Part shown: positions 1-64,000 of the stretch, piece by piece | Position numbering within the stretch: position 1 is the stretch's first letter | Layout: every line of letters starts with the position of its first letter | DNA from: Escherichia coli | GTDB taxonomy: Bacteria > Pseudomonadota > Gammaproteobacteria > Enterobacterales > Enterobacteriaceae | DNA: 64,000 nt | Direction: 5' to 3' (one strand) | Assembly (NCBI RefSeq): GCF_009931435.1 | Contig: NZ_CP043414.1 | Translations under genes and position numbers: made by a program | The notes under the pieces: generated by a model | Databases searched by the model: none | Told to the model about the DNA's origin: nothing | Seen by the model: only the letters and a program-made list of their open reading frames with translations

Positions 1-1
1 T

Positions 2-448
2 ACCCAGAGTTACTCCTGTTCGCTGGAACAAATCTCTGATTTCCGCCATGAAATGCGTTATCAGTTCTGGCACGATTTTCTTGGCAACGCGCCGAGCATT
101 CCGCCTGTGCTCTACGGCCTGAATGAAACGCGTCCGAGCCAGGATAAAGACGACGAGCAAGAGGTGTTCTATACCACCGCATTAGCCCAGGATCAGGCAG
201 ATGGCTATGTATTGACCGGGCATCCTGTGATGCTGCAAGGCGGTGAATATGTGATGTTTACCTATGAAGGTCTGGGAACAGGCGTGCAGGAGTTTATCCT
301 GACGGTATACGGAACGTGCATGCCAATGCTTAACCTGACGCGCCGTAAAGGTCAGGATATTGAGCGATACTACCCGGCAGAAGATGCCAAAGCGGGAGAT
401 CGCCCAATTAATCTGCGCTGTGAACTGCTGATTCCGATCCGTCGTTAA
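2..448 (+). CDS. rob: Rob, AraC/XylS-family regulator; C-terminal part only, 5' end outside window
   Basis: Frame is open from the window edge to the stop at 446-448; C-terminal peptide ...GDRPINLRCELLIPIRR and position next to gpmB fit Rob as I recall it. Confidence 0.7.
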   Translation, partial: TQSYSCSLEQISDFRHEMRYQFWHDFLGNAPSIPPVLYGLNETRPSQDKDDEQEVFYTTALAQDQADGYVLTGHPVMLQGGEYVMFTYEGLGTGVQEFILTVYGTCMPMLNLTRRKGQDIERYYPAEDAKAGDRPINLRCELLIPIRR

Positions 449-1092
449 CGCTGCAGCTCATCTAATGCAGGGGCGTCCAGATGCGAGATGTCCCCTGCGG
501 TTTCAACCACCCAGCCAGACGCCAGCCACAAGCTTTCCTGATAATCCACGCGCGAAATAGAACAGTTACGCAGACGTAAGCGACGCTCTGCCCATGCTGG
601 TAATCCGAGAATCGTACTCACCAGGCATCCCAGTGCAATACCGTGGCTCACCAGCAGCGGTCGGCTTCCCTGCGGTAATTCCCGACAAGATTCCAGTGCC
701 GCATTGACACGATCGCTGAGCTCCTGCATAGACTCGCCTTCAGGAATACGTCCGTCGACAGTGCCATTGACCAGTTGGCGACGCCAGTTTTCTTCTTCTT
801 CGGTGAGTGAATCGATATTTCTTGTTTCCAGTACACCCATATTTAATTCACGCAGGCGAGAATCAAAGATGATGTCACAGCCGCAGGCCTGGGCGATGAT
901 TTCCGCCGTGCGGCGGGTGCGCCCTAAATCGCTACTGATGATATGCGTAATGCCAAGCTCTTTGGCACGGGTCGCCACCTGCATCGCCTGTTGCTCACCT
1001 TTGGCAGTCAGCGGGCTGTCAGACTGGCCCTGAATACGTCGCTCGGCGTTCCACTGCGTTTCACCGTGGCGGACTAGGTATACCTGTAACAT
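445..1092 (-). CDS. gpmB: Phosphoglycerate mutase family protein GpmB (YtjC)
   Basis: 215-aa ORF starting MLQVYLVRHGETQWN with the histidine phosphatase RHGE motif; expected length and neighbours. Confidence 0.9.
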   Translation of the reverse strand: MLQVYLVRHGETQWNAERRIQGQSDSPLTAKGEQQAMQVATRAKELGITHIISSDLGRTRRTAEIIAQACGCDIIFDSRLRELNMGVLETRNIDSLTEEEENWRRQLVNGTVDGRIPEGESMQELSDRVNAALESCRELPQGSRPLLVSHGIALGCLVSTILGLPAWAERRLRLRNCSISRVDYQESLWLASGWVVETAGDISHLDAPALDELQR

Positions 1093-1131
1093 GCTTTTTT
1101 TCCGTATACTGCTGTAACGTTAATTTTCTGA

Positions 1132-1994
<863 letters not shown>

Positions 1995-2026
1995 TTAGCG
2001 GGGGAAGCAAAATGCCTCCCCCGGTT

Positions 2027-2044
2027 GTACTCGCTAAAGAGTAC
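2027..2044. promoter_or_regulatory. trpR operator (TrpR autoregulation site)
   Basis: GTACTCGCTAAAGAGTAC palindrome 48-65 bp upstream of the trpR start, resembling the trp operator half-sites GTACT/AGTAC. Confidence 0.5.
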
Positions 2045-2068
2045 GATAGCATATCATAAACGTGCGGA

Positions 2069-4006
2069 TCAGTAACGACGTCCCCATTCCGTGGCGCTCA
2101 TCAACGTTGGTTTATCCCCCATGAAATAGCGGTAGTAAGCGTCATAAGCCAGCACGTTCTTCACATAACCGCGCGTCTCAGAGAACGGAATACTCTCGAC
2201 AAATGCCACTGCGTCGATACGACCAGCGCTGTTGCCAAGCCAGGTGCGCACTCGTCCAGGTCCGGCGTTATAAGCTGCTGAGGCGAAAATACGGTTATTG
2301 CCAAACTGCTGATAAACATATTGCAGGTAACTGGTGCCGATGTTGATGTTCGTTTCCGGATCCAGCAATTGCCCAGGGCTGCTGTAGCCAGGAATAGAGA
2401 ACATCTTCACCGTATGGGTCGCCGTACCAGGCATAATCTGCATCAGCCCGCTGGCCCCTACCGGTGACTTCACTTTCGGATTCCAGGCGCTCTCCTGACG
2501 GGCAATCGCCATCGCATAGCTTTGCGGGATCTCCTTACCGCTGGTGTAACGTTTGAAAAAATCGTTGTAGGCCAGCGGGAATCGTTCTTCCAGATGATCC
2601 CACAACTTCCCGGCGATCGTCGCCTGAACGCTGAGATCCCACCATTGGTTGTTGAAAGCATACCGTGCCAGCTGTGCCTGCTCTGTTTTTGACTTGCTCT
2701 TCACCAGATTGGCCCACTCGCTACGCGCGGTGTTATCGAGATTCCAGTACATCAACTCGCGCACGCGCGCCATCTCCGGCCCCTGAGTCAGGGTGCTGTC
2801 AACATTCTGCGGCGCTTTATCAATCTTCAGCTCATACTCTTCGCCGATGCGCTGTGCAGCAACCATCGGGTAGAAACCACGCTGTTGCATGAGTTGATGC
2901 AGAATCTCTTTCGCTTCAGCTTCACGTCCGCGTTCCAGCAATAAATCGGCCTGCCAGTAACGCCATTCATCTTTCTCTTTCGCTTCCATCGGCAAACGCG
3001 CCAGCCAGGTATTCAGGCCACGCCGATCGCCAGTACCAAGCGCCATCCGCACTCGGCGTTCAATCAACGAGGTGGATTGCGAGCGCATAATGGCGTCATC
3101 GCGCCATTTCGCCTGCTCGTCGGTGACATCGTTGCCCATCAAACGCCAGGCGACGATATCGCGCAGTTCCTGAATCTGATCTTCATTAAGCTGCTGTGCC
3201 TGAGCAAGCGATGGAATCATCAGCCGTGCATTTTCAGCATCCTGCCGTGCCACGCTGGCAAACGCCACCGCCGCCATTTGACGGGTAAAATCGGTCGCAC
3301 CGGTTGTACGCGCGAAGGTCAGTACCGTATTAGGGTTGTTCGCCAGAGAAATAATCGCCGAGGCGATAGTCTGGTAATCAGCAGGCATCTGACCTGCCAG
3401 CACTGTCACCAGACCCGTGTTACCCGCTTTCATCGCCAGACGGATACGCTCTAAATACGCCAGCGGATCTTGTTTGCCTGACGCACGCCAGACACTAAAT
3501 AACTTGTCACAAGCGTTAGGCTGGCTCTTGCCGGTTAGCCACAACTCTTTCGCCCCTTGCCAGGCTTCTTCACTCTGCCCGGTGTTCCATTTCGCATAGT
3601 AGTAATTACATTGCGCTTCGGTAGTTCCGGGCTTTTCCGGGCTAAAGGCTAACAAGCCACGCCAGTCTTCACGCCGCGCCAGTTCATTGACGAAACGAGA
3701 TTGCAGCGTGCGAGCGGGAGGAAGCGTGGGGTTAGCGCGAACAAAGTTAGTGACCGTCACCGCCGGTTGATTCATCAGGTCATCGGTGATCTGACGGTAT
3801 TCCAGGTAGGGATAAAGCGGATAATCTTTCAGTCCAGGCATCATTTGTTCGACCACATCCATTTGTCGATTATCCCAGGCCTGCTTAATTTGCGCGTAAC
3901 GGCTACGCTGCTCATCCAGTGAGTCGGCTCGCGCCACGCTGCTGACCGTCAGCAGACAGACACCGACAGCCAACAGCCGCCAGGTAACGTGTTTGGCTTT
4001 TTCCAC
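2069..4006 (-). CDS. slt: Soluble lytic murein transglycosylase Slt70
   Basis: 645-aa ORF with an N-terminal signal peptide and a C-terminal lysozyme-like domain (...ESAWNPKVKSPVGASGLMQIMPGTA...). Confidence 0.95.
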   Translation of the reverse strand: MEKAKHVTWRLLAVGVCLLTVSSVARADSLDEQRSRYAQIKQAWDNRQMDVVEQMMPGLKDYPLYPYLEYRQITDDLMNQPAVTVTNFVRANPTLPPARTLQSRFVNELARREDWRGLLAFSPEKPGTTEAQCNYYYAKWNTGQSEEAWQGAKELWLTGKSQPNACDKLFSVWRASGKQDPLAYLERIRLAMKAGNTGLVTVLAGQMPADYQTIASAIISLANNPNTVLTFARTTGATDFTRQMAAVAFASVARQDAENARLMIPSLAQAQQLNEDQIQELRDIVAWRLMGNDVTDEQAKWRDDAIMRSQSTSLIERRVRMALGTGDRRGLNTWLARLPMEAKEKDEWRYWQADLLLERGREAEAKEILHQLMQQRGFYPMVAAQRIGEEYELKIDKAPQNVDSTLTQGPEMARVRELMYWNLDNTARSEWANLVKSKSKTEQAQLARYAFNNQWWDLSVQATIAGKLWDHLEERFPLAYNDFFKRYTSGKEIPQSYAMAIARQESAWNPKVKSPVGASGLMQIMPGTATHTVKMFSIPGYSSPGQLLDPETNINIGTSYLQYVYQQFGNNRIFASAAYNAGPGRVRTWLGNSAGRIDAVAFVESIPFSETRGYVKNVLAYDAYYRYFMGDKPTLMSATEWGRRY

Positions 4007-4216
4007 AAGCGCATCCTCTAAGTGTCAATACATCAATGCAGCGTCATGCCGCGTAATAGATTTATGCTAACCAGTCATTGCCGTTTACGCCACGTTACGG
4101 ACACTTTTTTACTTTTACTGCGAGGGTGATCGACCGGCTGGGATTAGATAAGGAAACAGGCTACACTTCGCCTTTGAAAAATCATCATCACGATAAACAT
4201 AGAGGCGAAGTCCAAC

Positions 4217-5884
4217 GTGGCTCAATTCGTTTATACCATGCATCGTGTCGGCAAAGTTGTTCCGCCGAAACGTCATATTTTGAAAAACATCTCTCTGAGT
4301 TTCTTCCCTGGGGCAAAAATTGGTGTCCTGGGTCTGAACGGCGCGGGTAAGTCTACCCTGCTGCGCATTATGGCGGGCATTGATAAAGACATCGAAGGTG
4401 AAGCGCGTCCGCAACCGGATATCAAGATTGGTTACCTGCCGCAGGAACCTCAGCTGAACCCGGAACACACCGTGCGTGAGTCCATTGAAGAAGCGGTTTC
4501 TGAAGTGGTTAACGCTCTGAAACGTCTGGATGAAGTGTATGCGCTGTACGCCGATCCGGATGCCGATTTTGACAAGCTGGCCGCTGAACAAGGCCGTCTG
4601 GAAGAGATCATTCAGGCTCATGACGGTCATAACCTGAACGTTCAGCTGGAGCGTGCGGCGGATGCGCTGCGTCTGCCGGACTGGGACGCGAAAATCGCTA
4701 ACCTTTCCGGTGGTGAGCGTCGTCGCGTGGCGTTGTGCCGCCTGCTGTTGGAAAAACCAGACATGCTGCTGCTCGACGAACCGACCAACCACCTGGATGC
4801 CGAATCCGTAGCGTGGCTGGAACGCTTCCTGCACGACTTCGAGGGCACCGTGGTTGCGATTACCCACGACCGTTACTTCCTCGATAACGTTGCAGGCTGG
4901 ATCCTCGAACTTGACCGCGGTGAAGGTATTCCGTGGGAAGGTAACTACTCCTCCTGGCTGGAGCAGAAAGATCAGCGTCTGGCGCAGGAAGCTTCACAAG
5001 AAGCAGCGCGTCGTAAGTCGATCGAGAAAGAGCTGGAGTGGGTACGTCAGGGAACTAAAGGCCGTCAGTCGAAAGGTAAAGCACGTCTGGCGCGCTTTGA
5101 AGAGCTGAACAGCACCGAATATCAGAAACGTAACGAAACCAACGAACTGTTTATTCCACCTGGACCGCGTCTGGGCGATAAAGTGCTGGAAGTCAGCAAC
5201 CTGCGTAAATCTTACGGCGATCGTCTGCTGATTGATGATCTGAGCTTCTCGATCCCGAAAGGGGCGATCGTCGGGATCATCGGTCCGAACGGCGCGGGTA
5301 AATCAACCCTGTTCCGTATGATCTCTGGTCAGGAACAGCCAGACAGCGGCACCATCACTTTAGGTGAAACGGTGAAACTGGCATCTGTCGATCAGTTCCG
5401 TGACTCAATGGATAACAGCAAAACCGTTTGGGAAGAAGTTTCCGGCGGGCTGGATATCATGAAGATCGGTAACACCGAGATGCCAAGCCGCGCCTACGTT
5501 GGCCGCTTTAACTTTAAAGGGGTTGATCAGGGTAAACGCGTTGGCGAACTCTCCGGTGGTGAGCGTGGTCGTCTGCATCTGGCGAAGCTGCTGCAGGTTG
5601 GCGGCAACATGCTGCTGCTCGACGAACCGACCAACGACCTGGATATCGAAACCCTGCGTGCGCTGGAAAACGCCCTGCTGGAGTTCCCGGGCTGCGCGAT
5701 GGTTATCTCGCACGACCGTTGGTTCCTCGACCGTATCGCCACACACATTCTGGATTACCAGGATGAAGGTAAAGTTGAGTTCTTTGAAGGTAACTTTACC
5801 GAGTACGAAGAGTACAAGAAACGCACGCTGGGCGCAGACGCGCTGGAGCCGAAGCGTATCAAGTACAAGCGTATTGCGAAGTAA
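4217..5884 (+). CDS. ettA: ABC-F translation factor EttA (YjjK)
   Basis: 555 aa with two ABC cassettes (GLNGAGKST..LSGGERRR..LLLDEPTNHLD and GPNGAGKST..LSGGERGR..LLLDEPTNDLD). Confidence 0.95.
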   Translation: MAQFVYTMHRVGKVVPPKRHILKNISLSFFPGAKIGVLGLNGAGKSTLLRIMAGIDKDIEGEARPQPDIKIGYLPQEPQLNPEHTVRESIEEAVSEVVNALKRLDEVYALYADPDADFDKLAAEQGRLEEIIQAHDGHNLNVQLERAADALRLPDWDAKIANLSGGERRRVALCRLLLEKPDMLLLDEPTNHLDAESVAWLERFLHDFEGTVVAITHDRYFLDNVAGWILELDRGEGIPWEGNYSSWLEQKDQRLAQEASQEAARRKSIEKELEWVRQGTKGRQSKGKARLARFEELNSTEYQKRNETNELFIPPGPRLGDKVLEVSNLRKSYGDRLLIDDLSFSIPKGAIVGIIGPNGAGKSTLFRMISGQEQPDSGTITLGETVKLASVDQFRDSMDNSKTVWEEVSGGLDIMKIGNTEMPSRAYVGRFNFKGVDQGKRVGELSGGERGRLHLAKLLQVGGNMLLLDEPTNDLDIETLRALENALLEFPGCAMVISHDRWFLDRIATHILDYQDEGKVEFFEGNFTEYEEYKKRTLGADALEPKRIKYKRIAK

Positions 5885-5894
5885 TGCATAAAAT

Positions 5895-5925
5895 GCCGGA
5901 TGCGGCGCGCCAGCATCGCATCCGG
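5895..5925. terminator. REP-like hairpin downstream of ettA
   Basis: GCCGGATGCG ... CGCATCCGG inverted repeat starting 11 nt after the ettA stop; no clear U-tract, so it may be a REP element rather than a classical terminator. Confidence 0.4.
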
Positions 5926-5939
5926 TAATAGTTAAATGA

Positions 5940-6224
5940 TTAATGGGAGGCAAGTTCCCGGAAAAAGGCAGGATTTTCTTTAATTGTGGCAAGTACTTTT
6001 GCAGCCAATCCCGTAGGATTTCTTCGCTTCGATTCCCAGCTTTTAATGGTATCCACACTGGTTCCCAGAGCTTTTGCCATCTCACTTTGCGAAACGTTGA
6101 GTTGCTCACGAATAGCTTTAACATCCGCAATTTCGTAGCGGGTCACCCGTGCAGGTTCTTTTAAACCTTGTTTAATCTCGACAGCCTCTTCCAGAGAGGT
6201 TTTCAACTCATCAAAAAAACTCAT
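5940..6224 (-). CDS. HTH (XRE-family) antitoxin, HigA-like
   Basis: 94 aa from ATG 6222-6224 (track ORF starts at an upstream GTG, 6236); HTH segment ...IREQLNVSQSEMAKALGTSVDTIKSWESKRRNP...; GAGGT Shine-Dalgarno; starts 2 nt after the toxin stop. Confidence 0.7.
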   Translation of the reverse strand: MSFFDELKTSLEEAVEIKQGLKEPARVTRYEIADVKAIREQLNVSQSEMAKALGTSVDTIKSWESKRRNPTGLAAKVLATIKENPAFFRELASH

Positions 6225-6225
6225 T

Positions 6226-6558
6226 TTATACCTCACCTTTGAGCAGTTTCGTCAACTTCTTTAGTTGAGCTTTTTCCGTATCTGTCAGACTGTCTTTGGC
6301 ATTCTTCGGATAGGCCATAATCAAATAAATAATCTCTTCCGTCGCCAGAAAGTAAATTATTCTGACACTACCACTTTTTCCCTGTGAACCCGCAGCCATT
6401 CGGACTTTACGCAATCCACCAGTCTGCTGAATGAGATCACCTTTATCGGGAGTTCCGATGAGTTCTTTTTGCAATTCCTTTAATTCATCATCGGTTGCAA
6501 TCTGCTTGATCTGACGCGTAAACATTGGCGTCTCTATAAATATTATCGCCTTGCCCAT
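6226..6558 (-). CDS. Type II toxin, RelE/ParE superfamily (HigB-like)
   Basis: 110 aa from ATG 6556-6558 preceded by a GGGAGGGG Shine-Dalgarno; motif ...GGLRKVRMAAGSQGKSGSVRIIYF... typical of HigB/Gp49-type toxins; toxin-first gene order as in higBA. Confidence 0.65.
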   Translation of the reverse strand: MGKAIIFIETPMFTRQIKQIATDDELKELQKELIGTPDKGDLIQQTGGLRKVRMAAGSQGKSGSVRIIYFLATEEIIYLIMAYPKNAKDSLTDTEKAQLKKLTKLLKGEV

Positions 6559-6649
6559 TACCCCTCCCTGGCAGGTACATTGTACACCAAAATGGAGTAC
6601 TAAGTACACTTTTGAATCAGTAATATCACTCAACATCTTATAAAGATGA

Positions 6650-7882
6650 TTATCCCTGCTCCCCCATCATCTCCCGCACCAACTCCACGCAGCGCAGGAA
6701 ACGGCTGTCGTAATCGTCCTCTTCAACCCGCACAAATTCGATATTGTTCTCTTCCAGCATCTCCACCAGCAAGTTCTGGAACTCTTTGCGATCCACCGAA
6801 CTGCCGAGACTGCGTAAACCATCCGCCACCCACGGCGTGTTGTTCTCCAGCAGAATCACCAGATCAAAACGGTATTCATCGATCAGCGCCTGTACGAACG
6901 GATGCTCGCGCCCTTCGTACTTTTTGCAGAACGCCTGAGTTGTCACAAAATCGGTGTCGATAAACGCCACTTTATTGGCATATTTTACTGCAAAATCAAT
7001 ATATTGAGCGTGTCCAAGTGCGATTTTATCGTAGTCGGAATACTGCAATGCAATCTCATCGCCGCCAAGATGCGAAAAGACATAATCGCGACCATATTCC
7101 CATGCACTGGTAGTGTTGAAGATATTGGCAAGTTTGTTTACCAGGGTGGATTTACCGCTCGACTCGCCGCCGAGGATCGCCACGGTGCGCACAAAGAACG
7201 GCTTCACTTCGGTAGGAATATATTCCCAGTAGCGGAACGGATTTTCGCGGATCTGCGCACCACTGATACTCATAAAAGTACGTTTCGGATCGACCAACAC
7301 CGTTTCGATCCCCAGATGCTCCATATACTGCGGCGCGTCGGCTTCTTCCGAGGTGTAGATCAGATCCGGCTGGATCCCTTTTTCAGCCATAAACTTTTTG
7401 ATGCCGTTGCTCCACACATCCCAGCCATGCGGATACGGCTCCATGCCCTCTTCGTTGAAGGCATGAATGCGAATATTTTTCTGATATTTAAAAGTTTGCA
7501 ATAACCAGCGCAGACGATCCGGCACCGTGGGCTGCTGCGACATGGCGCTGTCTTCGAACAACGCGCGGTCGCGGGTATCGTCAAAGCCCATAATGATATG
7601 CAGCTCGTCAACCTGACTACAGGCACGCTGGATAAGGTAGATATGTCCGGTATGCAGCGGGTAAAACTTACCGAATACAACACCAATAGTTTTCTTCTGC
7701 CGGGGAAATTCAAGTCCCAAATAACGGTGCAACGCCTCCAGCTTTTGCGCGCTGGGGCTTTTAATTTTGGCATTCAGTAACTGGCTTAAATACCCTTTGG
7801 TCATACCGCTGGCATCAGCCACCTGCTGTAGCGTACAGCCCTGTTGCTTGATGGCAGTTTTCAGATAATCAAATGACGACAT
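6650..7882 (-). CDS. nadR: NadR: transcriptional regulator / NMN adenylyltransferase / ribosylnicotinamide kinase
   Basis: Start placed at MSSFDYLKTAIKQQG... (410 aa) with a GGAGGGAG Shine-Dalgarno; HTH, GVVFGKFYPLHTGH nucleotidyltransferase motif and GGESSGKST P-loop. Confidence 0.9.
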   Translation of the reverse strand: MSSFDYLKTAIKQQGCTLQQVADASGMTKGYLSQLLNAKIKSPSAQKLEALHRYLGLEFPRQKKTIGVVFGKFYPLHTGHIYLIQRACSQVDELHIIMGFDDTRDRALFEDSAMSQQPTVPDRLRWLLQTFKYQKNIRIHAFNEEGMEPYPHGWDVWSNGIKKFMAEKGIQPDLIYTSEEADAPQYMEHLGIETVLVDPKRTFMSISGAQIRENPFRYWEYIPTEVKPFFVRTVAILGGESSGKSTLVNKLANIFNTTSAWEYGRDYVFSHLGGDEIALQYSDYDKIALGHAQYIDFAVKYANKVAFIDTDFVTTQAFCKKYEGREHPFVQALIDEYRFDLVILLENNTPWVADGLRSLGSSVDRKEFQNLLVEMLEENNIEFVRVEEDDYDSRFLRCVELVREMMGEQG

Positions 7883-7902
7883 ATCTCCCTCCGTATCTCT
7901 CA

Positions 7903-9285
7903 TTATAAGTCGTCGAACACGCTAAGCGCGTCGGAGAGTTTTTTAACGCCAAAAATCTGCATCCCTTCCGGCGCTTTTTTCGGCACGTTGGCTGCCGGAA
8001 CAATCGCCCGCCGAAAACCATGTTTCGCCGCTTCAGAAATCCGCTCCTGGCCGCTGGGCACCGGGCGGATCTCCCCTGCCAGCCCGACTTCACCAAACAC
8101 CACCAGATCCTGCGGTAGCGGTCTGTCGCGCAGGCTGGAAACCATCGCCAGTAGTAACGCTAAATCGGCACTGGTTTCCGTCACCTTCACGCCGCCGACC
8201 ACGTTCACAAATACATCCTGATCGGCCATTTGCAGACCACCGTGACGGTGCAACACCGCCAGCAGGATCGCCAAACGGTTTTGCTCCAGCCCCACTGCCA
8301 CGCGGCGCGGATTCGCCATCATCGAGTGATCGACCAGCGCCTGGATCTCCACCAGCAGCGGACGAGTTCCTTCCCACACCACCATCACTGAGCTGCCGGA
8401 GGTCACTTCATCGCCGCGACTTAAGAAAATTGCCGAAGGGTTACTGACTTCACGCAGCCCCTGCTCGGTCATCGCAAATACGCCCAGTTCATTTACCGCG
8501 CCGAAGCGGTTTTTATGGCTGCGCAGGGTGCGGAAACGGGAGTCGGCATCGCCGTCCAGAAGCACCGAGCAGTCGATACAGTGTTCCAGCACTTTAGGGC
8601 CTGCCAGCGAACCATCTTTGGTTACGTGCCCCACCATGACAATCGCCACACCGCGCGTTTTGGCGAAGCGCGTCAGATAAGCCGCCGTTTCACGCACCTG
8701 TGCCACGCTGCCAGGCGATGATTGTACATCCGCCATATGCATCACCTGGATGGAGTCAATGACCATCAGCTTCGGTTGCTCTTCTTCGGCAATCAGGCAG
8801 ATCTGTTCGATGCTGGTTTCCGACAACATATTGAGATTGTCAGTCGGCAGGCCGAGGCGATGAGCGCGCATTGCCACCTGTTGCAGCGACTCTTCGCCAG
8901 TGACATATAGCGTTTTCATCTGCTGCGCCAGTTTGCACAGCGTTTGCAGTAGCAGCGTGGATTTCCCGGCTCCTGGGTTACCGCCAATCAGAATAGCGCT
9001 TCCTGGCACTACGCCACCGCCTAATACGCGGTCGAACTCTTTAAATCCGGTGGAAAAACGCGGCAACTCCTCAAGGCTGATATCGGAGAGTTTCTGGACT
9101 TTTGCCACCCCGGCGCTACCGGCATAGCCACTGAGACGCTCGTTACGCGCCACCGTTGGCGACGCAGCAAGACGCACCTCGGTGATGGTGTTCCAGGCAT
9201 GGCAGGCGCTGCACTGCCCCTGCCAGCGCGGATAATCGGCCCCGCATTCATTACAAACAAAGGCGCGTTTTGGAGCTTTTGCCAC
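7903..9285 (-). CDS. radA: DNA repair protein RadA (Sms)
   Basis: Zinc-finger CNECGADYPRWQGQCSACHAWN, Walker A GGNPGAGKST and a Lon-like C-terminal domain; GTG start chosen to give MAKAPKRAF... (460 aa). Confidence 0.9.
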   Translation of the reverse strand: MAKAPKRAFVCNECGADYPRWQGQCSACHAWNTITEVRLAASPTVARNERLSGYAGSAGVAKVQKLSDISLEELPRFSTGFKEFDRVLGGGVVPGSAILIGGNPGAGKSTLLLQTLCKLAQQMKTLYVTGEESLQQVAMRAHRLGLPTDNLNMLSETSIEQICLIAEEEQPKLMVIDSIQVMHMADVQSSPGSVAQVRETAAYLTRFAKTRGVAIVMVGHVTKDGSLAGPKVLEHCIDCSVLLDGDADSRFRTLRSHKNRFGAVNELGVFAMTEQGLREVSNPSAIFLSRGDEVTSGSSVMVVWEGTRPLLVEIQALVDHSMMANPRRVAVGLEQNRLAILLAVLHRHGGLQMADQDVFVNVVGGVKVTETSADLALLLAMVSSLRDRPLPQDLVVFGEVGLAGEIRPVPSGQERISEAAKHGFRRAIVPAANVPKKAPEGMQIFGVKKLSDALSVFDDL

Positions 9286-9333
9286 GGTGTACCTCGTTAA
9301 TACTGTGCCGCCCGCAGGATGACGGGCGGACAA

Positions 9334-10302
9334 TTACTTCTGATTCAGGCTGCCAGAGAGGATGCAGAATACCCCCATCAGGTCAGCGTGACGGATGGTG
9401 ACTTCCGTCTTTTCATTCACTTTTGGCTTGGCATGGTAGGCAATCCCCAGACCTGCCGCTTTGATCATCGGCAGGTCGTTGGCACCATCGCCAATCGCCA
9501 CGGTTTGCGCCAGCGGGATTTCATACTCCTGCGCCAGGCGGGTAAGGGTTTTCGCTTTATACTGAGCGTCTACAATGTCGCCAATCACATTACCGGTAAA
9601 TTTACCGTCCATGATCTCCAGTTCATTGGCTACTACGGCGGTCAGGCGCAGCTTATCGCGCAGGTATTCGGCAAAGAAGGTAAAACCGCCGGAGGCAATC
9701 GCCACTTTCCAGCCCAGCGTTTCCAGTTTGAGTACCAGCTGCGTTAAGCCTGGCATCAGCGGCAGATTTTCCCGCACCTGTTGCAGAATGTTCGCGTCAG
9801 CGCCTTTCAGCGTCGCCACGCGGCTGCGCAGGCTGGCGGTAAAATCGAGTTCGCCGCGCATCGCCCGCTCGGTTACTTCCGCCACCATCTCGCCGGTTCC
9901 GGCCAGTTTGGCAATTTCGTCAATACATTCAATCTGAATGGCGGTGGAATCCATGTCCATCACCAGCAGACCTGGCGTGCGCAGATGCGGAATTTTCCCC
10001 AGCGGCGCGACATCCAGTTGTGCTTCATGGGCCAGGCGCGTAGCCCGGGCGGTAAGCGAACCTGCCAGACGAATCACCTGATAATCTTCCACGCACCAGG
10101 CGGCAACAATCACCATCGCCGCGCCCAGTTTGCTTTGGTACTGGGTCAGACGTTGTTTATCCAGCCCACGACCATACAGCAGCCAGCCGCTACGACCTGC
10201 GTGGTAATCCAGTGGCATCACTTCATCACCACTTAATGAAAGAGGCAGACCAGGCCATAAAGAGACATCTTCAGGCAGGTCGCACCAGGTAATGTTAGGC
10301 AT
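9334..10302 (-). CDS. serB: Phosphoserine phosphatase SerB
   Basis: Start placed at MPNITWCDLPEDVSL... (322 aa); HAD motifs DMDST and GDGANDLPM. Confidence 0.9.
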   Translation of the reverse strand: MPNITWCDLPEDVSLWPGLPLSLSGDEVMPLDYHAGRSGWLLYGRGLDKQRLTQYQSKLGAAMVIVAAWCVEDYQVIRLAGSLTARATRLAHEAQLDVAPLGKIPHLRTPGLLVMDMDSTAIQIECIDEIAKLAGTGEMVAEVTERAMRGELDFTASLRSRVATLKGADANILQQVRENLPLMPGLTQLVLKLETLGWKVAIASGGFTFFAEYLRDKLRLTAVVANELEIMDGKFTGNVIGDIVDAQYKAKTLTRLAQEYEIPLAQTVAIGDGANDLPMIKAAGLGIAYHAKPKVNEKTEVTIRHADLMGVFCILSGSLNQK

Positions 10303-10407
10303 TAAGGCTCCTGTAAAATCGTTCGAAGCAGGGAAAATAACGCATGAGGCTACCTTGTATCCATTGCTTCTGGCAACATTAAGTCTCAAATTTTCAAAGG
10401 GTGGAAG

Positions 10408-11052
10408 ATGGCTCGCACAAAACTGAAATTCCGGCTGCATCGGGCAGTGATTGTCCTGTTCTGTCTTGCCTTGTTAGTGGCGCTGATGCAGGGGGCATCA
10501 TGGTTTAGTCAAAACCACCAGCGACAGCGTAATCCACAGCTGGAAGAACTGGCCCGCACCCTGGCGCGGCAGGTAACGCTGAACGTTGCGCCGCTGATGC
10601 GCACCGACTCGCCGGATGAAAAACGTATTCAGGCGATCCTCGATCAGTTAACGGATGAAAGCCGCATCCTCGACGCGGGCGTGTATGACGAACAAGGCGA
10701 TCTTATCGCCCGTTCTGGCGAAAGCGTCGAAGTGCGTGACCGGCTGGCGCTCGACGGTAAAAAAGCGGGCGGCTATTTTAACCAGCAGATTGTCGAACCC
10801 ATTGCAGGGAAAAATGGTCCGCTTGGCTATCTGCGCCTGACGCTCGACACCCATACGCTCGCCACCGAAGCTCAACAGGTGGATAACACCACTAACATTT
10901 TACGCCTGATGTTGTTGCTCTCGCTGGCAATCGGCGTGGTGCTGACCCGCACGCTGCTACAGGGTAAACGCACCCGCTGGCAGCAATCCCCCTTCCTGTT
11001 AACCGCCAGCAAACCGGTGCCGGAAGAGGAAGAAAGCGAGAAAAAAGAGTGA
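10408..11052 (+). CDS. ytjB: YtjB (Smp) membrane protein
   Basis: 214-aa ORF MARTKLKFRLHRAVIVLFCLALLVAL... with an N-terminal transmembrane segment; conserved position between serB and lplA. Confidence 0.85.
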   Translation: MARTKLKFRLHRAVIVLFCLALLVALMQGASWFSQNHQRQRNPQLEELARTLARQVTLNVAPLMRTDSPDEKRIQAILDQLTDESRILDAGVYDEQGDLIARSGESVEVRDRLALDGKKAGGYFNQQIVEPIAGKNGPLGYLRLTLDTHTLATEAQQVDNTTNILRLMLLLSLAIGVVLTRTLLQGKRTRWQQSPFLLTASKPVPEEEESEKKE

Positions 11053-11079
11053 CCCATTACTACAAGAAAGGAAATCGTT

Positions 11080-12096
11080 ATGTCCACATTACGCCTGCTC
11101 ATCTCTGACTCTTACGATCCGTGGTTTAACCTTGCGGTGGAAGAGTGTATTTTTCGCCAGATGCCCGCCACGCAGCGCGTTCTGTTTCTCTGGCGCAATG
11201 CTGACACCGTGGTGATTGGTCGCGCGCAGAACCCGTGGAAAGAGTGTAATACCCGGCGGATGGAAGAAGATAACGTTCGCCTGGCGCGGCGCAGTAGCGG
11301 TGGCGGCGCGGTGTTCCACGATCTCGGCAATACCTGTTTTACCTTCATGGCTGGCAAGCCGGAATACGATAAAACGATCTCCACCTCGATTGTGCTCAAT
11401 GCACTGAACGCGCTCGGTGTCAGCGCCGAAGCGTCCGGACGTAACGATTTGGTGGTGAAAACCGCCGAAGGCGACCGTAAAGTCTCAGGCTCGGCCTATC
11501 GCGAAACCAAAGATCGTGGCTTCCATCACGGCACCTTGCTACTCAATGCCGACCTTAGCCGCCTGGCAAACTATCTCAACCCGGATAAAAAGAAACTGGC
11601 GGCGAAAGGCATTACGTCGGTACGTTCCCGCGTGACCAATCTGACCGAATTGCTGCCGGGAATTACCCATGAGCAGGTTTGCGAAGCCATAACCGAGGCC
11701 TTTTTCGCCCATTATGGCGAGCGTGTAGAAGCGGAAATTATCTCCCCGGACAAAACGCCGGACTTGCCGAACTTCGCCGAAACCTTTGCCCGCCAGAGTA
11801 GCTGGGAATGGAATTTCGGACAGGCTCCAGCGTTCTCGCATCTGCTGGATGAACGCTTTACCTGGGGCGGCGTAGAACTGCATTTCGACGTCGAAAAAGG
11901 CCATATCACCCGCGCCCAGGTGTTTACCGATAGCCTCAACCCCGCACCTCTGGAAGCTCTCGCCGGACGACTGCAAGGCTGCCTGTACCGCGCTGACATG
12001 CTGCAACAAGAGTGTGAAGCGCTGTTGGTTGACTTCCCTGAACAGGAAAAAGAGCTACGGGAGTTGTCGACGTGGATAGCGGGAGCGGTACGGTAA
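11080..12096 (+). CDS. lplA: Lipoate-protein ligase A
   Basis: 338-aa [31 protein letters not shown]... matches LplA as recalled. Confidence 0.95.
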
Positions 12097-12127
12097 CTCG
12101 CTGATTAAAATATCCAGGGAAGGAAAT

Positions 12128-12391
12128 ATGATCGATTTGAAGAACCAGGAACGGGAGATTATCAATTTAATGTTCAGCCAGGGTATATCCTGACTAACCG
12201 CCGTGCGTATCAGGCATAAACTATCACTTGCTGAAGTTAGTAAAATGTTGGGTATCTCGATTAATTCTCTAAAACAAATCGAAAAGACGGAACGGCTTAG
12301 TTCAAACATCAAAAACAAAATGGCAGGAATTTATGGTTGTCCGCCAGAGTTGCTGATATGCCCTTACTGGATGACGGCTGAACATAAATGA
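12128..12391 (+). pseudogene. Small HTH (XRE-like) reading frame interrupted by one in-frame TGA; possible remnant
   Basis: ATG 12128 gives MIDLKNQEREIINLMFSQGIS, then TGA at 12191-12193, then the same frame continues ...RIRHKLSLAEVSKMLGISINSLKQIEKTERL... to 12391; K-12 has yjjJ at this junction as far as I recall. Confidence 0.3.
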
Positions 12392-12489
12392 ATAGATTCG
12401 TGAATAGATACTCGAATGGATTTAATTTTCTATCTATATGAAAAATAATAGTAAATCTATAAATCAGTCGCTATTGATGAATAGATACT

Positions 12490-12518
12490 AAAAAGCCGGA
12501 GCGGTCTCCCGCTCCGGC
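12490..12518 (-). terminator. Rho-independent terminator of deoD
   Basis: GCCGGAGCGG-TCTC-CCGCTCCGGC hairpin followed by a T-run on the minus strand, about 35 nt downstream of the deoD stop. Confidence 0.6.
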
Positions 12519-12551
12519 TTCACACGACAATCGCCTTTCAGCGAAACACAA

Positions 12552-13271
12552 TTACTCTTTATCGCCCAGCAGAACGGATTCCAGTGCGATTTTGATCATG
12601 TCGTTGAAGGTGGTCTGACGCTCAGCGGCAGTGGTTTGCTCGTGAGTGCGGATGTGGTCAGACACGGTGCAGATGGTCAGGGCTTTCGCGCCAAACTCTG
12701 CAGCCACGCCGTAGATACCAGCCGCTTCCATTTCCACGCCGAGGATGCCGTATTTTTCCATCACGTCGAACATTTCGCCGTCCGGAGAGTAGAACAGGTC
12801 AGCGGAGAACAGGTTACCAACGCGAGCATCAATGCCCAGTGCTTTAGCTGCATCTACCGCGTTACGCACCATGTCGAAGTCAGCGATAGCTGCAAAGTCA
12901 TGGTCTTTAAAACGGATGCGGTTAACTTTGGAATCGGTGCAGGCACCCATACCAATCACTACGTCACGCAGTTTTACGTGCGGCAGAACTGCGCCACAGG
13001 AACCAACGCGAATGATTTTCTTCACGCCGAAATCGGTGATCAGTTCTTTAGTGTAGATGGAGCAGGACGGGATACCCATACCGTGGCCCATTACAGAAAT
13101 TTTGCGGCCTTTGTAAGTACCGGTGAAGCCCAGCATACCGCGAACGTTGTTCACTTCACGAGCATCTTCAAGGAAAGTTTCAGCAATATACTTCGCACGC
13201 AGCGGGTCGCCTGGCATCAAAACTACGTCAGCGAAATCGCCCATTTCTGCATTAATGTGTGGAGTAGCCAT
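12552..13271 (-). CDS. deoD: Purine nucleoside phosphorylase DeoD
   Basis: Start placed at [33 protein letters not shown]... (239 aa). Confidence 0.95.
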
Positions 13272-13327
13272 CATTTTATCCTTTTTGTGACATATTAAAG
13301 GCGGAGTCACTGCTCCGCCCAAATCCA

Positions 13328-14572
<1,245 letters not shown>

Positions 14573-14602
14573 TCAAATTTAAATGATCAGATCAGTATAC
14601 CG

Positions 14603-15925
14603 TTATTCGCTGATACGGCGATAGACAGTTGGTGTGCTTTCCGGTGCTTTATCGGCAAGTTTAATTGCCGCTTTCACCGCTTTCGCCGCTTCCTGCCAGC
14701 TGTTTTCGTCTTTCGCGTGGATAACCGCCAGCGGACGCTGGCCGTCGACCTGGTCGCCCAGACGCGCCATATCAGTAAAGCCGACGCTGTAATCGATGGT
14801 GTCAGATGCCTGACGGCGACCGCCGCCCATTGCAACCACTGCCATTCCCAGCGCGCGGGTATCCATTTCACTGACAAAACCTTCGGTATCAGCATAGACT
14901 GCTTTCGTCAGCATCGCTGTCGGCAGATACTTCGCGTAGTTCTCAACGAAGTCGGTCGGGCCTTTTTGTGCTGCCACCATACGACCAAAGACTTCTGCCG
15001 CTTTACCGTTGTCCAGCACCGCCTGCAATTTCGCGCGCGCTTCGGCGTCATCTTTCGCCAGTTTGCCGGAGATCAACATCTCCACGCACAGTGCCATCGT
15101 GACATCAAACAGACGCGGGTTACGGTACTCACCTGTCAGGAACTGCACCGCTTCACGTACTTCAACCGCGTTACCGGCACTGGAGGCCAGCACCTGATTC
15201 ATGTCGGTGAGTAGCGCGGTGGTGCGCACGCCAGCGCCGTTAGCCACGCCAACAATCGCTTCGGCAAGGGCTTCAGAGAGTTCGTAGGTCGGCATAAATG
15301 CACCGCTACCCACTTTCACGTCCATCACCAGTGCATCCAGACCTTCCGCCAGTTTCTTCGCCAGGATCGAGGCAGTGATCAGCGGGATGGAATCCACGGT
15401 TGCGGTAATATCGCGGGTCGCATAGAAACGTTTATCCGCCGGAGCCAGTGAACTGGTCTGGCCAATAATCGCCACGCCAACATCTTTAATAATTTCGCGG
15501 AAACGGTTGTCATCTGGGAAGATGTCGAAGCCAGGGATGGATTCCAGTTTGTCGAGCGTACCGCCAGTATGGCCGAGGCCGCGACCGGAGATCATCGGAA
15601 TATAGCCACCGCAGGCAGCGACCATTGGCCCCAACATCAGCGAAGTCACATCGCCGACGCCGCCGGTCGAGTGTTTATCAACAATCGGGCCATTCAGATG
15701 CAGGCTTTTCCAGTCGAGAACGGTTCCTGAATCTCGCATCGCCATCGTCAGCGAGACACGCTCCGGCATTGTCATATCGTGGAAGAAAATGGTCATCGCG
15801 AGAGCGGCAATCTGCCCTTCGGAGATAGTGTTGTCGCGAATGCCGTTGATAAAGAAGCGAATTTCTTCATCGCTCAGCGCATGACCATCACGTTTTTTAC
15901 GAATAATTTCTTGTGCGAGAAACAA
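14603..15925 (-). CDS. deoA: Thymidine phosphorylase DeoA
   Basis: 440-aa ORF with a TTG start, (M)[28 protein letters not shown]... Confidence 0.95.
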
Positions 15926-15949
15926 GGTAACCTCCCGTGGAATAAGTTT

Positions 15950-16075
15950 GAAGGCGTTGTTGCCAGATGGCGGATGTTGTTATTGCCTGATGCGATGCTG
16001 ACGCATCTTACAAGGCCTACACGGCACTCGACCCGTAGGCCGGATAAGGCGTTCGCGCCGCATCCGGCATCCACC
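15950..16075. repeat. REP/BIME elements in the deoC-deoA intergenic region
   Basis: REP-type palindromes GCCTGATGCGATGCTGACGCATCTTACAAGGCCTAC and GTAGGCCGGATAAGGCGTTCGCGCCGCATCCGGCA. Confidence 0.5.
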
Positions 16076-16092
16076 CTCTGGCAAAAGGCAGC

Positions 16093-16872
16093 TTAGTAGC
16101 TGCTGGCGCTCTTACCGTCGCCGTGGCCCAGCGCTTTCAGCAAGCTTGCCAGCAGGCTGGAAGCACCAAAGCGGTAGTGACGCGCATCTGCCCAGTCAGC
16201 ACCGAAAAGTTCATCTGCAATCGCGAGATATTTCTGCGCATCTTCCGCAGTACGCACGCCGCCCGCAGGTTTGAAACCAACGGTTTTCTCTACGCCCATA
16301 TCACGGATCACTTCCATCATGATGCGCGCGCTTTCCGGCGTCGCGTTCACTGCTACTTTACCGGTAGAGGTTTTGATGAAATCAGCACCCGCTTTAATGG
16401 AGATTTCAGACGCTTTACGGATCAGCGCTTCGTCTTTCAGTTCGCCGGTTTCAATAATCACTTTCAGCAGTACGTTCGCTGCTGCGCAAGCCTCTTTACA
16501 GGCTTTCACCAGATCAAAACCAACCTGCTCGTTACCCGCCATCAGTGCACGGTACGGGAACACTACGTCAACTTCATCGGCACCGTAGGCGATTGCCGCA
16601 CGGGTTTCTGCCAGCGCGATTTCGATGTCGTCGTTACCGTGTGGGAAGTTAGTTACCGTAGCGATACGGATTTCCGGGGTGCCCTGCTCTTTCAGCGTTT
16701 TGCGAGCAATCGGGATAAAGCGAGGGTAGATACAGATAGCGGCGGTATTGCCGACCGGAGTTTTGGCCTGATGACACAGGGCGATCACTTTCTCGTCGGT
16801 ATCGTCGTCATTCAGGGTGGTCAGGTCCATCAATTTCAGTGCACGCAGGCTGCTTGCTTTCAGATCAGTCAT
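16093..16872 (-). CDS. deoC: Deoxyribose-phosphate aldolase DeoC
   Basis: Start placed at [29 protein letters not shown]... (259 aa). Confidence 0.95.
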
Positions 16873-16916
16873 TTCATTCTCCTGGCTTGTCGCCAATAAA
16901 ATTCACCTTGCGAGTT

Positions 16917-16932
16917 TGTTAGTATTCTAACA
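16917..16932. promoter_or_regulatory. DeoR operator O2 (deoP2)
   Basis: TGTTAGTATTCTAACA, 15 of 16 matches to the DeoR palindrome; centre lies 599 bp from O1. Confidence 0.6.
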
Positions 16933-17129
16933 TCGACTCCGCAACACACTTCGATATACATCACAATTAAGGAAATCTACTTACAAAATTGCATTACTGT
17001 AATGCGATCTGGTTCAAATAATTCACTTTCAAATGAATGCGTCAGTGGTGGCAAACGCATCAGGATCAAAGTGAACATCACGAAACTTCTTACAATGGCG
17101 CATCACCTTCGGCATAAAAGGAACAGAAG

Positions 17130-18680
17130 ATGCCCACTTCTCATGAAAATGCACTGCAACAACGTTGCCAGCAAATTGTCACCAGCCCGGTACTTAGCCC
17201 GGAGCAGAAACGCCATTTTCTGGCGCTGGAAGCAGAAAACAATCTGCCTTACCCGGCGTTGCCTGCCGAAGCCCGCCGCGCGCTGGATGAAGGTGTAATC
17301 TGCGATATGTTTGAAGGTCATGCGCCGTATAAACCGCGCTATGTCTTACCCGATTACGCCCGTTTTTTGGCCAACGGTTCCGAATGGCTGGAGCTGGAAG
17401 GCGCAAAAGATCTTGATGACGCACTCTCTCTGCTGACCATTCTTTACCACCACGTTCCTTCGGTCACATCGATGCCGGTCTACCTGGGGCAACTGGATGC
17501 GTTGTTGCAACCGTATGTTAGAATTCTAACACAAAACGAGATCGATATTCGAATAAAACGTTTCTGGCGTTACCTCGACAGAACCCTGCCAGACGCCTTT
17601 ATGCACGCCAATATTGGCCCGTCTGATTCACCCATTACCCGTGCGATTTTACGCGCAGACGCAGAGCTGAAGCAGGTTTCACCGAACCTGACTTTTATCT
17701 ACGATCCTGAAATCACCCCTGATGACCTGCTGCTGGAAGTGGCGAAAAACATCTGTGAATGTAGCAAACCGCACATCGCCAACGGTCCCGTGCATGATAA
17801 AATTTTCACAAAAGGGAGCTACGGGATTGTGAGCTGTTACAACTCACTGCCGCTGGCGGGTGGTGGCAGTACGCTGGTACGCCTCAACCTGAAAGCCATT
17901 GCCGAGCGCAGCGAATCGCTGGATGACTTCTTTACGCGCACTCTACCGCACTACTGCCAACAGCAGATCGCCATCATCGATGCGCGGTGTGAATTCCTCT
18001 ATCAACAATCACACTTCTTTGAGAATAGCTTCCTGGTGAAAGAAGGGCTGATTAACCCTGAACGTTTTGTGCCAATGTTTGGCATGTACGGACTGGCAGA
18101 AGCGGTTAACTTGTTGTGTGAGAAAGAAGGAATTGCCGCACGTTACGGTAAAGAAGCCGCTGCGAATGAAGTGGGTTATCGCATTAGCGCGCAACTGGCG
18201 GAGTTTGTCGCCAATACCCCCGTGAAATATGGCTGGCAAAATCGCGCCATGCTACACGCACAGTCGGGGATAAGTTCCGATATCGGCACCACGCCGGGCG
18301 CGCGTTTGCCGTATGGCGATGAGCCAGATCCGATCACCCATCTGCAAACTGTCGCCCCGCATCATGCTTATTATTATTCCGGCATCAGCGACATTTTGAC
18401 GCTCGACGAAACCATCAAACGTAATCCGCAGGCGCTGGTACAGCTTTGCCTCGGTGCCTTTAAAGCCGGAATGCGTGAATTTACCGCCAATGTCAGCGGT
18501 AACGATCTGGTTCGCGTTACCGGTTATATGGTGCGTTTGTCGGATTTAGAAAAATATCGTGCCGAAGGTTCACGTACCAATACCACCTGGCTGGGAGAAG
18601 AAGCCGCACGCAACACTCGTATTCTGGAACGCCAGCCGCGCGTGATAAGCCATGAACAGCAGATGCGCTTTAGTCAGTAA
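17130..18680 (+). CDS. yjjI: YjjI, glycine-radical-enzyme-like protein (DUF3029)
   Basis: 516-aa [20 protein letters not shown]..., divergent from deoC and followed by its activase yjjW. Confidence 0.85.
17516..17531. promoter_or_regulatory. DeoR operator O1 (deoP1)
   Basis: Perfect palindrome TGTTAGAATTCTAACA; spacing to O2 is 599 bp as published for the deo operon; lies inside the yjjI reading frame. Confidence 0.65.
17795..17810. promoter_or_regulatory. Candidate DeoR distal operator OE
   Basis: TGATAAAATTTTCACA, 12 of 16 matches; centre lies 878 bp from O2, the published O2-OE distance. Confidence 0.4.
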
Positions 18681-19515
18681 GATTATCCCCTTCTCCTGCG
18701 TTGACGGGCCAGGCAGTCGTCTGGCTCTGTTTTTACAGGGCTGCAATCTGCGCTGCAAAAACTGTCACAATCCGTGGACGATGGGGCGCTGTAATGATTG
18801 CGGTAAGTGCGTGCCACAGTGTCCGCATCAGGCGTTGCAGATTATTAACAGCAAAGTAGTGTGGAACGCAGCCGTCTGCGAGCAGTGTGATACCTGTCTG
18901 AAGATGTGTCCGCAACATGCCACGCCGATGGCGCAATCCATGAGCGTGGATGAGGTGCTTAGACATATCCGCAAAGCGGTGCTGTTTATCGAAGGGATAA
19001 CGGTAAGCGGCGGCGAAGCCACGACCCAGCTGCCGTTTGTGGTGGCGCTTTTTACTGCCATCAAAAACGATCCGCAACTGTGCCATCTCACCTGTCTGGT
19101 GGACAGTAACGGCATGTTGAGAGAAACCGGCTGGGAAAAATTGCTCCCGGTGTGCGACGGCGCGATGCTCGATCTCAAAGCGTGGGGAAGCGAATGTCAT
19201 CAGCAGCTAACCGGACGCGATAATCAGCAGATCAAGCGCAGCATTAGTCTGCTTGCCGAGCGCGGCAAACTGGCAGAACTGCGTTTGCTGGTAATCCCAG
19301 GCCATGTGGATTATTTGCAGCATATCGATGAGCTGGCGGCGTTTATCAAGGGACTTGGCGATGTTCCGGTACGCCTGAACGCGTTTCATGCTCACGGCGT
19401 GTATGGCGAGGCGCAAAGCTGGGCGAGCGCCACGCCGGAAGACGTTAAGCAATTGGCTGATGCGTTACGGGAGCACGGGGTGAGCCGATTAATATTTCCG
19501 GCGCTGTATTTGTGA
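18652..19515 (+). CDS. yjjW: Glycyl-radical enzyme activating protein (radical SAM) YjjW
   Basis: 287 aa; radical SAM motif CNLRCKNC plus ferredoxin-like cysteine clusters; overlaps the yjjI 3' end. Confidence 0.85.
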
Positions 19516-19516
19516 C

Positions 19517-19735
19517 ATGGCGGATGCAGCCTACGGTTCGGCACAGACCTGTAGGCATGATAAGACGCGTCAGCGTCGCATCAGGCATTGTGCGCCAACT
19601 GCCGGATGCGGCGTGAACGCCTTATCCGGCCTACGGTTCGGCACAGACTTGTAGGCATGATAAGACGCGTCAGCGTCGCATCAGGCATTGTGCGCCGACT
19701 GCCGGATGCGGTGTGAACGCCTTATCCGGCTTACG
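19517..19735. repeat. Tandemly duplicated REP/BIME cluster (two ~100-bp units)
   Basis: Unit CCTACGGTTCGGCACAGAC(C/T)TGTAGGCATGATAAGACGCGTCAGCGTCGCATCAGGCATTGTGCGCC(A/G)ACTGCCGGATGCGG(C/T)GTGAACGCCTTATCCGGC occurs twice, about 19529-19628 and 19629-19730. Confidence 0.6.
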
Positions 19736-19744
19736 AAGGGCAGA

Positions 19745-20527
19745 CTACCCACGAACGTTAAACACCGCATACGTGTTATTAAGCAACACTTCGGCAATCT
19801 CATCCGCGGGTTCCGGGCGTAACTCGCACAGCACGGCAAACACACGGGCGGCCTGTTCAGGGCGATTAGGCTGCCCCTGAAAACCATTGAGCGGCATATC
19901 CGGTGCGTCGGTTTCCAACAACAACGATGCCAACGGTAATTTTGCGATGACATCGCGGGTTTTACTGGCGCGTGGATAGGTGATAGTACCGCCTACGCCA
20001 ATTTTGTAGCCCAGCTGCACAAACCGTTCGGCCTGTTGCTGGCTGCCAGAAAAACCATGAACCACACCAGTGCGTGGCAAATTTTGGCGTTTAAGATGCA
20101 TCGCCAGTTTGTCGTGCGTGCGCCGTGAATGAAGGATCACCGGCAGATCGTAGCGTTTCGCCAGTTTCAGTTGTTCATCAAGCAACCTCTGCTGCCTCTC
20201 AAATTGCGGATCGTCACCAAAGAGATCCAGGCCGATCTCCCCCACCGCCACCACCTTCGTCGGACGTCTTTCCAACGCCTGCTGTAATTGATCCAGCGAT
20301 GCATCGTTATGTTTTTCCAACATCCCCGGATGCAACCCTAAAGCGGCATACAGTGGTTGATAATTTTCCGCTAACGCCTGCACACGGGCAAAATTTGCCG
20401 CCTCGGTGGCCGGAACAATGATCTTGCCTACGCCCGCTTGTGCCGCGCGTTGCAGGCTGGCCTCTTCATCGCCACTAAACGGCGGGAAATCAAAATGGCA
20501 GTGGGTGTCGATAAAACGGCAAATCAA
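19745..20527 (-). CDS. yjjV: TatD-family metal-dependent hydrolase YjjV
   Basis: 260-aa ORF MICRFIDTHCHFDFPPF... with TatD signature histidines. Confidence 0.85.
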   Translation of the reverse strand: MICRFIDTHCHFDFPPFSGDEEASLQRAAQAGVGKIIVPATEAANFARVQALAENYQPLYAALGLHPGMLEKHNDASLDQLQQALERRPTKVVAVGEIGLDLFGDDPQFERQQRLLDEQLKLAKRYDLPVILHSRRTHDKLAMHLKRQNLPRTGVVHGFSGSQQQAERFVQLGYKIGVGGTITYPRASKTRDVIAKLPLASLLLETDAPDMPLNGFQGQPNRPEQAARVFAVLCELRPEPADEIAEVLLNNTYAVFNVRG

Positions 20528-21597
20528 GCCAAATCCTCATTGTTAAATGTCGGGTCGTTCGCCTGTGGAGCGTCTATCACCTCGGTAACCAGCGTATCGT
20601 TGGCGACGGGTGCAGGCGGAATAACGATCGACTCCGGCGTCACCACCGGCACCAGATGGCGGCTCAGCGGCGCTTTTTCAGTCAATAACTTACCGACCGT
20701 TGCCAGAAAATAACGCCCGCATAAACGCCCAAGTTTATAGTCTTCACGCAGCGCCGGAATCCGACTGCCGAGCGCGATACTATGTAATGGCTTCGGCGGA
20801 TAAATTTCGAATATCCTCAACTGGCCCGGTGGTTTCTCAATAAATTGCTGAATCTCACGATAGCTGGTTTCATGATGCTGCACCAGATTGACCAGCGGCT
20901 GCAGGCTACTGTCACCCAACCAGCGTTCCATGCGTTTGAACCACTGCGGCGTATAGTACATTTGTGACGGCACAGTGCGGATGACGACCAACGTTTTTGC
21001 GCCCTGCCTTGCCGCCTCTTTAACCGGGATCGCATCACTGATCCCGCCATCCAGGTAATTAATGCCTTCCAGCGACACTCCGCTACGATAAAAGCCAGGT
21101 ATTGCACTGGAGGCGCGAATCACATCCAGCCAGTTCTGTTTGGTTGGCAAAAAGTAATTCGGCGCATAGTCATCCTGACGACAAGCGCACATATAAAACG
21201 ATTTGCCGCTGTCAAATAGCCGCGCTGCGGTGTCCATTTGCAACGGCATCTGGCTTGCGGTGGCCTCCACCAGCCAGTCGAGATCGATAAGATTTCCTCC
21301 ACGGACAAAGCGCAATGGATCGAAAAATTCGCGTTTTGTGGTATAGCGCATGATGACTTTGCGCGCGTAACCGGGCTGATTGCAGATATACGCCGAGAGG
21401 TTCTGCGCCCCGGCAGATGTGCCGAGATAAAGATCGAAAGGATTAAACTGCGCGCGCATAAACTCATCCAGCACGCCAGCTGTGAAAATTCCACGCTGCC
21501 CGCCGCCTTCGCACACCAGAGCTATTCGTCCAGGCTGGAACGGCCTTAGCGACAACGGCGCAATATTACCAAGCGTTACAGGTATTCGCTGCCCCAC
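20524..21597 (-). CDS. yjjU: Patatin-like phospholipase YjjU
   Basis: Patatin motifs GGGQRG and GTSAG; GTG start chosen to give (M)GQRIPVTLGNIAPL... (357 aa), track ORF starts at an upstream TTG. Confidence 0.8.
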   Translation of the reverse strand: MGQRIPVTLGNIAPLSLRPFQPGRIALVCEGGGQRGIFTAGVLDEFMRAQFNPFDLYLGTSAGAQNLSAYICNQPGYARKVIMRYTTKREFFDPLRFVRGGNLIDLDWLVEATASQMPLQMDTAARLFDSGKSFYMCACRQDDYAPNYFLPTKQNWLDVIRASSAIPGFYRSGVSLEGINYLDGGISDAIPVKEAARQGAKTLVVIRTVPSQMYYTPQWFKRMERWLGDSSLQPLVNLVQHHETSYREIQQFIEKPPGQLRIFEIYPPKPLHSIALGSRIPALREDYKLGRLCGRYFLATVGKLLTEKAPLSRHLVPVVTPESIVIPPAPVANDTLVTEVIDAPQANDPTFNNEDLA

Positions 21598-21718
21598 CTC
21601 TGCCTTCCTGTTTTTGTTGTGAAAGAATGACAAAGTAACGCAATTTATTATTCGCTAAAACCGCAAAAGCCAGTCCGCTGGACTGGCTTTGGATAAAATT
21701 TTCTTAATGGTCTGAAAT

Positions 21719-21880
21719 CTAGGGTCGTTTTCGGCCCATGAACAAACTCACCAGGAACAGAATAATCCCGACGACAAAGACAATTTTAGCTGCGCCCGCA
21801 GCGGTACCGGCCAGACCACCAAACCCAAGTGCGGCGGCGATTAACGCGATAACCAGAAATATGATGCCCCAACGAAACAT
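21719..21880 (-). CDS. ytjA: Small membrane protein YtjA (DUF1328)
   Basis: 53 aa [53 protein letters not shown]. Confidence 0.7.
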
Positions 21881-22008
21881 ATAAGCGTCTCCTTTACCAT
21901 AGTTAATGTCACCGCTTGATATGAGCGTGAAAATCACTCAATGCGATATTTTTAGTGTGGTGCACATCGCGCCTCCCGACAAAGTTCGGGAGGTCGAATT
22001 ACGACGAA

Positions 22009-22614
22009 TTACTTAGTTTTCAGATCATTTTTAACGCTTTTCACACCATCTACCGCTTTGGCGATACTTTCAGCACGGTCACTTTGTGCCTGAGAATCTA
22101 CGGTACCGGAGAGCTGAACCACGCCATCGGTGGTTTCAACTTTCACTTTACGTGAAGGGACGATATCGTCCGCCAGCAGCTTGGCTTTGATTTCACTGGT
22201 GGTGGCGGTGTCACCCGCGTAGCCCTTCACAGAACCTTCTTTAGCGTCGCGAACGTGCAGTTTGTCGCTGACAGAGGTCACGCCTTCAACGCCTTTCGCC
22301 ACTTTCACTGCCTCTTCGGCCTGGGCCTGGCTTTCAACGAAACCGCTCAGGGTCACGACTTTTTGATCGGTTTTGACAGAGATATCGGTGCTCTTGATGT
22401 TGTCATGATCCACCAGGGCCGCCTTCACTTTCGCGGTGATAGCGCTGTCATCCATGAAATTACCGACTTTATTCATAGAGCTATCGACTTTTTGCCCTGC
22501 GCTTTCATTGGTTGTGTGCGCGTTGTTTTCTGCGTAGGCAGAGCCGGTCGCGACGGCAGAGGTCAACATTACAGCCAGCAGAGTTTTCGAAATCTTCAGT
22601 CTTGTCATAGTCAT
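22009..22614 (-). CDS. osmY: Osmotically inducible periplasmic protein OsmY
   Basis: Start placed at [28 protein letters not shown] (signal peptide) followed by two BON domains; 201 aa. Confidence 0.9.
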
Positions 22615-23006
22615 CGATTTATTCCTGTATGTTTGCTCGTAATTTGAGCCTGGCAACACGAGGTTGCATTGCTGAATAGGGAGAGACTTCACCCTCTACA
22701 GAAGTCAATGGTCGTTATCACAAAAGCGATGGCTGATGAATAACGACCATTACAGCCTCTGAATCAGTTATTAATATCGGTAGAATGACAATCGACGGCT
22801 TTAGATACTGATATCTACGCATTGAACGGTATTTAACGCCGTCAGAAATGTCATTACTTTGTTAAATATAGATCACAATTTTGAAACCGCTCGGGATATC
22901 CCCTAAAACATAAGCAAAAGTGAATGTTTTAAGAACATTCCGTAAGCGGCTAATAAGGAAGGGAAATTGACAGGGCGCAGCGGCTACCGCGCCCTGGAGG
23001 CAAGAA

Positions 23007-24596
23007 TTAATGCTCGCGAGTCTGGTGGAACTGAACGTCCGGATAACGTTCCTGCGCCAGGCGCAGGTTGACCATGCTGGTAGCGATGTAAGCGAGGTTA
23101 TCGCCGCCATCAAGCGCCAGTTGGCTTTCGTTCTTACGCTTGAACTCTTCGAATTTCTTCGCGTCCGCACATTCTACCCAGCGTGCAGTGGCAACGTTGA
23201 CTGACTCATACACTGCTTCAACGTTGTATTCGCTCTTCAGGCGCGCTACCACCACATCAAACTGCAGCACACCAACCGCACCAACGATCAGGTCGTTGTT
23301 GGAAATCGGACGGAACACCTGCACCGCGCCCTCTTCGGAAAGCTGTACCAGCCCTTTGAGCAGCTGTTTTTGCTTCAGCGGATCTTTCAGGCGGATACGA
23401 CGGAACAGTTCCGGCGCAAAGTTCGGGATACCGGTGAACTTCATCATCTCACCCTGGGTAAAGGTGTCGCCGATCTGAATAGTGCCGTGGTTGTGCAGAC
23501 CAAGGATGTCGCCCGGATACGCTTCTTCAACATGCGAACGGTCGCCCGCCATAAAGGTCAGCGCGTCGGAGATCACCACATCTTTCGCGGTGCGCACCTG
23601 ACGCAGCTTCATGCCTTTTTCATATTTACCGGATACCACGCGCATAAACGCCACGCGGTCGCGGTGTTTCGGGTCCATGTTGGCCTGAATTTTAAATACG
23701 AAGCCGGTAAATTTATCTTCGCTCGCCTCTACGGTACGGGTATCAGTCTGACGCGGCATCGGCGCAGGTGCCCACTCTACCAGGCCATCCAGCATATGAT
23801 CGACGCCGAAGTTACCCAGCGCAGTACCAAAGAACACTGGAGTGATTTCGCCCGCAAGGAACAATTCTTTGTCGAACTCGTTAGACGCGCCTTTCACCAG
23901 TTCCAGTTCGTCACGCAGCTGCTGTGCCAGATCTTCACCAACCGCAGCATCGAGATCCGGGTTATTCAGCCCTTTAACAATACGGACTTCCTGAATGGTG
24001 TGACCTTTACCACTCTGATAGAGATAGGTTTCGTCTTTATAAAGGTGGTAAACGCCTTTAAACAGCTTGCCGCAGCCAATCGGCCAGGTGATCGGCGCAC
24101 AGCCGATTTTCAGCTCGTTCTCAACTTCATCGAGCAGCTCCATCGGATCGCGGATATCACGGTCAAGTTTGTTCATAAAGGTGAGGATCGGCGTATCGCG
24201 CAGACGGGTAACTTCCATCAGCTTACGGGTACGATCTTCAACACCTTTTGCGGCGTCGATAACCATCAGGCAGCAGTCCACCGCCGTCAGGGTACGATAG
24301 GTATCTTCCGAGAAGTCTTCGTGCCCGGGGGTGTCGAGCAGGTTAACCAGGCAGTCGTGATACGGAAACTGCATCACAGAGGTGGTAATGGAGATCCCAC
24401 GCTGCTTTTCCATCTCCATCCAGTCCGACTTAGCGTGCTGGTTGGAACCACGGCCTTTTACTGTACCGGCAGTCTGAATGGCCTGTCCGAACAGCAGCAC
24501 CTTCTCGGTGATGGTCGTTTTACCGGCGTCCGGGTGAGAAATAATGGCAAAAGTGCGGCGCTTCGCCACCTCTTGCAAATAAGGAGACAACGTCAT
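23007..24596 (-). CDS. prfC: Peptide chain release factor 3 (RF3)
   Basis: Start placed at [28 protein letters not shown]... with GTPase motifs (529 aa). Confidence 0.95.
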
Positions 24597-24686
24597 AATT
24601 CTTTCTTCTTGAGTAAGCGGCATCGCGCCGCGCTTGTTGAAAACGAAAAATTGCGGCTATTTTACCCATCAACGGGGGGGAGGCAA

Positions 24687-25364
24687 TCAGTGTTTACACA
24701 GGAGCTGCTCCAGTTCGTGCAACGAAGAAACGGTCCAGGTAGGCGCGATGCCTTCTGGTTGCTCGCGATTGTGCGCATTCAGCCAGCAGGTCGCAAGCCC
24801 GGCGTTGATGCCACCGAGAATATCGGACTCGGCAGTGTCGCCAACCATCAGCACGCGTGAACGGTCAGGATTGCCCGCCTGTTCCAGCGCATAATCGAAA
24901 ATTTTCTTATTCGGTTTGGCTACGCCAACTTCTTCGGAAATCACCAACAAATCGAAATAATCACGCAGGCCCGTGCGTTCCAGACGCACTTGCTGCAAGG
25001 CGCTAAAGCCGTTGGTGATGATGCCGATTTTGGCGTTGCCGCGAATGGCATTAAGCAGGGAAACCGCGCCCGGCAGCGGCGTGCAAATTTCCGCCATCGC
25101 ATTAATGAAGGCCTCGTTGAGTTTACCTGGCTCGACGTTCAGCCGTTCGGCCCAGCTCTCAAAACGCCCGTGCTGAAGCTGTAATGAAGTGATCGCGCCG
25201 TTTTGATAATCCACCCACAGTGGCTTGTTAACGGCCTGATAGTCCTGAAAATCTTCAGCGGTAAAGGTGACGCTGTAATCAAGAAACATCCGCTGCAGGC
25301 CGGTGAATGAGTCAAAGGTAAACAGCGTTTCATCGGCATCAAAGAAAATCCAGTCCCACTTCAT
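24687..25364 (-). CDS. yjjG: Pyrimidine 5'-nucleotidase YjjG (HAD family)
   Basis: 225-aa [20 protein letters not shown]... with HAD motif I (DxDET). Confidence 0.9.
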
Positions 25365-25378
25365 TATTCCACCTTGTC

Positions 25379-25825
25379 TTACATACTGATTGGCAACGCC
25401 ATGATGATGGCGTCTTCGCGACCGTCCTTGGTGGGGTAGTAATTGCGGCGAATCGTCGCCTCGTTAAAGCCTAAACTTTCGTACAGGGCAATGGCGGCAG
25501 CGTTTGAGGCACGGACTTCCAGCCATAGCGTCGCCACGCCGCGTTTTTCCAGTTCGTCGATCAGATGTTCCAGCAGCGCCCTTCCCAGTCCCTGACGCTG
25601 ATAGTCAGGATCGACCGCAATATTGAACAATGTAGCTTCATCCAGCACCACTTGCGTAATCGCAAACGCCGCCATTTTGCCGTTTTGCGTTAACTGAAAG
25701 TTGAGATAACGCTCGCCCTGATTACTGGCAAAGGTTTTTTCACTCCACGGAAAGGCGTGGGCGCGTTGTTCAATGTGGAAAGCCGTTGGTAAATCAGTCG
25801 TTTCGAGGGAAGAAATCGTGTTCAT
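25379..25825 (-). CDS. rimI: Ribosomal protein S18 alanine N-acetyltransferase RimI
   Basis: Start placed at [13 protein letters not shown]... (148 aa); GNAT motif [10 protein letters not shown]. Confidence 0.9.
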
Positions 25826-26207
25826 ATGTGCAAATTTGTTGCCATAACGCGGCGCGTGCCGTTGGGTTTGCCCGTAATTCGGTGAGCGCCGGTGATGCCA
25901 CCTGAGCGCCTTCCAGTGATAGCGGTTCATCAGTACCCAACCGCCAGCTGTTGCAGCGACTGCCTTGCGGCAGCATCGCGATCTTTTCTGGCGTCAGTTG
26001 CAGCACCTGGTCGGGGCTGACGGTTAATGCACGCAGAACATCGCTCACCAGAGGATCGGTCAGGGCGGGAAGATCGTTTGCCACCATCACCAGACGGACG
26101 TGTGCCGGGATCGCAATGGCAATCTCCCCCTGCAACGCGCCAGGGCGACGCAGCGACCACTGGGTAATGCCCAGTTGCTGTAACTGCCAGTCTCGTCGGG
26201 ATGTCAT
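25794..26207 (-). CDS. holD: DNA polymerase III psi subunit HolD
   Basis: 137-aa ORF MTSRRDWQLQQLGITQWSLRRP...; overlaps the rimI start as in the holD-rimI operon. Confidence 0.9.
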   Translation of the reverse strand: MTSRRDWQLQQLGITQWSLRRPGALQGEIAIAIPAHVRLVMVANDLPALTDPLVSDVLRALTVSPDQVLQLTPEKIAMLPQGSRCNSWRLGTDEPLSLEGAQVASPALTELRANPTARAALWQQICTYEHDFFPRND

Positions 26208-26309
26208 AGCGAATCGCTCCTGTTGTCAGGGGCGCAAATATAGCAAATTCGTCGATACCGCGCCAACATATGGCTATAATCGCCGCCAGTATCAATTGAG
26301 GAGCATTCC

Positions 26310-27341
26310 ATGTCTGCATTTACCCCGGCAAGTGAAGTCTTGCTGCGTCACAGTGATGATTTCGAACAAAGCCGTATTCTTTTTGCCGGAGACTTACAGG
26401 ATGACCTGCCCGCGCGTTTAGATACCGCGGCCAGCCGTGCTCATACCCAGCAATTCCACCACTGGCAGGTGTTAAGCCGCCAGATGGGGGATAACGCCCG
26501 TTTTAGTCTGGTCGCCACGGCGGATGACGTCGCAGATTGCGATACGCTGATTTACTACTGGCCGAAGAACAAACCGGAAGCCCAGTTTCAGTTGATGAAT
26601 TTACTTTCTCTGCTGCCGGTGGGGACGGATATTTTTGTTGTTGGCGAGAACCGCAGCGGCGTGCGCAGCGCCGAGCAGATGCTGGCAGATTATGCGCCGT
26701 TGAATAAAGTCGACAGCGCCCGTCGCTGTGGCCTCTATTTTGGTCGTCTGGAAAAACAGCCGGTATTTGATGCCGATAAATTCTGGGGCGAATACAGCGT
26801 CGATGGCCTGACGGTGAAAACGCTGCCTGGCGTGTTTAGCCGCGACGGTCTGGATGTCGGTAGCCAGTTGCTGCTCTCGACGTTAACTCCGCACACGAAA
26901 GGTAAAGTGCTGGATGTCGGCTGCGGTGCAGGCGTTCTTTCAGTTGCCTTTGCACGCCACTCACCGAAGATTCGTCTCACGTTGTGCGATGTTTCTGCGC
27001 CAGCAGTTGAAGCCAGCCGTGCAACACTTGCGGCCAACGGTATTGAAGGTGAAGTCTTTGCCAGCAACGTCTTTTCTGAGGTGAAAGGTCGTTTTGATAT
27101 GATCATCTCCAATCCGCCGTTCCACGATGGGATGCAAACCAGTCTGGATGCAGCACAAACGCTGATTCGCGGCGCGGTGCGTCATCTTAACAGCGGCGGC
27201 GAGCTGAGAATTGTGGCGAATGCCTTCCTGCCTTACCCGGACGTGCTGGATGAGACATTTGGCTTCCACGAAGTGATCGCGCAAACCGGGCGATTCAAGG
27301 TGTATCGCGCCATTATGACCCGCCAGGCGAAGAAAGGTTAA
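26310..27341 (+). CDS. rsmC: 16S rRNA (guanine1207-N2)-methyltransferase RsmC
   Basis: 343 aa; SAM motif [12 protein letters not shown] and NPPFH catalytic motif. Confidence 0.9.
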
Positions 27342-27359
27342 GTATCCCGCCAAATACCG

Positions 27360-27395
<36 letters not shown>

Positions 27396-27461
27396 AAACC
27401 TGCACGTTAGTTTCCTGATGGACATTTTTCCAGCAATTACACCTCCGTCGATAATTAACTA

Positions 27462-27489
27462 TTGACGAAAAGCTGAAAACCACTAGAAT
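27462..27489 (+). promoter_or_regulatory. Candidate sigma-70 promoter of the leuQPV tRNA operon
   Basis: TTGACG, 16-bp spacer, TAGAAT, followed by a GC-rich discriminator (GCGCCTCC) about 40 bp before the first tRNA. Confidence 0.45.
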
Positions 27490-27530
27490 GCGCCTCCGTG
27501 GTAGCAATTCTTTTTAAGAATTGATGGTAT

Positions 27531-27617
27531 GCGAAGGTGGCGGAATTGGTAGACGCGCTAGCTTCAGGTGTTAGTGTCCTTACGGACGTGGGGGTTCAAG
27601 TCCCCCCCCTCGCACCA
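27531..27617 (+). tRNA. leuQ: tRNA-Leu (anticodon CAG), copy 1
   Basis: 87-nt GCGAAGGTGGCGGAATTGGTAGACGCGCTAGCTTCAGGTG...CCCTCGCACCA with encoded CCA; long variable arm; anticodon CAG. Confidence 0.95.
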
Positions 27618-27645
27618 AAAACCACGTTGATATTGCTCGCACTGG

Positions 27646-27732
27646 GCGAAGGTGGCGGAATTGGTAGACGCGCTAGCTTCAGGTGTTAGTGTTCTTACGG
27701 ACGTGGGGGTTCAAGTCCCCCCCCTCGCACCA
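27646..27732 (+). tRNA. leuP: tRNA-Leu (anticodon CAG), copy 2, with a C-to-T change at position 48
   Basis: Identical to copy 1 except GTTCTTACGG instead of GTCCTTACGG in the variable arm. Confidence 0.95.
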
Positions 27733-27765
27733 AACGAGGCGATATCAAAAAAGTAAGATGACTGT

Positions 27766-27852
27766 GCGAAGGTGGCGGAATTGGTAGACGCGCTAGCTTC
27801 AGGTGTTAGTGTCCTTACGGACGTGGGGGTTCAAGTCCCCCCCCTCGCACCA
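27766..27852 (+). tRNA. leuV: tRNA-Leu (anticodon CAG), copy 3
   Basis: Identical to copy 1. Confidence 0.95.
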
Positions 27853-27890
27853 ATTATCTTTACTTCCTTTCTTGTTTCTTCCTTGTTTTT

Positions 27891-28127
27891 TCATCCCTGA
27901 TTCCAGTTCATTATCATCAGCATGACACCAGCAATAAGCGCCAGGCACGATGGTAGCAAAATGTAATGCCGTAACTGTTTGTGATACAGCATTACCGGCG
28001 TCAATACTAATCCCATCAGAATGACAATCCGCCACTGATCCGGCGATAAATCCGCATACATCAGCCCTGCAATCAGCAATCCCGGCAGCAACACTCCCCA
28101 ACCACTGCCCAGCATACGTTGCAACAT
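27891..28127 (-). CDS. yjjZ: Small membrane protein YjjZ (DUF1435)
   Basis: Start placed at MLQRMLGSGWGVLLPGLLIAGLMYADLSPDQW... (78 aa). Confidence 0.7.
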   Translation of the reverse strand: MLQRMLGSGWGVLLPGLLIAGLMYADLSPDQWRIVILMGLVLTPVMLYHKQLRHYILLPSCLALIAGVMLMIMNWNQG

Positions 28128-28145
28128 GGTTTCATCTCTTTCATT

Positions 28146-28164
28146 GATAATGATAACCAATATC
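28146..28164. promoter_or_regulatory. Fur box in the yjjZ-fhuF divergent region
   Basis: GATAATGATAACCAATATC, 17 of 19 matches to the Fur consensus GATAATGATAATCATTATC. Confidence 0.5.
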
Positions 28165-28234
28165 ATATGATAATTTTTATCATTTGCAAGCCAGAGAAAT
28201 CCCTTGCTATCGGGTAAGCCTATCGCTAGGATTA

Positions 28235-28249
28235 GCAATCATTATCATT
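28235..28249. promoter_or_regulatory. Second Fur-like site just upstream of fhuF
   Basis: GCAATCATTATCATT about 20 bp before the fhuF start codon. Confidence 0.4.
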
Positions 28250-28267
28250 TAGATTACTATCCCGATT

Positions 28268-29056
28268 ATGGCCTATCGTTCCGCACCGCTCTATGAAGAT
28301 GTTATCTGGCGAACGCATCTCCAGCCGCAGGATGCTGGGCTTGCACAAGCAGTACGTGCGACGATCGCCGAACATCGTGAACATTTGCTCGAGTTTATCC
28401 GTCTGGATGAACCCGCCCCGCTTAACGCCATGACGCTGGCGCAATGGTCATCACCGAATGCGTTAAGTTCTCTGTTAGCTGTTTATTCCGATCATATCTA
28501 CCGCAATCAACCAACGATGATCCGCGAGAATAAGCCGCTGATCTCCCTGTGGGCGCAATGGTACATCGGCCTGATGGTGCCGCCATTAATGCTGGCCCTG
28601 TTAACGCAGGAAAAAGCATTAGATGTGACGCCGGAACATTTCCACGTTGAGTTTCACGAAACCGGACGCGCCGCCTGTTTCTGGGTCGATGTGTATGAAG
28701 ATAAAAACGCAACACCACATTCACCGCAGCAGCGAATGGAAACGTTAATTAGCAAGGCGCTTGTTCCGGTTGTGCAAGCATTAGAAGCGACTGGAGAAAT
28801 TAACGGTAAACTTATCTGGAGTAATACCGGTTATTTGATCAACTGGTACCTCACTGAGATGAAGCAGCTGCTCGGCGAGGCGACAGTTGAATCGCTGCGC
28901 CATGCCCTCTTTTTTGAGAAAACGCTCACTACCGGTGAAGATAATCCACTCTGGCGTACCGTGGTGCTGCGCGACGGCCTGCTGGTGCGCCGCACTTGCT
29001 GCCAGCGTTATCGCTTACCGGATGTGCAGCAATGTGGTGACTGTACGCTGAAATAG
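28268..29056 (+). CDS. fhuF: Ferric-siderophore reductase FhuF
   Basis: 262-aa ORF MAYRSAPLYEDVIWRTHLQ... ending in the C-C-x10-C-x2-C 2Fe-2S motif (CCQRYRLPDVQQCGDC). Confidence 0.9.
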   Translation: MAYRSAPLYEDVIWRTHLQPQDAGLAQAVRATIAEHREHLLEFIRLDEPAPLNAMTLAQWSSPNALSSLLAVYSDHIYRNQPTMIRENKPLISLWAQWYIGLMVPPLMLALLTQEKALDVTPEHFHVEFHETGRAACFWVDVYEDKNATPHSPQQRMETLISKALVPVVQALEATGEINGKLIWSNTGYLINWYLTEMKQLLGEATVESLRHALFFEKTLTTGEDNPLWRTVVLRDGLLVRRTCCQRYRLPDVQQCGDCTLK

Positions 29057-29094
29057 AAAAATTTGCCGGGGAAGTAAACCCGGCATTAAGCGTA

Positions 29095-29772
29095 TTAATA
29101 GGGGTGCAACACGTTACTTGCTTCGCAATGACGCATACATAACAGAATGTCTGCGGCCTCCAACAACCCTGCATCAGAACTGACGCCCAGTTTCGACATT
29201 ACATTAAATTTATGCGCGCGGATCGTTTTGATATTGCGTTTAAGCTGCTCGGCAATTTGTGTCATTGAGTAGCCACGCGACATAAAGCGCAATATTTCTC
29301 TCTCCGTCGGGCTTAGCGTCCGGCTTTGGTTAATATACCACTGATTGTTCAATCGGTCGGTCGCCTGACGCACACCATTTAATGACAAAAAGAGTTCTTG
29401 ATGAAAAATCTCCAGCGTCGACGCTTTACTTAATACACCGTCCAGCGGTGATGGCGACAATGAACCAATCAGCCGAGCTTCAATATCATCATCCGCAATA
29501 ACTAAACGGCGGGTACGCGGAAACTTAATCGCCAGGTCAGTCAGGCTAGATAATCCCTCTCTGCGCTCATTTCTCATGGCAGAAAAAGAAAAAATGACTG
29601 CCGCAAATGAGATCCGCGACATGGCATCCTGAAATGACTCCTGACTGGTATAGGTATAGAGCTTATAAGGGTTACCCGCAAATTTTCTGAATAAACTCTC
29701 AATACCGATACTGCTCATGACGCATTTTTCTATGAGTGCGACATTTCTCTTCTTAATTCGGCTGTGTTCCAT
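29095..29772 (-). CDS. bglJ: LuxR-family transcriptional regulator BglJ
   Basis: 225 aa with a C-terminal LuxR-type HTH (...[36 protein letters not shown]...). Confidence 0.85.
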
Positions 29773-30455
29773 TCTGCGGCATCTCCATAAACAGAAGGCA
29801 AGTTAAGTTCTCTTGCACCCTGCGCGCTATTTATCCATGCATACATTTCAGCGTTGCTGTGAATTGCCAGTCGACGCATCGCACTGTTTTTTTGGGCGCT
29901 GATAGTTTTATTACTTTTCTTAAGCAATGAAGCTATCTGGTTGATGCCCCATCCTTTACCTAATAGCCGCAGTACTTTACGCTCTGAAAGAGTGAGAATA
30001 ACGGAGCGATAGCTAAAATCATGCGTTTCAGTCATTGCCGGAGAGGTCAGCATGGCACTGATACGCTCTGCGTGCGTATTGCCAGAACGCACGGTCTTGA
30101 CCAGATTCTCAATGGGTTCAACATCAGACAATAATGTCGCCGTAGGGCACATGAGCAGTTCTACCGCCTGGGAATACCAGGAGCGTGACACCATGAAAAC
30201 CCAGTGAATTTCCCGATATTGTGAGATTAAAGAATAATAATGCTCACAAACAGAACGAGGATCTTCACTTTCACCGGCTAAATCTGCAATAACTAATCCG
30301 GAACGACGTAATTGTAATAAGGTAAGGTCCTCCGCAGAGGCGCTGGATATTATTTCATATTCAGGGAAGTGAGTCCTCATGACCTCTTTTAACCCTGCTT
30401 GCATAACAGGTATTTTACTGATAACAATTCCATTTTTGCAGCATCCTGGCAACAT
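29730..30455 (-). CDS. yjjQ: LuxR-family transcriptional regulator YjjQ
   Basis: 241 aa with a C-terminal LuxR HTH (...[34 protein letters not shown]...); overlaps the bglJ start. Confidence 0.85.
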
Positions 30456-31074
30456 ATTTCCTCCACATCCACTGTCTAAAAATCATGATGGTTTATTCAG
30501 GATATTCATTCCTTAAATGTTCCCAGCAAATTAATAGATTAAGCGAATAAATTATCCTTTGCATTCACTTTCATATCAGCATACTCCTGCTGCACAATAA
30601 CTCCACTGCATGTGTCAGAAGGTTAGCATCAAATGATAACCTGGTGAAATAGCCTGGAGACATTTAAAATATCTACATTAAGTTGTTAGAAATACTTAAT
30701 GAAAAACAGAATCCTCATTCATTTAATTTATAATTAAAAAATATTTCTTCTCGCAAAATAAAAAATCACACAATCAATATTTATTCAATAAAATCTGATA
30801 GTTTTATCTTTTTTAAACCCTAAAAAAGCACTCAGTTATCGATAATCCCGATTCGTAAAAACCAGACCATACATTCATTATACCGATAATATTCACGTTA
30901 TAATTTGTTTACAGCTTGAGATTATTCGCTTTTTACCACCGAACCTCTCCCGATAACCAGGATTAATCAGCGCAATTTTGATCTTAACCTGCCGCAAAAC
31001 AACCGCGCTTCATGATACAAATGGATTCTCATAATTTGAACAATACGCAGCGCGTCTATGACAAAGGGCGAGTT

Positions 31075-32309
<1,235 letters not shown>

Positions 32310-32416
32310 AATTGCCTCACTTAAAGCACGCGGATGAGAGACAGCCTCCTCTCCTCCGTGTGTTACTATAAAAGTTATCTCCCTTCTCGTTCATCGTTCC
32401 ATATTTGAGAAACAGT

Positions 32417-32956
32417 ATGTCTTCCAGAGTTTTGACCCCGGACGTCGTTGGTATTGACGCCCTGGTACACGATCACCAAACCGTTCTGGCAAAAGCTGAA
32501 GGCGGTGTGGTTGCCGTATTTGCTAACAATGCCCCGGCGTTTTATGCCGTCACGCCTGCGCGCCTGGCTGAACTGCTGGCGCTGGAAGAAAAGCTGGCGC
32601 GTCCAGGAAGCGATGTCGCTCTGGACGATCAACTCTATCAGGAACCGCAAGCCGCTCCCGTTGCTGTACCCATGGGGAAATTCGCCATGTATCCGGACTG
32701 GCAACCCGATGCCGACTTTATCCGCCTGGCGGCGCTATGGGGCGTGGCGCTAAAAGAGCCGGTGACCACCGAAGAACTGGCCTCATTCATTGCCTACTGG
32801 CAGGCGGAAGGTAAAGTCTTTCACCATGTACAGTGGCAACAAAAACTGGCGCGCAGCCTGCAAATCGGCCGTGCCAGCAACGGCGGACTGCCGAAACGAG
32901 ATGTGAATACGGTCAGCGAACCTGACAGCCAAATTCCACCAGGATTCAGAGGGTAA
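32417..32956 (+). CDS. dnaT: Primosomal protein DnaT
   Basis: Start placed at [25 protein letters not shown]... (179 aa). Confidence 0.9.
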
Positions 32957-32958
32957 CG

Positions 32959-33696
32959 ATGAAAAACGTTGGCGACCTGATGCAACGCCTGCAAAAAATG
33001 ATGCCTGCCCATATCAAACCTGCGTTTAAAACGGGTGAAGAACTACTGGCCTGGCAGAAAGAACAAGGGGCAATCCGCTCCGCCGCTCTCGAACGTGAAA
33101 ACCGGGCGATGAAAATGCAGCGCACCTTTAACCGCTCCGGTATTCGTCCACTGCATCAGAACTGCTCCTTTGAGAACTATCGCGTTGAGTGTGAAGGGCA
33201 GATGAATGCGTTAAGCAAAGCACGCCAGTATGTCGAAGAGTTTGACGGCAACATCGCCAGCTTCATCTTTTCTGGCAAGCCAGGAACCGGCAAAAACCAT
33301 CTGGCGGCGGCAATCTGCAACGAGCTACTGCTACGCGGTAAATCCGTATTGATCATCACCGTGGCCGATATTATGTCGGCGATGAAAGATACCTTCAGGA
33401 ATAGCGGTACCAGCGAAGAACAACTGCTTAACGATCTGAGCAACGTTGATCTGCTGGTGATCGATGAGATCGGTGTGCAGACCGAATCGAAATACGAAAA
33501 AGTGATCATCAACCAGATCGTCGATCGCCGCTCTTCTTCCAAACGCCCAACCGGGATGCTGACCAACAGTAATATGGAAGAGATGACCAAGTTGCTGGGC
33601 GAACGCGTGATGGACCGTATGCGCCTGGGCAACAGTTTGTGGGTGATCTTCAACTGGGATAGCTACCGTAGCCGGGTAACGGGTAAAGAGTATTAA
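32959..33696 (+). CDS. dnaC: Helicase loader DnaC
   Basis: 245-aa ORF MKNVGDLMQRLQKMMPAHIK... with Walker A GKPGTGKNHLAAA; starts 2 nt after the dnaT stop. Confidence 0.95.
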   Translation: MKNVGDLMQRLQKMMPAHIKPAFKTGEELLAWQKEQGAIRSAALERENRAMKMQRTFNRSGIRPLHQNCSFENYRVECEGQMNALSKARQYVEEFDGNIASFIFSGKPGTGKNHLAAAICNELLLRGKSVLIITVADIMSAMKDTFRNSGTSEEQLLNDLSNVDLLVIDEIGVQTESKYEKVIINQIVDRRSSSKRPTGMLTNSNMEEMTKLLGERVMDRMRLGNSLWVIFNWDSYRSRVTGKEY

Positions 33697-33741
33697 TCCC
33701 AATTTCTGGCGGTATACTGCGACACAATTCCACCTTGAGTA

Positions 33742-34239
33742 ATGATGATGAAAACTGTTAAACATCTTCTGTGCTGTGCCATTGCTGCCAGCGCATTAAT
33801 TTCCACCGGGGTGCATGCTGCGTCCTGGAAAGATGCGCTCTCCAGCGCCGCCAGCGAACTTGGCAACCATAACAGCACGACACAAGAAGGCGGTTGGTCA
33901 CTCGCTTCATTAACTAGCTTGCTTAGCAGCGGGAACCAGGCCTTAAGCGCAGATAACATGAACAATGCCGCAGGCATACTGCAATACTGCGCGAAGCAGA
34001 AGTTGGCTTCGGTAACCGATGCCGAAAACATCAAGAACCAGGTGCTGGAAAAGCTGGGCCTGAACAGTGAAGAGCAAAAAGAAGACACCAACTATCTGGA
34101 TGGCATTCAGGGTTTGCTGAAAACCAAAGATGGTCAGCAACTCAATCTGGATAACATCGGAACGACTCCGCTGGCAGAAAAGGTGAAAACCAAGGCCTGT
34201 GATCTGGTGTTAAAGCAGGGGCTAAACTTCATTTCCTGA
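33742..34239 (+). CDS. yjjA: Secreted protein YjjA
   Basis: ORF begins with three consecutive ATG codons (the second or third may be the true start); signal peptide KTVKHLLCCAIAASALISTGVHA. Confidence 0.7.
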   Translation: MMMKTVKHLLCCAIAASALISTGVHAASWKDALSSAASELGNHNSTTQEGGWSLASLTSLLSSGNQALSADNMNNAAGILQYCAKQKLASVTDAENIKNQVLEKLGLNSEEQKEDTNYLDGIQGLLKTKDGQQLNLDNIGTTPLAEKVKTKACDLVLKQGLNFIS

Positions 34240-34492
34240 TCCGCGAAACGCCGCGTTTTAGCTGTTACCCGGCTGACGCGGCTCTCTCCTGCCCTTTTCC
34301 CTGCTCCTGGACGGTTTTCCCCCTGTTACACGGGAAGCGACCGTAATCAAAAAAGTCTGTTTATAAACTAATTCCTAACAACATCGCATTTTTTTGACAC
34401 TAGAATTGCAGCAATATGGCGACGCCATTACATTGTGCTTCTCAAAAAGCTTAAACGTTGGCTAAACGGCCCGGTTTAGTGAGGATCGCCCG

Positions 34493-36784
34493 TTGTCAGA
34501 ACTACTCTCTTTCGCCCTTTTTCTCGCCTCTGTGCTGATTTACGCATGGAAAGCGGGACGTAACACCTGGTGGTTTGCAGCCACGTTAACGGTGCTGGGG
34601 CTATTTGTCGTTTTAAATATCACCCTGTTTGCCAGCGACTATTTTACTGGTGATGGTATTAACGACGCGGTTCTCTATACCTTAACCAACAGCCTGACCG
34701 GTGCTGGTGTCAGCAAATACATTCTGCCGGGTATCGGCATTGTGCTGGGGCTGACGGCGGTGTTCGGTGCTCTGGGCTGGATCCTGCGCCGTCGTCGTCA
34801 TCATCCGCACCATTTTGGTTACAGCCTGCTGGCACTCTTACTGGCGCTGGGTTCAGTGGATGCCAGCCCGGCATTTCGTCAGATAACGGAACTGGTGAAA
34901 TCCCAGTCACGCGACGGCGACCCGGACTTCGCGGCTTATTATAAAGAGCTGTCGAAAACTATCCCTGACCCGAAACTCAACCTGGTTTATATCTACGGCG
35001 AAAGCCTCGAGCGGACCTATTTTGATAACGAAGCTTTCCCGGATCTCACGCCTGAACTGGGCGCGTTGAAAAATGAAGGCCTGGATTTCAGCCATACGCA
35101 GCAGCTGCCGGGAACGGATTACACGATTGCAGGCATGGTGGCTTCTCAGTGCGGCATTCCGCTGTTTGCTCCCTTTGAAGGCAACGCCTCCGCTTCTGTT
35201 TCCAGCTTCTTCCCACAGAACATCTGCCTGGGCGATATCCTGAAGAACTCGGGTTATCAGAACTATTTCGTGCAGGGCGCGAATCTGCGTTTTGCCGGTA
35301 AAGATGTGTTCCTGAAGTCGCACGGCTTCGACCATTTATATGGCTCAGAAGAGCTGAAAAGCGTGGTGGCAGACCCACACTATCGCAACGACTGGGGATT
35401 CTACGACGATACCGTTCTCGATGAAGCGTGGAAAAAGTTTGAAGAGCTTTCCCGCTCTGGCCAGCGATTCTCACTGTTTACCCTGACAGTCGATACCCAT
35501 CACCCGGATGGTTTTATCTCGCGTACCTGTAACCGCAAAAAATATGATTTTGACGGTAAGCCGAATCAGTCATTCAGTGCGGTAAGTTGCAGCCAGGAGA
35601 ATATCGCGGCGTTTATCAACAAAATCAAAGCGTCACCGTGGTTTAAAGATACCGTTATCGTCGTCTCATCTGACCATTTAGCGATGAACAACACGGCGTG
35701 GAAATACCTCAATAAGCAAGATCGCAATAATCTGTTTTTCGTCATTCGTGGCGACAAGCCGCAGCAAGAAACGCTGGCGGTGAAGCGTAATACGATGGAT
35801 AACGGCGCGACGGTGCTGGACATTCTCGGTGGCGATAACTATCTCGGACTTGGTCGTAGCAGTTTATCCGGGCAGTCAATGTCGGAAATCTTCCTCAATA
35901 TCAAAGAGAAAACGTTGGCGTGGAAGCCGGATATCATCCGCCTGTGGAAATTCCCTAAAGAGATGAAAGAGTTCACCATCGACCAGCAGAAAAACATGAT
36001 TGCCTTCTCAGGTAGCCATTTCCGTTTGCCGCTGCTGTTGCGGGTTTCAGACAAACGCGTGGAACCGCTGCCGGAAAGTGAATACTCAGCACCGCTGCGT
36101 TTCCAGTTGGCCGATTTTGCTCCACGCGACAATTTCGTCTGGGTTGACCGTTGCTATAAGATGGCACAACTCTGGGCTCCGGAACTGGCACTTTCCACCG
36201 ACTGGTGTGTCTCGCAAGGGCAGCTTGGCGGTCAGCAAATTGTCCAGCATGTTGATAAAACAACATGGAAGGGCAAAACGGCATTTAAAGATACGGTCAT
36301 CGACATGGCGCGTTACAAAGGCAATGTCGATACGCTGAAGATTGTTGATAACGATATTCGCTACAAAGCCGACAGTTTCATCTTTAACGTCGCCGGTGCG
36401 CCAGAAGAGGTGAAACAGTTTAGCGGGATTTCTCGTCCGGAGTCGTGGGGCCGCTGGTCCAACGCACAGTTGGGCGACGAAGTAAAAATCGAGTACAAGC
36501 ATCCGCTGCCGAAGAAATTTGACCTGGTGATTACCGCCAAAGCATACGGCAATAATGCCAGCCGCCCTATTCCGGTACGCGTAGGCAATGAAGAACAAAC
36601 CCTTGTGCTGGGCAATGAAGTAACCACCACTACGCTGCATTTCGATAACCCAACCGATGCTGACACGCTGGTGATTGTGCCACCTGAACCCGTCTCAACC
36701 AACGAAGGGAATATCCTCGGACACTCGCCGCGTAAGCTTGGTATCGGCATGGTGGAAATTAAAGTGGTGGAACGTGAAGGGTAA
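34493..36784 (+). CDS. opgB: Phosphoglycerol transferase I OpgB (MdoB)
   Basis: 763-aa ORF with a TTG start, (M)[21 protein letters not shown]...; N-terminal transmembrane segments followed by a sulfatase-like domain. Confidence 0.9.
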
Positions 36785-36798
36785 TTCCTGACTGATTT

Positions 36799-36825
36799 GT
36801 AGGTCGCATAAGGTGCGACCTACAC
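36799..36825. repeat. REP-like palindrome downstream of opgB
   Basis: TGTAGGTCGCATAAGGTGCGACCTACA near-perfect inverted repeat. Confidence 0.4.
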
Positions 36826-36918
36826 ACCTTCTCCGGCTCACAACACATTATTAAGAAACAAAAAAAACAGCGCCCAACACTTCCCCGGACGCTGCATGGC
36901 AACTTTAATAATCTCGCC

Positions 36919-37944
36919 TTATAAGAAAGTAATTACACCCTTAATCAACTCACGGTTGTTAATCACATCGCGCTCATAGGTTTCTGCCAGCGTGGCGAAC
37001 GGATAGCGATGGGTTAACATCATGTCGGCAGTGATTTTTCCTTCCGCCATCAGTCGACCGACTTTAGCGAAATCTTCCGGCGTGGCGTTGCGGCTGCCCA
37101 TCATCGTCGTTTCTTTTTTATGGAATTCCGGATCGGAGAACTGCAACTCACCTTTAAACAGACCGACAAACACCACCGTGCCGCCGTGACGAATCAGATT
37201 CACGGTGTTATTCATTGCATGTTGATTACCTGTCGCGTCGATCACTTTCTGCGCCAGCGAACCACCAAACTGCGCCCGCAGCTGCGCGTCAAAATCTTCG
37301 GCTGACGGGTCCAGCACGGGCAACTCCAGACGCGTTGCCACATGTTCTCGGCGTGCCGGACTGGTATCCGCCACCACCACCTGTGCGCCATCAGCTTTAG
37401 CGATTGCCGCCGCGCCCAGACCAATTGGCCCCGCCCCGACCACCAGCACCTGCTCGCCGGGAGCAATAGCCGCACGACGCACCGCATGAGCGCTAATAGC
37501 GAAAGGTTCAATCAATGCTGCCGCCTGCGGGTCAATACCGTCTGCGGGCAAAATGTTCGCCACCGGCACGCTCAAATACTCACTAAAACCACCATCCTGA
37601 TGCACACCAATAACTGAAATTTTTTCACAGCAATTGGTGCGACCGCTTTTACATGCCGGGCATTGCTGACAGGCAACATAAGGGATCACAGCAACTTGCT
37701 GACCATTTTTAAGATCAGCAATATTTTTACCCAGCCCAACAATCTCCCCACATATTTCATGGCCTAAAACGCGTGGATAACTAAAAAATGGTTGATTTCC
37801 ACCCCAGGCATGAATATCGGTACCGCAAATCCCGACAGACTTAATTTTTATTAATGCTTCATTGTCACCCGGAATAGGTATCTCGCGTTGTTTCCAGACT
37901 AATTCTTTCGGCTGCTGGCAAATTAAAACATTCATCGTAGACAT
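36919..37944 (-). CDS. lgoD: Zinc-dependent alcohol dehydrogenase family, L-galactonate 5-dehydrogenase LgoD (YjjN)
   Basis: Start placed at MSTMNVLICQQPKELVWKQREIP... (340 aa); MDR zinc and Rossmann motifs. Confidence 0.85.
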   Translation of the reverse strand: MSTMNVLICQQPKELVWKQREIPIPGDNEALIKIKSVGICGTDIHAWGGNQPFFSYPRVLGHEICGEIVGLGKNIADLKNGQQVAVIPYVACQQCPACKSGRTNCCEKISVIGVHQDGGFSEYLSVPVANILPADGIDPQAAALIEPFAISAHAVRRAAIAPGEQVLVVGAGPIGLGAAAIAKADGAQVVVADTSPARREHVATRLELPVLDPSAEDFDAQLRAQFGGSLAQKVIDATGNQHAMNNTVNLIRHGGTVVFVGLFKGELQFSDPEFHKKETTMMGSRNATPEDFAKVGRLMAEGKITADMMLTHRYPFATLAETYERDVINNRELIKGVITFL

Positions 37945-38082
37945 GATTCGGCTCTCCATTTTTTGTTGCCTTAGATATCAATGAAAATGAAAAATGGCAG
38001 CGGAACGGAAAATCTGTTTTGTGAAAACACACGCATAAAAATGTTTTAAATCGGGTTTTAATGGACTCACAAGGAGGAAAAT

Positions 38083-38997
38083 ATGAGTCGCTCACAAAAT
38101 TTACGCCACAATGTGATTAACCAGGTCATTGATGATATGGCACGAGGTCATATCCCTTCGCCACTTCCATCGCAAAGTGCGCTGGCAGAAATGTACAACA
38201 TCAGCCGCACCACAGTGCGTCATATTCTCAGCCACTTACGCGAATGCGGCGTCTTGACGCAGGTTGGAAACGACTATGTTATTGCGCGTAAACCTGACCA
38301 TGATGACGGTTTCGCCTGTACTACCGCTTCAATGAGTGAACAAAACAAAGTGTTTGAGCAGGCTTTTTTTACGATGATAAACCAGCGCCAGTTACGCCCA
38401 GGAGAAACTTTTTCTGAACTGCAACTGGCTCGGGCCGCGGGTGTCAGCCCGGTTGTAGTAAGAGAATATCTTTTAAAATTCGGTCGTTATAATCTTATTC
38501 AGAGCGAAAAGCGCGGCCAGTGGAGCATGAAGCAATTCGATCAATCCTACGCCGAGCAGCTGTTTGAGCTACGCGAAATGCTCGAAACTCATTCACTTCA
38601 GCACTTTCTCAACCTGCCTGATCATGATCCCCGCTGGCTGCAGGCGAAAACCATGCTCGAACGTCATCGACTACTGCGTGACAACATCGGCAATAGCTTT
38701 CGCATGTTCTCGCAACTTGACAGAGATTTTCACTCCTTACTGCTTTCAGCTGCCGATAATATCTTTTTTGATCAATCGCTTGAGATCATCTCAGTCATCT
38801 TTCATTTTCACTATCAATGGGACGAAAGCGATCTTAAACAGCGCAATATCATTGCCGTCGATGAGCATATGACCATTCTCAGCGCTCTGATTTGCCGCAG
38901 TGACCTGGATGCCACCCTTGCGCTCCGTAACCATTTGAATTCAGCTAAACAATCAATGATTCGATCCATTAATGAGAACACGCGTTATGCTCATTAA
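38083..38997 (+). CDS. lgoR: GntR-family regulator LgoR (YjjM)
   Basis: 304-aa ORF MSRSQNLRHNVINQVIDDMARGHIPSPLPSQSALAEMYNISRTTVRHIL... with an N-terminal GntR HTH. Confidence 0.85.
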   Translation: MSRSQNLRHNVINQVIDDMARGHIPSPLPSQSALAEMYNISRTTVRHILSHLRECGVLTQVGNDYVIARKPDHDDGFACTTASMSEQNKVFEQAFFTMINQRQLRPGETFSELQLARAAGVSPVVVREYLLKFGRYNLIQSEKRGQWSMKQFDQSYAEQLFELREMLETHSLQHFLNLPDHDPRWLQAKTMLERHRLLRDNIGNSFRMFSQLDRDFHSLLLSAADNIFFDQSLEIISVIFHFHYQWDESDLKQRNIIAVDEHMTILSALICRSDLDATLALRNHLNSAKQSMIRSINENTRYAH

Positions 38998-39211
38998 GTA
39001 CGGATTAAAAACAGCAAACTATTAGCGGGTGCACGGTTTTATCAAAAGATAAATACCGGAAAATTCCCGCTTACCTATGCTCACAATCAGTCGACTAAAA
39101 ATGTTTTTGTGAGCGGTAGTAAAGTCCTAAAACTTTCACCTGCCGTTAATGTCAACCTTGCGTAATGCACAATTACGTAAACAATTAAAATTATAAATAC
39201 AGGAGTCCGGC

Positions 39212-40573
39212 GTGGAAAAAGAAAATATCACCCTCGATCCGCGTTCTTCATTTACTCCATCTTCGTCGGCAGATATTCCCGTGCCACCAGATGGATTAGT
39301 TCAACGCAGTACCCGAATTAAACGCATTCAAACCACCGCCATGTTGTTATTATTTTTTGCGGCGGTAATCAATTATCTCGACCGCAGTTCACTGTCGGTA
39401 GCAAATTTAACGATTCGTGAAGAATTGGGATTAAGTGCCACCGAAATCGGCGCTTTGCTCTCCGTGTTTTCACTCGCTTACGGGATTGCGCAACTTCCTT
39501 GCGGCCCACTATTGGATCGTAAAGGCCCGCGCCTGATGCTGGGACTGGGGATGTTCTTCTGGTCACTGTTCCAGGCAATGTCTGGCATGGTGCACAGCTT
39601 TACGCAGTTCGTGTTGGTGCGTATCGGTATGGGAATTGGTGAAGCGCCGATGAACCCATGCGGTGTAAAAGTCATTAACGACTGGTTCAACATCAAAGAG
39701 CGCGGACGCCCGATGGGCTTCTTCAACGCAGCTTCTACCATTGGCGTTGCCGTAAGCCCACCGATTCTGGCGGCGATGATGCTGGTGATGGGCTGGCGCG
39801 GGATGTTTATTACCATTGGTGTACTGGGGATTTTTCTCGCCATTGGCTGGTATATGCTCTATCGCAACCGCGAGCACGTAGAACTGACTGCCGTTGAACA
39901 AGCTTATCTCAATGCAGGTAGCGTCAATGCCCGCCGTGATCCGCTCAGTTTTGCCGAATGGCGCAGCCTGTTCCGTAACCGCACAATGTGGGGAATGATG
40001 CTCGGATTCAGTGGCATCAACTACACTGCGTGGCTGTATCTGGCCTGGCTTCCTGGTTACCTGCAAACAGCCTATAACCTGGATTTAAAAAGCACAGGAT
40101 TGATGGCGGCTATCCCTTTCCTGTTTGGGGCTGCCGGGATGCTGGTCAACGGTTACGTTACCGACTGGCTGGTCAAAGGGGGAATGGCTCCGATTAAAAG
40201 CCGTAAGATCTGCATTATTGCCGGGATGTTCTGTTCTGCCGCCTTTACGCTGGTCGTACCGCAAGCGACAACATCCATGACAGCGGTTCTGCTGATTGGC
40301 ATGGCACTGTTCTGCATTCACTTTGCCGGAACATCCTGCTGGGGATTGATCCACGTCGCTGTCGCTTCTCGCATGACTGCATCGGTGGGCAGTATCCAGA
40401 ACTTTGCCAGCTTCATCTGCGCTTCTTTCGCGCCGATCATTACTGGTTTTATTGTCGATACCACCCACTCATTCCGTCTGGCGCTAATCATCTGCGGTTG
40501 CGTCACCGCGGCGGGTGCACTGGCATACATCTTCCTGGTTCGTCAGCCGATCAACGACCCACGTAAAGATTAA
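39212..40573 (+). CDS. lgoT: MFS transporter LgoT (YjjL), L-galactonate transporter
   Basis: 453 aa, multi-pass MFS protein. Confidence 0.85.
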   Translation: MEKENITLDPRSSFTPSSSADIPVPPDGLVQRSTRIKRIQTTAMLLLFFAAVINYLDRSSLSVANLTIREELGLSATEIGALLSVFSLAYGIAQLPCGPLLDRKGPRLMLGLGMFFWSLFQAMSGMVHSFTQFVLVRIGMGIGEAPMNPCGVKVINDWFNIKERGRPMGFFNAASTIGVAVSPPILAAMMLVMGWRGMFITIGVLGIFLAIGWYMLYRNREHVELTAVEQAYLNAGSVNARRDPLSFAEWRSLFRNRTMWGMMLGFSGINYTAWLYLAWLPGYLQTAYNLDLKSTGLMAAIPFLFGAAGMLVNGYVTDWLVKGGMAPIKSRKICIIAGMFCSAAFTLVVPQATTSMTAVLLIGMALFCIHFAGTSCWGLIHVAVASRMTASVGSIQNFASFICASFAPIITGFIVDTTHSFRLALIICGCVTAAGALAYIFLVRQPINDPRKD

Positions 40574-40580
40574 TTTCCCT

Positions 40581-40614
40581 ATGCCCGATAACATTTTGCT
40601 TATCGGGCATTTTT
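40581..40614. terminator. Bidirectional rho-independent terminator between lgoT and tsr
   Basis: ATGCCCGATAA-CATTTTGC-TTATCGGGCAT hairpin followed by TTTT. Confidence 0.6.
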
Positions 40615-40621
40615 ATGGCGA

Positions 40622-42286
40622 TTAAAACGTTTCCCAGTTCTCTCCGCTATCTGCCACTGCCACTTTGCGCGGCGCAGATGGCGTCACAGTTTTTACTACT
40701 GCCGATGCTTCGCGCTGGCGTTGCTGCTCTTGCTGAATCCGGAACACTGCCACAGCTTCGGTCAGGCGACTGGCCTGCTCCTCCAGCGCGGCGGCGGCAG
40801 CGGCAGATTCTTCCACCAGCGCAGCGTTCTGTTGGGTTACCCGGTCCATCTCAGCAACCGCTAAGCCAACCTGATCGATACCACGGCTCTGCTCATCAGA
40901 AGCAGAAGCAATTTCGCCCATAATGTCCGTCACGCGGGTCACAGCGCTGACAATCTCCGCCATTGTTTCCCCGGCGCTTTCGACCAGCGTAGAGCCAACA
41001 TCCACTTTCCCCACCGAGTCTTCAATCAGGCTTTTAATTTCGCGAGCCGCCTGGGCGCTACGCTGGGCCAGATTACGCACTTCTCCCGCAACCACCGCAA
41101 AACCGCGCCCTTGCTCACCCGCACGCGCTGCTTCAACCGCCGCGTTCAAAGCCAGAATATTGGTCTGGAAGGCAATGCCGTCAATTACGCTGATAATATC
41201 GGCGATTTTCTGCGAGCTGGTGGAGATATCGCGCATGGTCTGCACCACGTTATCCACCACTTTGCCGCCACGTTGCGCCGTTTCGGAAGCACTTAACGCC
41301 AGGTGGCTGGCCTGACGCGCATTTTCGGCGTTCTGCTTCACCGTTGCGGTCAGTTGCTCCATGCTGGCTGCCGTCTCTTCCAGCGAAGCGGCCTGTTGCT
41401 CGGTGCGCGAAGAGAGATCGTTATTGCCGGTGGCGATTTCGCTGGCACCGCTATAGATAGCATTGGCCCCGTTGCGCACATCACCGACGGTACGCATCAG
41501 CTCTCCCTGCATATGGCGCAAACTCTCTGCCAGTTGCCCCATCTCATTAGAACCATCCACCTCAATCGGTTTCACCAGATCGCCACCTGCAATATGACGA
41601 ATGCTGTCAATCAGGCGATTCATTGGCGCTACCAACGAGGCTTTAATACCGAACCAGACGGCGAAGATGACCGCCAGTACGACGATCATCACGCCCACCA
41701 GAATCCACATCGCCTGGCTGTAGGAGGCATTATTATCGCTGACGGCGATATCATAGAGCCGATCGTTTTGCTCCATGTAAGCCACATACTGCTTCTCGAA
41801 ACCGTCCTGATATCCCTGAGTCGGCTGATCAAAGAATTCGTTGATTTTGCCTGCACCTAACAGTTGGATCAGTTCCGCCAGCGCATTGTGATAAATATCG
41901 TAATTACGTTTGATCTCTGCCGCTGCGGCGGTGCTCTGACGCGGGTCACGCGGCAATGCTTCGTAATCCGCCCAGTTTTTTTCCGCCTGTTTCAGCGAAA
42001 TACTGGCACTCTGCATCAGCTCGGCAACGGTTGAACCGCTACCAATATTGTTCTGATCCATCATGTAGCGGATACCCGCGCGGTTGAGGGTGTTACGCGT
42101 CTGCAACAACGCGACCCAGCTGCCATTCAGCGTGGATTGCTGCTGGCGAATGGTTTGTAAAACAGTGAAATTTTCTTTGTCATTCTTTAAGGCATTAAAG
42201 AACAGACCGCCTGATGTCAGTTGTAAAAGGCCAAAAACGGCCAAAACCAGCAGTAAGCTGGTCACGATCTTGATACGTTTTAACAT
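40622..42286 (-). CDS. tsr: Serine chemoreceptor Tsr (methyl-accepting chemotaxis protein I)
   Basis: Start placed at [21 protein letters not shown]... (554 aa from this start); HAMP and methyl-accepting domains and the C-terminal NWETF pentapeptide. Confidence 0.95.
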
Positions 42287-42317
42287 GGTTTCTCTTTCCA
42301 CTAGACAGATACACTGG

Positions 42318-42344
42318 TTGTCGGCCTGGTGGTGGAAAACTTTA
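42318..42344 (-). promoter_or_regulatory. Candidate sigma-28 (FliA) promoter of tsr
   Basis: On the minus strand: TAAAGTTT, 11 nt, GCCGACAA, ending about 30 nt before the tsr ATG. Confidence 0.5.
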
Positions 42345-42425
42345 TGCTGTGGAAAAGCGTCGGCACTGCTTTTGTTGCAGCAAACTTGCGTTTTTTGTGA
42401 GGGTCACACTCTATAGCGGCAGTTT

Positions 42426-43331
42426 ATGGTACAAAGTATCAATCTTCTTCGAACCAGTGATACTCCTATGGCTTATAGCATCGATATCATCTCCTGCATT
42501 ACCGAACGATTTATGGCGTTAACAGCCACTGAAAAGCGTATCGCACAATTTATTCTTGATGACGTCTCTGCCGCAGTAGAGTTGCCAATTGCTGAGCTGG
42601 CACGGTTAACGCAAACCAGTCAGGCGTCGGTGACGCGTTTTGCCCGTGCACTGGGGTGCAAAGATGTCCGCGAGTTGAAAGTCAAACTGGCGCAGTCACT
42701 GGCTGTCGGGCAGCGGTTTATTCTCGATGTACCGGATCTTGACGGTGTTCAGGGGATCTACGAAGCGATTATTAGCGTGCTGGAAACGCATCGTCGTTCG
42801 CTGGATATGAATGCCATCAGCCAGGCTGTAAGCTGGTTAAGTCAGGCGCGGCAAATTCTTGCGTTAGGAACTGGCGGCGGTTCCACTATCTGTTCACAGG
42901 AGATTCAGTACCGTTTATTCCGTCTGGGGCTACCGGTGGTCAGTCAGAATGATGCCCTGATGATGAGAATGATGTGCTCGGCAGTGATGCCGCAGGATGT
43001 GGTGATTGTGCTGTCGCTGGGCGGTTATACACCGGAAATCATCGAAAGTGCGGCAATCGCCCGTCAGTATGGCGCGCGTGTTATTGCCATTACGCCAGCA
43101 CAAACACCGCTGGCGGAACAGGTGGATCTGGTATTGCCGTTACTGGTTCAGGAAAGTGATTACATCTTTAAGCCCACCCCTTCCCGCTACGCGATGTTAG
43201 CCATGGTCGATGTACTGGCAACAGAACTGGCAATGGCAAATAAAGCGCAGGCGAAAGATCGCCTGCGGCGGATAAAACTGGTGTTAGACAGCCACCGTGG
43301 GGGCGCTAACCGCCAGCCACTTGGCGATTAG
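42426..43331 (+). CDS. RpiR/MurR-family transcriptional regulator (HTH_6 + SIS domain)
   Basis: N-terminal HTH region (...LTATEKRIAQFILDDVSAAVELPIAELARLTQTSQASVTRFARALG...) and SIS motif ILALGTGGGSTICSQ; true start may be an internal Met. Confidence 0.7.
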   Translation: MVQSINLLRTSDTPMAYSIDIISCITERFMALTATEKRIAQFILDDVSAAVELPIAELARLTQTSQASVTRFARALGCKDVRELKVKLAQSLAVGQRFILDVPDLDGVQGIYEAIISVLETHRRSLDMNAISQAVSWLSQARQILALGTGGGSTICSQEIQYRLFRLGLPVVSQNDALMMRMMCSAVMPQDVVIVLSLGGYTPEIIESAAIARQYGARVIAITPAQTPLAEQVDLVLPLLVQESDYIFKPTPSRYAMLAMVDVLATELAMANKAQAKDRLRRIKLVLDSHRGGANRQPLGD

Positions 43332-43340
43332 CATTGTCGG

Positions 43341-44810
43341 TTATGCTTCTTCAGGTTTGGTGATCACGACACTCTGGTTTTCACGCTCATTGGTGATAAT
43401 AGCCAAAGCTTCTTCCCGGCTGACCTGACTTGCTGGCGTTACCAACGTCACCAGTACGCCAGCGACCAGGCTGCCCAGCACTGACGGAATACACGGGTTA
43501 CCCCAGTAAGCCAGCCAGTCGGCATTCATCAGCACCACAATTGACATCACCATACCGCTCACTAACGCCGCCAGCGCGCCCTGCCAGTTAAAGCGTAGCC
43601 AGAAGCGACCGAGAATCGAGCAGATAAACAGCCCGGACATCAGCATCGAAATCATTTTGGTAATGTAGCTGATGATGTCATTAGAGGTCAGAGCAAAGAC
43701 CAGCGCCAGGCCAATAACAAAGGTCAACATCCAGCGTGAGTAAGTAATGGCCTTGTCCTCCGGCGGCATTCTGCCGGTAATCATGGTGTAGACGTCGCGC
43801 ATCATAATCGCCACTGCCGCAATGGCATCAGAACTGGCAGAAGACATGGTGGCAGAAAGCCCGGCAATCAGCACCACCAGCCCAAGAATGGCAGGTAAGA
43901 AGCTGGTCGCGAACAAGAAGGCATAGTTACTGTTTTCCAGATTCGGGTTCATGGTGAACGCCGCCATGCCGATAATGGCAGGCAGAATCGAGAAGAACAG
44001 ATACAACACGCCAGTAATAACAAATGAACGCCGTACAGAGGGAACGTCTTTTCCCGAGTAAATACGCTGGCGATAAGATGGTGTGGCCAGTACGCCGACA
44101 CCAATAACCAGCGCCAGCGAAAGCGCAGGCAGCACGCCCATTTTATCAATCGCAAACAGGCTCATCGCTTTTGGGTCCATCGCCTGTTCAATCGCACTCC
44201 AGCCACCAACGTGAACAACGGCAAGAATAGCCATTAATATAAAGCCAAAGAACAGAATTAGGGCCTGAATAGTATCTGTCCACACTACCGCCGAATAACC
44301 GCCGATAATAACGTAAATCGCAAAAGCTAAGGCAATAATTAATTTTGCCACCGTAAGATCAATACCTGTCGCCCAGGCAAGATACATACTGCCACCTAAT
44401 ATATGCGCTCCCAGCCAGCCAATAGAGGCAATAAATATCATCAGGCCGACAATATTTTTAATTAAATGGCTGCCGCCAGTATAATAAGATATTTCTTCAC
44501 TCATGGTCATAAAACGTAATTTACGTACCGGTGCAAACAGCCACGCCACCAGTAATATACCTACGGCCCCACCGACGCCATAAAGCATTCCGGCCCAGCC
44601 ATTGCTGTAGCCAAAGCCCACTGCGCCCATACTGGAACCCGTGCCAACCATCGTGGCAACGGTTGACCCCAGCGTCAGAAACAGCGGCAGCGAACGCCCG
44701 CCCAACAGAAAATCTTCTCCGCTTTTCTGATTACGAGAAACAAACCAACCAAGCCAAATCATGGCGATGGCATAAATAATAAAGCCGACTAAAAAGATAT
44801 GACTGTTCAT
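43341..44810 (-). CDS. Sodium:solute symporter family (SSS) transporter
   Basis: 489 aa, about 13 predicted transmembrane segments; N-terminus ...FVSRNQKSGEDFLLGGRSLPLF... typical of PutP/PanF-type symporters. Confidence 0.7.
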   Translation of the reverse strand: MNSHIFLVGFIIYAIAMIWLGWFVSRNQKSGEDFLLGGRSLPLFLTLGSTVATMVGTGSSMGAVGFGYSNGWAGMLYGVGGAVGILLVAWLFAPVRKLRFMTMSEEISYYTGGSHLIKNIVGLMIFIASIGWLGAHILGGSMYLAWATGIDLTVAKLIIALAFAIYVIIGGYSAVVWTDTIQALILFFGFILMAILAVVHVGGWSAIEQAMDPKAMSLFAIDKMGVLPALSLALVIGVGVLATPSYRQRIYSGKDVPSVRRSFVITGVLYLFFSILPAIIGMAAFTMNPNLENSNYAFLFATSFLPAILGLVVLIAGLSATMSSASSDAIAAVAIMMRDVYTMITGRMPPEDKAITYSRWMLTFVIGLALVFALTSNDIISYITKMISMLMSGLFICSILGRFWLRFNWQGALAALVSGMVMSIVVLMNADWLAYWGNPCIPSVLGSLVAGVLVTLVTPASQVSREEALAIITNERENQSVVITKPEEA

Positions 44811-44912
44811 AATTCACATCCTGCCAGTAGAGAGAGAATAATGTAAGAGTTCCCGGAGTGCTGAATGTATTCAGCACTCAATTGCGGTCTGTTTTTTTAA
44901 TTCTTAAATTTA

Positions 44913-45308
44913 TTAGCGGGTCGCGTTATAACAGGTCACATCGACTTCGACTTTACAATCGACAACCAGATCAGCCACACAACAAATACGTGCAGGCGGA
45001 TTCTCGCCAAAAAATTCTCTGAATACTTTATTAAATGACTGGAAATAGCGGGCGTCGGTCAGGATCACTTTCACGTGAACCACATCCGCCAGGCTATAAC
45101 CGGCTTCAGTCATGATGTCGACACAGTTTTGGATCGCCAGTCGTGACTGTTCAACGATTCCGCCTTCTACCACTTCACCGTTTTTCATGGGTGTTTGCCC
45201 GGAGACGTACAGCCAGCCGCCCGCCTCAACCGCCCTGGCAAAAGGCAAATGCTGCCCGCCAGTGCCTGTTCCACCTTCCGTACCGTAACGTTTAATGCTC
45301 ATATTCAC
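44913..45308 (-). CDS. RidA/YjgF-family reactive-intermediate (enamine/imine) deaminase
   Basis: 131 aa with the YjgF fold signature (...AGYSLADVVHVKVILTDARYFQSFNKVFREFF...); starts 3 nt after the upstream deacylase stop. Confidence 0.7.
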   Translation of the reverse strand: MNMSIKRYGTEGGTGTGGQHLPFARAVEAGGWLYVSGQTPMKNGEVVEGGIVEQSRLAIQNCVDIMTEAGYSLADVVHVKVILTDARYFQSFNKVFREFFGENPPARICCVADLVVDCKVEVDVTCYNATR

Positions 45309-45311
45309 TCC

Positions 45312-46763
45312 TTAATGTGAGGTCTGCCGGCGCAGGAAGCGTCCCGCACGGCCTGTAATATGTTTATCGCGACCATAGCTCATAACGCCGTTCACCATCA
45401 CCGCCTCAATGCCATCTGCCGGGCGTTTGGGATCAGAAAAGCTGGCAACATCACGAATGGTTTGTGGATCGAACAACACCAGGTCCGCAAAATAACCGAC
45501 TTTCACCAGTCCACGCTGGGGCAGGCGAAAACGGCTGGCAGAAAGCCCGGTCATTTTGTGGATAGCCGTGGTCAGTGGGAATAAGCCTTCATCACGGCAA
45601 TAGTGGCCCAGCACACGAGGGAAGGCGCCCCATAAACGTGGATGCGGCATGGGATCATTGGGCAGGCCGTCAGAGCCAATCATACTGACCGGATAACTCA
45701 ACACTCGGCGGACGTCGCGCTCGTCCATGTTGTAATAGATAGCCCCGGCAGGCATTAGCAGCTTCGCGGCCTCCAGCATACTCATCTGCCAGTCGATGGC
45801 GATTTGCGCCAGTGTTTTCCCGGCCTGCTGCGGATGTGTTTGTGACCAGGTGATCATAATATCGAATTCGTCGGTGACTTGTTTGAGATCCAGCGTTGAA
45901 GAGCTGGCTGAGTAAGGGTAGACATCGCAGCCAATTTCCTGGTGTTGACGCATTTGGTCAAAAAAGGCCAACGTTTCTTTTGTCCGCCCCCAGTTTTTCG
46001 CCCCGGCGCATTTATGATGGGAAACCACGACAGGCACTTTGCCATGACGCCCAATACGAAACGCCTCATCCAGGGCATCGAGAATCGGTTCAAATTCAGA
46101 ACGCAGGTGGGTGGTATAAACGCCCTTCTCACCGGCTAATTCTTCCGCCAGCGCCATGACTTCTTCGGTAGTCGCCTGAAATGCTGTGGCATAGGCCAGC
46201 CCGGAACTTAACCCCAGCGCCCCCTGACTCAACGCCAGACGTAAGTCGGCGCGCATGGCGGCAATTTCATCCGCCGTCGCCGGGCGAAACAGGTCGTCCA
46301 TATGGTTATTACGCAGCGCCGTATGACCAATCAGCGTGCCAACGTTCAGTGACGGCCTGGCTGCTTCCACTGCCTGGGCATAGCTTTCAACGGTAGGATA
46401 AATAAAGTGCTCCGCTTCCCCCAACAGATTCATCGGGTCAGGAACTTCACCTTTCATTTTCGCCGACGCCGCACTGATCCCGCAGTTACCGACAATCACC
46501 GTAGTGATCCCCTGACTGATCTTTGGCAGATATTCCGGGATGCGAATAACGTTGATATCGTCATGGGTATGAACGTCGATAAACCCTGGTGCCAGCACCC
46601 GCCCTTCCCCGTCAATGACCTGCTGCGCCGTAGCGTTAAGCGCAGGGGCAATATCGACAATCCGATCACCTGTTATTGCCACGTCACCGCGAAATTCAGG
46701 GCCGCCGCTACCGTCGATAACGGTCACATTTTTGATTAACCAGTCAACCTGCATGTTCGTCAC
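45312..46763 (-). CDS. N-acyl-D-amino-acid deacylase (D-aminoacylase), amidohydrolase superfamily
   Basis: 483 aa; N-terminus VIDGSGGPEFRGDVAITGDRIVDIAP and metal-binding GFIDVHTHDD motif. Confidence 0.7.
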   Translation of the reverse strand: MTNMQVDWLIKNVTVIDGSGGPEFRGDVAITGDRIVDIAPALNATAQQVIDGEGRVLAPGFIDVHTHDDINVIRIPEYLPKISQGITTVIVGNCGISAASAKMKGEVPDPMNLLGEAEHFIYPTVESYAQAVEAARPSLNVGTLIGHTALRNNHMDDLFRPATADEIAAMRADLRLALSQGALGLSSGLAYATAFQATTEEVMALAEELAGEKGVYTTHLRSEFEPILDALDEAFRIGRHGKVPVVVSHHKCAGAKNWGRTKETLAFFDQMRQHQEIGCDVYPYSASSSTLDLKQVTDEFDIMITWSQTHPQQAGKTLAQIAIDWQMSMLEAAKLLMPAGAIYYNMDERDVRRVLSYPVSMIGSDGLPNDPMPHPRLWGAFPRVLGHYCRDEGLFPLTTAIHKMTGLSASRFRLPQRGLVKVGYFADLVLFDPQTIRDVASFSDPKRPADGIEAVMVNGVMSYGRDKHITGRAGRFLRRQTSH

Positions 46764-46954
46764 TCCATTTCTGCAATGGTGACAAGTTAACCATTTACAA
46801 GGACGAAAAACAGTGGAAAACTACGCAAAACCCAGATGATTTTCTGATACTTTTATTCATAAACTATAAGATAAATAAACTAAATATTTATATTTCATTT
46901 AGTTACAAATGATACTCACATCCGATACGGTGAAAAACTTAAAAGGTAAATGTT

Positions 46955-48175
46955 ATGAAATACCACTCAGAACCTCTGGTTCCCCATAAATCGGCCCTGA
47001 TGCAAATGCCCGCAAATCTCCTTGCCGAAGATGTCTGTTTACCTGCCGCGATCATTAAAAAGCAGGCCCTGGAGAACAACATTACGTGGATGCAGCGTTA
47101 TGCTGACGCGCGCGGCGTTTCGCTGGCACCGCACGGTAAAACCACCATGACGCCGTGGATTTTTCAGGCGCAGCAGGCAGCTGGTGCCTGGGCAATAGGT
47201 GTCGGTAGCGCATGGCAGGCTGGTGCGGCAATGGCGAGCGGTATTCAGCGAGTGCTGATGGTTAACCAGCTGGTCGGCAAGGCGAATATGCAGTTGATTG
47301 CCCAGTTGCAACGACATTACCCGACGGTCGATTTTATCTGCTGTATCGACAGCATTGAGAACGCCCGCGCTTTGTCTGCCTTTTTTGCCAGTCAGCAACA
47401 GACACTGAACGTGATGATTGAGTTGGGTGTCCCCGGCGGACGCTGTGGCTGCCGCTCAACGGATGCCGCACTGGCACTGGCTAAACAGGCGGCCCAATTA
47501 CCAGGGCTACGTCTGCGCGGGCTTGAGTTATATGAAGGTGTTTTACACGGTGACGATCCACAACCGCAGGTAGAAGCACTGCTGCGGGATGCCGCACAAC
47601 TGGCCTGTGATATGGCAAGTCTGGTTGATGGCGAATTTATTCTCACCGGAGCAGGCACGGTCTGGTATGACGTGGTGTGCAATATCTGGCTGGCGGCAGA
47701 AAAGCCTGATAACTGCCGCATTGTTATTCGCCCTGGCTGCTACATCACTCACGACACCGGGATCTACGACGCGGCACAACAACAGTTGCTTGCCCGCGAT
47801 CCTGTGGCCTGCGATCTGGCAGGCGATCTCACATCTGCGCTGGAACTGGTCGCCATGGTGCAATCGGTGCCGGAAGCTGATCGTGCGGTGGTAAATTTTG
47901 GTAAGCGTGATTGCGCCTTCGACGCCGGACTGCCGCAACCAGTCGCCCACTACCGCAACGGCAAATCACTGGCATTTGATCCACAGGCGATTCGCAGTAC
48001 AGGCATTATGGATCAGCACTGCATGTTGCAACTGTCAGCTAATAGCGACGTGCAAGTGGGGGATATTCTGGTGTTTGGCACATCGCATCCGTGCCTGACC
48101 TTCGACAAATGGAAAGCGTTGTTATTGACTGATGACGACTACAACGTACTGGCGGAATTAGACACTCTCTTCTAA
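46955..48175 (+). CDS. PLP-dependent alanine-racemase-fold enzyme (D-serine deaminase-like / D-threonine aldolase family)
   Basis: 406 aa; candidate PLP-lysine motif LAPHGKT near the N-terminus; divergent from the deacylase operon. Confidence 0.6.
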   Translation: MKYHSEPLVPHKSALMQMPANLLAEDVCLPAAIIKKQALENNITWMQRYADARGVSLAPHGKTTMTPWIFQAQQAAGAWAIGVGSAWQAGAAMASGIQRVLMVNQLVGKANMQLIAQLQRHYPTVDFICCIDSIENARALSAFFASQQQTLNVMIELGVPGGRCGCRSTDAALALAKQAAQLPGLRLRGLELYEGVLHGDDPQPQVEALLRDAAQLACDMASLVDGEFILTGAGTVWYDVVCNIWLAAEKPDNCRIVIRPGCYITHDTGIYDAAQQQLLARDPVACDLAGDLTSALELVAMVQSVPEADRAVVNFGKRDCAFDAGLPQPVAHYRNGKSLAFDPQAIRSTGIMDQHCMLQLSANSDVQVGDILVFGTSHPCLTFDKWKALLLTDDDYNVLAELDTLF

Positions 48176-48180
48176 GAATA

Positions 48181-48214
48181 CCCCTTCGGTTAATTATCGA
48201 AGGGGCATTTTTAT
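48181..48214 (+). terminator. Rho-independent terminator after the racemase-fold gene
   Basis: CCCCTTCG-GTTAATTAT-CGAAGGGG hairpin followed by CATTTTTATT. Confidence 0.65.
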
Positions 48215-48230
48215 TGTGATCTCAATCACA
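48215..48230. promoter_or_regulatory. CRP binding site upstream of btsT
   Basis: TGTGATCTCAATCACA, a perfect TGTGA-N6-TCACA. Confidence 0.55.
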
Positions 48231-48258
48231 TATCCACCCGACGAATAATTCTTGCCCA

Positions 48259-48286
48259 ACCGCTCACCGCCATTCCTGACCGCTTA
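48259..48286 (+). promoter_or_regulatory. Candidate BtsR (LytTR) direct-repeat binding site upstream of btsT
   Basis: ACCGCTCA, 12 nt, ACCGCTTA direct repeat, matching the ACC(G/A)CT(C/T)A motif I recall for the btsT (yjiY) promoter. Confidence 0.45.
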
Positions 48287-48442
48287 CGTCCCAAATATAA
48301 CCACTCAGTTATTTACCTTACTTTACGCGCGCGTAACTCTGGCAACATCACTGCAGGATAGCGGTCAATTTACCTCCTCAAACGCAACGCAAACCTAGAA
48401 CGGCTTCGGCCAACTATTAATCAATACATGCCAGGTTTTACT

Positions 48443-50593
48443 ATGGATACTAAAAAGATATTCAAGCACATACCCTGGGTGATTCTTGGAATCATCGGTG
48501 CATTCTGCCTCGCGGTAGTTGCATTACGTCGGGGGGAGCACGTCAGCGCCCTGTGGATCGTGGTCGCCTCTGTGTCGGTGTATCTGGTGGCTTATCGCTA
48601 CTACAGTCTGTACATCGCCCAGAAGGTGATGAAACTCGACCCCACGCGCGCGACGCCTGCGGTTATTAACAATGACGGTCTGAACTATGTTCCGACCAAC
48701 CGTTACGTGTTGTTTGGTCACCACTTCGCCGCTATCGCCGGTGCGGGTCCGCTGGTTGGTCCGGTTCTCGCCGCGCAGATGGGTTACCTGCCTGGCACAC
48801 TGTGGCTGCTGGCGGGGGTAGTGCTGGCCGGTGCGGTACAGGACTTTATGGTGCTGTTTATCTCTTCTCGCCGTAACGGCGCATCTCTCGGTGAGATGAT
48901 CAAAGAAGAGATGGGGCCAGTACCGGGGACTATCGCGCTGTTTGGCTGTTTCTTAATCATGATCATCATCCTCGCCGTTCTGGCGCTGATTGTGGTTAAA
49001 GCCCTGGCCGAAAGTCCGTGGGGGGTCTTCACCGTTTGCTCAACCGTACCGATTGCGCTGTTCATGGGTATCTACATGCGCTTTATCCGTCCGGGGCGTG
49101 TAGGTGAAGTCTCTGTTATTGGTATCGTGCTGCTGGTTGCCTCTATCTACTTCGGTGGCGTGATTGCTCACGATCCGTACTGGGGTCCGGCACTGACCTT
49201 TAAAGACACCACAATTACCTTCGCACTGATTGGCTATGCGTTTGTTTCCGCACTGCTGCCGGTGTGGCTGATCCTCGCACCGCGCGACTATCTGGCAACC
49301 TTCCTGAAAATCGGCGTTATCGTCGGCCTGGCGCTGGGTATCGTGGTGCTGAACCCGGAACTGAAAATGCCTGCGATGACCCAGTACATTGACGGTACTG
49401 GCCCGTTGTGGAAAGGCGCTCTGTTCCCGTTCCTGTTCATCACCATCGCCTGTGGTGCGGTATCTGGCTTCCACGCGCTGATCTCTTCCGGTACAACGCC
49501 GAAATTGCTGGCTAACGAAACCGACGCGCGTTTCATTGGCTACGGCGCAATGCTGATGGAGTCCTTCGTGGCGATTATGGCGCTGGTTGCTGCGTCCATC
49601 ATCGAACCGGGTCTTTACTTCGCGATGAATACCCCGCCTGCGGGCCTTGGCATCACCATGCCTAACCTGCATGAAATGGGTGGCGAGAACGCGCCGATCA
49701 TCATGGCGCAGCTGAAAGACGTTACCGCACACGCGGCAGCGACTGTCAGCTCCTGGGGCTTCGTGATTTCGCCAGAGCAGATCCTGCAAACCGCGAAAGA
49801 CATTGGTGAGCCTTCTGTCCTGAACCGTGCAGGTGGTGCGCCGACGCTGGCGGTAGGTATCGCTCACGTGTTCCACAAAGTGCTGCCGATGGCTGACATG
49901 GGCTTCTGGTATCACTTCGGTATTCTGTTCGAAGCCCTGTTCATCCTGACCGCGCTGGATGCGGGTACCCGTTCTGGCCGCTTTATGCTGCAAGACCTGC
50001 TGGGTAACTTCATCCCGTTCCTGAAAAAAACCGACTCTCTGGTTGCCGGCATCATCGGTACTGCGGGCTGTGTGGGTCTGTGGGGCTACCTGCTGTATCA
50101 GGGCGTGGTCGATCCGCTGGGCGGCGTTAAGAGCCTGTGGCCGCTGTTCGGTATCTCCAACCAGATGCTGGCAGCCGTAGCGCTGGTACTGGGCACCGTT
50201 GTGCTGATTAAGATGAAGCGCACCCAATACATCTGGGTGACTGTTGTTCCGGCTGTATGGCTGCTTATCTGCACCACCTGGGCGCTGGGCCTGAAACTGT
50301 TCAGCACCAACCCGCAGATGGAAGGCTTCTTCTACATGGCAAGCCAGTACAAAGAGAAGATTGCTAACGGTACTGACCTGACGGCACAGCAGATTGCCAA
50401 CATGAACCACATCGTTGTGAACAACTACACCAACGCGGGTCTGAGTATTCTGTTCCTGATTGTGGTGTACAGCATCATCTTCTACGGTTTCAAAACCTGG
50501 CTGAAGGTGCGTAACAGCGACAAACGTACTGACAAAGAAACTCCGTACGTTCCAATCCCGGAAGGCGGCGTGAAGATCTCTTCGCACCACTAA
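48443..50593 (+). CDS. btsT: Pyruvate/H+ symporter BtsT (YjiY), CstA family
   Basis: Start placed at MDTKKIFKHIPWVILGIIGAF... (716 aa). Confidence 0.9.
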   Translation: MDTKKIFKHIPWVILGIIGAFCLAVVALRRGEHVSALWIVVASVSVYLVAYRYYSLYIAQKVMKLDPTRATPAVINNDGLNYVPTNRYVLFGHHFAAIAGAGPLVGPVLAAQMGYLPGTLWLLAGVVLAGAVQDFMVLFISSRRNGASLGEMIKEEMGPVPGTIALFGCFLIMIIILAVLALIVVKALAESPWGVFTVCSTVPIALFMGIYMRFIRPGRVGEVSVIGIVLLVASIYFGGVIAHDPYWGPALTFKDTTITFALIGYAFVSALLPVWLILAPRDYLATFLKIGVIVGLALGIVVLNPELKMPAMTQYIDGTGPLWKGALFPFLFITIACGAVSGFHALISSGTTPKLLANETDARFIGYGAMLMESFVAIMALVAASIIEPGLYFAMNTPPAGLGITMPNLHEMGGENAPIIMAQLKDVTAHAAATVSSWGFVISPEQILQTAKDIGEPSVLNRAGGAPTLAVGIAHVFHKVLPMADMGFWYHFGILFEALFILTALDAGTRSGRFMLQDLLGNFIPFLKKTDSLVAGIIGTAGCVGLWGYLLYQGVVDPLGGVKSLWPLFGISNQMLAAVALVLGTVVLIKMKRTQYIWVTVVPAVWLLICTTWALGLKLFSTNPQMEGFFYMASQYKEKIANGTDLTAQQIANMNHIVVNNYTNAGLSILFLIVVYSIIFYGFKTWLKVRNSDKRTDKETPYVPIPEGGVKISSHH

Positions 50594-50642
50594 CCGTGTT
50601 TAGCCCCGCTTCGGCGGGGCTTTGTTCTTATCAGAGTGAACT

Positions 50643-50846
50643 ATGTTTGGTAACTTAGGACAGGCAAAAAAATATCTCGGCCAGGCGGCGAAGATGTTGA
50701 TTGGCATTCCAGACTACGACAACTACGTCGAGCATATGAAGACCAACCATCCCGACAAGCCGTACATGAGCTATGAAGAATTCTTCCGCGAACGCCAGAA
50801 CGCGCGCTACGGCGGCGATGGTAAAGGCGGTATGCGCTGTTGTTAA
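50643..50846 (+). CDS. yjiX: YjiX (DUF466 family small protein)
   Basis: 67 aa [67 protein letters not shown]. Confidence 0.8.
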
Positions 50847-50856
50847 TGGAGAGAGC

Positions 50857-51813
50857 ATGAACCCGATTGCAGTTACCCTACTCACCGGTTTTTTAGGCGC
50901 AGGCAAAACCACCCTGCTGCGCCATATTCTTAATGAACAGCACGGCTACAAGATTGCCGTGATTGAAAACGAATTCGGCGAAGTCTCCGTTGATGATCAA
51001 CTGATTGGCGACCGCGCCACGCAGATCAAAACGCTGACCAACGGCTGCATCTGTTGTTCGCGCTCCAACGAGCTGGAGGACGCGCTACTCGACCTGCTGG
51101 ATAATCTCGACAAGGGCAATATTCAGTTCGATCGTCTGGTCATTGAATGCACCGGCATGGCCGATCCCGGCCCGATTATTCAGACCTTTTTCTCCCATGA
51201 GATTTTATGCCAGCGTTACCTGCTGGACGGCGTGATTGCGCTGGTGGATGCGGTACATGCCGATGAGCAGATGAACCAGTTCACCATCGCCCAGTCACAG
51301 GTTGGCTACGCCGACCGCATTCTGCTGACCAAAACCGACGTCGCAGGCGAAGCAGAAAAACTGCGTGAACGCCTGGCACGCATCAACGCCCGCGCACCGG
51401 TCTACACCGTCACCCACGGCGACATCGATCTGGGCCTGCTGTTCAACACCAACGGTTTTATGCTGGAAGAAAACGTCGTCAGCACCAAACCGCGTTTCCA
51501 CTTTATCGCGGATAAACAAAACGATATTTCGTCGATTGTGGTAGAACTGGATTACCCGGTAGATATCAGCGAAGTTTCCCGCGTGATGGAAAACCTGCTG
51601 CTGGAGTCGGCGGATAAACTGCTGCGTTACAAAGGGATGCTATGGATTGACGGCGAACCAAATCGCCTGCTGTTCCAGGGCGTCCAGCGCCTCTACAGCG
51701 CCGACTGGGACCGCCCGTGGGGCGATGAAAAACCGCATAGCACGATGGTGTTTATCGGGATTCAGCTGCCGGAGGAAGAGATTCGGGCTGCGTTTGCGGG
51801 GTTGAGGAAGTAA
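50857..51813 (+). CDS. yjiA: COG0523/CobW-family metal-binding GTPase YjiA
   Basis: Start placed at MNPIAVTLLTGFLGAGKTTLLRHIL... (318 aa); GCICCS metal-binding motif. Confidence 0.9.
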   Translation: MNPIAVTLLTGFLGAGKTTLLRHILNEQHGYKIAVIENEFGEVSVDDQLIGDRATQIKTLTNGCICCSRSNELEDALLDLLDNLDKGNIQFDRLVIECTGMADPGPIIQTFFSHEILCQRYLLDGVIALVDAVHADEQMNQFTIAQSQVGYADRILLTKTDVAGEAEKLRERLARINARAPVYTVTHGDIDLGLLFNTNGFMLEENVVSTKPRFHFIADKQNDISSIVVELDYPVDISEVSRVMENLLLESADKLLRYKGMLWIDGEPNRLLFQGVQRLYSADWDRPWGDEKPHSTMVFIGIQLPEEEIRAAFAGLRK

Positions 51814-51824
51814 AATTTCACATT

Positions 51825-51867
51825 TTTCTTAAGCCGGAAGATATATATACCCCACCGGCTTAAGAAA
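51825..51867. repeat. Inverted repeat at the convergent yjiA / accessory-operon junction
   Basis: TTTCTTAAGCCGG ... CCGGCTTAAGAAA (about 13-bp arms, 17-nt AT-rich spacer); no flanking U-tract on either strand. Confidence 0.4.
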
Positions 51868-51878
51868 GTGCAATTCTC

Positions 51879-52628
51879 TTATGAAACATCACGAAATACA
51901 CAGGTAAGTTCTTTAGGACTTGCTTTCCATATATGGTCAAAGCCACTCGACAGCATGACTTCTATTTTTCCTTCCGGACTTTCAATTAGTAAATAGCGAT
52001 CATGGCAGTTTGTATATTTGGGATTTGTAGTGATTTGCACACTCCATTCAGGATGGATACAATGAACAAAATTACTATTTATTTTACTTCCGTTTTGGAC
52101 TGCAGCGACACCTACTGCGATTTCTGAAAATTCAATAACAAGCTCTTTTCTAGGTAGTACGGAATGAAATAAGCTGCATGTATTCTCCCAATTCTGTGCA
52201 AAGTAATTATCGCATATAATTACTTTTTTTGCATTGCAACATAGCATTTCCAGATACTTTTTTAAATATATTCTATTATCTGTAGGGCTTAATGTAACGG
52301 TAACTTGATTATTAACCATACCTTTTTTATAATGTACAAAGGGAAGTGATAAATTATCATTCTCAGTAAGGATTATTTTCAACAACGATTTAGATGCTAA
52401 AGTAACAAGATCATCATCACTTTCAGGCTGACTTGCTAACATAGATAAATATTGTCGATATTCTAACTCCGGCATCTTCAATCCTAAATTTCTTGCCTCA
52501 ATCCATTGCCTTTTGTTAGTTAAATAAGGTAGTACTAGTTTTTTATGTAATCTCTTCACCTTATTCTTATCATCCATATTTTCATATGCAACTAATAAAG
52601 ATGTATCAAGAACCATTTGATAAGACAT
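51879..52628 (-). CDS. Hypothetical protein, no recognisable domain; third gene of the accessory operon (gene C)
   Basis: 249-aa ORF; ATG 4 nt after the ATPase stop with a GAGGT Shine-Dalgarno; AT-rich coding sequence. Confidence 0.6.
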   Translation of the reverse strand: MSYQMVLDTSLLVAYENMDDKNKVKRLHKKLVLPYLTNKRQWIEARNLGLKMPELEYRQYLSMLASQPESDDDLVTLASKSLLKIILTENDNLSLPFVHYKKGMVNNQVTVTLSPTDNRIYLKKYLEMLCCNAKKVIICDNYFAQNWENTCSLFHSVLPRKELVIEFSEIAVGVAAVQNGSKINSNFVHCIHPEWSVQITTNPKYTNCHDRYLLIESPEGKIEVMLSSGFDHIWKASPKELTCVFRDVS

Positions 52629-52632
52629 TTCT

Positions 52633-53682
52633 TTACCTCATCTTCATCAAATCATCTAAGGTTGCATCAAAAAAACCTAAAGGGAATCCCGTAACATTCT
52701 CTTGCAGATCGGTAAATTTCCCACCTTCATTAACTCTCATCGAGATAAAATCTTTATCCACATCAGGTTTATAATGTACAGAAATATCCTCAGAAGTTAT
52801 AACATCTTCATAAACCAAATACGCAAGTTTATTGATTAAATGTTCACAATGCGTTTCTACAATAATCTGGATACCCTTACTTGCTACAAATGCTAAAAAA
52901 ATTGCCAAATGAGACTGCGCTTTCGGATGCAATTGAATTTCGGGATTTTCTAGCAAAATAAGATCGCCTTTTTTTGCCATCAAACAAATAATCAAAACCT
53001 TTGCAATATAACTCATCCCAGCCCCAAGATTAAGAGGAGAAACATTTCCTTCAAGCTCTTTTAAGGTAAAAGCGACCTTAATCTGGTCACCAACTTTTTC
53101 AGTAACTAATTCAGACGTCGTTCCTGTAATCAGTTTCAACCAATAAGATAATTGATATGCAAGTGTTGTAGATTCGTGAACTTTCACCAGATATTCAGGT
53201 ACTGGCAAATGTTTCATTTTATCAAATGTTGAAAACAAGAATTCTCCTGCAACACCTACTCGACGTTCTGCGGTGGGCACAAATTCTTGTGCCCCCAAGC
53301 GGTTGGCATTCAGATAGAGCAACTCAGGTTCACTACCAGGCACTCTTGGCTCGTATTGATATCCCAGACGACTATCAATTTCGATATTTTCTGAGTTGAG
53401 CGTTAACGAATGAGAATTTTTTTCTGTATCCTGGACTGTTATAACAATAGATTTTGCGTTATTTTTTTTATTTCTAATAACAGGAAAATCAGCTAGAAAT
53501 CGGATAACTTCTTCCATACTATACTGATTAACAGAAGCGCTATTTTTAATTAGTAACATCAATGCCTGAATAACGCTGGATTTACCAGAAGAGTTAGTTC
53601 CAGTTAAAATGGTCAGTGGTGATAACACCAGACTTGTTGAGCCTAAACTTTTAAATCCTTGAATGTTAATATTTGTAAGCAT
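52633..53682 (-). CDS. ABC-type/AAA_21-like ATPase, second gene of the accessory operon (gene B)
   Basis: 349 aa; N-terminal MLTNINIQGFKSLGS... with Walker A GTNSSGKSS; C-terminal Walker B and H-loop (DLILLENPEIQLHP...IIVETHCEHL); start overlaps the upstream gene by 17 nt. Confidence 0.75.
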   Translation of the reverse strand: MLTNINIQGFKSLGSTSLVLSPLTILTGTNSSGKSSVIQALMLLIKNSASVNQYSMEEVIRFLADFPVIRNKKNNAKSIVITVQDTEKNSHSLTLNSENIEIDSRLGYQYEPRVPGSEPELLYLNANRLGAQEFVPTAERRVGVAGEFLFSTFDKMKHLPVPEYLVKVHESTTLAYQLSYWLKLITGTTSELVTEKVGDQIKVAFTLKELEGNVSPLNLGAGMSYIAKVLIICLMAKKGDLILLENPEIQLHPKAQSHLAIFLAFVASKGIQIIVETHCEHLINKLAYLVYEDVITSEDISVHYKPDVDKDFISMRVNEGGKFTDLQENVTGFPLGFFDATLDDLMKMR

Positions 53683-54796
53683 TTTTAATCCTTTCCATTA
53701 TTTCCTTCGCAAAATCAAAACGCATATTTACATATTGTGTTGTATCAATTGCACCAGAAAAAATACCAATCTCATCAAAATTATACTTGTATTGTTCAAT
53801 AAGCTGTTTTAATTCAATATTTTTTGATAAAAATTCAAAACTTATCTGACTGAATACCATAACTAACACTTCGAATAATCCCATATTCACTGGTCGCCTT
53901 TTAGCACCTGATTTTGTTGAAAATCTAAATGCTTCTGAACCCAACGCTTTATAGACATTAGTCATACCAGTTATACAAGCATCTTCAACTTCTTCCAGTA
54001 ACTCATCATCAGCTTTTGTATTAATGAATTTCATCGCAGATGCTAAAAAAGCATCAATATCAGACCTAAATTCAACACCTGGCATTTGATTTGTTACAAG
54101 CAAATAAAATCCTACGAACCGCAAAACCAGATATCTGTCTCGCATACGCTCAGATTTTACGCCATTACCTGTTGCAAGCCTGAAAGACTCGTGTTCAGCG
54201 AGATCCTTAATTAACTTTGTGGCCTTGCCTTGATAAAGAGCATGCCGCATTTCCTGTTTATTTAGATTAATACCACTTCGATTTACACGCTCAAAAATAT
54301 TAAATTTCACATATTCAGGTGTTGGGGGTTGAATCACATAAGAATGTAACTGGCAATCTTCAAGCTTTGCTTGTAATAATGGAGGAATATCAGAAAATTT
54401 TTTTCCTCTCAAGTCAGGCAACATAGATAAATCAGTTAAAGAAAATTCATTGTTAACATAGCGTTTCAATGCAGATATTCGTTGTTTGCCATCAATGATT
54501 TGCCTGACACCATTTTCATCCTCAAAAAGATAAATTAATGGAATAGGAATCCCCATTAAAATAGATTCAATTAATTCTGACTGGTGTTTTCTATCCCAGA
54601 CAAGTTTACGCTGAAAATCTGGAGCAAGAACCAGTTGCCCACGAGCTTCGCGACGGAGTAATTCGAAAACACTGGATTGCTCTTTTGCAATTCGAACCTC
54701 AGTATCTGTCCCCATTTGATGCGGATGAGATGTTAACTCAAGCTCTTCTTGATCTTCGAGTTCAATGCTGTCGTTTTCTACATCCGCATTACTCAT
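53666..54796 (-). CDS. DUF262 (ParB/sulfiredoxin-like NTPase, GmrS-type) domain protein, first gene of the accessory operon (gene A)
   Basis: 376 aa; acidic N-terminal tail then DUF262 motifs PDFQRKLVWDRKHQSELIESILMGIPIPLIYLF...IIDGKQRISAL and FNIFERVNRSGINLNKQEM; no DUF1524/HNH motif found. Confidence 0.75.
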   Translation of the reverse strand: MSNADVENDSIELEDQEELELTSHPHQMGTDTEVRIAKEQSSVFELLRREARGQLVLAPDFQRKLVWDRKHQSELIESILMGIPIPLIYLFEDENGVRQIIDGKQRISALKRYVNNEFSLTDLSMLPDLRGKKFSDIPPLLQAKLEDCQLHSYVIQPPTPEYVKFNIFERVNRSGINLNKQEMRHALYQGKATKLIKDLAEHESFRLATGNGVKSERMRDRYLVLRFVGFYLLVTNQMPGVEFRSDIDAFLASAMKFINTKADDELLEEVEDACITGMTNVYKALGSEAFRFSTKSGAKRRPVNMGLFEVLVMVFSQISFEFLSKNIELKQLIEQYKYNFDEIGIFSGAIDTTQYVNMRFDFAKEIMERIKNAYKY

Positions 54797-55036
54797 GGTA
54801 AAATTACCTTTAAAAATTTATCGAATTATTTATTCATAAAAATAGGGCGCTGAATCAAAATTTCAGCCCCTTAATCAACATGAATTATACCCTAACTTCC
54901 TTCTTGACTGCGACCTTCACTGCACCATTATGCGAGTTATCTCCAGAACATAATGCTCTCATACCGCCCTAAGTCATAGCCAGGCTATTGATTTTATGTA
55001 CAATCAGAATCGTCCTGATAAAAGCGAGAATACCCC

Positions 55037-57469
55037 ATGGCGGAACTGAACCTAAGTAACCTGACGGAAGCAGACATCATTACCAAATGCGTTATGCCAG
55101 CCATTCTCAATGCAGGCTGGGACAACACAACGCAAATCAGACAGGAGGTCAAACTCCGGGACGGTAAAGTCATCGTACGTGGTAAAGTTGCGGCACGCAG
55201 AACGGTAAAATCTGCTGACATCGTGCTGTATCACAAACCAGGCATTCCCTTAGCCGTGATTGAAGCAAAAGCCAACAAACATGAAATTGGCAAAGGGATG
55301 CAACAGGGCATTGAATATGCGCGCCTGCTGGACGTTCCTTTTGTTTTTGCCACCAACGGGGATGGCTTTATCTTCCGCGATGCCACCGCAGCCGAAGGTG
55401 AATGCCTTGAAAAGCAAATAACGCTGGATGACTTCCCCTCCCCCGCTGAACTCTGGCAAAAATTCTGCCTCTGGAAAGGATACACACAAGCTCAGCTTCC
55501 GGTGATTACTCAGGACTATTACGACGATGGCAGCGGTAAATCGCCACGTTATTACCAGCTTCAGGCAATCAACAAAACCATTGAAGCCGTCTCCAACGGG
55601 CAAAACCGCGTTCTGTTGGTCATGGCGACCGGAACAGGGAAAACCTATACCGCATTCCAGATCATCTGGCGCCTGTGGAAATCAAAAAATAAAAAACGCA
55701 TTCTGTTCCTTGCCGATCGCAACATTCTGGTCGACCAAACCAAAAATAATGATTTCCAGCCATTTGGTACGGCAATGACCAAAGTCAGCGGACGCACCAT
55801 TGATCCCGCTTATGAAATTCACCTCGCGCTCTATCAGGCTATAACTGGCCCGGAGGAAGACCAAAAAGCGTTTAAACAAGTCGCACCAGATTTCTTCGAT
55901 CTGATAGTCATCGACGAATGCCATCGCGGCAGCGCATCCGAAGACAGCGCCTGGCGAGAGATCCTTGATTATTTCAGTTCCGCCACCCAAATTGGCTTAA
56001 CCGCCACGCCAAAAGAGACGCATGAAGTCTCCAGCACGGATTACTTCGGCGATCCGGTTTACGTCTACTCGCTAAAAGAAGGGATCGAAGACGGCTTCCT
56101 CGCCCCTTATAAAGTTGTCCGTGTTGATATTGATGTTGATCTGCAAGGCTGGCGCCCAACCAAAGGGCAAACTGACTTAAACGGCGAAGTGATCGACGAT
56201 CGTATCTATAACCAGAAAGATTTCGATCGCACGATGGTAATCGACGAACGCACAGAACTGGTTGCCAGAACCATTACCGACTACCTCAAGCGCACCAATC
56301 CGATGGATAAAACCATCGTCTTCTGTAACGACATCGATCATGCAGAACGTATGCGCCGCGCCCTGGTTAATCTCAACTCGGAGCAGGTGAAAAAGAACGA
56401 CAAATACGTCATGAAAATCACCGGCGATGATGAAATTGGCAAAGCTCAGTTGGATAACTTCATCAACCCGAAAAAACCGTACCCGGTTATCGCGACCACT
56501 TCAGAGCTGATGACCACCGGTGTGGATGCTAAAACCTGCAAACTGGTAGTACTGGACCAGAACATCCAGTCGATGACCAAATTCAAGCAGATTATCGGTC
56601 GTGGTACACGCATCGACGAACGTTACGGCAAACTCTGGTTTACCATCCTCGACTTTAAAAAAGCCACCGAACTGTTTGCCGATGAGCGTTTCGATGGCAT
56701 TCCCGAAAAAGTCATGGATACCACACCAGAGGATATCACCGATCCAGAATCTGATTTTGAAGAGAAACTCGAAGAAATCAGCGAACATGACGACGAACAG
56801 GTAACGGGCGTTGATGAACCGCCTGCGCCACCATACCAGGTTACCGATACCGATGATGTCGGCCCACTTCCGGAAGAAGACGAGAAGAAAATCCGCAAGT
56901 TTCACGTCAACGGTGTCGCGGTGGGCGTTATTGCGCAGCGTGTTCAGTATTACGATGCCGACGGTAAACTGGTTACCGAATCTTTTAAAGATTACACCCG
57001 CAAAACACTGCTCAAAGAATATGCCTCGCTGGATGACTTTACCCGCAAGTGGCAGGACGCCGATCGCAAAGAAGCGATCATTCACGAGCTGGAGCAACAG
57101 GGGATCATCTGGGAAGTACTGGCAGAAGAAGTCGGTAAAGATCTCGACCCGTTCGACATGCTTTGCCACGTAGTGTATGGTCAGCCGCCGTTAACCCGCA
57201 AAGAGCGCGCCGAGAACGTGCGCAAGCGGAACTACTTCACAAAATACTCTGAAGCAGCGCAAGCCGTGCTCGATAATCTGCTGGATAAATACGCCGATGC
57301 GGGCGTACAGGAGATCGAAAGTATTCAGGTGCTGAAACTTAAACCATTCGACAGCATGGGCACTTTACCGGAGATTATTAAAACCGGATTTGGCGACCGT
57401 AACGGGTATAATCAGGCGCTCAGCGAGCTGGAAAACGAAATCTACCAATTACCGCCCCGCTCTGCTTAA
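55037..57469 (+). CDS. hsdR: Type I restriction enzyme R subunit HsdR (short, Type IB-like form)
   Basis: 810 aa; N-terminal PD-(D/E)xK nuclease region and SF2 helicase motifs [26 protein letters not shown]. Confidence 0.9.
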
Positions 57470-57483
57470 CAACTCTCTTTTGC

Positions 57484-57522
57484 GCCTTCTGCAACCATCA
57501 TGTTGCAGAAGGCCTTGTTTTT
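57484..57522 (+). terminator. Rho-independent terminator between hsdR and hsdM
   Basis: Perfect 12-bp stem GCCTTCTGCAAC / GTTGCAGAAGGC with a 6-nt loop, followed by CTTGTTTTTC. Confidence 0.55.
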
Positions 57523-57535
57523 CATGGAATACAAC

Positions 57536-59005
57536 ATGTCTATCAGCTCAGTAATCAAATCATTACAAGATATTATGCGCAAAGATGCCGGTGTGGATGG
57601 CGATGCGCAGCGTCTCGGTCAGCTCTCCTGGCTGCTGTTTTTGAAAATCTTCGATGCCCAGGAAGAGGCGCTGGAACTGGAGCAGGATAACTATCAATAT
57701 CCGATCCCACAGCGTTATTTGTGGCGCAGTTGGGCCGCCAACGCGCAGGGCATTACCGGTGATTCCCTGCTGGAATTCGTTAATGATGATCTGTTCCCGG
57801 CGTTGAAAAACCTCACTGCGCCTATCGATAAAAACCCACGCGGCTACGTGGTGAAGCAGGCGTTCAGCGATGCCTATAACTATATGAAAAACGGTACGCT
57901 ACTGCGTCAGGTGATCAACAAGCTGAACGAAATTGACTTTACCAGCGCCAGCGAACGCCATCTGTTTGGTGATATTTACGAACAGATCCTTAAAGATCTG
58001 CAATCTGCGGGCAATGCTGGCGAATTCTATACTCCACGCGCCGTCACTCGCTTTATGGTGGATCGCGTTGATCCGAAACTCGGCGAATCCATTATGGACC
58101 CGGCCTGCGGTACGGGCGGTTTTCTTGCCTGCGCATTTGATCATGTAAAGAACAAATACGTGAAGAGCGTCGCCGATCATCAGACTCTGCAACAACAGAT
58201 CCACGGTGTCGAGAAAAAACAGCTTCCGCACCTGCTGGCGACCACCAATATGCTGCTGCACGGCATTGAAGTACCGGTACAAATTCGTCACGACAACACC
58301 CTGAATAAACCGCTTTCCTCCTGGGATGAGCAACTGGATGTGATTGTTACCAACCCGCCATTTGGTGGCACGGAAGAAGACGGTATTGAGAAGAACTTTC
58401 CGGCAGAGATGCAAACCCGCGAAACGGCGGATCTGTTCCTGCAACTGATTGTGGAAGTACTGGCGAAAAACGGTCGCGCGGCGGTGGTATTGCCGGATGG
58501 CACACTATTTGGCGAAGGCGTTAAAACCAAAATCAAAAAACTGCTTACCGAAGAGTGCAACCTGCATACCATCGTGCGTTTACCGAATGGGGTGTTTAAC
58601 CCCTATACCGGCATTAAAACCAACCTGTTGTTCTTTACCAAAGGTCAGCCAACCAAAGAGATTTGGTTCTATGAGCATCCGTATCCGGCGGGCGTGAAAA
58701 ATTACAGTAAAACCAAGCCGATGAAGTTTGAAGAGTTTCAGGCGGAGATCGACTGGTGGGGGAACGAGGCCGATGGTTTTGCCAGCCGCGTCGAGAATGA
58801 GCAGGCGTGGAAAGTCAGCATTGATGACGTGATTGCGCGTAACTTCAATCTGGATATTAAAAACCCACATCAGGCGGAAACCGTTAGCCATGATCCGGAC
58901 GAGCTGTTAGCGCAGTATGCAAAGCAGCAGGCGGAGATCCAGACGCTGCGTAATCAACTGCGCGATATTCTTGGCGCTGCGCTGTCTGGCAAGGAGGTTA
59001 ACTGA
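57536..59005 (+). CDS. hsdM: Type I restriction-modification N6-adenine DNA methyltransferase HsdM
   Basis: SAM motif DPACGTGGFL and catalytic NPPFGG; start placed at MSISSVIKSLQDI... after the hairpin (the track ORF starts at 57500, inside the hairpin). Confidence 0.9.
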   Translation: MSISSVIKSLQDIMRKDAGVDGDAQRLGQLSWLLFLKIFDAQEEALELEQDNYQYPIPQRYLWRSWAANAQGITGDSLLEFVNDDLFPALKNLTAPIDKNPRGYVVKQAFSDAYNYMKNGTLLRQVINKLNEIDFTSASERHLFGDIYEQILKDLQSAGNAGEFYTPRAVTRFMVDRVDPKLGESIMDPACGTGGFLACAFDHVKNKYVKSVADHQTLQQQIHGVEKKQLPHLLATTNMLLHGIEVPVQIRHDNTLNKPLSSWDEQLDVIVTNPPFGGTEEDGIEKNFPAEMQTRETADLFLQLIVEVLAKNGRAAVVLPDGTLFGEGVKTKIKKLLTEECNLHTIVRLPNGVFNPYTGIKTNLLFFTKGQPTKEIWFYEHPYPAGVKNYSKTKPMKFEEFQAEIDWWGNEADGFASRVENEQAWKVSIDDVIARNFNLDIKNPHQAETVSHDPDELLAQYAKQQAEIQTLRNQLRDILGAALSGKEVN

Positions 59006-60753
59006 TGAGTGTGGAAAAGCTGATCGTTGATCATATGGAAACCTGGACCTCGGCGTTGCAAACCCGTTCCACCGCCGGGCGCGGCAGTTCCGGAAAAATT
59101 GATTTATATGGCATTAAGAAATTACGTGAGCTGATTCTGGAACTGGCTGTGCGCGGTAAACTGGTGCCGCAGGATCCGAATGATGAACCGGCGTCGGAGC
59201 TGCTGAAGCGTAATGAAGAACGGAAAAAAGAATTAGCGCGCAATAATGGTATGAAAACCACAGCAAGCACTAATATCCATGGAAATGAATATTATATCGA
59301 TACCCCCGAAAAGTGGTCATGGATAAGACTTGGTAATTTAGCTAAATTCATCGATTACCGAGGGAAAACACCACATAAAAAAGAAAATGGTATAAGGCTT
59401 ATAACAGCAAAAAATATCAGAAAGGGCTGTATTGATCTCAATCCAGAAGAATTCATATCTGAAGAAGATTACATATCATGGATGACAAGAGGCTTTCCTA
59501 AATGTGGTGATATTTTATTCACAACTGAAGCACCACTGGGGAATGCAGCGATTATTGATTTAGACGGAAAGTTCGCTCTTGCTCAACGTTCTATCTGTTT
59601 TCAATGGCATACTCCAGAGATAAGCCCTTTTATGCTTATTCAAATCCTGGCGATCCCCTTCCAGTCACAACTAAGTGACAAATCTACAGGCATGACCGCA
59701 ACAGGAATAAAAGCGTCTAAGTTAAAAGAGATCCCTGTTATTTTACCACCTTACCAAGAACAAATACGTATTGTATCCAAAGTACAGGAGTTCATGTCCC
59801 TATGTGACCAACTGGAACAGCAATCCCTGACCACTCTGGACGCACATCAGCAACTGGTTGAAACCCTGTTGGGAACGCTTACAGACAGCCAAAACGCCGA
59901 GGAACTGGCTGAAAACTGGGCGCGTATTAGCGAGCATTTCGACACCCTATTTACCACCGAAGCCAGCGTGGATGCGTTAAAACAGACCATTCTGCAACTG
60001 GCCGTAATGGGCAAACTTGTGCCGCATGATCCGAATGACGAACCAGCCTCTGAACTGCTCAAACGAATTGCGCAGGAAAAAGCTCAACTGGTGAAAGAAG
60101 GAAAAATAAAAAAACAAAAACCGTTGCCGCCGATTAGCGATGAGGAAAAACCTTTTGAACTGCCGGAAGGGTGGGAATGGATTAGACTAGGAAATATTGG
60201 TGAAGTTAAAGGGGGCGGAACCCCAAGTAAAAACAATCCTGATTTTTGGAAAGGTAATATTCCATGGGTTTCACCAAAGGATATGAAGGTTAATTACATC
60301 TCCAAAAGTCAACTAAATATTTCAAAAGAGGCTGTATTGGAGAGTTCAGTACATCTAATTCCTGAAAATAGTCTTATTTTTGTTGTCCGAGGCATGATTT
60401 TAGCCCATACATTCCCCGTAGCAATAACAAAAAAAGAAGTCACTATTAATCAAGATATGAAAGCCATATCAACTAATCAATTAAATACTGATTTTTTAAT
60501 TTACTTACTTAAAGCAAACGAGACTCGAGTAATATGCTTAGTTGACCGCTCCTCTCATGGCACATGTAAACTTGTTTCAGATAAACTTTTCAATTTGGTT
60601 TTACCGTTGCCTCCATTAGAAGAACAATTTCGTATTACAGAACGAATAAATATGCTATTAGCTTATTGTGATAGATTGAAAAATTATATAAATCTAAAAA
60701 AACAAACCCAACTGCACCTTGCAGATGCACTCACTGACGCGGCGATAAACTAA
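59005..60753 (+). CDS. hsdS: Type I restriction-modification specificity subunit HsdS
   Basis: 582 aa; ATG overlaps the hsdM stop (TGATG); two target-recognition domains, each preceded by a conserved repeat (LAVRGKLVPQDPNDEPASELLKR / LAVMGKLVPHDPNDEPASELLKR). Confidence 0.9.
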   Translation: MSVEKLIVDHMETWTSALQTRSTAGRGSSGKIDLYGIKKLRELILELAVRGKLVPQDPNDEPASELLKRNEERKKELARNNGMKTTASTNIHGNEYYIDTPEKWSWIRLGNLAKFIDYRGKTPHKKENGIRLITAKNIRKGCIDLNPEEFISEEDYISWMTRGFPKCGDILFTTEAPLGNAAIIDLDGKFALAQRSICFQWHTPEISPFMLIQILAIPFQSQLSDKSTGMTATGIKASKLKEIPVILPPYQEQIRIVSKVQEFMSLCDQLEQQSLTTLDAHQQLVETLLGTLTDSQNAEELAENWARISEHFDTLFTTEASVDALKQTILQLAVMGKLVPHDPNDEPASELLKRIAQEKAQLVKEGKIKKQKPLPPISDEEKPFELPEGWEWIRLGNIGEVKGGGTPSKNNPDFWKGNIPWVSPKDMKVNYISKSQLNISKEAVLESSVHLIPENSLIFVVRGMILAHTFPVAITKKEVTINQDMKAISTNQLNTDFLIYLLKANETRVICLVDRSSHGTCKLVSDKLFNLVLPLPPLEEQFRITERINMLLAYCDRLKNYINLKKQTQLHLADALTDAAIN

Positions 60754-60775
60754 TTTTCTCGCCCTCATAAAACCA

Positions 60776-60801
60776 ATAAAGCGGCTAAATAGCCGCTTTA
60801 T
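60776..60801. terminator. Hairpin downstream of hsdS
   Basis: ATAAAGCGGCT-AAAT-AGCCGCTTTAT palindrome 23 nt after the hsdS stop; no strong U-tract. Confidence 0.35.
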
Positions 60802-60880
60802 TCACATCACCAAAAATTATATTTTACGCTAATTTTCATCTTATTTTCATTAATTTTTAGCTGGACTTTCCCCATATTTA

Positions 60881-60896
60881 CTGATGATATGTCCAG
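60881..60896. promoter_or_regulatory. LexA (SOS) box in the symE promoter
   Basis: CTGATGATATGTCCAG, a CTG-N10-CAG box (with flanks TACTG...CAGGT) about 80 bp upstream of the symE ATG. Confidence 0.5.
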
Positions 60897-60914
60897 GTAT
60901 TTAGCGCGGTGCGA

Positions 60915-61000
60915 ATGTGCGCCAACACACCCGCACCGCTCATCACAATCCCTATTTCACGAGAATAGTAATCATGACTGACACGCATTCTATTGCACAA
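60915..61000 (-). ncRNA. symR: Expected position of the SymR antisense sRNA (boundaries not determinable from sequence)
   Basis: Placed only by analogy: in K-12 SymR is encoded antisense to the symE 5' UTR and start codon; no independent sequence evidence. Confidence 0.25.
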
Positions 61001-61315
61001 CCGTTCGAAGCAGAAGTCTCCCCGGCAAATAACCGTCAATTAACCGTGAGTTATGCGAGCCGCTACCCGGATTACAGCCGTATTCCCGCCATCACTCTGA
61101 AAGGTCAGTGGCTGGAAACCGCCGGTTTTACCACCGGCACGGCGGTAGATGTCAAAGTGATGGAAGGCTGTATTGTCCTCACCGCCCAACCACCCGCCGC
61201 CGAGGAGAGCGAACTGATGCAGTCACTGCGCCAGGTGTGCAAACTGTCAGCGCGTAAACAGAAGCAGGTGCAGGAGTTTATTGGGGTGATTGCCGGTAAA
61301 CAGAAAGTCGCCTGA
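60974..61315 (+). CDS. symE: SOS-induced toxin-like protein SymE (AbrB/SpoVT fold)
   Basis: 113 aa [48 protein letters not shown]...; track ORF starts at an upstream Met (60917). Confidence 0.85.
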
Positions 61316-61322
61316 TACATTG

Positions 61323-61354
61323 ACCCGGTAGCGCCAGTGCTACCGGGTATTATT
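61323..61354 (+). terminator. Terminator hairpin between symE and the convergent GmrSD-like gene
   Basis: ACCCGGTAGC-GCCAGT-GCTACCGGGT hairpin followed by ATTATT. Confidence 0.5.
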
Positions 61355-61361
61355 CGCCACG

Positions 61362-63110
61362 TTATACCAACGCGCTCTCCATCTGTTTTTCAAATGCCTG
61401 ACGGATTAATCCCATAATGTAAGGAAGTTGTGCGAGGTCGCTGAAACCAATTTCTACATCGCCATTGCCCCAGCGCCCAACATTTGTCACATCTTTGGCA
61501 ATACCTTTCGGATCGACCAGTTCATGAAACTGCATATTAAGCGACAATCGCAGTCGGCTTTTTTGCGGCACAACATCAACAAAATTCGTTTCCGCTTTAA
61601 ACGCAATATAGAGCTTCAATACTTCCTGCGTGATCCCTGCGTCCAGGCGCAAAACTTCATCGCTAAGATGATCGAATAACACCCGGCTATGCGAACCATC
61701 AGCAAGAAAAGGATAATCACTCAGGCTGTAACTGGTTTTGTTTTCCGGCTGCCCCCGATAAACAGCTAAAACCTCTTCAGGAAGAGAAGGCGCTTGCCAG
61801 ACCTGAACCGCGAGATCGGCCAGACGATCGGCTCGGGCGTGAATGGCAGCTTCATCCCATTTTTCGCACTGTCCAAGACCGATATTCAAATAAAGCGGGC
61901 TATGCTTAAAGCCGTCTTCAATATCGCGTTTTTCCGCGAAAGGTCTGTCACTGTAGCGGGAGTTATAGCGCGTTAAAGTGAGATTCCCCAACGTATGCAA
62001 CAATTCTTTATGAATACGCTGCCAGTCGCTTCCCAGCTCTTCGCGCCATTTAGCCGACAAATTTTCGTTCTGCGGCATAATGTGCTCAATCGTAAACTCT
62101 TCCACGCGCTCTCTGCGTTTATTGTTTTCCAGTCGTCGTAACCAGTAACTGCGACTGCGGAAGTTATAGAGATCGCGAACTTTTAATTCCCGTTTAAATT
62201 CATCATCGTTGGGGAAACGACGATATGAAGGTAGATTCAGAAAATGTACCTGAATACTTTCCAGATAATTTTCTTTATTAATAACTTTATAAAAAGTGGC
62301 AAACGTCTTGTTAAGAGAATTTGTTGGAATCGCACATACTGCACGGCGGAAAACATAAGATTCAATTAAACGAATTATGCTCAGGAAATCTTCACGAGAC
62401 AAAACGCCATTTTTATAGTCATGATAAAGCGCCAGTAAGAAAGGATACGCCACATCGACTTTTAACTCGCGCAAATCCTGAAAAGCCGTAGCAAGCGATT
62501 TGTCACTTTCTTTTCCCAATGCCATTGCACAGTAATACTCCGCGTAGATGTGAATATCTTCAACCAGCCGATCTACGCCTTTTTCAGCAACACTCTGGCT
62601 ACGGGCATGGAGTTTAAAAGCCTCATAGACTTCATCTGTCCGAGGGATCTCCCCCGTTTTTACCGTCAGATAATGACGCATAAAACTGTCAAAATATTCG
62701 CTGTAACCTTGCTGACCAAAGGCGACTTCCATGGGTCGCCAGTGATCTTCATACAACCGGGTTTGATGCTCTGGTTCGAGACCCATCAGAATAAAATTGC
62801 GCACCAGATCGGCCTGACTTAACGCCTTACCGGTGGAGTTCATACTTTCAAAAATCAGTTGCGGATTATCCTGACCACGATTAAGCGCCACATCGACAAT
62901 TAATAACTTTGCTAACCCACGACATAAGGGGATCAAGTCATCACCGAGTTTGGCAATTTGTTCATCAAAGAAAGTAAAGTTTTCCATTATTCGATGGGAA
63001 TAGTTTTCTGGCATTGGTCTTTGTTTTATTAACGCCAGCAAACTGTCTTTATCAGTCTCGGTAAGCAGTAATTTAAATCCTTTCTCGCCGGACTCATAAG
63101 GATTGAGCAA
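61362..63110 (-). CDS. GmrSD-family (DUF262 C-terminal part + DUF1524 His-Me finger) protein lacking the N-terminal DGQQR core; possibly the yjiT-equivalent locus
   Basis: 582-aa ORF with a TTG start right after an in-frame stop; DUF262 distal motif IFESMNSTGKALSQADLVRNFILMG; DUF1524 motif EHIMPQNENLSAKW...LHTLGNLTLTRYNSRYSD; only 64 bp separate it from yjiS. Confidence 0.7.
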   Translation of the reverse strand: MLNPYESGEKGFKLLLTETDKDSLLALIKQRPMPENYSHRIMENFTFFDEQIAKLGDDLIPLCRGLAKLLIVDVALNRGQDNPQLIFESMNSTGKALSQADLVRNFILMGLEPEHQTRLYEDHWRPMEVAFGQQGYSEYFDSFMRHYLTVKTGEIPRTDEVYEAFKLHARSQSVAEKGVDRLVEDIHIYAEYYCAMALGKESDKSLATAFQDLRELKVDVAYPFLLALYHDYKNGVLSREDFLSIIRLIESYVFRRAVCAIPTNSLNKTFATFYKVINKENYLESIQVHFLNLPSYRRFPNDDEFKRELKVRDLYNFRSRSYWLRRLENNKRRERVEEFTIEHIMPQNENLSAKWREELGSDWQRIHKELLHTLGNLTLTRYNSRYSDRPFAEKRDIEDGFKHSPLYLNIGLGQCEKWDEAAIHARADRLADLAVQVWQAPSLPEEVLAVYRGQPENKTSYSLSDYPFLADGSHSRVLFDHLSDEVLRLDAGITQEVLKLYIAFKAETNFVDVVPQKSRLRLSLNMQFHELVDPKGIAKDVTNVGRWGNGDVEIGFSDLAQLPYIMGLIRQAFEKQMESALV

Positions 63111-63173
63111 ATAATAACCACTTCCTTGTGAAGGTTATAGAGAAATCCGGTTTATCTGCGATGAATTGCCCCC

Positions 63174-63338
63174 TCACTCCACATCCTCCCTGCGTAACCC
63201 AATATCCCTCAACCGTTCATCACTCATCTGCTGTAACACGCGTCGGGTCTGCATTTGCCGCCGCCAACGCCTCACCGCCTGCCAGAGTTGCACCAGGCCG
63301 ATAAACGGCGCTTTAGCTCTGTTTTCGTGAAATTCCAT
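63174..63338 (-). CDS. yjiS: DUF1127 small protein YjiS
   Basis: 54-aa ORF MEFHENRAKAPFIGLVQLWQAVRRWRRQMQTRRVLQQMSDERLRDIGLRREDVE; below the 60-aa cut-off of the ORF track. Confidence 0.75.
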   Translation of the reverse strand: MEFHENRAKAPFIGLVQLWQAVRRWRRQMQTRRVLQQMSDERLRDIGLRREDVE

Positions 63339-63514
63339 CTGCTGCCTCCTCATCTTTCAGAGGCTTCATCATCCGTCTTCTGGCAGTTCATAATACAGAT
63401 GCAAATATTACTTTTATTTAACATACAGACAGGTTAAAACAACATCTGCATCCGGTTTTTTAGCCTCATCTGTACCGGTTTTTCTCTCTGTATGGTCCAC
63501 ATAAGGAATACAGC

Positions 63515-64000
63515 ATGACGCGTTATCAACATCTGGCGACTCTACTTGCCGAGCGGATTGAGCAAGGGCTGTATCGTCACGGGGAGAAATTGCCGTCGGT
63601 GCGCAGCTTAAGTCGGGAGCACGGCGTCAGCATCAGCACCGTGCAGCAGGCATATCAGACGCTGGAGACAATGAAGCTCATCACTCCGCAGCCGCGTTCG
63701 GGTTATTTTGTCGCACAACGTAAAGCCCAGCCGCCAGTACCGCCGATGACGCGTCCGGTGCAGCGCCCGGTGGAAATTACCCAGTGGGATCAGGTGCTGG
63801 ATATGCTGGAGGCGCATAGCGACAGTTCCATTGTTCCGTTAAGCAAAAGCACGCCGGATGTCGAAACGCCCAGCTTGAAACCGCTGTGGCGGGAGCTAAG
63901 CCGGGTGGTGCAGCATAATCTGCAAACCGTTCTCGGTTATGACTTGTTAGCCGGTCAGCGAGTATTGCGAGAGCAGATTGCCCGCCTGATGCTCGACAGC
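63515..64000 (+). CDS. yjiR: MocR/GntR-family regulator YjiR (HTH + aminotransferase-like domain), N-terminal part; 3' end outside window
   Basis: ATG 63515 gives MTRYQHLATLLAERIEQGLYRHGEKLPSVRSLSREHGVSISTVQQAYQTLE... (GntR HTH) and stays open to the window end; divergent from yjiS. Confidence 0.75.
   Translation, partial: MTRYQHLATLLAERIEQGLYRHGEKLPSVRSLSREHGVSISTVQQAYQTLETMKLITPQPRSGYFVAQRKAQPPVPPMTRPVQRPVEITQWDQVLDMLEAHSDSSIVPLSKSTPDVETPSLKPLWRELSRVVQHNLQTVLGYDLLAGQRVLREQIARLMLDS

Follow-up and report, generated by a model that had tools for sequence, protein, structure and literature searches.

A putative HigB2/HigA2-type toxin-antitoxin operon between nadR and ettA of Escherichia coli and its apparent decay in K-12

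What kind of toxin-antitoxin (TA) pair lies between nadR and ettA in this Escherichia coli chromosome, and was it gained here or lost elsewhere? An earlier note on the locus had described a HigB/HigA-like pair inserted where K-12 has only a short ettA-nadR spacer. Within the window analyzed here, i.e., the whole stretch of 64,000 nucleotides, the locus is in all likelihood a chromosomal type II TA operon of the sort known in Vibrio cholerae as HigB2/HigA2, composed of a PF06296 toxin and a NadS/YiaG-like XRE antitoxin. What the analysis established directly is the families of the two proteins, the conservation of the catalytic residues, the order and coupling geometry of the genes, an operator-like motif that is conserved among homologues, and the distribution of the module in the population.

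Both genes of the pair were found to be real by open reading frame analysis and sequence reading; they occupy the minus strand downstream of nadR, between the two neighbors that had been named correctly (Table 1). The toxin gene comes first, and a single nucleotide (base 6225) separates its TAA from the ATG of nadS, which places the latter at the second base past the stop, in agreement with the closely spaced arrangement described before. Because the gap is only 1 nt, translation of nadS is probably coupled to that of the toxin. The strong ribosome-binding site noticed upstream of the toxin is also present. The upper boundary of the pair had been set at 6636, which is merely the first ATG of a mechanical 136-aa open reading frame; we place the toxin start at 6558, since the ribosome-binding site, the RefSeq annotation of an identical locus, and all homologues agree on it. 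The encoded protein, which includes GGLRKVRM and GSVRIIYF, carries the RefSeq name “type II toxin-antitoxin system RelE/ParE family toxin.” A REP-like hairpin lies where nadS and ettA converge and is a probable terminator common to both. The standard promoter/terminator scan returned no terminator 3' of nadR.

Table 1. Features of the nadR-ettA region, numbered by position in the 64,000-nucleotide window
Feature	Position	Strand	Remarks
ettA	4217-5884	+	convergent with nadS
REP-like hairpin	5896..5925	.	CCGGATGCG ... CGCATCCGG; inverted repeat, 9-nt arms, 100% complementary
Antitoxin gene nadS	5940..6224	-	ATG 6224-6222, TAA 5942-5940, 94 aa; RefSeq WP_000007436.1
Toxin gene	6226..6558	-	ATG 6558-6556, TAA 6228-6226, 110 aa; RefSeq WP_000513551.1
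Shine-Dalgarno-like sequence for nadS	6231..6237	-	GGTGAGG, within final toxin codons; direct sequence reading
Segment absent from K-12-type alleles	6255..6649	-	net 392 bp; alignments
Toxin Shine-Dalgarno sequence	6561..6568	-	GGGAGGGG, 2 nt 5' of ATG; direct sequence reading
Proximal operator candidate	6575..6587	-	GTGTACAATGTAC, GTAC-N3-GTAC; holds -10-like TACAAT (6584-6579)
Distal operator candidate	6597..6609	-	GTGTACTTAGTAC, GTAC-N3-GTAC; overlaps -35-like TGTACT (6608-6603)
nadR	6650-7882	-	upstream neighbor, same strand as pair

The toxin matched the Pfam family PF06296 (“RelE”), which contains HigB2, over residues 13 to 106 (40.2 bits, cut-off 27, E=4.6e-10). Pfam searches gave no match of the toxin to the canonical HigB models PF05015 and PF09907 at E<=0.1 and none to the ParE model PF05016, and the Gp49 model PF05973 remained at 19.6 bits, under its cut-off of 23.9. 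A phmmer search of the PDB gave significant matches to V. cholerae HigB-2 chains only (E=7.5e-17). An AF2 model built with 45 homologues (pLDDT 79.6) displayed a strand, two helices, three strands, and a C-terminal helix (E6-9, H11-20, H23-35, E50-54, E66-72, E76-84, and H93-106). When this model was compared with the PDB using Foldseek, ranks 1 to 11 were all V. cholerae HigB2 (VcHigB2), with TM scores of 0.74 to 0.86, while those against ParE, YafQ, and RelE structures were only ~0.5. Alanine replacement of R51, R64, Y82, or K84 cuts VcHigB2 activity 170- to 3000-fold (PMC5416850). The aligned residues of the E. coli toxin are R53, R66, Y83, and K85, all of which are invariant in the 45-sequence alignment. 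Judged by sequence and predicted structure, the toxin is a predicted RelE-fold mRNA interferase of the V. cholerae HigB2 group and is not a canonical HigB, Gp49, or ParE protein. The proposed pairing of a RelE/ParE-superfamily toxin with an XRE-type HTH antitoxin was thus right, but its allocation to the canonical HigB or Gp49 family was not; the suggested profile searches (PF05973-type HigB/Gp49 and HigA) led to PF06296 and NadS/YiaG-like models instead. A relationship of the toxin to the CRISPR ring nuclease Crn1 and CARF proteins was also considered and was judged to be noise or a distant fold resemblance (NCBIfam E=0.004, 16.9 bits versus a cut-off of 125; PDB E ~0.14; PADLOC E=0.0025).

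The antitoxin belongs to the NCBIfam “NadS family” (NF041265), which it matches along its entire length (residues 1 to 94 of 94, 182.6 bits, cut-off 60). It also matches Pfam HTH_3 (E=3e-10) and, under the cut-off, the YiaG model NF007481 (E=1.6e-12), while the MqsA models TIGR03830 (38 bits, cut-off 61.8) and PF15731 (20.5 bits, cut-off 30) were reached by the C-terminal HTH part only. Residues 33 to 91 align with HigA-2 in the PDB (E=2.2e-6), and the N-terminal third does not align with V. cholerae HigA2 (VcHigA2). Among homologues, the recognition-helix region TSVDTIKSWExKRRNPTGLAAKVL is almost invariant. On these sequence grounds, the antitoxin is a HigA2/YiaG-like protein with a C-terminal XRE helix-turn-helix. 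The AF2 model of NadS, which is of low confidence (pLDDT 63.6), predicts a helix at residues 3 to 18, disorder at 22 to 31, and a helical bundle at 35 to 93; the modeled N-terminus is compatible with, though not proof of, a neutralizing segment that folds upon binding, as in HigA2.

The AGTACT-type repeats noticed upstream of the toxin resolve into four GTAC tetranucleotides that form two GTAC-N3-GTAC units, which were found by sequence reading and pattern counting, a generic repeat finder having given none. The starts of the two sites are 22 nt apart, and TGTACT lies 18 nt upstream of TACAAT. The pattern GTACNNNGTAC occurs exactly twice in the window, at 6585-6575 and 6607-6597, both in the spacer between nadR and the toxin gene. 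Of 45 homologous loci, 41 carry GTAC-N3-GTAC in the 110 nt that precede the toxin start; the background frequency (4 hits in 250 kb) would predict 0.0018 per 110 nt. The consensus across loci reads wGGTGTAC-wwT-GTACaCyA, in toxin upstream regions that are otherwise unalignable, and its first GTAC together with the spacer constitutes a -10-like hexamer, TACnnT. When the window and 40 loci were scanned for promoter-like matches, the best match overlapped the motif in 36 of these 41 sequences. The two-site layout recurs in four Serratia and Enterobacter loci (L005, L016, L019, and L011). Because the motif is found upstream of 41 of the 45 homologous pairs and overlaps the likely -10 element, the two palindromes very probably serve as an autoregulatory operator, which strengthens, at the sequence level, what had been offered as a possibility. 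The promoter position remains putative, since the standard promoter/terminator scan detected none upstream of the toxin and a looser scan yielded just a weak sigma-70 match there (8/12, with a poor -35).

Two characterized antitoxins offer a frame for these sites. VcHigA2 binds TGTACGC-N5-GCGTACA across its own -10 element (PMC11006873), and MqsA, whose HTH is weakly similar to that of NadS, binds AACCT-N3-AGGTT (PMC4894380), a geometry matching that of the GTAC-N3-GTAC candidate. Both cases agree with a role of the sites as operator, as does the near invariance of the NadS recognition-helix region. The DNA-binding details of NadS cannot be transferred directly from V. cholerae, because NadS departs from VcHigA2 at three of four base-contacting positions (D58, K61, and S62 in NadS versus R68, E71, and N72 in VcHigA2) and because the half-sites are separated by N3 here versus 9 nt between TGTAC and GTACA in V. 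cholerae.

By homology to the V. cholerae HigB2/HigA2 system (VcHigBA2), the 110-aa toxin would enter the ribosomal A site and cut translating mRNA by means of R53, R66, Y83, and K85, and the N-terminal ~30 residues of NadS would neutralize it by folding onto it. NadS would dimerize through its C-terminal HTH domain and bind the two palindromes, which overlap the -35-like and -10-like elements, so that the operon would repress itself; upon loss of the labile antitoxin, the freed toxin would arrest translation. Toxicity, neutralization, DNA binding, promoter position, and physiological role are all putative, and we found no experimental work on the E. coli nadR-ettA pair in the searchable literature.

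Whether the pair was gained or lost can be read from the K-12 allele. The spacer between nadR and ettA in K-12, which had been described only as short, measures 307 bp and is not empty: it keeps 29 nt from the 3' end of the toxin gene (27/29 identical), followed by nadS codons 1 to 38, which are 93.9% identical, while the adjacent nadR is 94.7% identical. That remnant and nadR have diverged to a similar extent is consistent with descent in place. In K-12, extra REP copies or REP-derived sequence replace the 3' half of nadS, which encodes the HTH domain. The net 392 bp missing from K-12-type alleles cover the nadR 3' flank, the promoter/operator region, and the toxin gene up to about codon 101, and the distance from the nadR stop to the nadS ATG is accordingly 33 nt in K-12 versus 425 nt here. 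An intermediate was found in strain CFSAN061771, which has a full-length nadS, no toxin, and a deletion junction identical to that of K-12. This common junction points to one single 392-bp deletion that removed toxin and promoter together. Since the K-12 spacer still holds the end of the toxin gene and 38 nadS codons, K-12 is, by sequence comparison, a deletion derivative, and the difference reflects loss in K-12 rather than gain here; the remnants and the intermediate allele also imply that the module was present at nadR-ettA before the K-12-type allele arose. The alignment that had been proposed to confirm an insertion and its boundaries therefore revealed the opposite.

Among 5426 complete E. 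coli genomes, 672 (12.4%) possess the toxin gene, always as one chromosomal copy; these carriers include ST131, UPEC, and other strains of phylogroup B2. The HTH-encoding half of nadS is present in 729, so that by subtraction about 57 have a full nadS without toxin. The K-12-type 307-bp spacer was found in 3764 genomes (69%), and no part of the module was detectable in 464. Four of the strains sampled, 042 among them, have lost the remnant ATG, and the module is wholly absent from TUM14697. Decay would thus have begun with the 392-bp deletion of toxin and promoter, continued with the replacement of the HTH half of nadS by REP elements to give the K-12 state, and ended with loss of the start codon or of the entire remnant.

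With every stage of decay represented across E. coli, one may ask if the carriers themselves retain a functionless relic, with an attenuated toxin and an antitoxin that persists only because a cell would not survive losing it before the toxin. Seven E. coli alleles were compared, in which the toxin differs by 7 synonymous and 3 non-synonymous changes. One copy is frameshifted, so that the toxin appears to be dispensable; several other species likewise have homologous toxins that are split or interrupted (L054, L055, L057-L059, and L061). Against a relic, the catalytic residues of the carriers' toxin are intact and the changes mostly synonymous, NadS does not vary among the seven alleles at the protein level, and the 7 sites that do vary in the 91-nt upstream spacer all lie outside the two 13-nt operator candidates, although this last observation is not significant alone (~0.1 by chance). 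We consider a relic rather unlikely; it would in any case be compatible with, and not exclusive of, a HigB2/HigA2 operon.

A role as an anti-phage abortive-infection system, kept for defense, had been suggested for such modules. Some RelE/ParE-superfamily type II TA modules are indeed defense associated (PMC11980606), and the window contains an hsd/mcr/symE immigration-control region ~45 to 55 kb away. The pair itself lies among housekeeping genes, outside any defense island, and about 88% of genomes, after a single loss of its toxin, never reacquired it. In PADLOC-DB v2, neither protein matched a known or candidate defense system beyond noise (toxin versus CARF models, E=0.0025 to 0.0047; antitoxin versus generic HTH models), and the toxin family was found on 889 plasmid records versus only 7 phage-collection records, all of them distant. 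A defense function is thus improbable, and the suggestion found no support in these searches.

Another idea is that chromosomal NadS (full length, or perhaps even the 55-aa K-12 stub) confers anti-addiction immunity against plasmid HigB2-type toxins, which are 80 to 83% identical to the chromosomal one. The K-12 stub, 33 nt downstream of nadR and reportedly expressed, keeps just the putative toxin-neutralizing N-terminus. Were this so, small mobilizable plasmids of Enterobacterales could be lost without cell death. Such a role of the stub is weakened by destruction of its ATG in 042 and the three other strains, by its annotation by PGAP as a pseudogene in several strains, and by the predominance of amino-acid-changing substitutions in K-12-type stubs, and we regard anti-addiction immunity as quite improbable.

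When one genome per species was scanned for relatives of the preferred HigB2/HigA2-type module, 57 loci were obtained, from Serratia, Enterobacter, Pectobacterium, Xenorhabdus, Photorhabdus, Halomonas/Vreelandella, Thioalkalivibrio, and others. A nadS homologue directly follows the toxin in all 56 loci with sequence past the toxin (the 57th ends inside the toxin gene); its identity ranges from 32 to 86%, and from 68 to 86% when two distant loci (32%) are set aside. None of the 57 loci adjoins nadR or ettA, and the one-genome-per-species scan returned no locus at nadR-ettA from Escherichia, Salmonella, Citrobacter, or Klebsiella. The toxins 80 to 83% identical to that of the window are encoded on 5- to 7-kb Col-type mobilizable plasmids in an identical 333+1+285-nt layout, and, because of these relatives, a mobile, horizontally acquired origin of the module is plausible from sequence, as had been proposed. 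A recent islet in a spacer that was empty in an ancestral, K-12-like state is a different matter. The plasmid relatives, the restriction of the toxin to just 12% of E. coli genomes, and the fact that no locus analyzed other than those of E. coli and Escherichia fergusonii carries the pair beside nadR or ettA would be in its favor, but the toxin and nadS remnants in K-12 argue against it, as does the toxin-less intermediate, and the shared junction also speaks against an independent partial insertion as the source of the K-12 remnant. With K-12 and 69% of complete genomes carrying the deletion derivative, recent insertion at an otherwise empty site is very improbable. E. fergusonii ATCC 35469 has the pair at nadR-ettA and is 99 to 100% identical to the window, including the flanks; it was rejected as an outgroup for dating the acquisition, being closer to the window than K-12 is (94.7 to 97.3%).

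The published label “ParE-3,” the RefSeq name “RelE/ParE family,” the CDD superfamily assignment given in PMC7232551, and the distant fold matches to ParE structures (TM ~0.5) might suggest that the toxin instead poisons DNA gyrase, as ParE does. This is extremely improbable given the empty Pfam ParE search, the retention of each of the four RelE-like residues that serve catalysis in VcHigB2, and the wide gap between the eleven top structural matches, all HigB2, and ParE. On the evidence of sequence and model, the name “ParE-3” would be misleading for what is probably a HigB2-type mRNase.

The pair is an ordinary one that is already annotated and published. RefSeq annotates it as “RelE/ParE family toxin” and “nadS,” and PGAP makes these calls in hundreds of genomes. 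Bustamante and Vidal described it as TA30, parE-3/yiaG-2, a “genomic islet” at nadR-ettA in AIEC NRG857c and UPEC CFT073 that is absent from K-12 (PMC7232551). PF06296 toxins with YiaG-like antitoxins have also been described (PMC11980606), and the structure, catalysis, and operator binding of the HigB2/HigA2 family have been worked out in V. cholerae. As a discovery, the locus therefore has little weight, and our check adds modest though useful points, the misleading name “ParE-3” being one. The nadS gene of K-12, whose expression was reported as a new finding (PMC12350097), encodes a small protein that is the N-terminal stub of a decayed antitoxin. The locus provides a clean natural series of TA decay, from the intact pair through toxin deletion and the exchange of HTH for REP sequence to start-codon or complete loss. 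Finally, a conserved GTAC-N3-GTAC operator candidate with its -10 hexamer is now defined for the whole NadS subfamily.

Of the known systems, VcHigBA2 (PDB 5JAA, 5JA8, and 8A0X) resembles the E. coli pair in its toxin-first order, in a toxin that is 39% identical with a common fold and the same four catalytic residues, in an antitoxin whose C-terminal XRE-HTH aligns over residues 33 to 91 and may be preceded in both by a non-globular N-terminal segment, and in a palindromic operator (a candidate one in E. coli) with TGTAC/GTACA half-sites over the -10 region. It differs in that the operator is a single TGTACGC-N5-GCGTACA, whereas the E. coli pair has two GTAC-N3-GTAC copies 22 nt apart, and in that VcHigA2 has other residues at three of its four base-contacting positions and an N-terminus unalignable with that of NadS. 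The E. coli pair also lies among core genes, unlike HigBA2 of V. cholerae, which is located in the superintegron.

The RelE/NadS modules of Col-type plasmids, exemplified by Citrobacter pRHBSTW-00053_5, Shigella boydii p600690_6, and 5.2-kb plasmids of Yersinia ruckeri, share with the chromosomal pair a 333-nt toxin gene, a 1-nt gap, and a 285-nt nadS, as well as 80 to 83% amino acid identity of the toxin, an upstream GTAC-N3-GTAC, and identical RefSeq names. In contrast to the chromosomal pair, they lie beside rep/mob genes, with plasmid maintenance as their expected role, and mostly have one operator copy rather than two.

MqsR/MqsA of E. coli is likewise toxin first, and its antitoxin has a weakly similar C-terminal XRE-HTH (TIGR03830, E=1.2e-9; PF15731, E=5.6e-4). 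The mqsRA promoter carries two palindromes. The MqsA operator, AACCT-N3-AGGTT, is a 5-N3-5 palindrome comparable to the candidate described here (PMC4894380). The systems differ in that the NadS matches stay under the MqsA family cut-offs and the toxin here is of PF06296, not of the MqsR family PF15723. A further distinction is the N-terminal zinc-binding domain of MqsA, which NadS presumably does not have.

Rts1 HigB/HigA and phage Gp49-like pairs (PF05973) resemble the locus in their toxin-first order, RelE-superfamily toxin, and HTH antitoxin, but the toxin has no canonical HigB match and falls short of the Gp49 cut-off (19.6 bits < 23.9). Rts1 HigB is without the C-terminal helix that is present in HigB2 (PMC5416850), and a corresponding helix is predicted here in the toxin model (H93-106).

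Within E. coli, the 55-aa NadS of K-12 (WP_000007444.1) has codons 1 to 38 in common with the antitoxin of the window, but it is without an HTH domain, in place of which it has REP-derived codons, and without a toxin partner; it is a PGAP pseudogene in several strains and has no ATG in others. YiaG, a paralogue-like orphan of K-12, has the same type of HTH as NadS.

The K-12 W3110 gene product named NadS (1144-1311 in locus L001) has 55 residues, consisting of NadS residues 1 to 38 and a REP-encoded tail, and it has no HTH. In E. coli strains 042, 2011C_4247, AR_0119, and E300082 (loci L072 to L075), the start of the nadS stub is destroyed (ATGAGT to ATAAG-), and several stub copies are flagged as pseudogenes by PGAP. 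E. coli CFSAN061771 (L002) represents the allele type with a full nadS and without the toxin gene. Between the ettA and nadS genes of this strain, the REP region contains an IS1397-family element (L002 1-1152).

Decay affects the toxin gene as well. In E. coli TUM13773 (L067), a 1-nt deletion at the equivalent of window position 6375 causes a frameshift after residue 61, and NadS is intact; the decayed partner is the toxin, not the antitoxin. In several other species (L054, L055, L057, L058, L059, and L061), the homologous toxin was matched in two pieces, being either frameshifted or broken by ~0.3 to 1.7 kb (L057 and L058), and the nadS homologue of L049 has an in-frame stop. Therefore, module decay is common outside E. 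coli too. A module sub-lineage with a ~95-nt gap between toxin and nadS is found in an Enterobacter metagenome-assembled genome, Lelliottia, and Pseudenterobacter (L018, L020, and L051, respectively). The upstream regions of these three loci lack the candidate operator motif GTAC-N3-GTAC, and regulation of the sub-lineage may be different.

In L088, a Logan contig (DRR394969) compared with window positions 5885-7882, identity to the window is no more than 95.8% in nadR but reaches 99.0 to 100% in the neighboring spacer, toxin, nadS, and ettA, which suggests a recombination breakpoint at or close to the nadR/module boundary. The type strain of Escherichia fergusonii, ATCC 35469 (CU928158.2, 4573071-4578367; L092), aligned to window positions 3440-8725, shares the gene order radA-nadR-toxin-nadS-ettA-slt and carries the pair at the same site. 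Its flanking genes are 97.5 to 99.3% and its module 99.7 to 100% identical to those of the window, while K-12 nadR and ettA, at 94.7 to 97.3%, are farther from the window than those of E. fergusonii. Judged from these identities, this closeness looks like interspecies exchange of a chromosomal segment or atypically low divergence here. At ≥99% identity, the plasmid collection yielded a single match, PLSDB record NZ_CP134663.1 (hit H111), which was rejected as a true plasmid copy; the record is a 4.9-Mb E. coli chromosome filed among plasmids.

Other features located in the window
Feature	Position	Strand	Remarks
HTH ORF, 87 codons	12128-12391	+	between lplA and deoD
naRNA4 (REP-derived nucleoid-associated RNA), two tandem	19554-19631, 19654-19731	-	above Rfam threshold
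Three tRNA matches	27531-27849	+	annotated tRNA-Leu in related strain
SymR antitoxin RNA	60903-60979	-	Rfam, 88.9 bits; adjoins symE

The symE/SymR locus lies inside the hsd/mrr/mcr immigration-control region. In this part of the window (roughly 51.8 to 64 kb), the near-identical strain 2020CK-00188 aligns in patches only; it matches the window at 99.1 to 99.2% otherwise. The HTH ORF is annotated in 2020CK-00188 as WP_000566247.1, whereas codon 22 of the window copy is an in-frame stop. It may be another decayed toxin-antitoxin-related gene, because the lplA-deoD position is occupied in K-12 by the hipA-like yjjJ.

Follow-up and report, generated by a model that had tools for sequence, protein, structure and literature searches.

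The window, a stretch of 64,000 nucleotides of Escherichia coli DNA, carries the genes serB (minus strand), ytjB (plus strand) and lplA (plus strand, 11080-12096), followed by a short interval and then by deoD, deoB and deoA, all three on the minus strand. The lplA stop codon lies at 12094-12096 and the stop codon of deoD, read on the minus strand, begins at 12552, which leaves an interval of 455 bp (12097-12551), close to the 450 bp or so given in an earlier reading of the window made from its letters alone (the sequence-only reading). deoD has an intrinsic terminator on the minus strand (12488..12520), consisting of a perfect 12-bp stem (12493-12504/12509-12520) followed by TTTTT. In K-12-type genomes and in CFT073, the place between the two genes is occupied by yjjJ, which lies on the deoD strand and whose stop codon abuts that of lplA; the presence of yjjJ between deoD and lplA in K-12 had been stated correctly in the sequence-only reading. 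The gene yjjJ, or hipH, codes for a toxin, a Ser/Thr kinase of the HipA family whose N-terminus carries an HTH (Gerdes et al. 2021, PMC8262856; Gratani et al. 2022, PMC9948734). When we searched the window with YjjJ by tblastn, we found nothing at the locus and no hipH/yjjJ gene anywhere in the window.

The interval contains instead a reading frame of 87 codons plus a stop (12128-12391, plus strand, 264 bp), which is interrupted by a TGA at codon 22 (12191-12193, plus strand) and translates as MIDLKNQEREIINLMFSQGIS*LTAVRIRHKLSLAEVSKMLGISINSLKQIEKTERLSSNIKNKMAGIYGCPPELLICPYWMTAEHK*. Both the XRE-like frame and its single in-frame TGA had been described before, and both are present. We refer to the gene as HTH87. 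It is preceded by a Shine-Dalgarno-like purine-rich stretch, CAGGGAAGGA, at 12115-12124 (plus strand), and a consensus promoter scan gave one plus-strand promoter-like site, which overlaps the HTH87 start. An intact CDS of 87 amino acids is annotated at the identical position in loci L001, L002, L128, L129, L132, L137 and L138, and the RefSeq name at this position is "helix-turn-helix domain-containing protein" (XRE family transcriptional regulator in UniRef). The accession is WP_000566247.1 in the nearest genome, WP_000566145.1 in E2348/69 and WP_000566150.1 in an O157-type strain. The window copy is an allele of WP_000566247.1, here in the state of a pseudogene: the two are 99% identical in nucleotides and encode the same residue at every codon except codon 22. 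Position, co-orientation with lplA, length of 87 codons and identity all place the window copy in the WP_000566247.1 family, from which it departs in having an interrupted frame.

We analyzed the protein with codon 22 repaired. Pfam assigned residues 25-75 to HTH_3 (PF01381) with 23.6 bits, a small margin over the gathering threshold of 23.0, and Sigma70_r4 also matched, with 25.3 bits against a gathering threshold of 24.1. The AF2 model (pLDDT 88.8) predicts an N-terminal helix (residues 2-18) and a five-helix domain with helices at residues 22-29, 34-41, 45-54, 59-69 and 73-76. A sequence search of the PDB with HTH87 gave nothing significant, and a fold search was required. The best PDB matches in Foldseek were CylR2, C.AhdI, SinR-N, P22 c2 and 434 Cro, which align with 53-60 columns of the model at an rmsd of 1.5-2.1 Å. 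HTH87 would therefore have the predicted five-helix HTH (residues 22-76) in common with these XRE/Cro-C1 proteins, whereas the predicted N-terminal helix (residues 2-18) would be an addition of HTH87.

The HTH87 family is very narrow. A phmmer search of 1.84 billion cluster representatives returned 28 matches, which are essentially Escherichia and Salmonella variants along with fragments and a small number of distant XRE proteins with several domains; the closest broader family is the phage family phrog_7241, annotated as 'transcriptional regulator'. For the more divergent pairs of intact E. coli alleles, dN/dS was 0.11-0.16, on small counts. A syntenic orthologue in another enterobacterial genus (P0078 on L125, a singleton, with an LplA that is 90% identical) is 43% identical to HTH87 and retains exactly 87 codons. 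Taking annotation, fold, narrow family, dN/dS and the 87-codon orthologue together, we conclude that HTH87 is a real but dispensable coding gene. We found no functional study of a protein of the WP_000566247.1 family and no literature on its locus tags or accessions. One further apparent homologue, P0077 (69% identical), was discarded because it is the E. coli gene in C->T converted (bisulfite-like) form. It occurs on L126 and L127 (Logan SRR18740011 and SRR13921544), and its changes are those that C->T conversion yields (A->V, S->F, R->W/C, P->L, H->Y and T->M), with the LplA and DeoD beside it degraded to 59% and 46% identity. P0077 is probably assembled bisulfite-treated E. coli DNA within the protein collection.

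The sequence-only reading took the frame for a separate small regulator gene rather than a remnant of yjjJ, and this was borne out. The frame has no similarity to YjjJ (BLASTP E >= 0.18, over 6-12 residues only), the intact 87-amino acid gene is found at the same position elsewhere, and the predicted fold is of the XRE type. An origin of HTH87 as a relative of the YjjJ N-terminal HTH or as an inverted yjjJ fragment is ruled out by BLASTP and tblastn. Nor is the frame without homologues, because intact ones exist.

Codon 22 is TGG (Trp22) in every other allele examined. Over the 455 bp, the window differs from the nearest genome at three nucleotides, one of them the G->A at 12193 that turns TGG into TGA; the remaining two single-base differences are at 12137 and 12435. 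Of 5,426 genomes, 907 were matched by a 56-nt probe with the TGA at its centre, none of them identically. Three genomes carry a radA that is 100% identical to that of the window, and the two that were checked both have an intact WP_000566247.1. The TGA is thus private to the window sequence rather than a consistent feature of a non-coding region, and its absence from the closest genomes makes the window copy a strain-private pseudogene, or else the base is a sequencing error. HTH87 has also been disrupted independently in other strains, by Q50* in strain WAT and by a 1-bp deletion frameshift in PS1Phumofeces1, both of which are flagged as pseudogenes by PGAP, and truncated variants are many in protein databases, some of them in large clusters. 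With different lesions in other strains and a private TGA here, the window copy represents one more independent loss, or a base-calling error. By analogy with strain WAT, PGAP would be expected to annotate it as a pseudogene ('internal stop').

If the TGA were an error of sequencing or assembly, the gene would be intact in the organism. The TGA is a single-base difference from the closest genomes that none of the 907 probe-matched genomes has, and two further single-base differences fall inside the same 455 bp, all of which speaks for an error. However, G->A transitions are the commonest real mutations, and HTH87 is dispensable and often broken in other strains by different lesions. We consider an error quite unlikely and continue with a strain-private pseudogene, which, for an annotated accessory gene, is an ordinary finding.

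The TGA falls after the N-terminal helix and before the DNA-binding HTH domain, and the interrupted gene might still yield some functional protein by one of two routes. UGA is the leakiest stop codon of E. coli, and a C at +4 is its weakest context. The stop context here is TGA-C, and misreading by tRNA-Trp would restore the wild-type Trp22, although read-through normally amounts to just a few per cent. Translation could also restart at a GTG at 12203, in frame and 9 nt past the stop. The hypothetical restart product would come from a GTG-started ORF of 62 codons (12203..12391, plus strand, in the same frame 3' of the TGA) that encodes the entire HTH domain and retains the HTH_3 match at residues 25-75. 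However, no Shine-Dalgarno sequence precedes GTG 12203, and the product would lose the N-terminal helix at residues 2-18. The exact 62-amino acid product is absent from a collection of 15 billion proteins. Residual expression by read-through or restart is conceivable but unsupported, and we regard a functional product of the window copy as somewhat unlikely.

Aligned with K-12, the window is not colinear at the lplA-deoD junction. A segment of 286 bp (12097..12382, plus strand), which comprises a 31-nt leader and HTH codons 1-85, substitutes for the 1332-bp yjjJ CDS of K-12-type genomes, and homology restarts exactly at the yjjJ start codon. In a GC profile, the segment has about 39% GC compared with about 56% in its flanks. 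The start codon of yjjJ/hipH itself survives as a relic at 12383..12385 on the minus strand (CAT on the plus strand, ATG on the minus strand), where it aligns with the annotated yjjJ ATG of the K-12-type locus L003 (3001-3003). The same CAT is the His86 codon of HTH87. The window therefore retains the slot, the upstream array described below, the start codon and the deoD terminator of the K-12 yjjJ/hipH locus, whereas the kinase gene itself is missing.

The sequence-only reading had suggested comparing the junction with E. coli genomes. We did so by megablast and found that 4068 of 5426 complete genomes (about 75%) cover at least 80% of the window junction and have the HTH87 form. The remaining complete genomes mostly match only the deoD-proximal 40% of the junction, and they carry yjjJ. 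In our reading, the lplA-deoD junction is a two-state locus, with either yjjJ/hipH and its upstream array or the HTH87 form. The first state, with yjjJ/hipH as a monocistronic toxin-kinase gene, is that of K-12, CFT073, E. albertii and the remaining Enterobacterales genera in the sample. In the second state, the yjjJ CDS has been swapped, from stop codon to start codon, for the AT-rich segment of 286 bp, which bears most of the 87-amino acid XRE-type HTH gene on the strand opposite to yjjJ and 31 bp 3' of lplA. This second state is that of the window, and it is shared by other Escherichia, by many Salmonella enterica and, within E. coli, by about 75% of the complete genomes. That yjjJ can be present or absent at lplA-deoD is a polymorphism already known.

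Next to the relic start codon lies an array of short repeats. We counted exactly three occurrences of the motif TGAATAGAT in the whole 64 kb (12389, 12401 and 12478), where 0.42 were expected; 2 of 100 shuffles reached that number anywhere in the window. The corresponding 12-mers are TGAATAGATTCG, TGAATAGATACT and TGAATAGATACT, which agree in place and sequence with three 12-bp copies pointed out earlier. A fourth, degenerate unit, CGAATGGAT at 12413-12421, keeps the 12-bp period and had been missed. We counted unit positions from the relic yjjJ ATG. On the minus strand, the proximal array (12389..12421) then consists of three units with a 12-bp period: ATCTATTCA at -12 (12397..12389) and at -24 (12409..12401), both exact, and the degenerate ATCCATTCG at -36 (12421..12413), with two mismatches. 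The distal ATCTATTCA unit (12478..12486, minus strand) is at -101, which is 65 bp upstream of the first proximal unit (12486 to 12421). The HTH87 stop codon, a TGA, sits within the first proximal unit.

The positions of the proximal array are those of K-12, E. albertii and other yjjJ loci, and K-12-type DNA has the same units directly upstream of yjjJ, at -36/-24/-12/-101 from the ATG. After an array of this kind, hipH would be expected to start 0-30 nt downstream on the same strand. The window has two exact tandem units and a distal spacing of 65 bp, within the usual 65-66 bp, followed by the ATG alone. Because no hipH comes after it, we conclude that the window array is an orphan. This changes one part of the sequence-only reading, which was right that the HTH frame is no remnant of yjjJ and overlooked that, by alignment with K-12, the repeats and the CAT in codon 86 are one. 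Searching positions 11900-12800 against Rfam in E-value mode returned just one sub-threshold chance match, on the deoD terminator, and no known RNA element. A consensus promoter and terminator scan gave no minus-strand promoter-like site; the same scan overlooked the obvious deoD hairpin, which makes it uninformative.

To follow the array beyond the window, we scanned one genome per species (100,044 species, 298 Gb) for TGAATAGAT-N3-TGAATAGAT, which has 18 specified bases. The tandem motif was found at no fewer than 120 loci, compared with about 9 expected by chance in 2 x 298 Gb. A HipH homologue (30-95% identity) was present at 73 of the at least 120 loci listed. These 73 belong to Enterobacterales, Xanthomonadales, Burkholderiales, Rhodocyclales and others, and in all but a handful hipH starts 0-30 nt 3' of the array, always on the same strand. 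The 47 of 120 listed loci that are without a nearby hipH comprise some orphan arrays, some cut contigs and some chance or unrelated repeats. Among the matches listed, there were 69 distinct hipH upstream regions, with three tandem units in 28 and two in 37. A distal unit was present in 39 of these 69 listed regions, at a spacing of 65-66 bp in 28 of the 39, and the chance of such an extra unit is about 1.6% per locus. Nearly all HipH N-termini of the array loci have the HTH segment SQ(P/A)T(V/L/F)SR in common.

The scanned hipH loci had been selected by the motif, and we therefore drew five yjjJ orthologues from a protein search with the motif ignored, all from Enterobacterales (Salmonella, Kosakonia, Pluralibacter, Erwinia tasmaniensis and Klebsiella sp.). 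The array was present in all five: each had its distal unit at -99/-101, and the proximal units, two or three in number, lay at about -36/-24/-12. The distal-to-proximal spacing was 65-66 bp in four of them and 64 bp in Kosakonia, and the DNA between the units was unalignable between genera. In two of the five, a promoter of the form TTGACA/TTGCAA-17-TTAAAT could be seen by eye between the distal and proximal units, its -10 overlapping the first proximal unit.

The YjjJ HTH 'may function to bind DNA', and YjjJ control is stated as unknown (PMC8262856, PMC9948734); neither paper describes an operator. Our literature searches for the motif or for a HipH operator found no description of the element. 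Its position, its conservation and an analogy with hipBA make the array a candidate HipH operator. Most likely it serves HipH's own N-terminal HTH and has been orphaned in the window. From the position of the array and its co-conservation with SQ(P/A)T(V/L/F)SR, we infer that this HTH may bind the array and bring about autorepression. In yjjJ-bearing genomes, the HipH N-terminal HTH would bind the direct repeats, of which the proximal units would span the -10, leader and ribosome-binding region while the distal unit would lie upstream of the -35, and HipH bound to the array would repress its own promoter. The window array would then be the yjjJ upstream element that the replacement left behind, without its cognate gene and decaying neutrally.

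The hipBA operators are palindromes, TATCC-N8-GGATA, that are bound by HipB. They resemble the hipH array in that several sites lie around the promoter of a HipA-family toxin, with autorepression as the presumed purpose. In contrast to the palindromic hipBA sites, the hipH array is built of 9-bp direct repeats with a 12-bp period and a distal unit 65 bp off, and the HTH presumed to bind it is part of the kinase protein itself, not a separate HipB. A HipB-type operator at the locus was rejected: sites matching TATCC-N8-GGATA with at most two mismatches numbered 22 in the 64 kb against 18.5 expected, not above chance, and none fell in 12389-12492.

The repeats adjoin HTH87, and the HTH87 stop codon lies inside the first unit, so we also considered that they are binding sites of the 87-amino acid HTH protein itself, used in autoregulation or in control of a neighbour. 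Yet the same array precedes hipH in dozens of taxa without HTH87, the syntenic HTH87 orthologue of L125 has no such repeats, and the sites lie 3' of HTH87 instead of at its promoter. We regard this explanation as extremely improbable; the repeats are unrelated to HTH87 and are a relic of the yjjJ/hipH upstream array. Taken together, it is very probable that the locus is explained jointly by a two-state junction, a pseudogene with a private TGA (barring sequencing error) and repeats that are a left-behind putative HipH operator.

Several further loci show the array in other surroundings. Enterobacteriaceae bacterium RIT691 (L055) has the motif at 1254-1274, the end of lplA at 593, deoD at 1403-2119 and no yjjJ; a 217-amino acid ORF with a hydrophobic N-terminus, at gap 0 from this orphan array, looks like another, different replacement. 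Serratia plymuthica (L044), Enterobacteriaceae UBA2655 (L070) and Pantoea sp. RIT-PI-b (L072) have the tandem motif and no yjjJ match. In all three, the DNA downstream of the motif resembles antisense ytjB; upstream of it, at about 100 bp, L044 has deoD. This suggests orphan arrays between deoD and ytjB in genera without lplA at the site. At L118 (10239-10432), all that is left of yjjJ between lplA and deoD, beside the array, is pieces of its N-terminus (residues 1-14 and 13-67), a case of independent yjjJ decay. CFT073 (L004) has an IS200C transposase gene (3397-3855) that separates deoD from the yjjJ upstream region, where the units at -101/-36/-24/-12 are kept.

Two groups of loci carry the motif in front of other genes. 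Five contigs of one Verrucomicrobiaceae MAG (L007-L011) have the 21-nt tandem motif 19 nt upstream of an identical ORF, which is 354 amino acids long in four contigs and 235 (cut) in one, starts MKVTLQQAATLVQTCGHTNTFLLRGAPGIGKSS and looks by eye like a P-loop ATPase. This is probably a repeated mobile element unrelated to hipH. In two Acinetobacter loci (L037 and L124), the motif lies 16 nt upstream of a 187-amino acid ORF that resembles 3-methyladenine DNA glycosylase I (Tag) of E. coli. The motif there may be due to chance or may be a second use of it.

The order deoD-[array]-yjjJ-lplA is found in E. albertii, Citrobacter, Pseudocitrobacter, Kosakonia, Pluralibacter, Buttiauxella, Siccibacter, Cedecea and some Salmonella, and in Erwinia yjjJ also adjoins deoD. 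The inter-unit triplets of the array in the HTH87 form, AGT and CGA, are those of the Escherichia yjjJ form. These shared triplets lead us to conclude that the HTH87 form derives from a yjjJ-bearing ancestor by exact CDS-for-CDS replacement. Salmonella enterica is polymorphic for both forms, and its HTH87 form is syntenic with that of E. coli. Synonymous divergence between E. coli and Salmonella is 0.43-0.61 in ytjB, lplA, deoD and deoB, compared with 0.055-0.20 in HTH87, and the 160-bp spacer between HTH87 and deoD is identical at 154 of 160 positions (96%). The E. coli-type deoD terminator is present in the HTH87 form of Salmonella and absent from its yjjJ form. These figures are most simply accounted for by a transfer of the cassette between the two genera, with Escherichia the probable donor and Salmonella the recipient; the alternative is selection on the spacer.

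Such selection might act if the relic region were still functional in HTH87-type genomes, for example by driving antisense transcription into HTH87 or by binding a HipH paralogue or some other factor. A spacer so little changed beside genes with synonymous divergence of 0.43-0.61 could be read in this way, as could a TTAAAT hexamer found at the place of the yjjJ -10 of the Salmonella and Klebsiella yjjJ forms. However, the synonymous sites of HTH87 are equally undiverged (pS 0.055-0.20), which argues for a recent transfer of the cassette as a whole and against constraint on particular sites, and the consensus scan, as noted, found no promoter-like site on the minus strand. The 9-mers also vary as the spacer does. 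In eight E. coli alleles of the HTH87 type, substitutions were 4/36 in the relic 9-mers and about 5/65 in the rest of the spacer, so that this small sample gave no extra conservation of the 9-mers. One allele even lacks a unit: in E. coli PS1Phumofeces1 (L131), exactly one 12-bp unit is missing at window positions 12400-12411, as replication slippage would give, and this is the same allele that carries the 1-bp HTH87 frameshift. Relic units as variable as the spacer, together with the loss of one unit, fit neutral decay, and we hold a function kept by selection to be unlikely.

A stronger proposal is that selection acts on HTH87 and the orphaned candidate HipH operator as one unit, which has travelled between Escherichia and Salmonella and is no neutral relic. 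We judge this very unlikely. Were it true, the array would be put to use by HTH87 or by an antisense transcript that starts at the former hipH promoter, or it would be a decoy titrating HipH-type regulators, and the 96% spacer identity across genera would mean function and not recent transfer. We prefer transfer of the cassette with a neutral relic. lplA-deoD then offers a clean case of exact CDS-for-CDS cassette replacement, common to two genera and diverged far less than its flanks.

For the window itself the result is housekeeping, namely a private nonsense mutation in an accessory regulator gene that was already annotated. The array has wider use as a sequence tag for locating hipH promoters and their relics. 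With HipH/YjjJ control described as unknown (PMC8262856), it also provides a concrete candidate operator with fixed geometry, from Enterobacterales to Burkholderiales. Its wide conservation, with no description in the accessible literature, is a modest lead on HipH toxin-kinase control.

We also made several observations on the window outside the interval. Its lplA (11080-12096) is 94.3% identical to that of K-12 and 93.6% identical to that of CFT073, and 98.9% identical to that of L136, an assembly labelled E. fergusonii (GCA_020035025.1), with about 99% identity across the locus; the radA and tsr of the window are ordinary E. coli and put the window in that species, against a suspected origin from E. 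fergusonii. Either lplA-deoD is unusually polymorphic, or alleles cross species, or GCA_020035025.1 is mislabelled. At gathering level, Rfam matched two copies of naRNA4 (REP-type) at 19554-19631 and 19654-19731, three tandem tRNA genes of 84 nt at 27531-27849, and the SymR antitoxin RNA at 60903-60979.

Follow-up and report, generated by a model that had tools for sequence, protein, structure and literature searches.

Can one stretch of DNA serve as the control region of an operon and, on the opposite strand, as the coding sequence of its divergent neighbour, and does selection leave the marks of both tasks on it? This question is raised by the boundary between the deo operon and yjjI in a 64,000-nucleotide stretch of Escherichia coli DNA, here called the window. 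DeoR represses two tandem deo promoters, which are 599 bp apart, by looping (PMC3334521). The operators O1 and O2 are located at these tandem promoters, about 600 bp from each other, and a further operator, OE, is found about 300 bp further upstream; the loops formed by DeoR have been visualised by electron microscopy and looping has been measured in vivo (PMC8053113). The repressor is a hexamer or octamer (PMC4217526), and deoxyribose-5-phosphate acts as the inducer that releases it (PMC5326754). One of the deoCABD promoters has been described as lying 'in an upstream gene, yjjI' (PMC6389913). An earlier note on this DNA had claimed that three DeoR-type palindromes occur here at the published deo spacings and that two of them fall within the yjjI reading frame, which would place the DNA under a dual constraint, and had proposed to examine the synonymous sites of the yjjI codons concerned.

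Gene context and identity of the locus

The first gene of the deoCABD operon, deoC, occupies positions 16093-16872 on the minus strand and encodes deoxyribose-phosphate aldolase (TIGR00126, E 3e-88; E. coli genome annotations likewise give deoC). It is followed in the window by deoA and deoB, and all three operators are situated upstream of it. On the plus strand, yjjI (17130-18680, 516 codons) is an open reading frame for a YjjI-family glycyl radical enzyme, recognised by TIGR04040 and PF11230. At the protein level, YjjI shares 99% identity with its counterparts in E. albertii and an Escherichia sp.; a sequence search for relatives of solved structure found none. The gene for the activase of the glycyl radical enzyme, yjjW (18652-19515, plus strand; TIGR04041, E 3e-119), has a 29-nt overlap with the yjjI stop and is mentioned here as context, being located outside the deo control region.

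The DNA of the window is 95-99% identical to that of 5,423 E. coli genomes. The well-described K-12 deoCABD region, with deoP1/O1, deoP2/O2, OE and CytR/CRP at P2, is the same locus as that of the window. In K-12 (locus L001), gene order, the 257 bp that separate the start of yjjI from that of deoC in the RefSeq annotation, the operator sequences and the distances of 599 and 279 bp all equal those of the window. The two differ by a few neutral substitutions, e.g. AAC against GAC at yjjI codon 136, and nothing functional differs between them. Mapped onto K-12 U00096.3, O1 is predicted at 4616664-4616679, O2 at 4617263-4617278 and OE at 4616385-4616400. We hold with high confidence that this part of the window is the usual deoCABD control region of enterobacteria.

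The operator triad

O1 is found at 17516-17531 (minus strand), where the window reads TGTTAGAATTCTAACA, a perfect palindrome. O2 is found at 16917-16932 (minus strand) and reads TGTTAGTATTCTAACA in the window and TGTTAGAATACTAACA on the deo strand. For OE, at 17795-17810 (given without strand), the window reads TGATAAAATTTTCACA. Direct reading and a script gave the same result for these sites, with start-to-start spacings of 599 bp between O2 and O1, 279 bp between O1 and OE and 878 bp between O2 and OE. Measured against the 16-bp palindrome type TGTTAGAA/TTCTAACA, O1 is perfect, O2 shows one mismatch and OE shows four. The DeoR operator consensus is said to stem from Mortensen et al. in 1989; we take the three 16-mers to be the footprinted DeoR operators, going by the papers of 1985-1989 and by the geometry. 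When the 64-kb window was searched for the O1 palindrome, allowing at most three mismatches, O1 and O2 alone were returned, while 0.15 sites are expected from shuffled sequences. The claim of three palindromes with a perfect O1 was borne out, and the spacing agrees with the published one, i.e. the 599 bp with PMC3334521 and the geometry of about 600 plus about 300 bp with PMC8053113.

On the deo strand, both O1 and O2 hold TGTTAGAAT, which conforms to the extended -10 pattern TGnTAnAAT. Since this element opens both operators, a bound repressor would cover the promoter in either case. Within O2, the half with ATTCTAACA is kept across genera and the opposite half drifts.

The earlier note had called OE a weaker candidate. 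Sites with up to four mismatches number four in the window versus about 2.4 expected, and the sequence match of OE alone is not significant. Hence it could be argued that O1 and O2 are real and that 17795-17810 is a chance match with four mismatches and not a third operator. The chance of finding such a site at exactly this position is, however, only about 4e-5 per position, and the site lies about 300 bp past O1, as PMC8053113 describes. Moreover, no other 16-mer of yjjI is as well conserved between genera, and the site shows the lowest synonymous ratio of the gene and is absent where deoC is not adjacent (see below). On account of its exact position and its conservation we accept OE as the third operator and consider a chance match very improbable. 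The fourth operator-like site in the window, at 27684, falls within a tRNA-Leu gene, and we regard it as a chance match.

The operators lie inside the yjjI coding frame

O1 overlaps yjjI codons 129-134 (TAT GTT AGA ATT CTA ACA), and its first base is the third of codon 129; OE overlaps codons 222-227 (CAT GAT AAA ATT TTC ACA), from the third base of codon 222 onwards. The two operators thus share one phase relative to the yjjI frame. The only long open reading frame that spans both is the plus-strand frame of 516 codons at 17130-18680. If this frame was over-extended and the true start was located downstream of O1 or OE, there would be no coding overlap, an outcome which the earlier note had named as speaking against its own reading. 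Against such an over-extension, both PGAP and RefSeq K-12 annotate yjjI with 516 codons, and profile coverage of YjjI begins well ahead of both sites (TIGR04040, residues 11-504; PF11230, residues 22-504). Homologues with 33-57% identity align across both operator segments, the 3-periodic substitution pattern described below continues through the operator region, and a -10 element, a Shine-Dalgarno sequence and the ATG are conserved at 17091-17132. We therefore regard the probability of an over-extended frame as practically negligible. Taken together with the 257-bp gap and the K-12 CDS annotation, these data place O1 and OE inside the yjjI frame, with its start upstream of both.

The intergenic region was analysed in an alignment of 76 distinct yjjI-deoC regions. 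Seen from the deoC side, the conserved order is O2, two CRP-type boxes, an unconserved spacer, GGATCAAA, a -10 element, the Shine-Dalgarno sequence and the ATG. The conserved block at 17002-17017 (minus strand; TTTGAACCAGATCGCA on the deo strand) is presumably the second, upstream CRP-like site of deoP2, in keeping with what is known of this promoter. The other box, the deoP2 CRP site at 16950-16965 (minus strand; TGTGATGTATATCGAA on the deo strand), is centred at about -40 and is likewise conserved in the alignment; the CRP ChIP-seq motif reported for the yjjI/deoC intergenic region is the same 16-mer (PMC4287617). On the yjjI side, the Shine-Dalgarno sequence and the ATG (17130) are conserved across the 76 regions, and GGATCAAA and the -10 element are the only conserved blocks in that half of the intergenic sequence which is nearer to yjjI. 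We infer a putative yjjI promoter at 17063-17096 (plus strand), composed of GGATCAAA as FNR-type half-site (17063-17070) and the -10 element TACAAT (17091-17096), which reads TACAAT or TACACT across the alignment. Direct activation of yjjI by FNR has been reported, along with an FNR ChIP peak in the yjjI-deoC intergenic region (PMC3688515).

Synonymous-site constraint at O1 and OE

Nucleotide changes in yjjI were counted by Fitch parsimony on a neighbour-joining tree of 77 distinct yjjI sequences with adjacent deoC, covering codons 24-500. Hereby, on average 2.7, 1.7 and 15.8 changes per site were found at codon positions 1, 2 and 3, respectively, a pattern which indicates purifying selection on the YjjI protein. 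While the median is 114 changes per 16-nt interval, OE shows only 6, the lowest value in yjjI, and O1 shows 19, of which 14 fall on a single base (AGA to AAA or GGA). For the synonymous ratio, third-position change was normalised by amino acid in six-codon intervals (n = 350). The observed/expected ratio obtained in this way is 0.021 for OE (rank 1 of 350) and 0.027 for O1 (rank 2 of 350) at a median of 1.0, where the ranks, the sequences being related, are descriptive and not exact probabilities.

At the level of single codons, AGA131 (found in 55 of the 56 sequences with Arg) and CTA133 (75 of 77 sequences) are essentially fixed. Together with CGA141 and ATA142 they are held in place although they are rare within yjjI. 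The examination of synonymous sites proposed in the earlier note thus singled out the codons of O1 and OE as the two most constrained six-codon intervals of the gene. Given the lowest synonymous ratios, the fixed rare codons and the lack of operators, together with varied codons, in eight loci without adjacent deoC, the dual constraint, coding as well as regulatory, at O1 and OE is real.

As an alternative, the frozen nucleotides could reflect constraints of yjjI itself, i.e. on its protein, codon preference, mRNA structure or translation pausing, in which case the likeness to DeoR operators would be incidental. In line with this, the protein is under purifying selection, and positions 17553-17567 partly encode a K-R-F-W motif that is common among closer homologues. 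The segments at O1 and OE are, however, variable parts of the YjjI family, and the fixed AGA, CTA, CGA and ATA codons are rare, contrary to the outcome expected of codon preference. Moreover, genomes without adjacent deoC show similar residues encoded by varied codons, an Rfam search of 16900-17900 returned no family match, and the frozen blocks fall on 16-bp palindromes at published spacings. An explanation by constraints of yjjI alone is thus largely refuted, and we assign it only a very slight chance, so that the operator function of this DNA, in addition to its coding function, is the reading retained here.

Comparison across loci

A genome scan with YjjI yielded 295 loci, of which the best 80, ranging from Escherichia to Proteus, were compared. 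Among these best 80, deoC is divergently adjacent in 74, and in two (L010, L061) the upstream sequence is too short to tell. The gap between yjjI and deoC is mostly 215-272 bp and reaches about 460-470 bp in Hafnia and Edwardsiella. An O1-type site is found at yjjI offset 386 in all 76 non-Proteus loci of the best 80, as well as in K-12 and in the window; it mostly shows zero or one mismatch, and two in two Citrobacter loci and in Edwardsiella. OE is present in Hafnia and Edwardsiella, too. The distance between O1 and OE is fixed at 279 bp, corresponding to 93 codons without indels. The distance between O1 and O2, on the other hand, equals 599 bp in Escherichia and Salmonella only. Values of 567-626 bp are found elsewhere, except for Edwardsiella, whose weak O2 candidate lies 675 bp from O1. 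The spacing of 599 bp, given as exact in the earlier note, hence stands for Escherichia and Salmonella and does not hold elsewhere. It is a value of particular lineages and not a constraint, in agreement with a loop of about 600 bp that is insensitive to helical phase.

An independent metagenome locus (L086, 77% identity), in which deoC-deoA-deoB is adjacent to yjjI, carries the full operator triad, with TGTTACTATTCTAACA as O2, TGTTAAAATTCTAACA as O1 and TGATAGAATTTTCACA as OE. Hereby, O1 and O2 are 610 bp apart and O1 and OE again 279 bp. In this locus O1 is located at offset 398, because its yjjI has four extra N-terminal codons.

In the four Proteus loci deoC is not adjacent (the upstream genes are smp and serB) and no operator-like site is found at O1. 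The third positions of the operator codons mostly differ among these four closely related species. Likewise, neither an adjacent deoC nor an operator-like site is found in L082-L085, of which L082 and L083 are distant yjjI-yjjW loci and L084 and L085 show 65-67% identity; the corresponding residues are encoded by varied codons. The more distant loci L087-L090 have no adjacent deoC, either. Operators are thus present in every deoC-adjacent locus (among the best 80 of 295, plus L086) and absent in the eight loci without deoC (four Proteus loci and L082-L085).

When the YjjI family is aligned, the segments of O1 and OE border gaps and coincide with the greatest variation among distant homologues. 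The O1 segment reads PYVGNLSE in L084 and PYVGDQTE in L085. More generally, the outgroups and Proteus have YVG-x-L at O1, Hafnia and Edwardsiella have YVGIL (TGTTGGAATTCTAACA), and the Enterobacteriaceae have YVRIL or YVKIL. Since the operator segments vary across the wider YjjI family and the operators occur only beside deoC, the operators most likely arose inside an existing gene once the deo operon adjoined yjjI, the outgroup polarity behind this reading being derived from a handful of loci. The residues suggest that building these sites inside yjjI also changed its protein.

deoP1 and its transcript

The deo promoters were positioned here by means of the extended -10 motif and of descriptions in the literature. 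The extended -10 element TGTTAGAAT of deoP1 is located at 17531-17523 (minus strand), i.e. within O1, and a transcription start near 17516 on the minus strand is predicted. A simple sigma-70 scan called neither P1 nor P2, because their -35 elements are weak. The sole call of the scan, an internal sense promoter TCGCCA-16-TAAAAT (plus strand) overlapping OE, was rejected, as its -35-like part is conserved no more than coding demands. With a start near 17516, P1 transcripts would run antisense to yjjI nucleotides 1-387 and continue across the yjjI promoter to P2 and deoC; hereby, we infer a P1 leader of about 644 nt.

A further conserved block is located upstream of the deoP1 -10 element, at about -35 to -52 (17550-17568, minus strand), and coincides with yjjI codons 141-146. 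Its synonymous observed/expected ratio is about 0.2, the parsimony counts drop to 9 changes per 16-nt interval at around 17550-17570, and the rare codons CGA and ATA are fixed in place within it. Judged by this conservation, the block is a probable upstream element of P1. Compared by eye, PurR, Cra and IHF-like sites all gave no good fit to 17550-17568.

Proposed mechanism and relation to known systems

According to the literature, multimeric DeoR binds the three 16-bp operators and loops the intervening DNA. Looping shuts both deoP1, at O1, and deoP2, at O2, with OE serving as an upstream helper, and deoxyribose-5-phosphate releases DeoR from the operators. As there are only about 257 bp between deoC and the divergent yjjI, deoP1, O1 and OE come to lie inside yjjI, at codons 129-146 and 222-227. 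The operator DNA hence serves two purposes, and selection preserves its synonymous sites and fixes rare codons.

The operators, their spacing and looping by DeoR have been known since the 1980s, and the coding overlap is on record (PMC6389913) and implicit in the K-12 annotation. A literature search found no report of the synonymous-site freeze or of the lineage-restricted origin. Both are unlikely to surprise a specialist.

The lac operon also possesses auxiliary operators in coding DNA, namely O2 within lacZ and O3 at the end of lacI. Like lac, the deo system uses a looping repressor and operators located hundreds of base pairs away in DNA that also encodes protein. Unlike lac, deo has a whole promoter and a primary operator in the coding sequence of a neighbour, on the opposite strand, and the host gene yjjI is without known functional link to the regulated operon. 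In addition, DeoR is a larger multimer, which makes double loops possible. Other repressor sites within reading frames are the PurR operator in the purB coding sequence and the internal gal operator OI in galE. In contrast to purB and galE, where the gene's own expression is regulated by roadblock or looping, the known target of the deo sites is the divergent operon.

Possible coupling of yjjI-yjjW to DeoR

DeoR bound at O1 and OE could in addition block yjjI or loop it out, and P1 could interfere with the yjjI promoter, which would make yjjI-yjjW part of the DeoR response. Such cross-talk would supplement the explanation given above and not replace it. The yjjI promoter and the first 129-227 codons of the gene are enclosed in the O2-O1 and O2-OE loops, P1 faces the yjjI promoter head-on, and OE, nominally a weak operator, is the best conserved site. 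Moreover, a CRP ChIP-seq peak has been reported within yjjI near P1 (PMC4287617), and a NupC-type nucleoside transporter adjoins yjjI-yjjW in two Enterobacterales-like loci. On the other hand, yjjI is reported as FNR-activated (PMC3688515) and groups with nitrate and anaerobic genes, no nucleoside genes are found near the distant yjjI-yjjW loci, and the conservation of OE is well enough accounted for by its deo role and the coding constraint. Weighing both sides, we consider an additional role of DeoR at yjjI possible but doubtful. The more far-reaching proposal, that deoP1, O1 and OE were built within yjjI, altered its protein and thereby left the anaerobic yjjI-yjjW genes coupled to DeoR, appears unlikely. 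If there was such a coupling, it would act via enclosure of the yjjI promoter in the loop, a roadblock to transcription at both O1 and OE, and antisense transcription that P1 directs head-on against the yjjI promoter; in this case the strict conservation of the 'weak' OE may reflect a second role.

Implications

The deo/yjjI locus provides a quantitative illustration of how regulatory DNA overrides the codon choice, and even the amino-acid choice, of a neighbouring gene over the long term. The constraint spans Enterobacteriaceae and Hafniaceae, and the lineages without adjacency of the two transcription units serve as a natural negative control. In practice, synonymously recoding, deleting or tagging the first 230 or so codons of yjjI will disturb deoCABD regulation, and yjjI knock-outs may give deo-related phenotypes.

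Conserved elements within yjjI

Besides the DeoR operators, a further stretch of yjjI shows strongly reduced synonymous change. Codons 141-146 (17550-17568) have an observed-to-expected ratio (obs/exp; amino-acid-normalised third-position change in 6-codon windows, median 1.0) of ~0.2, the third strongest dip within the gene, and the rare codons CGA and ATA are fixed here. The block corresponds to about -35 to -52 relative to the predicted start of deoP1, the deo promoter at operator O1, and is probably an upstream element of this promoter. Alternatively, the block, in which the palindromes TATTCGAATA (17546-17555) and AAACGTTT (17556-17563) are found, may be the binding site of another factor.

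Among the operators themselves, OE (17795-17810; 17794-17813 with its flanks) is more conserved than either O1 (17516-17531) or O2 (16917-16932), although it is nominally the weakest of the three. Read on the plus strand, OE gives TGATAAAAT, which has the shape of an extended -10 element and was flagged in the promoter scan. It also contains TGATA-N6-TCACA, which matches the CRP core at 8/10 bases, a score likewise reached by O1. In a CRP ChIP-seq study of ETEC a peak was reported within yjjI, ~544 bp from the CRP site of deoP2, the promoter at O2 (PMC4287617). This peak maps to ~17453-17530 in the window, near O1 and deoP1. The motif picked at the yjjI peak by the MEME run of those authors shows no conservation of synonymous sites. 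The peak inside yjjI may result from cross-linking via the DeoR loop or from binding of CRP to O1 itself.

A weaker synonymous dip (obs/exp ~0.27) was observed at yjjI codons 295-302 (18012-18035), 220 bp beyond OE. It includes TTTGAGAAT, which shares 7/9 bases with the half-operator TGTTAGAAT; the dip could be due to two-fold codons with strong preferences. The only other DeoR-like site with four mismatches in the window, TGTTAGTGTTCTTACG at 27684-27699, falls in the middle gene of three tandem tRNA-Leu(CAG) genes (27531-27852) and was rejected as a chance match. An operator-like 16-mer with four mismatches, TGTAAGAATTGTCACA or TGTAAAAATTGTCACA, is also present at 4610-4625 in all four Proteus loci (L078-L081). 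Here, it lies in the coding region of the activase gene yjjW, at its start, and its recurrence is probably driven by coding. REP-type repeats occur between deoC and deoA (15961-16074); on either strand, they match Rfam naRNA4 at a score below threshold.

Gene neighbourhood of yjjI

One 574-residue protein call on a 2.9-kb contig (P0155) carries YjjI-like and DeoC Pfam domains, and is probably an erroneous gene call spanning the divergent gene pair. In the four Proteus loci, smp and serB precede yjjI. In E. coli both genes are located beyond deoCABD-hipH-lplA, and thus the whole deo block is missing at the yjjI position in Proteus, consistent with either an insertion in one lineage or a loss in the other.

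With respect to nucleoside-related genes, none were seen linked to yjjI-yjjW in seven other loci without adjacent deoC. Genes for NupC-family nucleoside transporters directly adjoin yjjI-yjjW in two Enterobacterales-like loci, L085 (1681-2931) and L086 (5425-6702), of which the former has no deoC nearby. This adjacency hints at a local link of the YjjI-type glycyl radical enzyme with nucleoside use, but the seven loci above lack it.

Follow-up and report, generated by a model that had tools for sequence, protein, structure and literature searches.

A two-unit BIME-2 array between yjjW and yjjV of Escherichia coli, probable orthologue of K-12 REP352 and polymorphic in unit number

Described relatives and anatomy of the yjjW–yjjV array

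REP sequences of E. coli fall into types y, z1 and z2 (Ton-Hoang et al. 2012, PMC3333891), and the BIME-2 family, as summarised by these authors from Gilson 1991 and Bachellier 1994, combines them in an inverted y/z2 alternation, with a tail-to-tail linker of ~16 nt, to form tandem units whose number varies between strains. BIME-2 linkers differ between loci (PMC3333891); the arrays themselves, their y/z2 make-up and their copy-number variation between strains are known from descriptions of the 1990s, repeated in 2012. The tldD–yhdP element is named as a BIME-2 cleaved by gyrase (Sutormin et al., PMC6379681). REP325, the BIME located between yjdM and yjdN, is also a tandem array, one Y+Z2 unit of which served to define the naRNA4 family, RF02564 (PMC4550694). 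REPINs, by contrast, are REP doublets mobilised by RAYT and are usually dispersed as single doublets. At the locus considered here, the EcoCyc name of the yjjV–yjjW element is REP352a–h, with a 2-nt overlap with yjjV (2024 preprint, 10.1101/2024.07.17.603846).

We analysed the repeat that separates yjjW from yjjV in a 64-kb stretch of DNA, referred to as the window, which is ordinary E. coli (98.6% identity, over 8 kb, to the complete genomes that match it best). Our main reading, to which we give a probability of about 0.93, is that this repeat is a BIME-2 orthologous to K-12 REP352a–h, that it predates the species E. coli and that it varies in unit number as a stable, heritable polymorphism. 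The element is already catalogued, as REP352, and its polymorphism is of a published kind; in this sense, both are already known.

A preliminary description of the window had reported a ~100-bp REP-containing unit present twice in tandem between the convergent yjjW and yjjV genes. Tandem Repeats Finder indeed delimits an array at 19529–19735 (period 100, 2.1 copies, 96% matches, no indels, score 386), a repeat search of the window returned two 100-nt copies spaced 100 nt apart, and the open reading frames, the annotation and the matches to the y and z2 patterns place a REP/BIME element between yjjW (plus strand) and yjjV (minus strand), in the 229 bp that separate the stop codons of these two convergent genes. 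The duplication had been called perfect and, at the same time, credited with three mismatches; the exact comparison bears out the count and not the adjective, the units 19529–19628 and 19629–19728 being 97% identical, base by base, with mismatches at 19549 (C/T), 19597 (A/G) and 19612 (C/T). When the units are framed from the linker to the CTAC foot (19535–19634 and 19635–19734), a fourth difference is added at 19631/19731. No match to the y and z2 REP patterns is expected by chance (0.00 over 100 shuffles of the window), and the only other tandem repeat with a score of at least 80 in the 64 kb is a tRNA-Leu array. The features of the region are as follows.

18652–19515, plus strand: yjjW, glycyl-radical enzyme activase, left flank (open reading frame; annotation of matching E. 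coli genomes; stop TGA at 19513–19515)
19518–19534, plus strand: remnant of a y-type REP, internally deleted, 17 nt, TGGCGGATGCAGCCTAC (comparison of alleles)
19535–19550, plus strand: tail-to-tail linker of unit 1, 16 nt, GGTTCGGCACAGACCT (module parse)
19551–19587, minus strand: z2-type REP of unit 1, GTAGGCATGATAAG...CATCAGGCA on the plus strand (pattern at 19551–19586 with 0 mismatches; Z2 hairpin of naRNA4)
19588–19598, plus strand: head-to-head linker of unit 1, 11 nt, TTGTGCGCCAA (module parse)
19599–19634, plus strand: y-type REP of unit 1, CTGCCGGATGCGGCGTGAACGCCTTATCCGGCCTAC (pattern at 19601–19634 with 0 mismatches; Y hairpin of naRNA4)
19635–19650, plus strand: tail-to-tail linker of unit 2, 16 nt, GGTTCGGCACAGACTT (module parse)
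19651–19687, minus strand: z2-type REP of unit 2, same sequence as its counterpart in unit 1 (pattern at 19651–19686 with 0 mismatches; Rfam alignment)
19688–19698, plus strand: head-to-head linker of unit 2, 11 nt, TTGTGCGCCGA (module parse)
19699–19734, plus strand: y-type REP of unit 2, CTGCCGGATGCGGTGTGAACGCCTTATCCGGCTTAC (pattern at 19701–19734 with 2 mismatches)
19735–19744, plus strand: tail separating the yjjV stop codon from the last REP, 10 nt, GAAGGGCAGA (comparison of alleles)
19745–20527, minus strand: yjjV, TatD-family metal-dependent hydrolase, right flank (open reading frame; annotation; stop TAG, the reverse complement of CTA at 19745–19747)
19554–19631, minus strand: first naRNA4 (RF02564) match, full length, with Y hairpin, linker and Z2 hairpin (79.1 bits for a gathering score of 59.5)
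19654–19731, minus strand: second naRNA4 (RF02564) match, full length (71.4 bits for a gathering score of 59.5)

Read along the plus strand, the spacer comprises (i) the y remnant, which begins 2 nt past the yjjW stop codon; (ii) two successive sets of a 16-nt linker, a 37-nt z2 REP, an 11-nt linker and a 36-nt y REP; and (iii) the 10-nt tail that leads from the end of the last y REP to the yjjV stop codon. The array can thus be written y'-(linker16 - z2 REP - linker11 - y REP)n, with n = 2. The 16-nt linker has the form GGTTCGGCACAGACYT and the 11-nt linker the form TTGTGCGCCRA in both units. GTAG forms the first bases of both z2 REPs on the plus strand, and the foot of the y REP reads CTAC in unit 1 and TTAC in unit 2, as a result of one substitution. 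The z2 REP of unit 1, whose usual TGCC...CTAC form reads on the minus strand, is close in sequence to the z2 REP of the K-12 tldD–yhdP BIME-2. Note that here and in the other genomes units were parsed by splitting the sequences at the GGTTCGG linker, in place of a fuzzy pattern parse that missed REPs in long arrays.

The array has the following attributes of a BIME-2. It is built of y and z2 rather than z1 REPs, the z-type REP being 37 nt long with the extended GACGC...GCGTC stem; its REPs alternate in inverted orientation and carry GTAG/CTAC feet; and it occurs in tandem copies that vary in number between strains. The long L linker with an IHF site, which defines BIME-1, is absent judging from length alone, since the longest linker is 16 nt. 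BIME-2 elements are further defined by a short S linker flanked by an s, l or r motif; compared by length and position only, the linkers of the array (11–12 nt head-to-head and 16 nt tail-to-tail) would agree with a "short" linker. We base the assignment to BIME-2 on the layout, which is that of the tldD–yhdP BIME-2, and on the units, which are full-length matches to naRNA4, i.e. to one Y+Z2 unit of REP325. More specifically, tldD–yhdP displays, like the yjjW–yjjV array, a y REP ending with CTAC, a ~15-nt linker, a very similar z2 REP starting with GTAG, a short linker and a y REP. Its period is however ~92 bp instead of 100–101 bp, and its linkers differ: 5 nt (ACGGC) where the array has 11–12 nt, TTGTGCGCCAA(C), and GGTTATGTTCCGTTT where the array has GGTTCGGCACAGACYT. 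Both units exceed the gathering score of RF02564 on the minus strand, whereas the scores on the plus strand (54.7 and 51.9) lie under it. Each of them aligns with the Y hairpin, 12–13-nt linker and Z2 hairpin of the naRNA4 model. REP325 itself lies at another locus, has another linker and is found inside an operon between tandem genes rather than between convergent ones.

The array also resembles REPINs, in that two inverted REPs are predicted to form one long, imperfect hairpin on either strand. Thus, in the predicted minimum-free-energy structures of both strands, z2 is paired with y over ~35 nt, and both strands fold into structures far more stable than those of shuffled sequences (z = -6.9 and -5.1). 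Unlike the usual dispersed REPINs, the doublets are here arranged head-to-tail at one conserved locus, an arrangement that implies no new insertion.

The closest relative of the array is REP352a–h of K-12, whose eight REPs are consistent with four y/z2 pairs. The two elements share the locus, the flanking genes, the deleted y remnant, the 16-nt and 11-nt linkers and the y and z2 REPs. They differ in size, MG1655 having four 101-bp units in a spacer of 419 bp and the window two 100-bp units in 229 bp, with z2 loops that are 1 nt shorter than those of REP352. They also differ at their right end: the yjjV stop codon is part of the last y REP in K-12 and is separated from it by the 10-nt tail in the window, where YjjV ends with ...FNVRG instead of ...FNVP. 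The RefSeq feature table of MG1655 contains no REP feature in the yjjW–yjjV spacer.

Unit number across genomes

Since a query containing the repeat was swamped by REP matches elsewhere, BLAST searches were performed with the two flanks only, which located the yjjW–yjjV locus in 5,423 of 5,426 genomes. The distribution of unit number was then established on 59 rank-spaced genomes out of these 5,423 complete E. coli genomes, a collection that is clinically biased. At least one representative of every spacer class was read at the sequence level and parsed, which confirmed the unit counts given below.

Spacer of ~30 bp: 0 units, 2 genomes of 59
Spacer of ~112 or 129 bp: 1 unit, 14 genomes of 59
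Spacer of ~213 or 231 bp: 2 units, 10 genomes of 59
Spacer of ~314 bp: 3 units, 4 genomes of 59
Spacer of ~415 bp: 4 units, 11 genomes of 59
Spacer of ~516 bp: 5 units, 16 genomes of 59
Spacer of ~617 bp: 6 units, 2 genomes of 59

The comparison of copy number across E. coli genomes, which the preliminary description had put forward, thus yields 0–6 units in the 59 genomes sampled, so that the two-unit state is not universal. Among the alleles that were read, the y REP adjoining the yjjW stop codon is intact (TGCCGGATGCGGCGTAAACGCCTTRTCCGGCCTAC) in two only, the allele of CH4794, which has the intact form y-(z2-y)2, and the zero-unit allele of PEB17-18, where one intact y REP is all that separates the two stop codons, 33 bp apart. 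In all the others, only its head and its CTAC tail are kept (17–19 nt). A similar internal deletion is seen in the last y REP of PBS4, O157, EC21Z-097, NH-21 and 31B19CPO010B. The C-terminus of YjjV varies as well. It reads ...FNVP in K-12, PEB17-18 and CH4794, whose yjjV stop codon comes from the CTAC that ends the last y REP, and ...FNV(R/S)G in the window and in most of the remaining alleles, whose stop codon is provided by a second CTAC, 10 nt past the REP.

Within the clones sampled, the length of the spacer was constant. The four sampled laboratory strains derived from K-12 have the same span, estimated at ~416 bp (419 bp in MG1655), and the genomes of the O104:H4 / 55989 lineage, of which more than 15 were sampled, all have 229 bp. 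In such clones, copy number therefore seems to be stable, and the frequent within-clone change that characterises hypermutable contingency loci and VNTRs was not seen in this small sample, which consists of assemblies only. The proposal that the site is prone to slippage or recombination thus has to be split: copy number does change across the species, from 0 to 6 units, but it is constant within the clones sampled. In other words, the site is variable on the time scale of the species and does not look hypermutable.

The locus was also scanned in other species, with one genome per species and an exact 26-nt pattern spanning the linker junction, a pattern that arrays with an altered junction would escape. 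In the species-representative genomes, the junction was found only at the yjjW–yjjV locus of Escherichia sp. E1V33, which has 2 units, and of Escherichia sp. MOD1-EC7003, which has 11 (10.9 copies according to Tandem Repeats Finder). The exact junction was not found in the other species representatives, that of E. coli included, where the array itself may still exist. The array of MOD1-EC7003 extends over ~1.1 kb (positions 3230–4351 of its locus sequence), has an additional higher-order period of 201 bp (Tandem Repeats Finder) and exceeds by far the length of all E. coli alleles sampled.

Age of the two-unit state and routes of copy-number change

If, as initially proposed, the array resulted from a recent duplication specific to this strain, i.e. 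if one ~100-bp REP unit had been copied shortly ago and three mutations had occurred since, then the two units should resemble each other more than any other unit. Their 97% identity goes in this direction, and so does the z2 loop, which is 1 nt shorter in both units (GTCAGCGTC) than in K-12, where all four units have GTCAAGCGTC or a variant of it; this shared shorter loop implies some homogenisation within the array. However, in the linker-to-CTAC register, unit 1 of the window is only 0, 1, 1 and 2 nt away from unit 1 of RMDEC465, 2020CK-00188, LR-58-1 and 2017-02-2CC, respectively, and unit 2 is 2 nt away from unit 2 of three of these strains, while the two units of the window are 4 nt apart. 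Moreover, the four differences between the units of the window are repeated in IMT16316. From these comparisons we infer that the two units of the window are orthologous, by position, to the first and the last unit of arrays in other strains, and therefore that neither is a fresh duplicate of the other.

The spacers of the 60 genomes whose flanks come closest to those of the window also argue against a recent event. About 35 of them have a length of 229 bp (O104:H4 and 55989 included), 18 a length of 218 bp, six contain one unit and one is 256 bp long. The 218-bp spacer corresponds to two units minus 11 bp at the left end, a structure read in IMT16316 alone, whose length the 17 others share; spacers of two-unit length are thus found in ~53 of the 60 genomes. 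That this abundance reflects a single, very recent clone is argued against by the divergence of the flanks, which reaches 2–7%. Adding the presence of the array in other Escherichia species, we regard a recent duplication as very improbable. An assembly artefact, whereby the repeat would have been collapsed or expanded and the true unit number would be different, deserves even less credit: 100-bp tandem repeats are open to miscounting in short-read assemblies, but typical read pairs span more than the ~200 bp of the array, the same two-unit structure with the same internal differences is present in many independently assembled complete genomes, and the length classes are consistent within clones. 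Altogether, the sequences indicate that the two-unit state, with its differentiated units, is old, inherited and widespread: the units are closer to the same-position units of other strains than to each other, the same inter-unit differences recur in IMT16316, and the array exists in two other Escherichia species.

The 1-nt shorter z2 loop is present in both units in the relatives of the window, and in unit 2 only in 2017-02-2CC and CH4794; likewise, the ACCT and ACTT variants of the linker trade positions between strains. These patterns look like traces of occasional exchange between units. In addition, two different one-unit alleles are found among close relatives, a pure unit 1 in RMDEC465 and a unit with a unit-2-like right half in E8; therefore, at least two separate copy-number changes have taken place.

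Judging from the sequences, such changes most likely occur by mispairing of adjacent units during replication or recombination. Whole units of ~100 bp would be gained or lost via unequal pairing of neighbouring units, which share identical runs of up to 47 bases, and occasionally units would exchange sequence. The events involved may be replication slippage or unequal recombination in the identical 37-nt z2 REPs and the conserved y REPs. A transposase could also be at work, namely TnpA-REP (RAYT), through cleavage and strand transfer at CC|TAC sites; in vitro, this enzyme cuts such sites and can recombine BIMEs (Ton-Hoang et al. 2012, PMC3333891).

That units are added or removed site-specifically by TnpA-REP at the CC|TAC feet of the REPs, and not by slippage or unequal crossing-over, is possible, though we consider it unlikely. 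The in vitro data comprise cleavage of iREP within CTAC and at TGCC|TGAT as well as the joining of BIMEs, and their authors propose a role in copy number (PMC3333891); both types of cleavage site occur once per unit in the window. The one-unit allele of RMDEC465 is also suggestive, as its pure unit 1 meets the right flank directly after CTAC, a place where units 1 and 2 share only ~4 nt. This junction has other explanations, though, e.g. an ancestor with identical units, and E8 may owe its single unit to an exchange anywhere in the 47 identical nt that both units have in common, as slippage or homologous exchange would produce. Finally, a mobilome study found that the exonuclease-resistant coverage of REP352 is raised under stress, but without circular junction reads for this element (preprint, 10.1101/2024.07.17.603846). 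Of the two routes, mispairing of adjacent units seems the likelier.

Flanking diversity and possible roles of the array

The array is surrounded by diverged sequences. A block of ~2 kb centred on it (18750–20750), comprising the greater part of yjjW, yjjV and the beginning of yjjU, is only 90–94% identical to K-12, against 96–100% for the neighbouring regions. Over the 330 nt on each side of the array, 16 E. coli genomes differ by up to 10–12%, a divergence equal to that from the two other Escherichia species. The nearest relatives also differ between the two sides: on the yjjW side, the window is 98.8% identical to E8 and 93.3% to LR-58-1, and on the yjjV side, 99.7% identical to LR-58-1 and 97.2% to E8. 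Given this divergence and the different nearest relatives of the left and right flanks, the region looks like a mosaic of deeply diverged haplotypes, joined by recombination at the array or close to it. The yjjW–yjjV part of the chromosome presumably lies near the hsd region, a region of high effective recombination.

One may go further and suppose that the array marks a recombination junction in an unusually deep polymorphism, where the BIME-2 itself would promote or anchor exchanges or where the number of units would be under selection; we hold this extension to be improbable. If exchanges were indeed promoted or anchored by this BIME-2, or if selection acted on the number of units (0–11) as a dial that sets how strongly the convergent genes are expressed, the locus would offer a natural setting in which to test how REP arrays shape local diversity and gene expression.

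By analogy with other BIME-2 elements, the inferred role of the array is to provide the two convergent genes with 3'UTR hairpins and, possibly, to form a gyrase site. On either transcript, hairpins formed by single REPs, or the longer one formed by a z2/y doublet, would act as stable 3'UTR structures that block 3' exonucleases and partly keep transcription from running on into the facing gene. At the DNA level, the y REPs would be candidate sites of DNA gyrase binding and cleavage. Several observations made on other elements are relevant here. REP325 stabilises mRNA and terminates transcription partially, in a Rho-dependent manner; expression is higher for convergent gene pairs that have a REP in between (bioRxiv 10.64898/2026.03.23.713779). 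REPs located at most 15 nt from the stop codon are reported to lower the translation of the upstream gene, as cited in the mobilome preprint (10.1101/2024.07.17.603846); in the window, the distances are 10 nt on the yjjV side and, for the y remnant, 2 nt on the yjjW side. Gyrase cleavage sites are enriched in BIME-2, more in y than in z2 REPs (PMC6379681); in the supplementary files of this gyrase map that were consulted, neither yjjV nor yjjW occurs. In the region 19300–19950, a scan predicted no intrinsic terminator and no sigma-70-like promoter.

The RF02564 matches could alternatively mean that the units are genes for naRNA4-like small RNAs, which, together with HU, would bridge DNA cruciforms and compact the chromosome, the tandem copies setting the dosage. 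Both units are full-length matches above the gathering score on the minus strand (79.1 and 71.4 versus 59.5), and naRNA4 from REP325 is reported to condense DNA together with HU (Qian et al. 2015, PMC4550694). RF02564 is, however, in effect one BIME-2 unit, so that a match denotes sequence membership and not function. Moreover, a promoter-like site is lacking in the region scanned, some strains have no complete unit at the locus, and the nucleoid-condensing role itself is disputed in a 2026 preprint whose authors include the senior author of the 2015 study (10.64898/2026.03.23.713779). We therefore deem small RNA genes highly unlikely and favour the role as 3'UTR hairpins proposed above.

Taken alone, the array is of little importance, given that BIME-2 variation has long been published and that the locus is catalogued in K-12 as REP352. 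The spacer nevertheless constitutes a length-polymorphic marker (0–6 units) that is seemingly stable within clones and could aid typing, and its repeat can mislead alignments and assemblies. Isogenic alleles with different numbers of units would form a convenient series for studying the effects of REPs on the 3' ends of convergent genes.

Two further observations concern the surroundings of the array. In K-12, a ChIP study reported intragenic sigma-54 binding sites inside yjjV and yjjW (PMC4591121), which are unrelated to the repeat. In the window, there are also two further single y-type REPs, at 16035–16068 (minus strand), just past the deoC stop codon, and at 27361–27394 (plus strand), upstream of the tRNA-Leu array mentioned above; the latter consists of three tandem tRNA-Leu(CAG) genes at 27531–27852, presumably the leuQPV cluster, which Tandem Repeats Finder describes as 2.7 copies with a period of 120.

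Follow-up and report, generated by a model that had tools for sequence, protein, structure and literature searches.

The middle tRNA-Leu(CAG) gene of the Escherichia coli leuQ-leuP-leuV array carries the reference leuP sequence, a probable long-inherited U·G variant of the variable arm

The leuQ-leuP-leuV operon and its single-base difference

The window analyzed here, a stretch of 64,000 nucleotides from contig NZ_CP043414.1 of Escherichia coli (RefSeq assembly GCF_009931435.1), contains three tandem tRNA-Leu(CAG) genes on the plus strand, which ARAGORN placed at positions 27531-27617, 27646-27732, and 27766-27852. The array lies between rsmC and yjjZ/fhuF, as in the best-matching E. coli annotation, and is the leuQ-leuP-leuV operon. 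Because the published order is leuQ (promoter proximal), leuP, and leuV (PMC2190699), copy 1 (27531-27617) corresponds to leuQ, copy 2 (27646-27732) to leuP, and the distal copy 3 (27766-27852) to leuV. ARAGORN, alignment, and Rfam were used for all three copies, each of which is identical to its K-12 counterpart. The Rfam tRNA model RF00005 (gathering score, 29) gave 48.5 bits for each copy. The scores are the same because this model treats the variable arm as an insertion, and alleles differing in that arm are not rankable by it.

In an 87-column alignment of the three copies, column 48 is the sole variable position, with T in copy 2 and C in copies 1 and 3. We refer to the former as the U-form and to the latter as the C-form. 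Linear nucleotide 48 of leuP is window position 27693 on the plus strand. Since this difference is read directly from the sequence, an argument from chance does not apply to it. The initial annotation had described copies 1 and 3 as identical and copy 2 as carrying T for C at this position, and the alignment bears this out. The number 48 counts nucleotides linearly from the start of the 87-nt gene; canonical tRNA position 48 is linear U59, which is the same in all three copies. Canonical U48 is the Levitt-pair partner of A15 and a leucine identity element (PMC9976931).

The three genes are separated by short spacers. The leuQ-leuP spacer (27618-27645, plus strand; 28 nt) is identical to that of K-12, with a mean pairwise identity of 89% across 12 genera, while the leuP-leuV spacer (27733-27765, plus strand; 33 nt), which contains a run of six A residues, has a mean pairwise identity of 82% across genera.

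The best sigma-70-like match of the region (10/12 positions) lies upstream of leuQ at 27462-27489 on the plus strand and consists of a -35 hexamer, TTGACG, a 16-nt spacer, and a -10 hexamer, TAGAAT. Both hexamers are unchanged in 17/17 aligned sequences from 12 genera. Its position and conservation suggest that this site is the operon promoter. Directly 3' of the -10 hexamer lies a G+C-rich discriminator, GCGCCTCC (27490-27497, plus strand), which is unchanged across the 14 leaders compared from different taxa. G+C-rich discriminators of stable-RNA promoters are associated with growth-rate or stringent control, and GCGCCTCC may have such a role. Ahead of the first tRNA gene, the leader can form a hairpin, CAATTCTT-ttt-AAGAATTG (27505-27523, plus strand). 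Each of its six core pairs can form in 14/14 sequences from different taxa, with compensatory double changes at two of them (A-U to G-C and U-A to A-U). As a control, sliding the 3' partner by 1 to 3 columns lowered pairing to only 11 to 50%. Between rsmC and the promoter, the window also carries a REP-like palindrome, gtcggatgcggcgtgaacgccttatccgacctac (27370-27404), which is probably a REP element. K-12 has 78 bp more in this interval, apparently a second inverted REP unit, which is absent from both the window and O157:H7.

The array is followed by a C/T-rich, unstructured trailer (27853-27900, plus strand). A search for an intrinsic terminator 3' of the array found no terminator-like site on the plus strand. 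One strong promoter-like site and no plus-strand intrinsic terminator, as judged from the sequence, would be consistent with a single transcript that has a Rho-dependent end. Mohanty and Kushner (2007) place leuQ proximal to the promoter and describe a polycistronic operon transcript, with an unstructured Rho-dependent terminator after leuV and separation of the tRNAs by RNase P (PMC2190699). In the mechanism we propose, the three genes would be cotranscribed from one promoter and cut apart by RNase P, and leuP, the middle gene, would yield a tRNA-Leu(CAG) that reads CUG.

Structure and predicted function of the U-form

The variable arm spans linear nucleotides 46 to 57 and, in the C-form, comprises the pairs G46-C57, U47-A56, C48-G55, and C49-G54 closed by a UUAC loop. 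T at 27693 converts the C48-G55 pair into a U·G wobble with the G at 27700, exactly the change from C-G to U-G in the variable-arm stem that had been proposed from the sequence. Free minimum-free-energy (MFE) folding of the 87-nt copies produced a cloverleaf for none of them, and the z-scores were weak (-1.4 and -0.6). We evaluated a fixed cloverleaf because free folding was uninformative on the variant. On this fold, the energy is -30.0 kcal/mol for the C-form and -27.1 kcal/mol for the U-form, a loss of 2.9 kcal/mol; the isolated variable arm changes from -5.2 to -2.3 kcal/mol. Within the cloverleaf, the variable-arm stem pairs of leuP have probabilities of at least 0.96. The further suggestion that the wobble is structurally tolerated agrees with these values and with the retention of the allele in thousands of genomes and many genera, as set out in the sections below.

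All features expected to direct leucylation are the same in the three copies. In E. coli, the leucine identity elements are the discriminator A73, the A15-U48 Levitt pair, and G18G19 (PMC9976931). A73 (linear A84, just before CCA), A15, canonical U48 (linear U59), G18G19, and the encoded CCA are invariant across the array. Copy 2 has the characters of a bacterial type II tRNA-Leu: a cloverleaf with a CAG anticodon, a long variable-arm stem-loop, and the leucine identity elements. In their review, Giegé and Eriani report that leucylation in E. coli is uncorrelated with the sequence of the variable arm or with how the arm folds and that structural variation of the arm is tolerated (PMC9976931). 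All four tRNA-Leu(CAG) genes of E. coli are reported to be highly expressed (PMC8510543). From its identity to K-12 leuP and the literature on leucyl-tRNA synthetase (LeuRS), which does not read the arm, leuP of the window is predicted to be aminoacylated with leucine and to decode CUG. The U·G pair, in place of C-G, would weaken the arm stem slightly; because the weakened stem is one that E. coli LeuRS does not read, the wobble is likely neutral or nearly so.

Alternatively, leuP could be a gene in decay, already partly disabled and heading toward pseudogene status. Additional C-to-T changes in the D stem of leuP, absent from the neighboring copies, might be taken as signs of such decay. They occur in Escherichia albertii (C24T; L005, 12791-12877) and in O111:H8 (C26T; L003, 1616-1702), with the outer copies unchanged in both cases. 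Every such change, however, still pairs as a G·U wobble, and other copies of the array vary too, as illustrated by A52T in copy 1 of several genera. On both counts we rejected the interpretation that leuP is degenerating. It is further contradicted by the intact identity elements and encoded CCA, by an Rfam score equal to that of the neighbors, by the retention of exactly one difference across many genera, and by the high expression reported for this gene (PMC8510543). We regard decay as very unlikely.

Allele states within Escherichia coli

The operon of the window is essentially that of E. coli K-12. A 370-nt alignment with the operon of MG1655 is identical, T included, save for one A in a spacer poly(A) run. 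The K-12 leuP gene has the same 87-nt sequence with T, the same 28-nt first spacer, and the same leader and promoter hexamers, and the neighborhood (rsmC, three tRNA-Leu genes, yjjZ, and fhuF) is shared. The one difference lies in the A run of the leuP-leuV spacer (27747-27752), which has six residues in the window versus seven in MG1655 and three to seven in other genera. The C-form genes of E. coli (leuQ, leuV, and leuT) match leuP at 86/87 positions. They share with it the anticodon, acceptor stem, D arm, T arm, discriminator A, and encoded CCA, and the difference lies in the third pair of the arm stem, which is C-G in these genes and U·G in leuP.

The initial annotation had assumed that the K-12 copies are identical. 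This assumption fails, as the middle gene of MG1655 has the same T. The variant is in fact already known, being a documented difference of K-12 leuP: two papers set K-12 leuP one variable-arm base apart from leuQ, leuT, and leuV, one of them a tRNA-seq preprint that groups the identical genes as "(leuP), (leuQ leuT leuV)." The mistaken belief is understandable and has also been published, as a figure of Mohanty and Kushner (2007) shades the four genes as "identical nucleotide sequences" (PMC2190699). One record labeled MG1655 (CP025268) has a C-C-C array, with 9 rather than 8 C residues in a run of the third copy. We rejected it as the K-12 reference state, given that another MG1655 record and the literature show T, and we regarded it as either a derivative or misassembled.

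Each copy in the window contains a run of eight C residues spanning the T stem and acceptor stem (27602-27609, 27717-27724, and 27837-27844). Of the indel hotspots reported for E. coli tRNA genes, this run is by a wide margin the strongest (PMC8510543). It probably explains the 85- to 89-nt "tRNA-Leu" genes of several assemblies, including an MG1655 record with nine C residues in the third copy and C in leuP (L124, 1650-1737).

We next consider the frequency of the two alleles across strains. The exact 87-nt T allele was present in 4536/5429 E. coli records. A context query of 88 nt, consisting of the leuQ-leuP spacer and leuP nucleotides 1 to 60, located the leuQ-leuP junction in 4976/5426 complete E. 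coli genomes; 450 genomes lacked it. Among the junction-bearing genomes, T was exact in 4526 (91%) and C was exact in 130, and the remaining ∼320 differed at another base. The count of 130 was obtained with an E-value limit of 1e-30, which excludes 60-nt partial matches (100% identity) from genomes without the spacer; a looser search returned 561 C records, a number inflated by those partial matches.

These counts bear on the possibility, raised by the initial annotation, that T at 27693 reflects an error of sequencing or assembly or is a polymorphism private to one strain. That suggestion drew on the belief in identical K-12 copies, to which the "identical" sequences of PMC2190699 lend some weight. 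Against it stand the same T in K-12 MG1655, the description of the K-12 difference in two papers, the exact recovery of T from 4526 to 4536 independent complete E. coli genomes, and its presence in many other genera. With T in 4526/4976 junction-bearing genomes versus C in 130, T is the common E. coli leuP sequence, an outcome named beforehand as counting against the suggestion. We consider an error or private polymorphism to be extremely improbable. Position 27693 carries the reference leuP allele; read-level checking is unneeded, and it is a C at this position that would be unusual. Although the four tRNA-Leu(CAG) genes of E. coli are frequently described as identical, they are not, and their nonidentity affects both the mapping of allele-resolved tRNA-seq data and variant calling in this repeat.

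The genomes that depart from C-T-C show how the T can be lost. C-C-C arrays were found in enterotoxigenic E. coli (ETEC) H10407 and in O55:H7 strain CB9615. The O55:H7/O157:H7 lineage displays four array states: C-T-C in O55:H7 DEC5E, C-C-C in O55:H7 CB9615, two C copies in O157:H7 TR01, and a single copy in O157:H7 Z1723. All four strains retain an intact leader and trailer. Array losses in E. coli fit gene conversion, for C-C-C, and recombination between repeats, for arrays of two copies or one. By these routes, T would sometimes be lost from E. coli, through conversion to C-C-C or collapse of the array.

The shared operon sequence does not reflect a close relationship of the surrounding DNA to K-12. 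Over window positions 20000-44000, the closest of 5426 complete E. coli genomes is 99.5% identical; 99% is reached by four records, and most others lie at 95 to 99%. The flanking 24 kb is only about 97 to 98% identical to most E. coli genomes. Because only four of the 5426 genomes reach 99% over this interval, the window is from a sparsely sampled E. coli lineage; its tRNA-Leu operon is nonetheless essentially the K-12 sequence.

Distribution of the U-form across genera and its origin

We searched a set of bacterial genomes, one for each species, for GTTAGTGTTCTTACGGACGTGG, the variable arm of the U-form. As the scan required T, it shows no losses of T. The arm was found at 120 or more loci in at least 96 genomes, and among the matches listed, all belonged to Enterobacterales or to unclassified metagenome-assembled genomes (MAGs). 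According to the tRNA annotation of the matching loci, at least 30 arrays are outright C-T-C, including those of E. albertii, Salmonella enterica subsp. arizonae, Citrobacter, Klebsiella, Raoultella, Kosakonia, Pseudocitrobacter, Phytobacter, and Intestinirhabdus. Other arrangements were rarer: among the matches listed, six arrays are C-C-T (Trabulsiella, Pluralibacter, and the more diverged Enterobacter, Lelliottia, and Huaxiibacter), and one is T-T-C (Kosakonia arachidis). Two-copy arrays also occur, with the order T-C in Xenorhabdus and C-T in Morganella and Proteus.

The setting of these arrays is shared as well. Among the matches listed, rsmC lies directly upstream and on the same strand in 78/84 tandem-type loci checked. 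The identity of RsmC to the E. coli protein is 97 to 100% in Escherichia, ∼80 to 93% in most other Enterobacteriaceae, and 54 to 58% in Xenorhabdus, Proteus, and Morganella. Because the arrays lie directly downstream of rsmC, we take those of the different genera to be the same locus. The reading that we prefer, at a probability of about 0.88, is that T at 27693 is the normal leuP sequence, an old, inherited, and near-neutral variant of a working tRNA-Leu(CAG). Under this model, the C-T-C arrangement at the rsmC-linked locus would have been inherited across genera of the Enterobacteriaceae, with no new mutation in the lineage of the window. We infer common descent of the T rather than repeated origin. 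Independent origin in distant clades is possible to some degree, because C-to-T changes producing G·U wobbles are seen repeatedly in these genes: in addition to the D-stem changes in leuP of E. albertii and O111:H8, C49T in the Enterobacter and Lelliottia arrays creates a wobble at the adjacent variable-arm pair.

The U-form is also found outside the array. A U-form leuT is present in most of the non-E. coli genera scanned and in Escherichia whittamii (L006, L010, L012, L054, and about 35 other loci). In Enterobacter, Citrobacter, Klebsiella, Raoultella, Pantoea, and E. whittamii, it has the same 87-nt sequence as leuP of the window. This leuT gene sits in another operon, argX-hisR-leuT-proM, between tRNA-His and tRNA-Pro; K-12 has the C-form there, as reported in the tRNA-seq preprint. 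Since leuT is of the U-form elsewhere and of the C-form in K-12, the lineage leading to E. coli has switched leuT from U to C. In 16/40 genomes with a U-form leuT, no U-form copy was found in the tandem array among the matches listed.

These distributions raise the possibility that the two forms are functionally different and that both are kept by selection, whether through stability, modification, fragments, or a tRNA-targeting nuclease, or else that the mismatch slows unequal recombination by breaking the 87 bp of perfect identity between neighboring repeats into segments of 47 and 39 bp. Both forms do occur at one locus from Escherichia to the Morganellaceae; outside E. coli, most genera have the U-form as their usual leuT. 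In addition, the outer copies of C-T-C arrays almost never carry T, with a single T-T-C array among more than 40 arrays listed, and the O55:H7-O157:H7 series places a C-C-C array (CB9615) beside arrays of two copies (TR01) and one copy (Z1723). That series, however, represents one clonal lineage. The whole operon evolves slowly. The identity of the promoter, leader, and spacers is 82 to 89% across the same 12 genera, and about one-third of the 28 alignment columns of the first spacer vary, by our reading of the alignment. Because the operon evolves slowly, three unchanged sites are unsurprising. For this reason, and because losses are invisible in a scan that required T, we rejected the argument that cross-genus conservation demonstrates maintenance of T by selection. 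The 130 E. coli genomes without T in leuP, the 450 without the junction, the switch of E. coli leuT to C, and the indifference of LeuRS to the arm likewise weigh against selection, which we consider unlikely. Slightly more doubtful still is the fuller proposal that the forms are nonequivalent and have both been kept since before the split of the Enterobacteriaceae and Morganellaceae, with the wobble altering processing, modification, cleavage, or targeting or with the mismatch guarding the array from collapse.

With old inheritance of a near-neutral variant as the preferred reading, the recurrence of C-T-C across genera, together with occasional C-C-C arrays or collapse (O55:H7/O157:H7), could make this locus a small test case for how tandem tRNA genes become homogenized or avoid it; selection is not shown by the present data. 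We note that the arrays of Enterobacter, Lelliottia, and Huaxiibacter (L011, L029, L058, and L119) have diverged into markedly distinct versions of the tRNA, with A5C and C49T in copies 1 and 2 and C48T, C77T, and C79T in copy 3.
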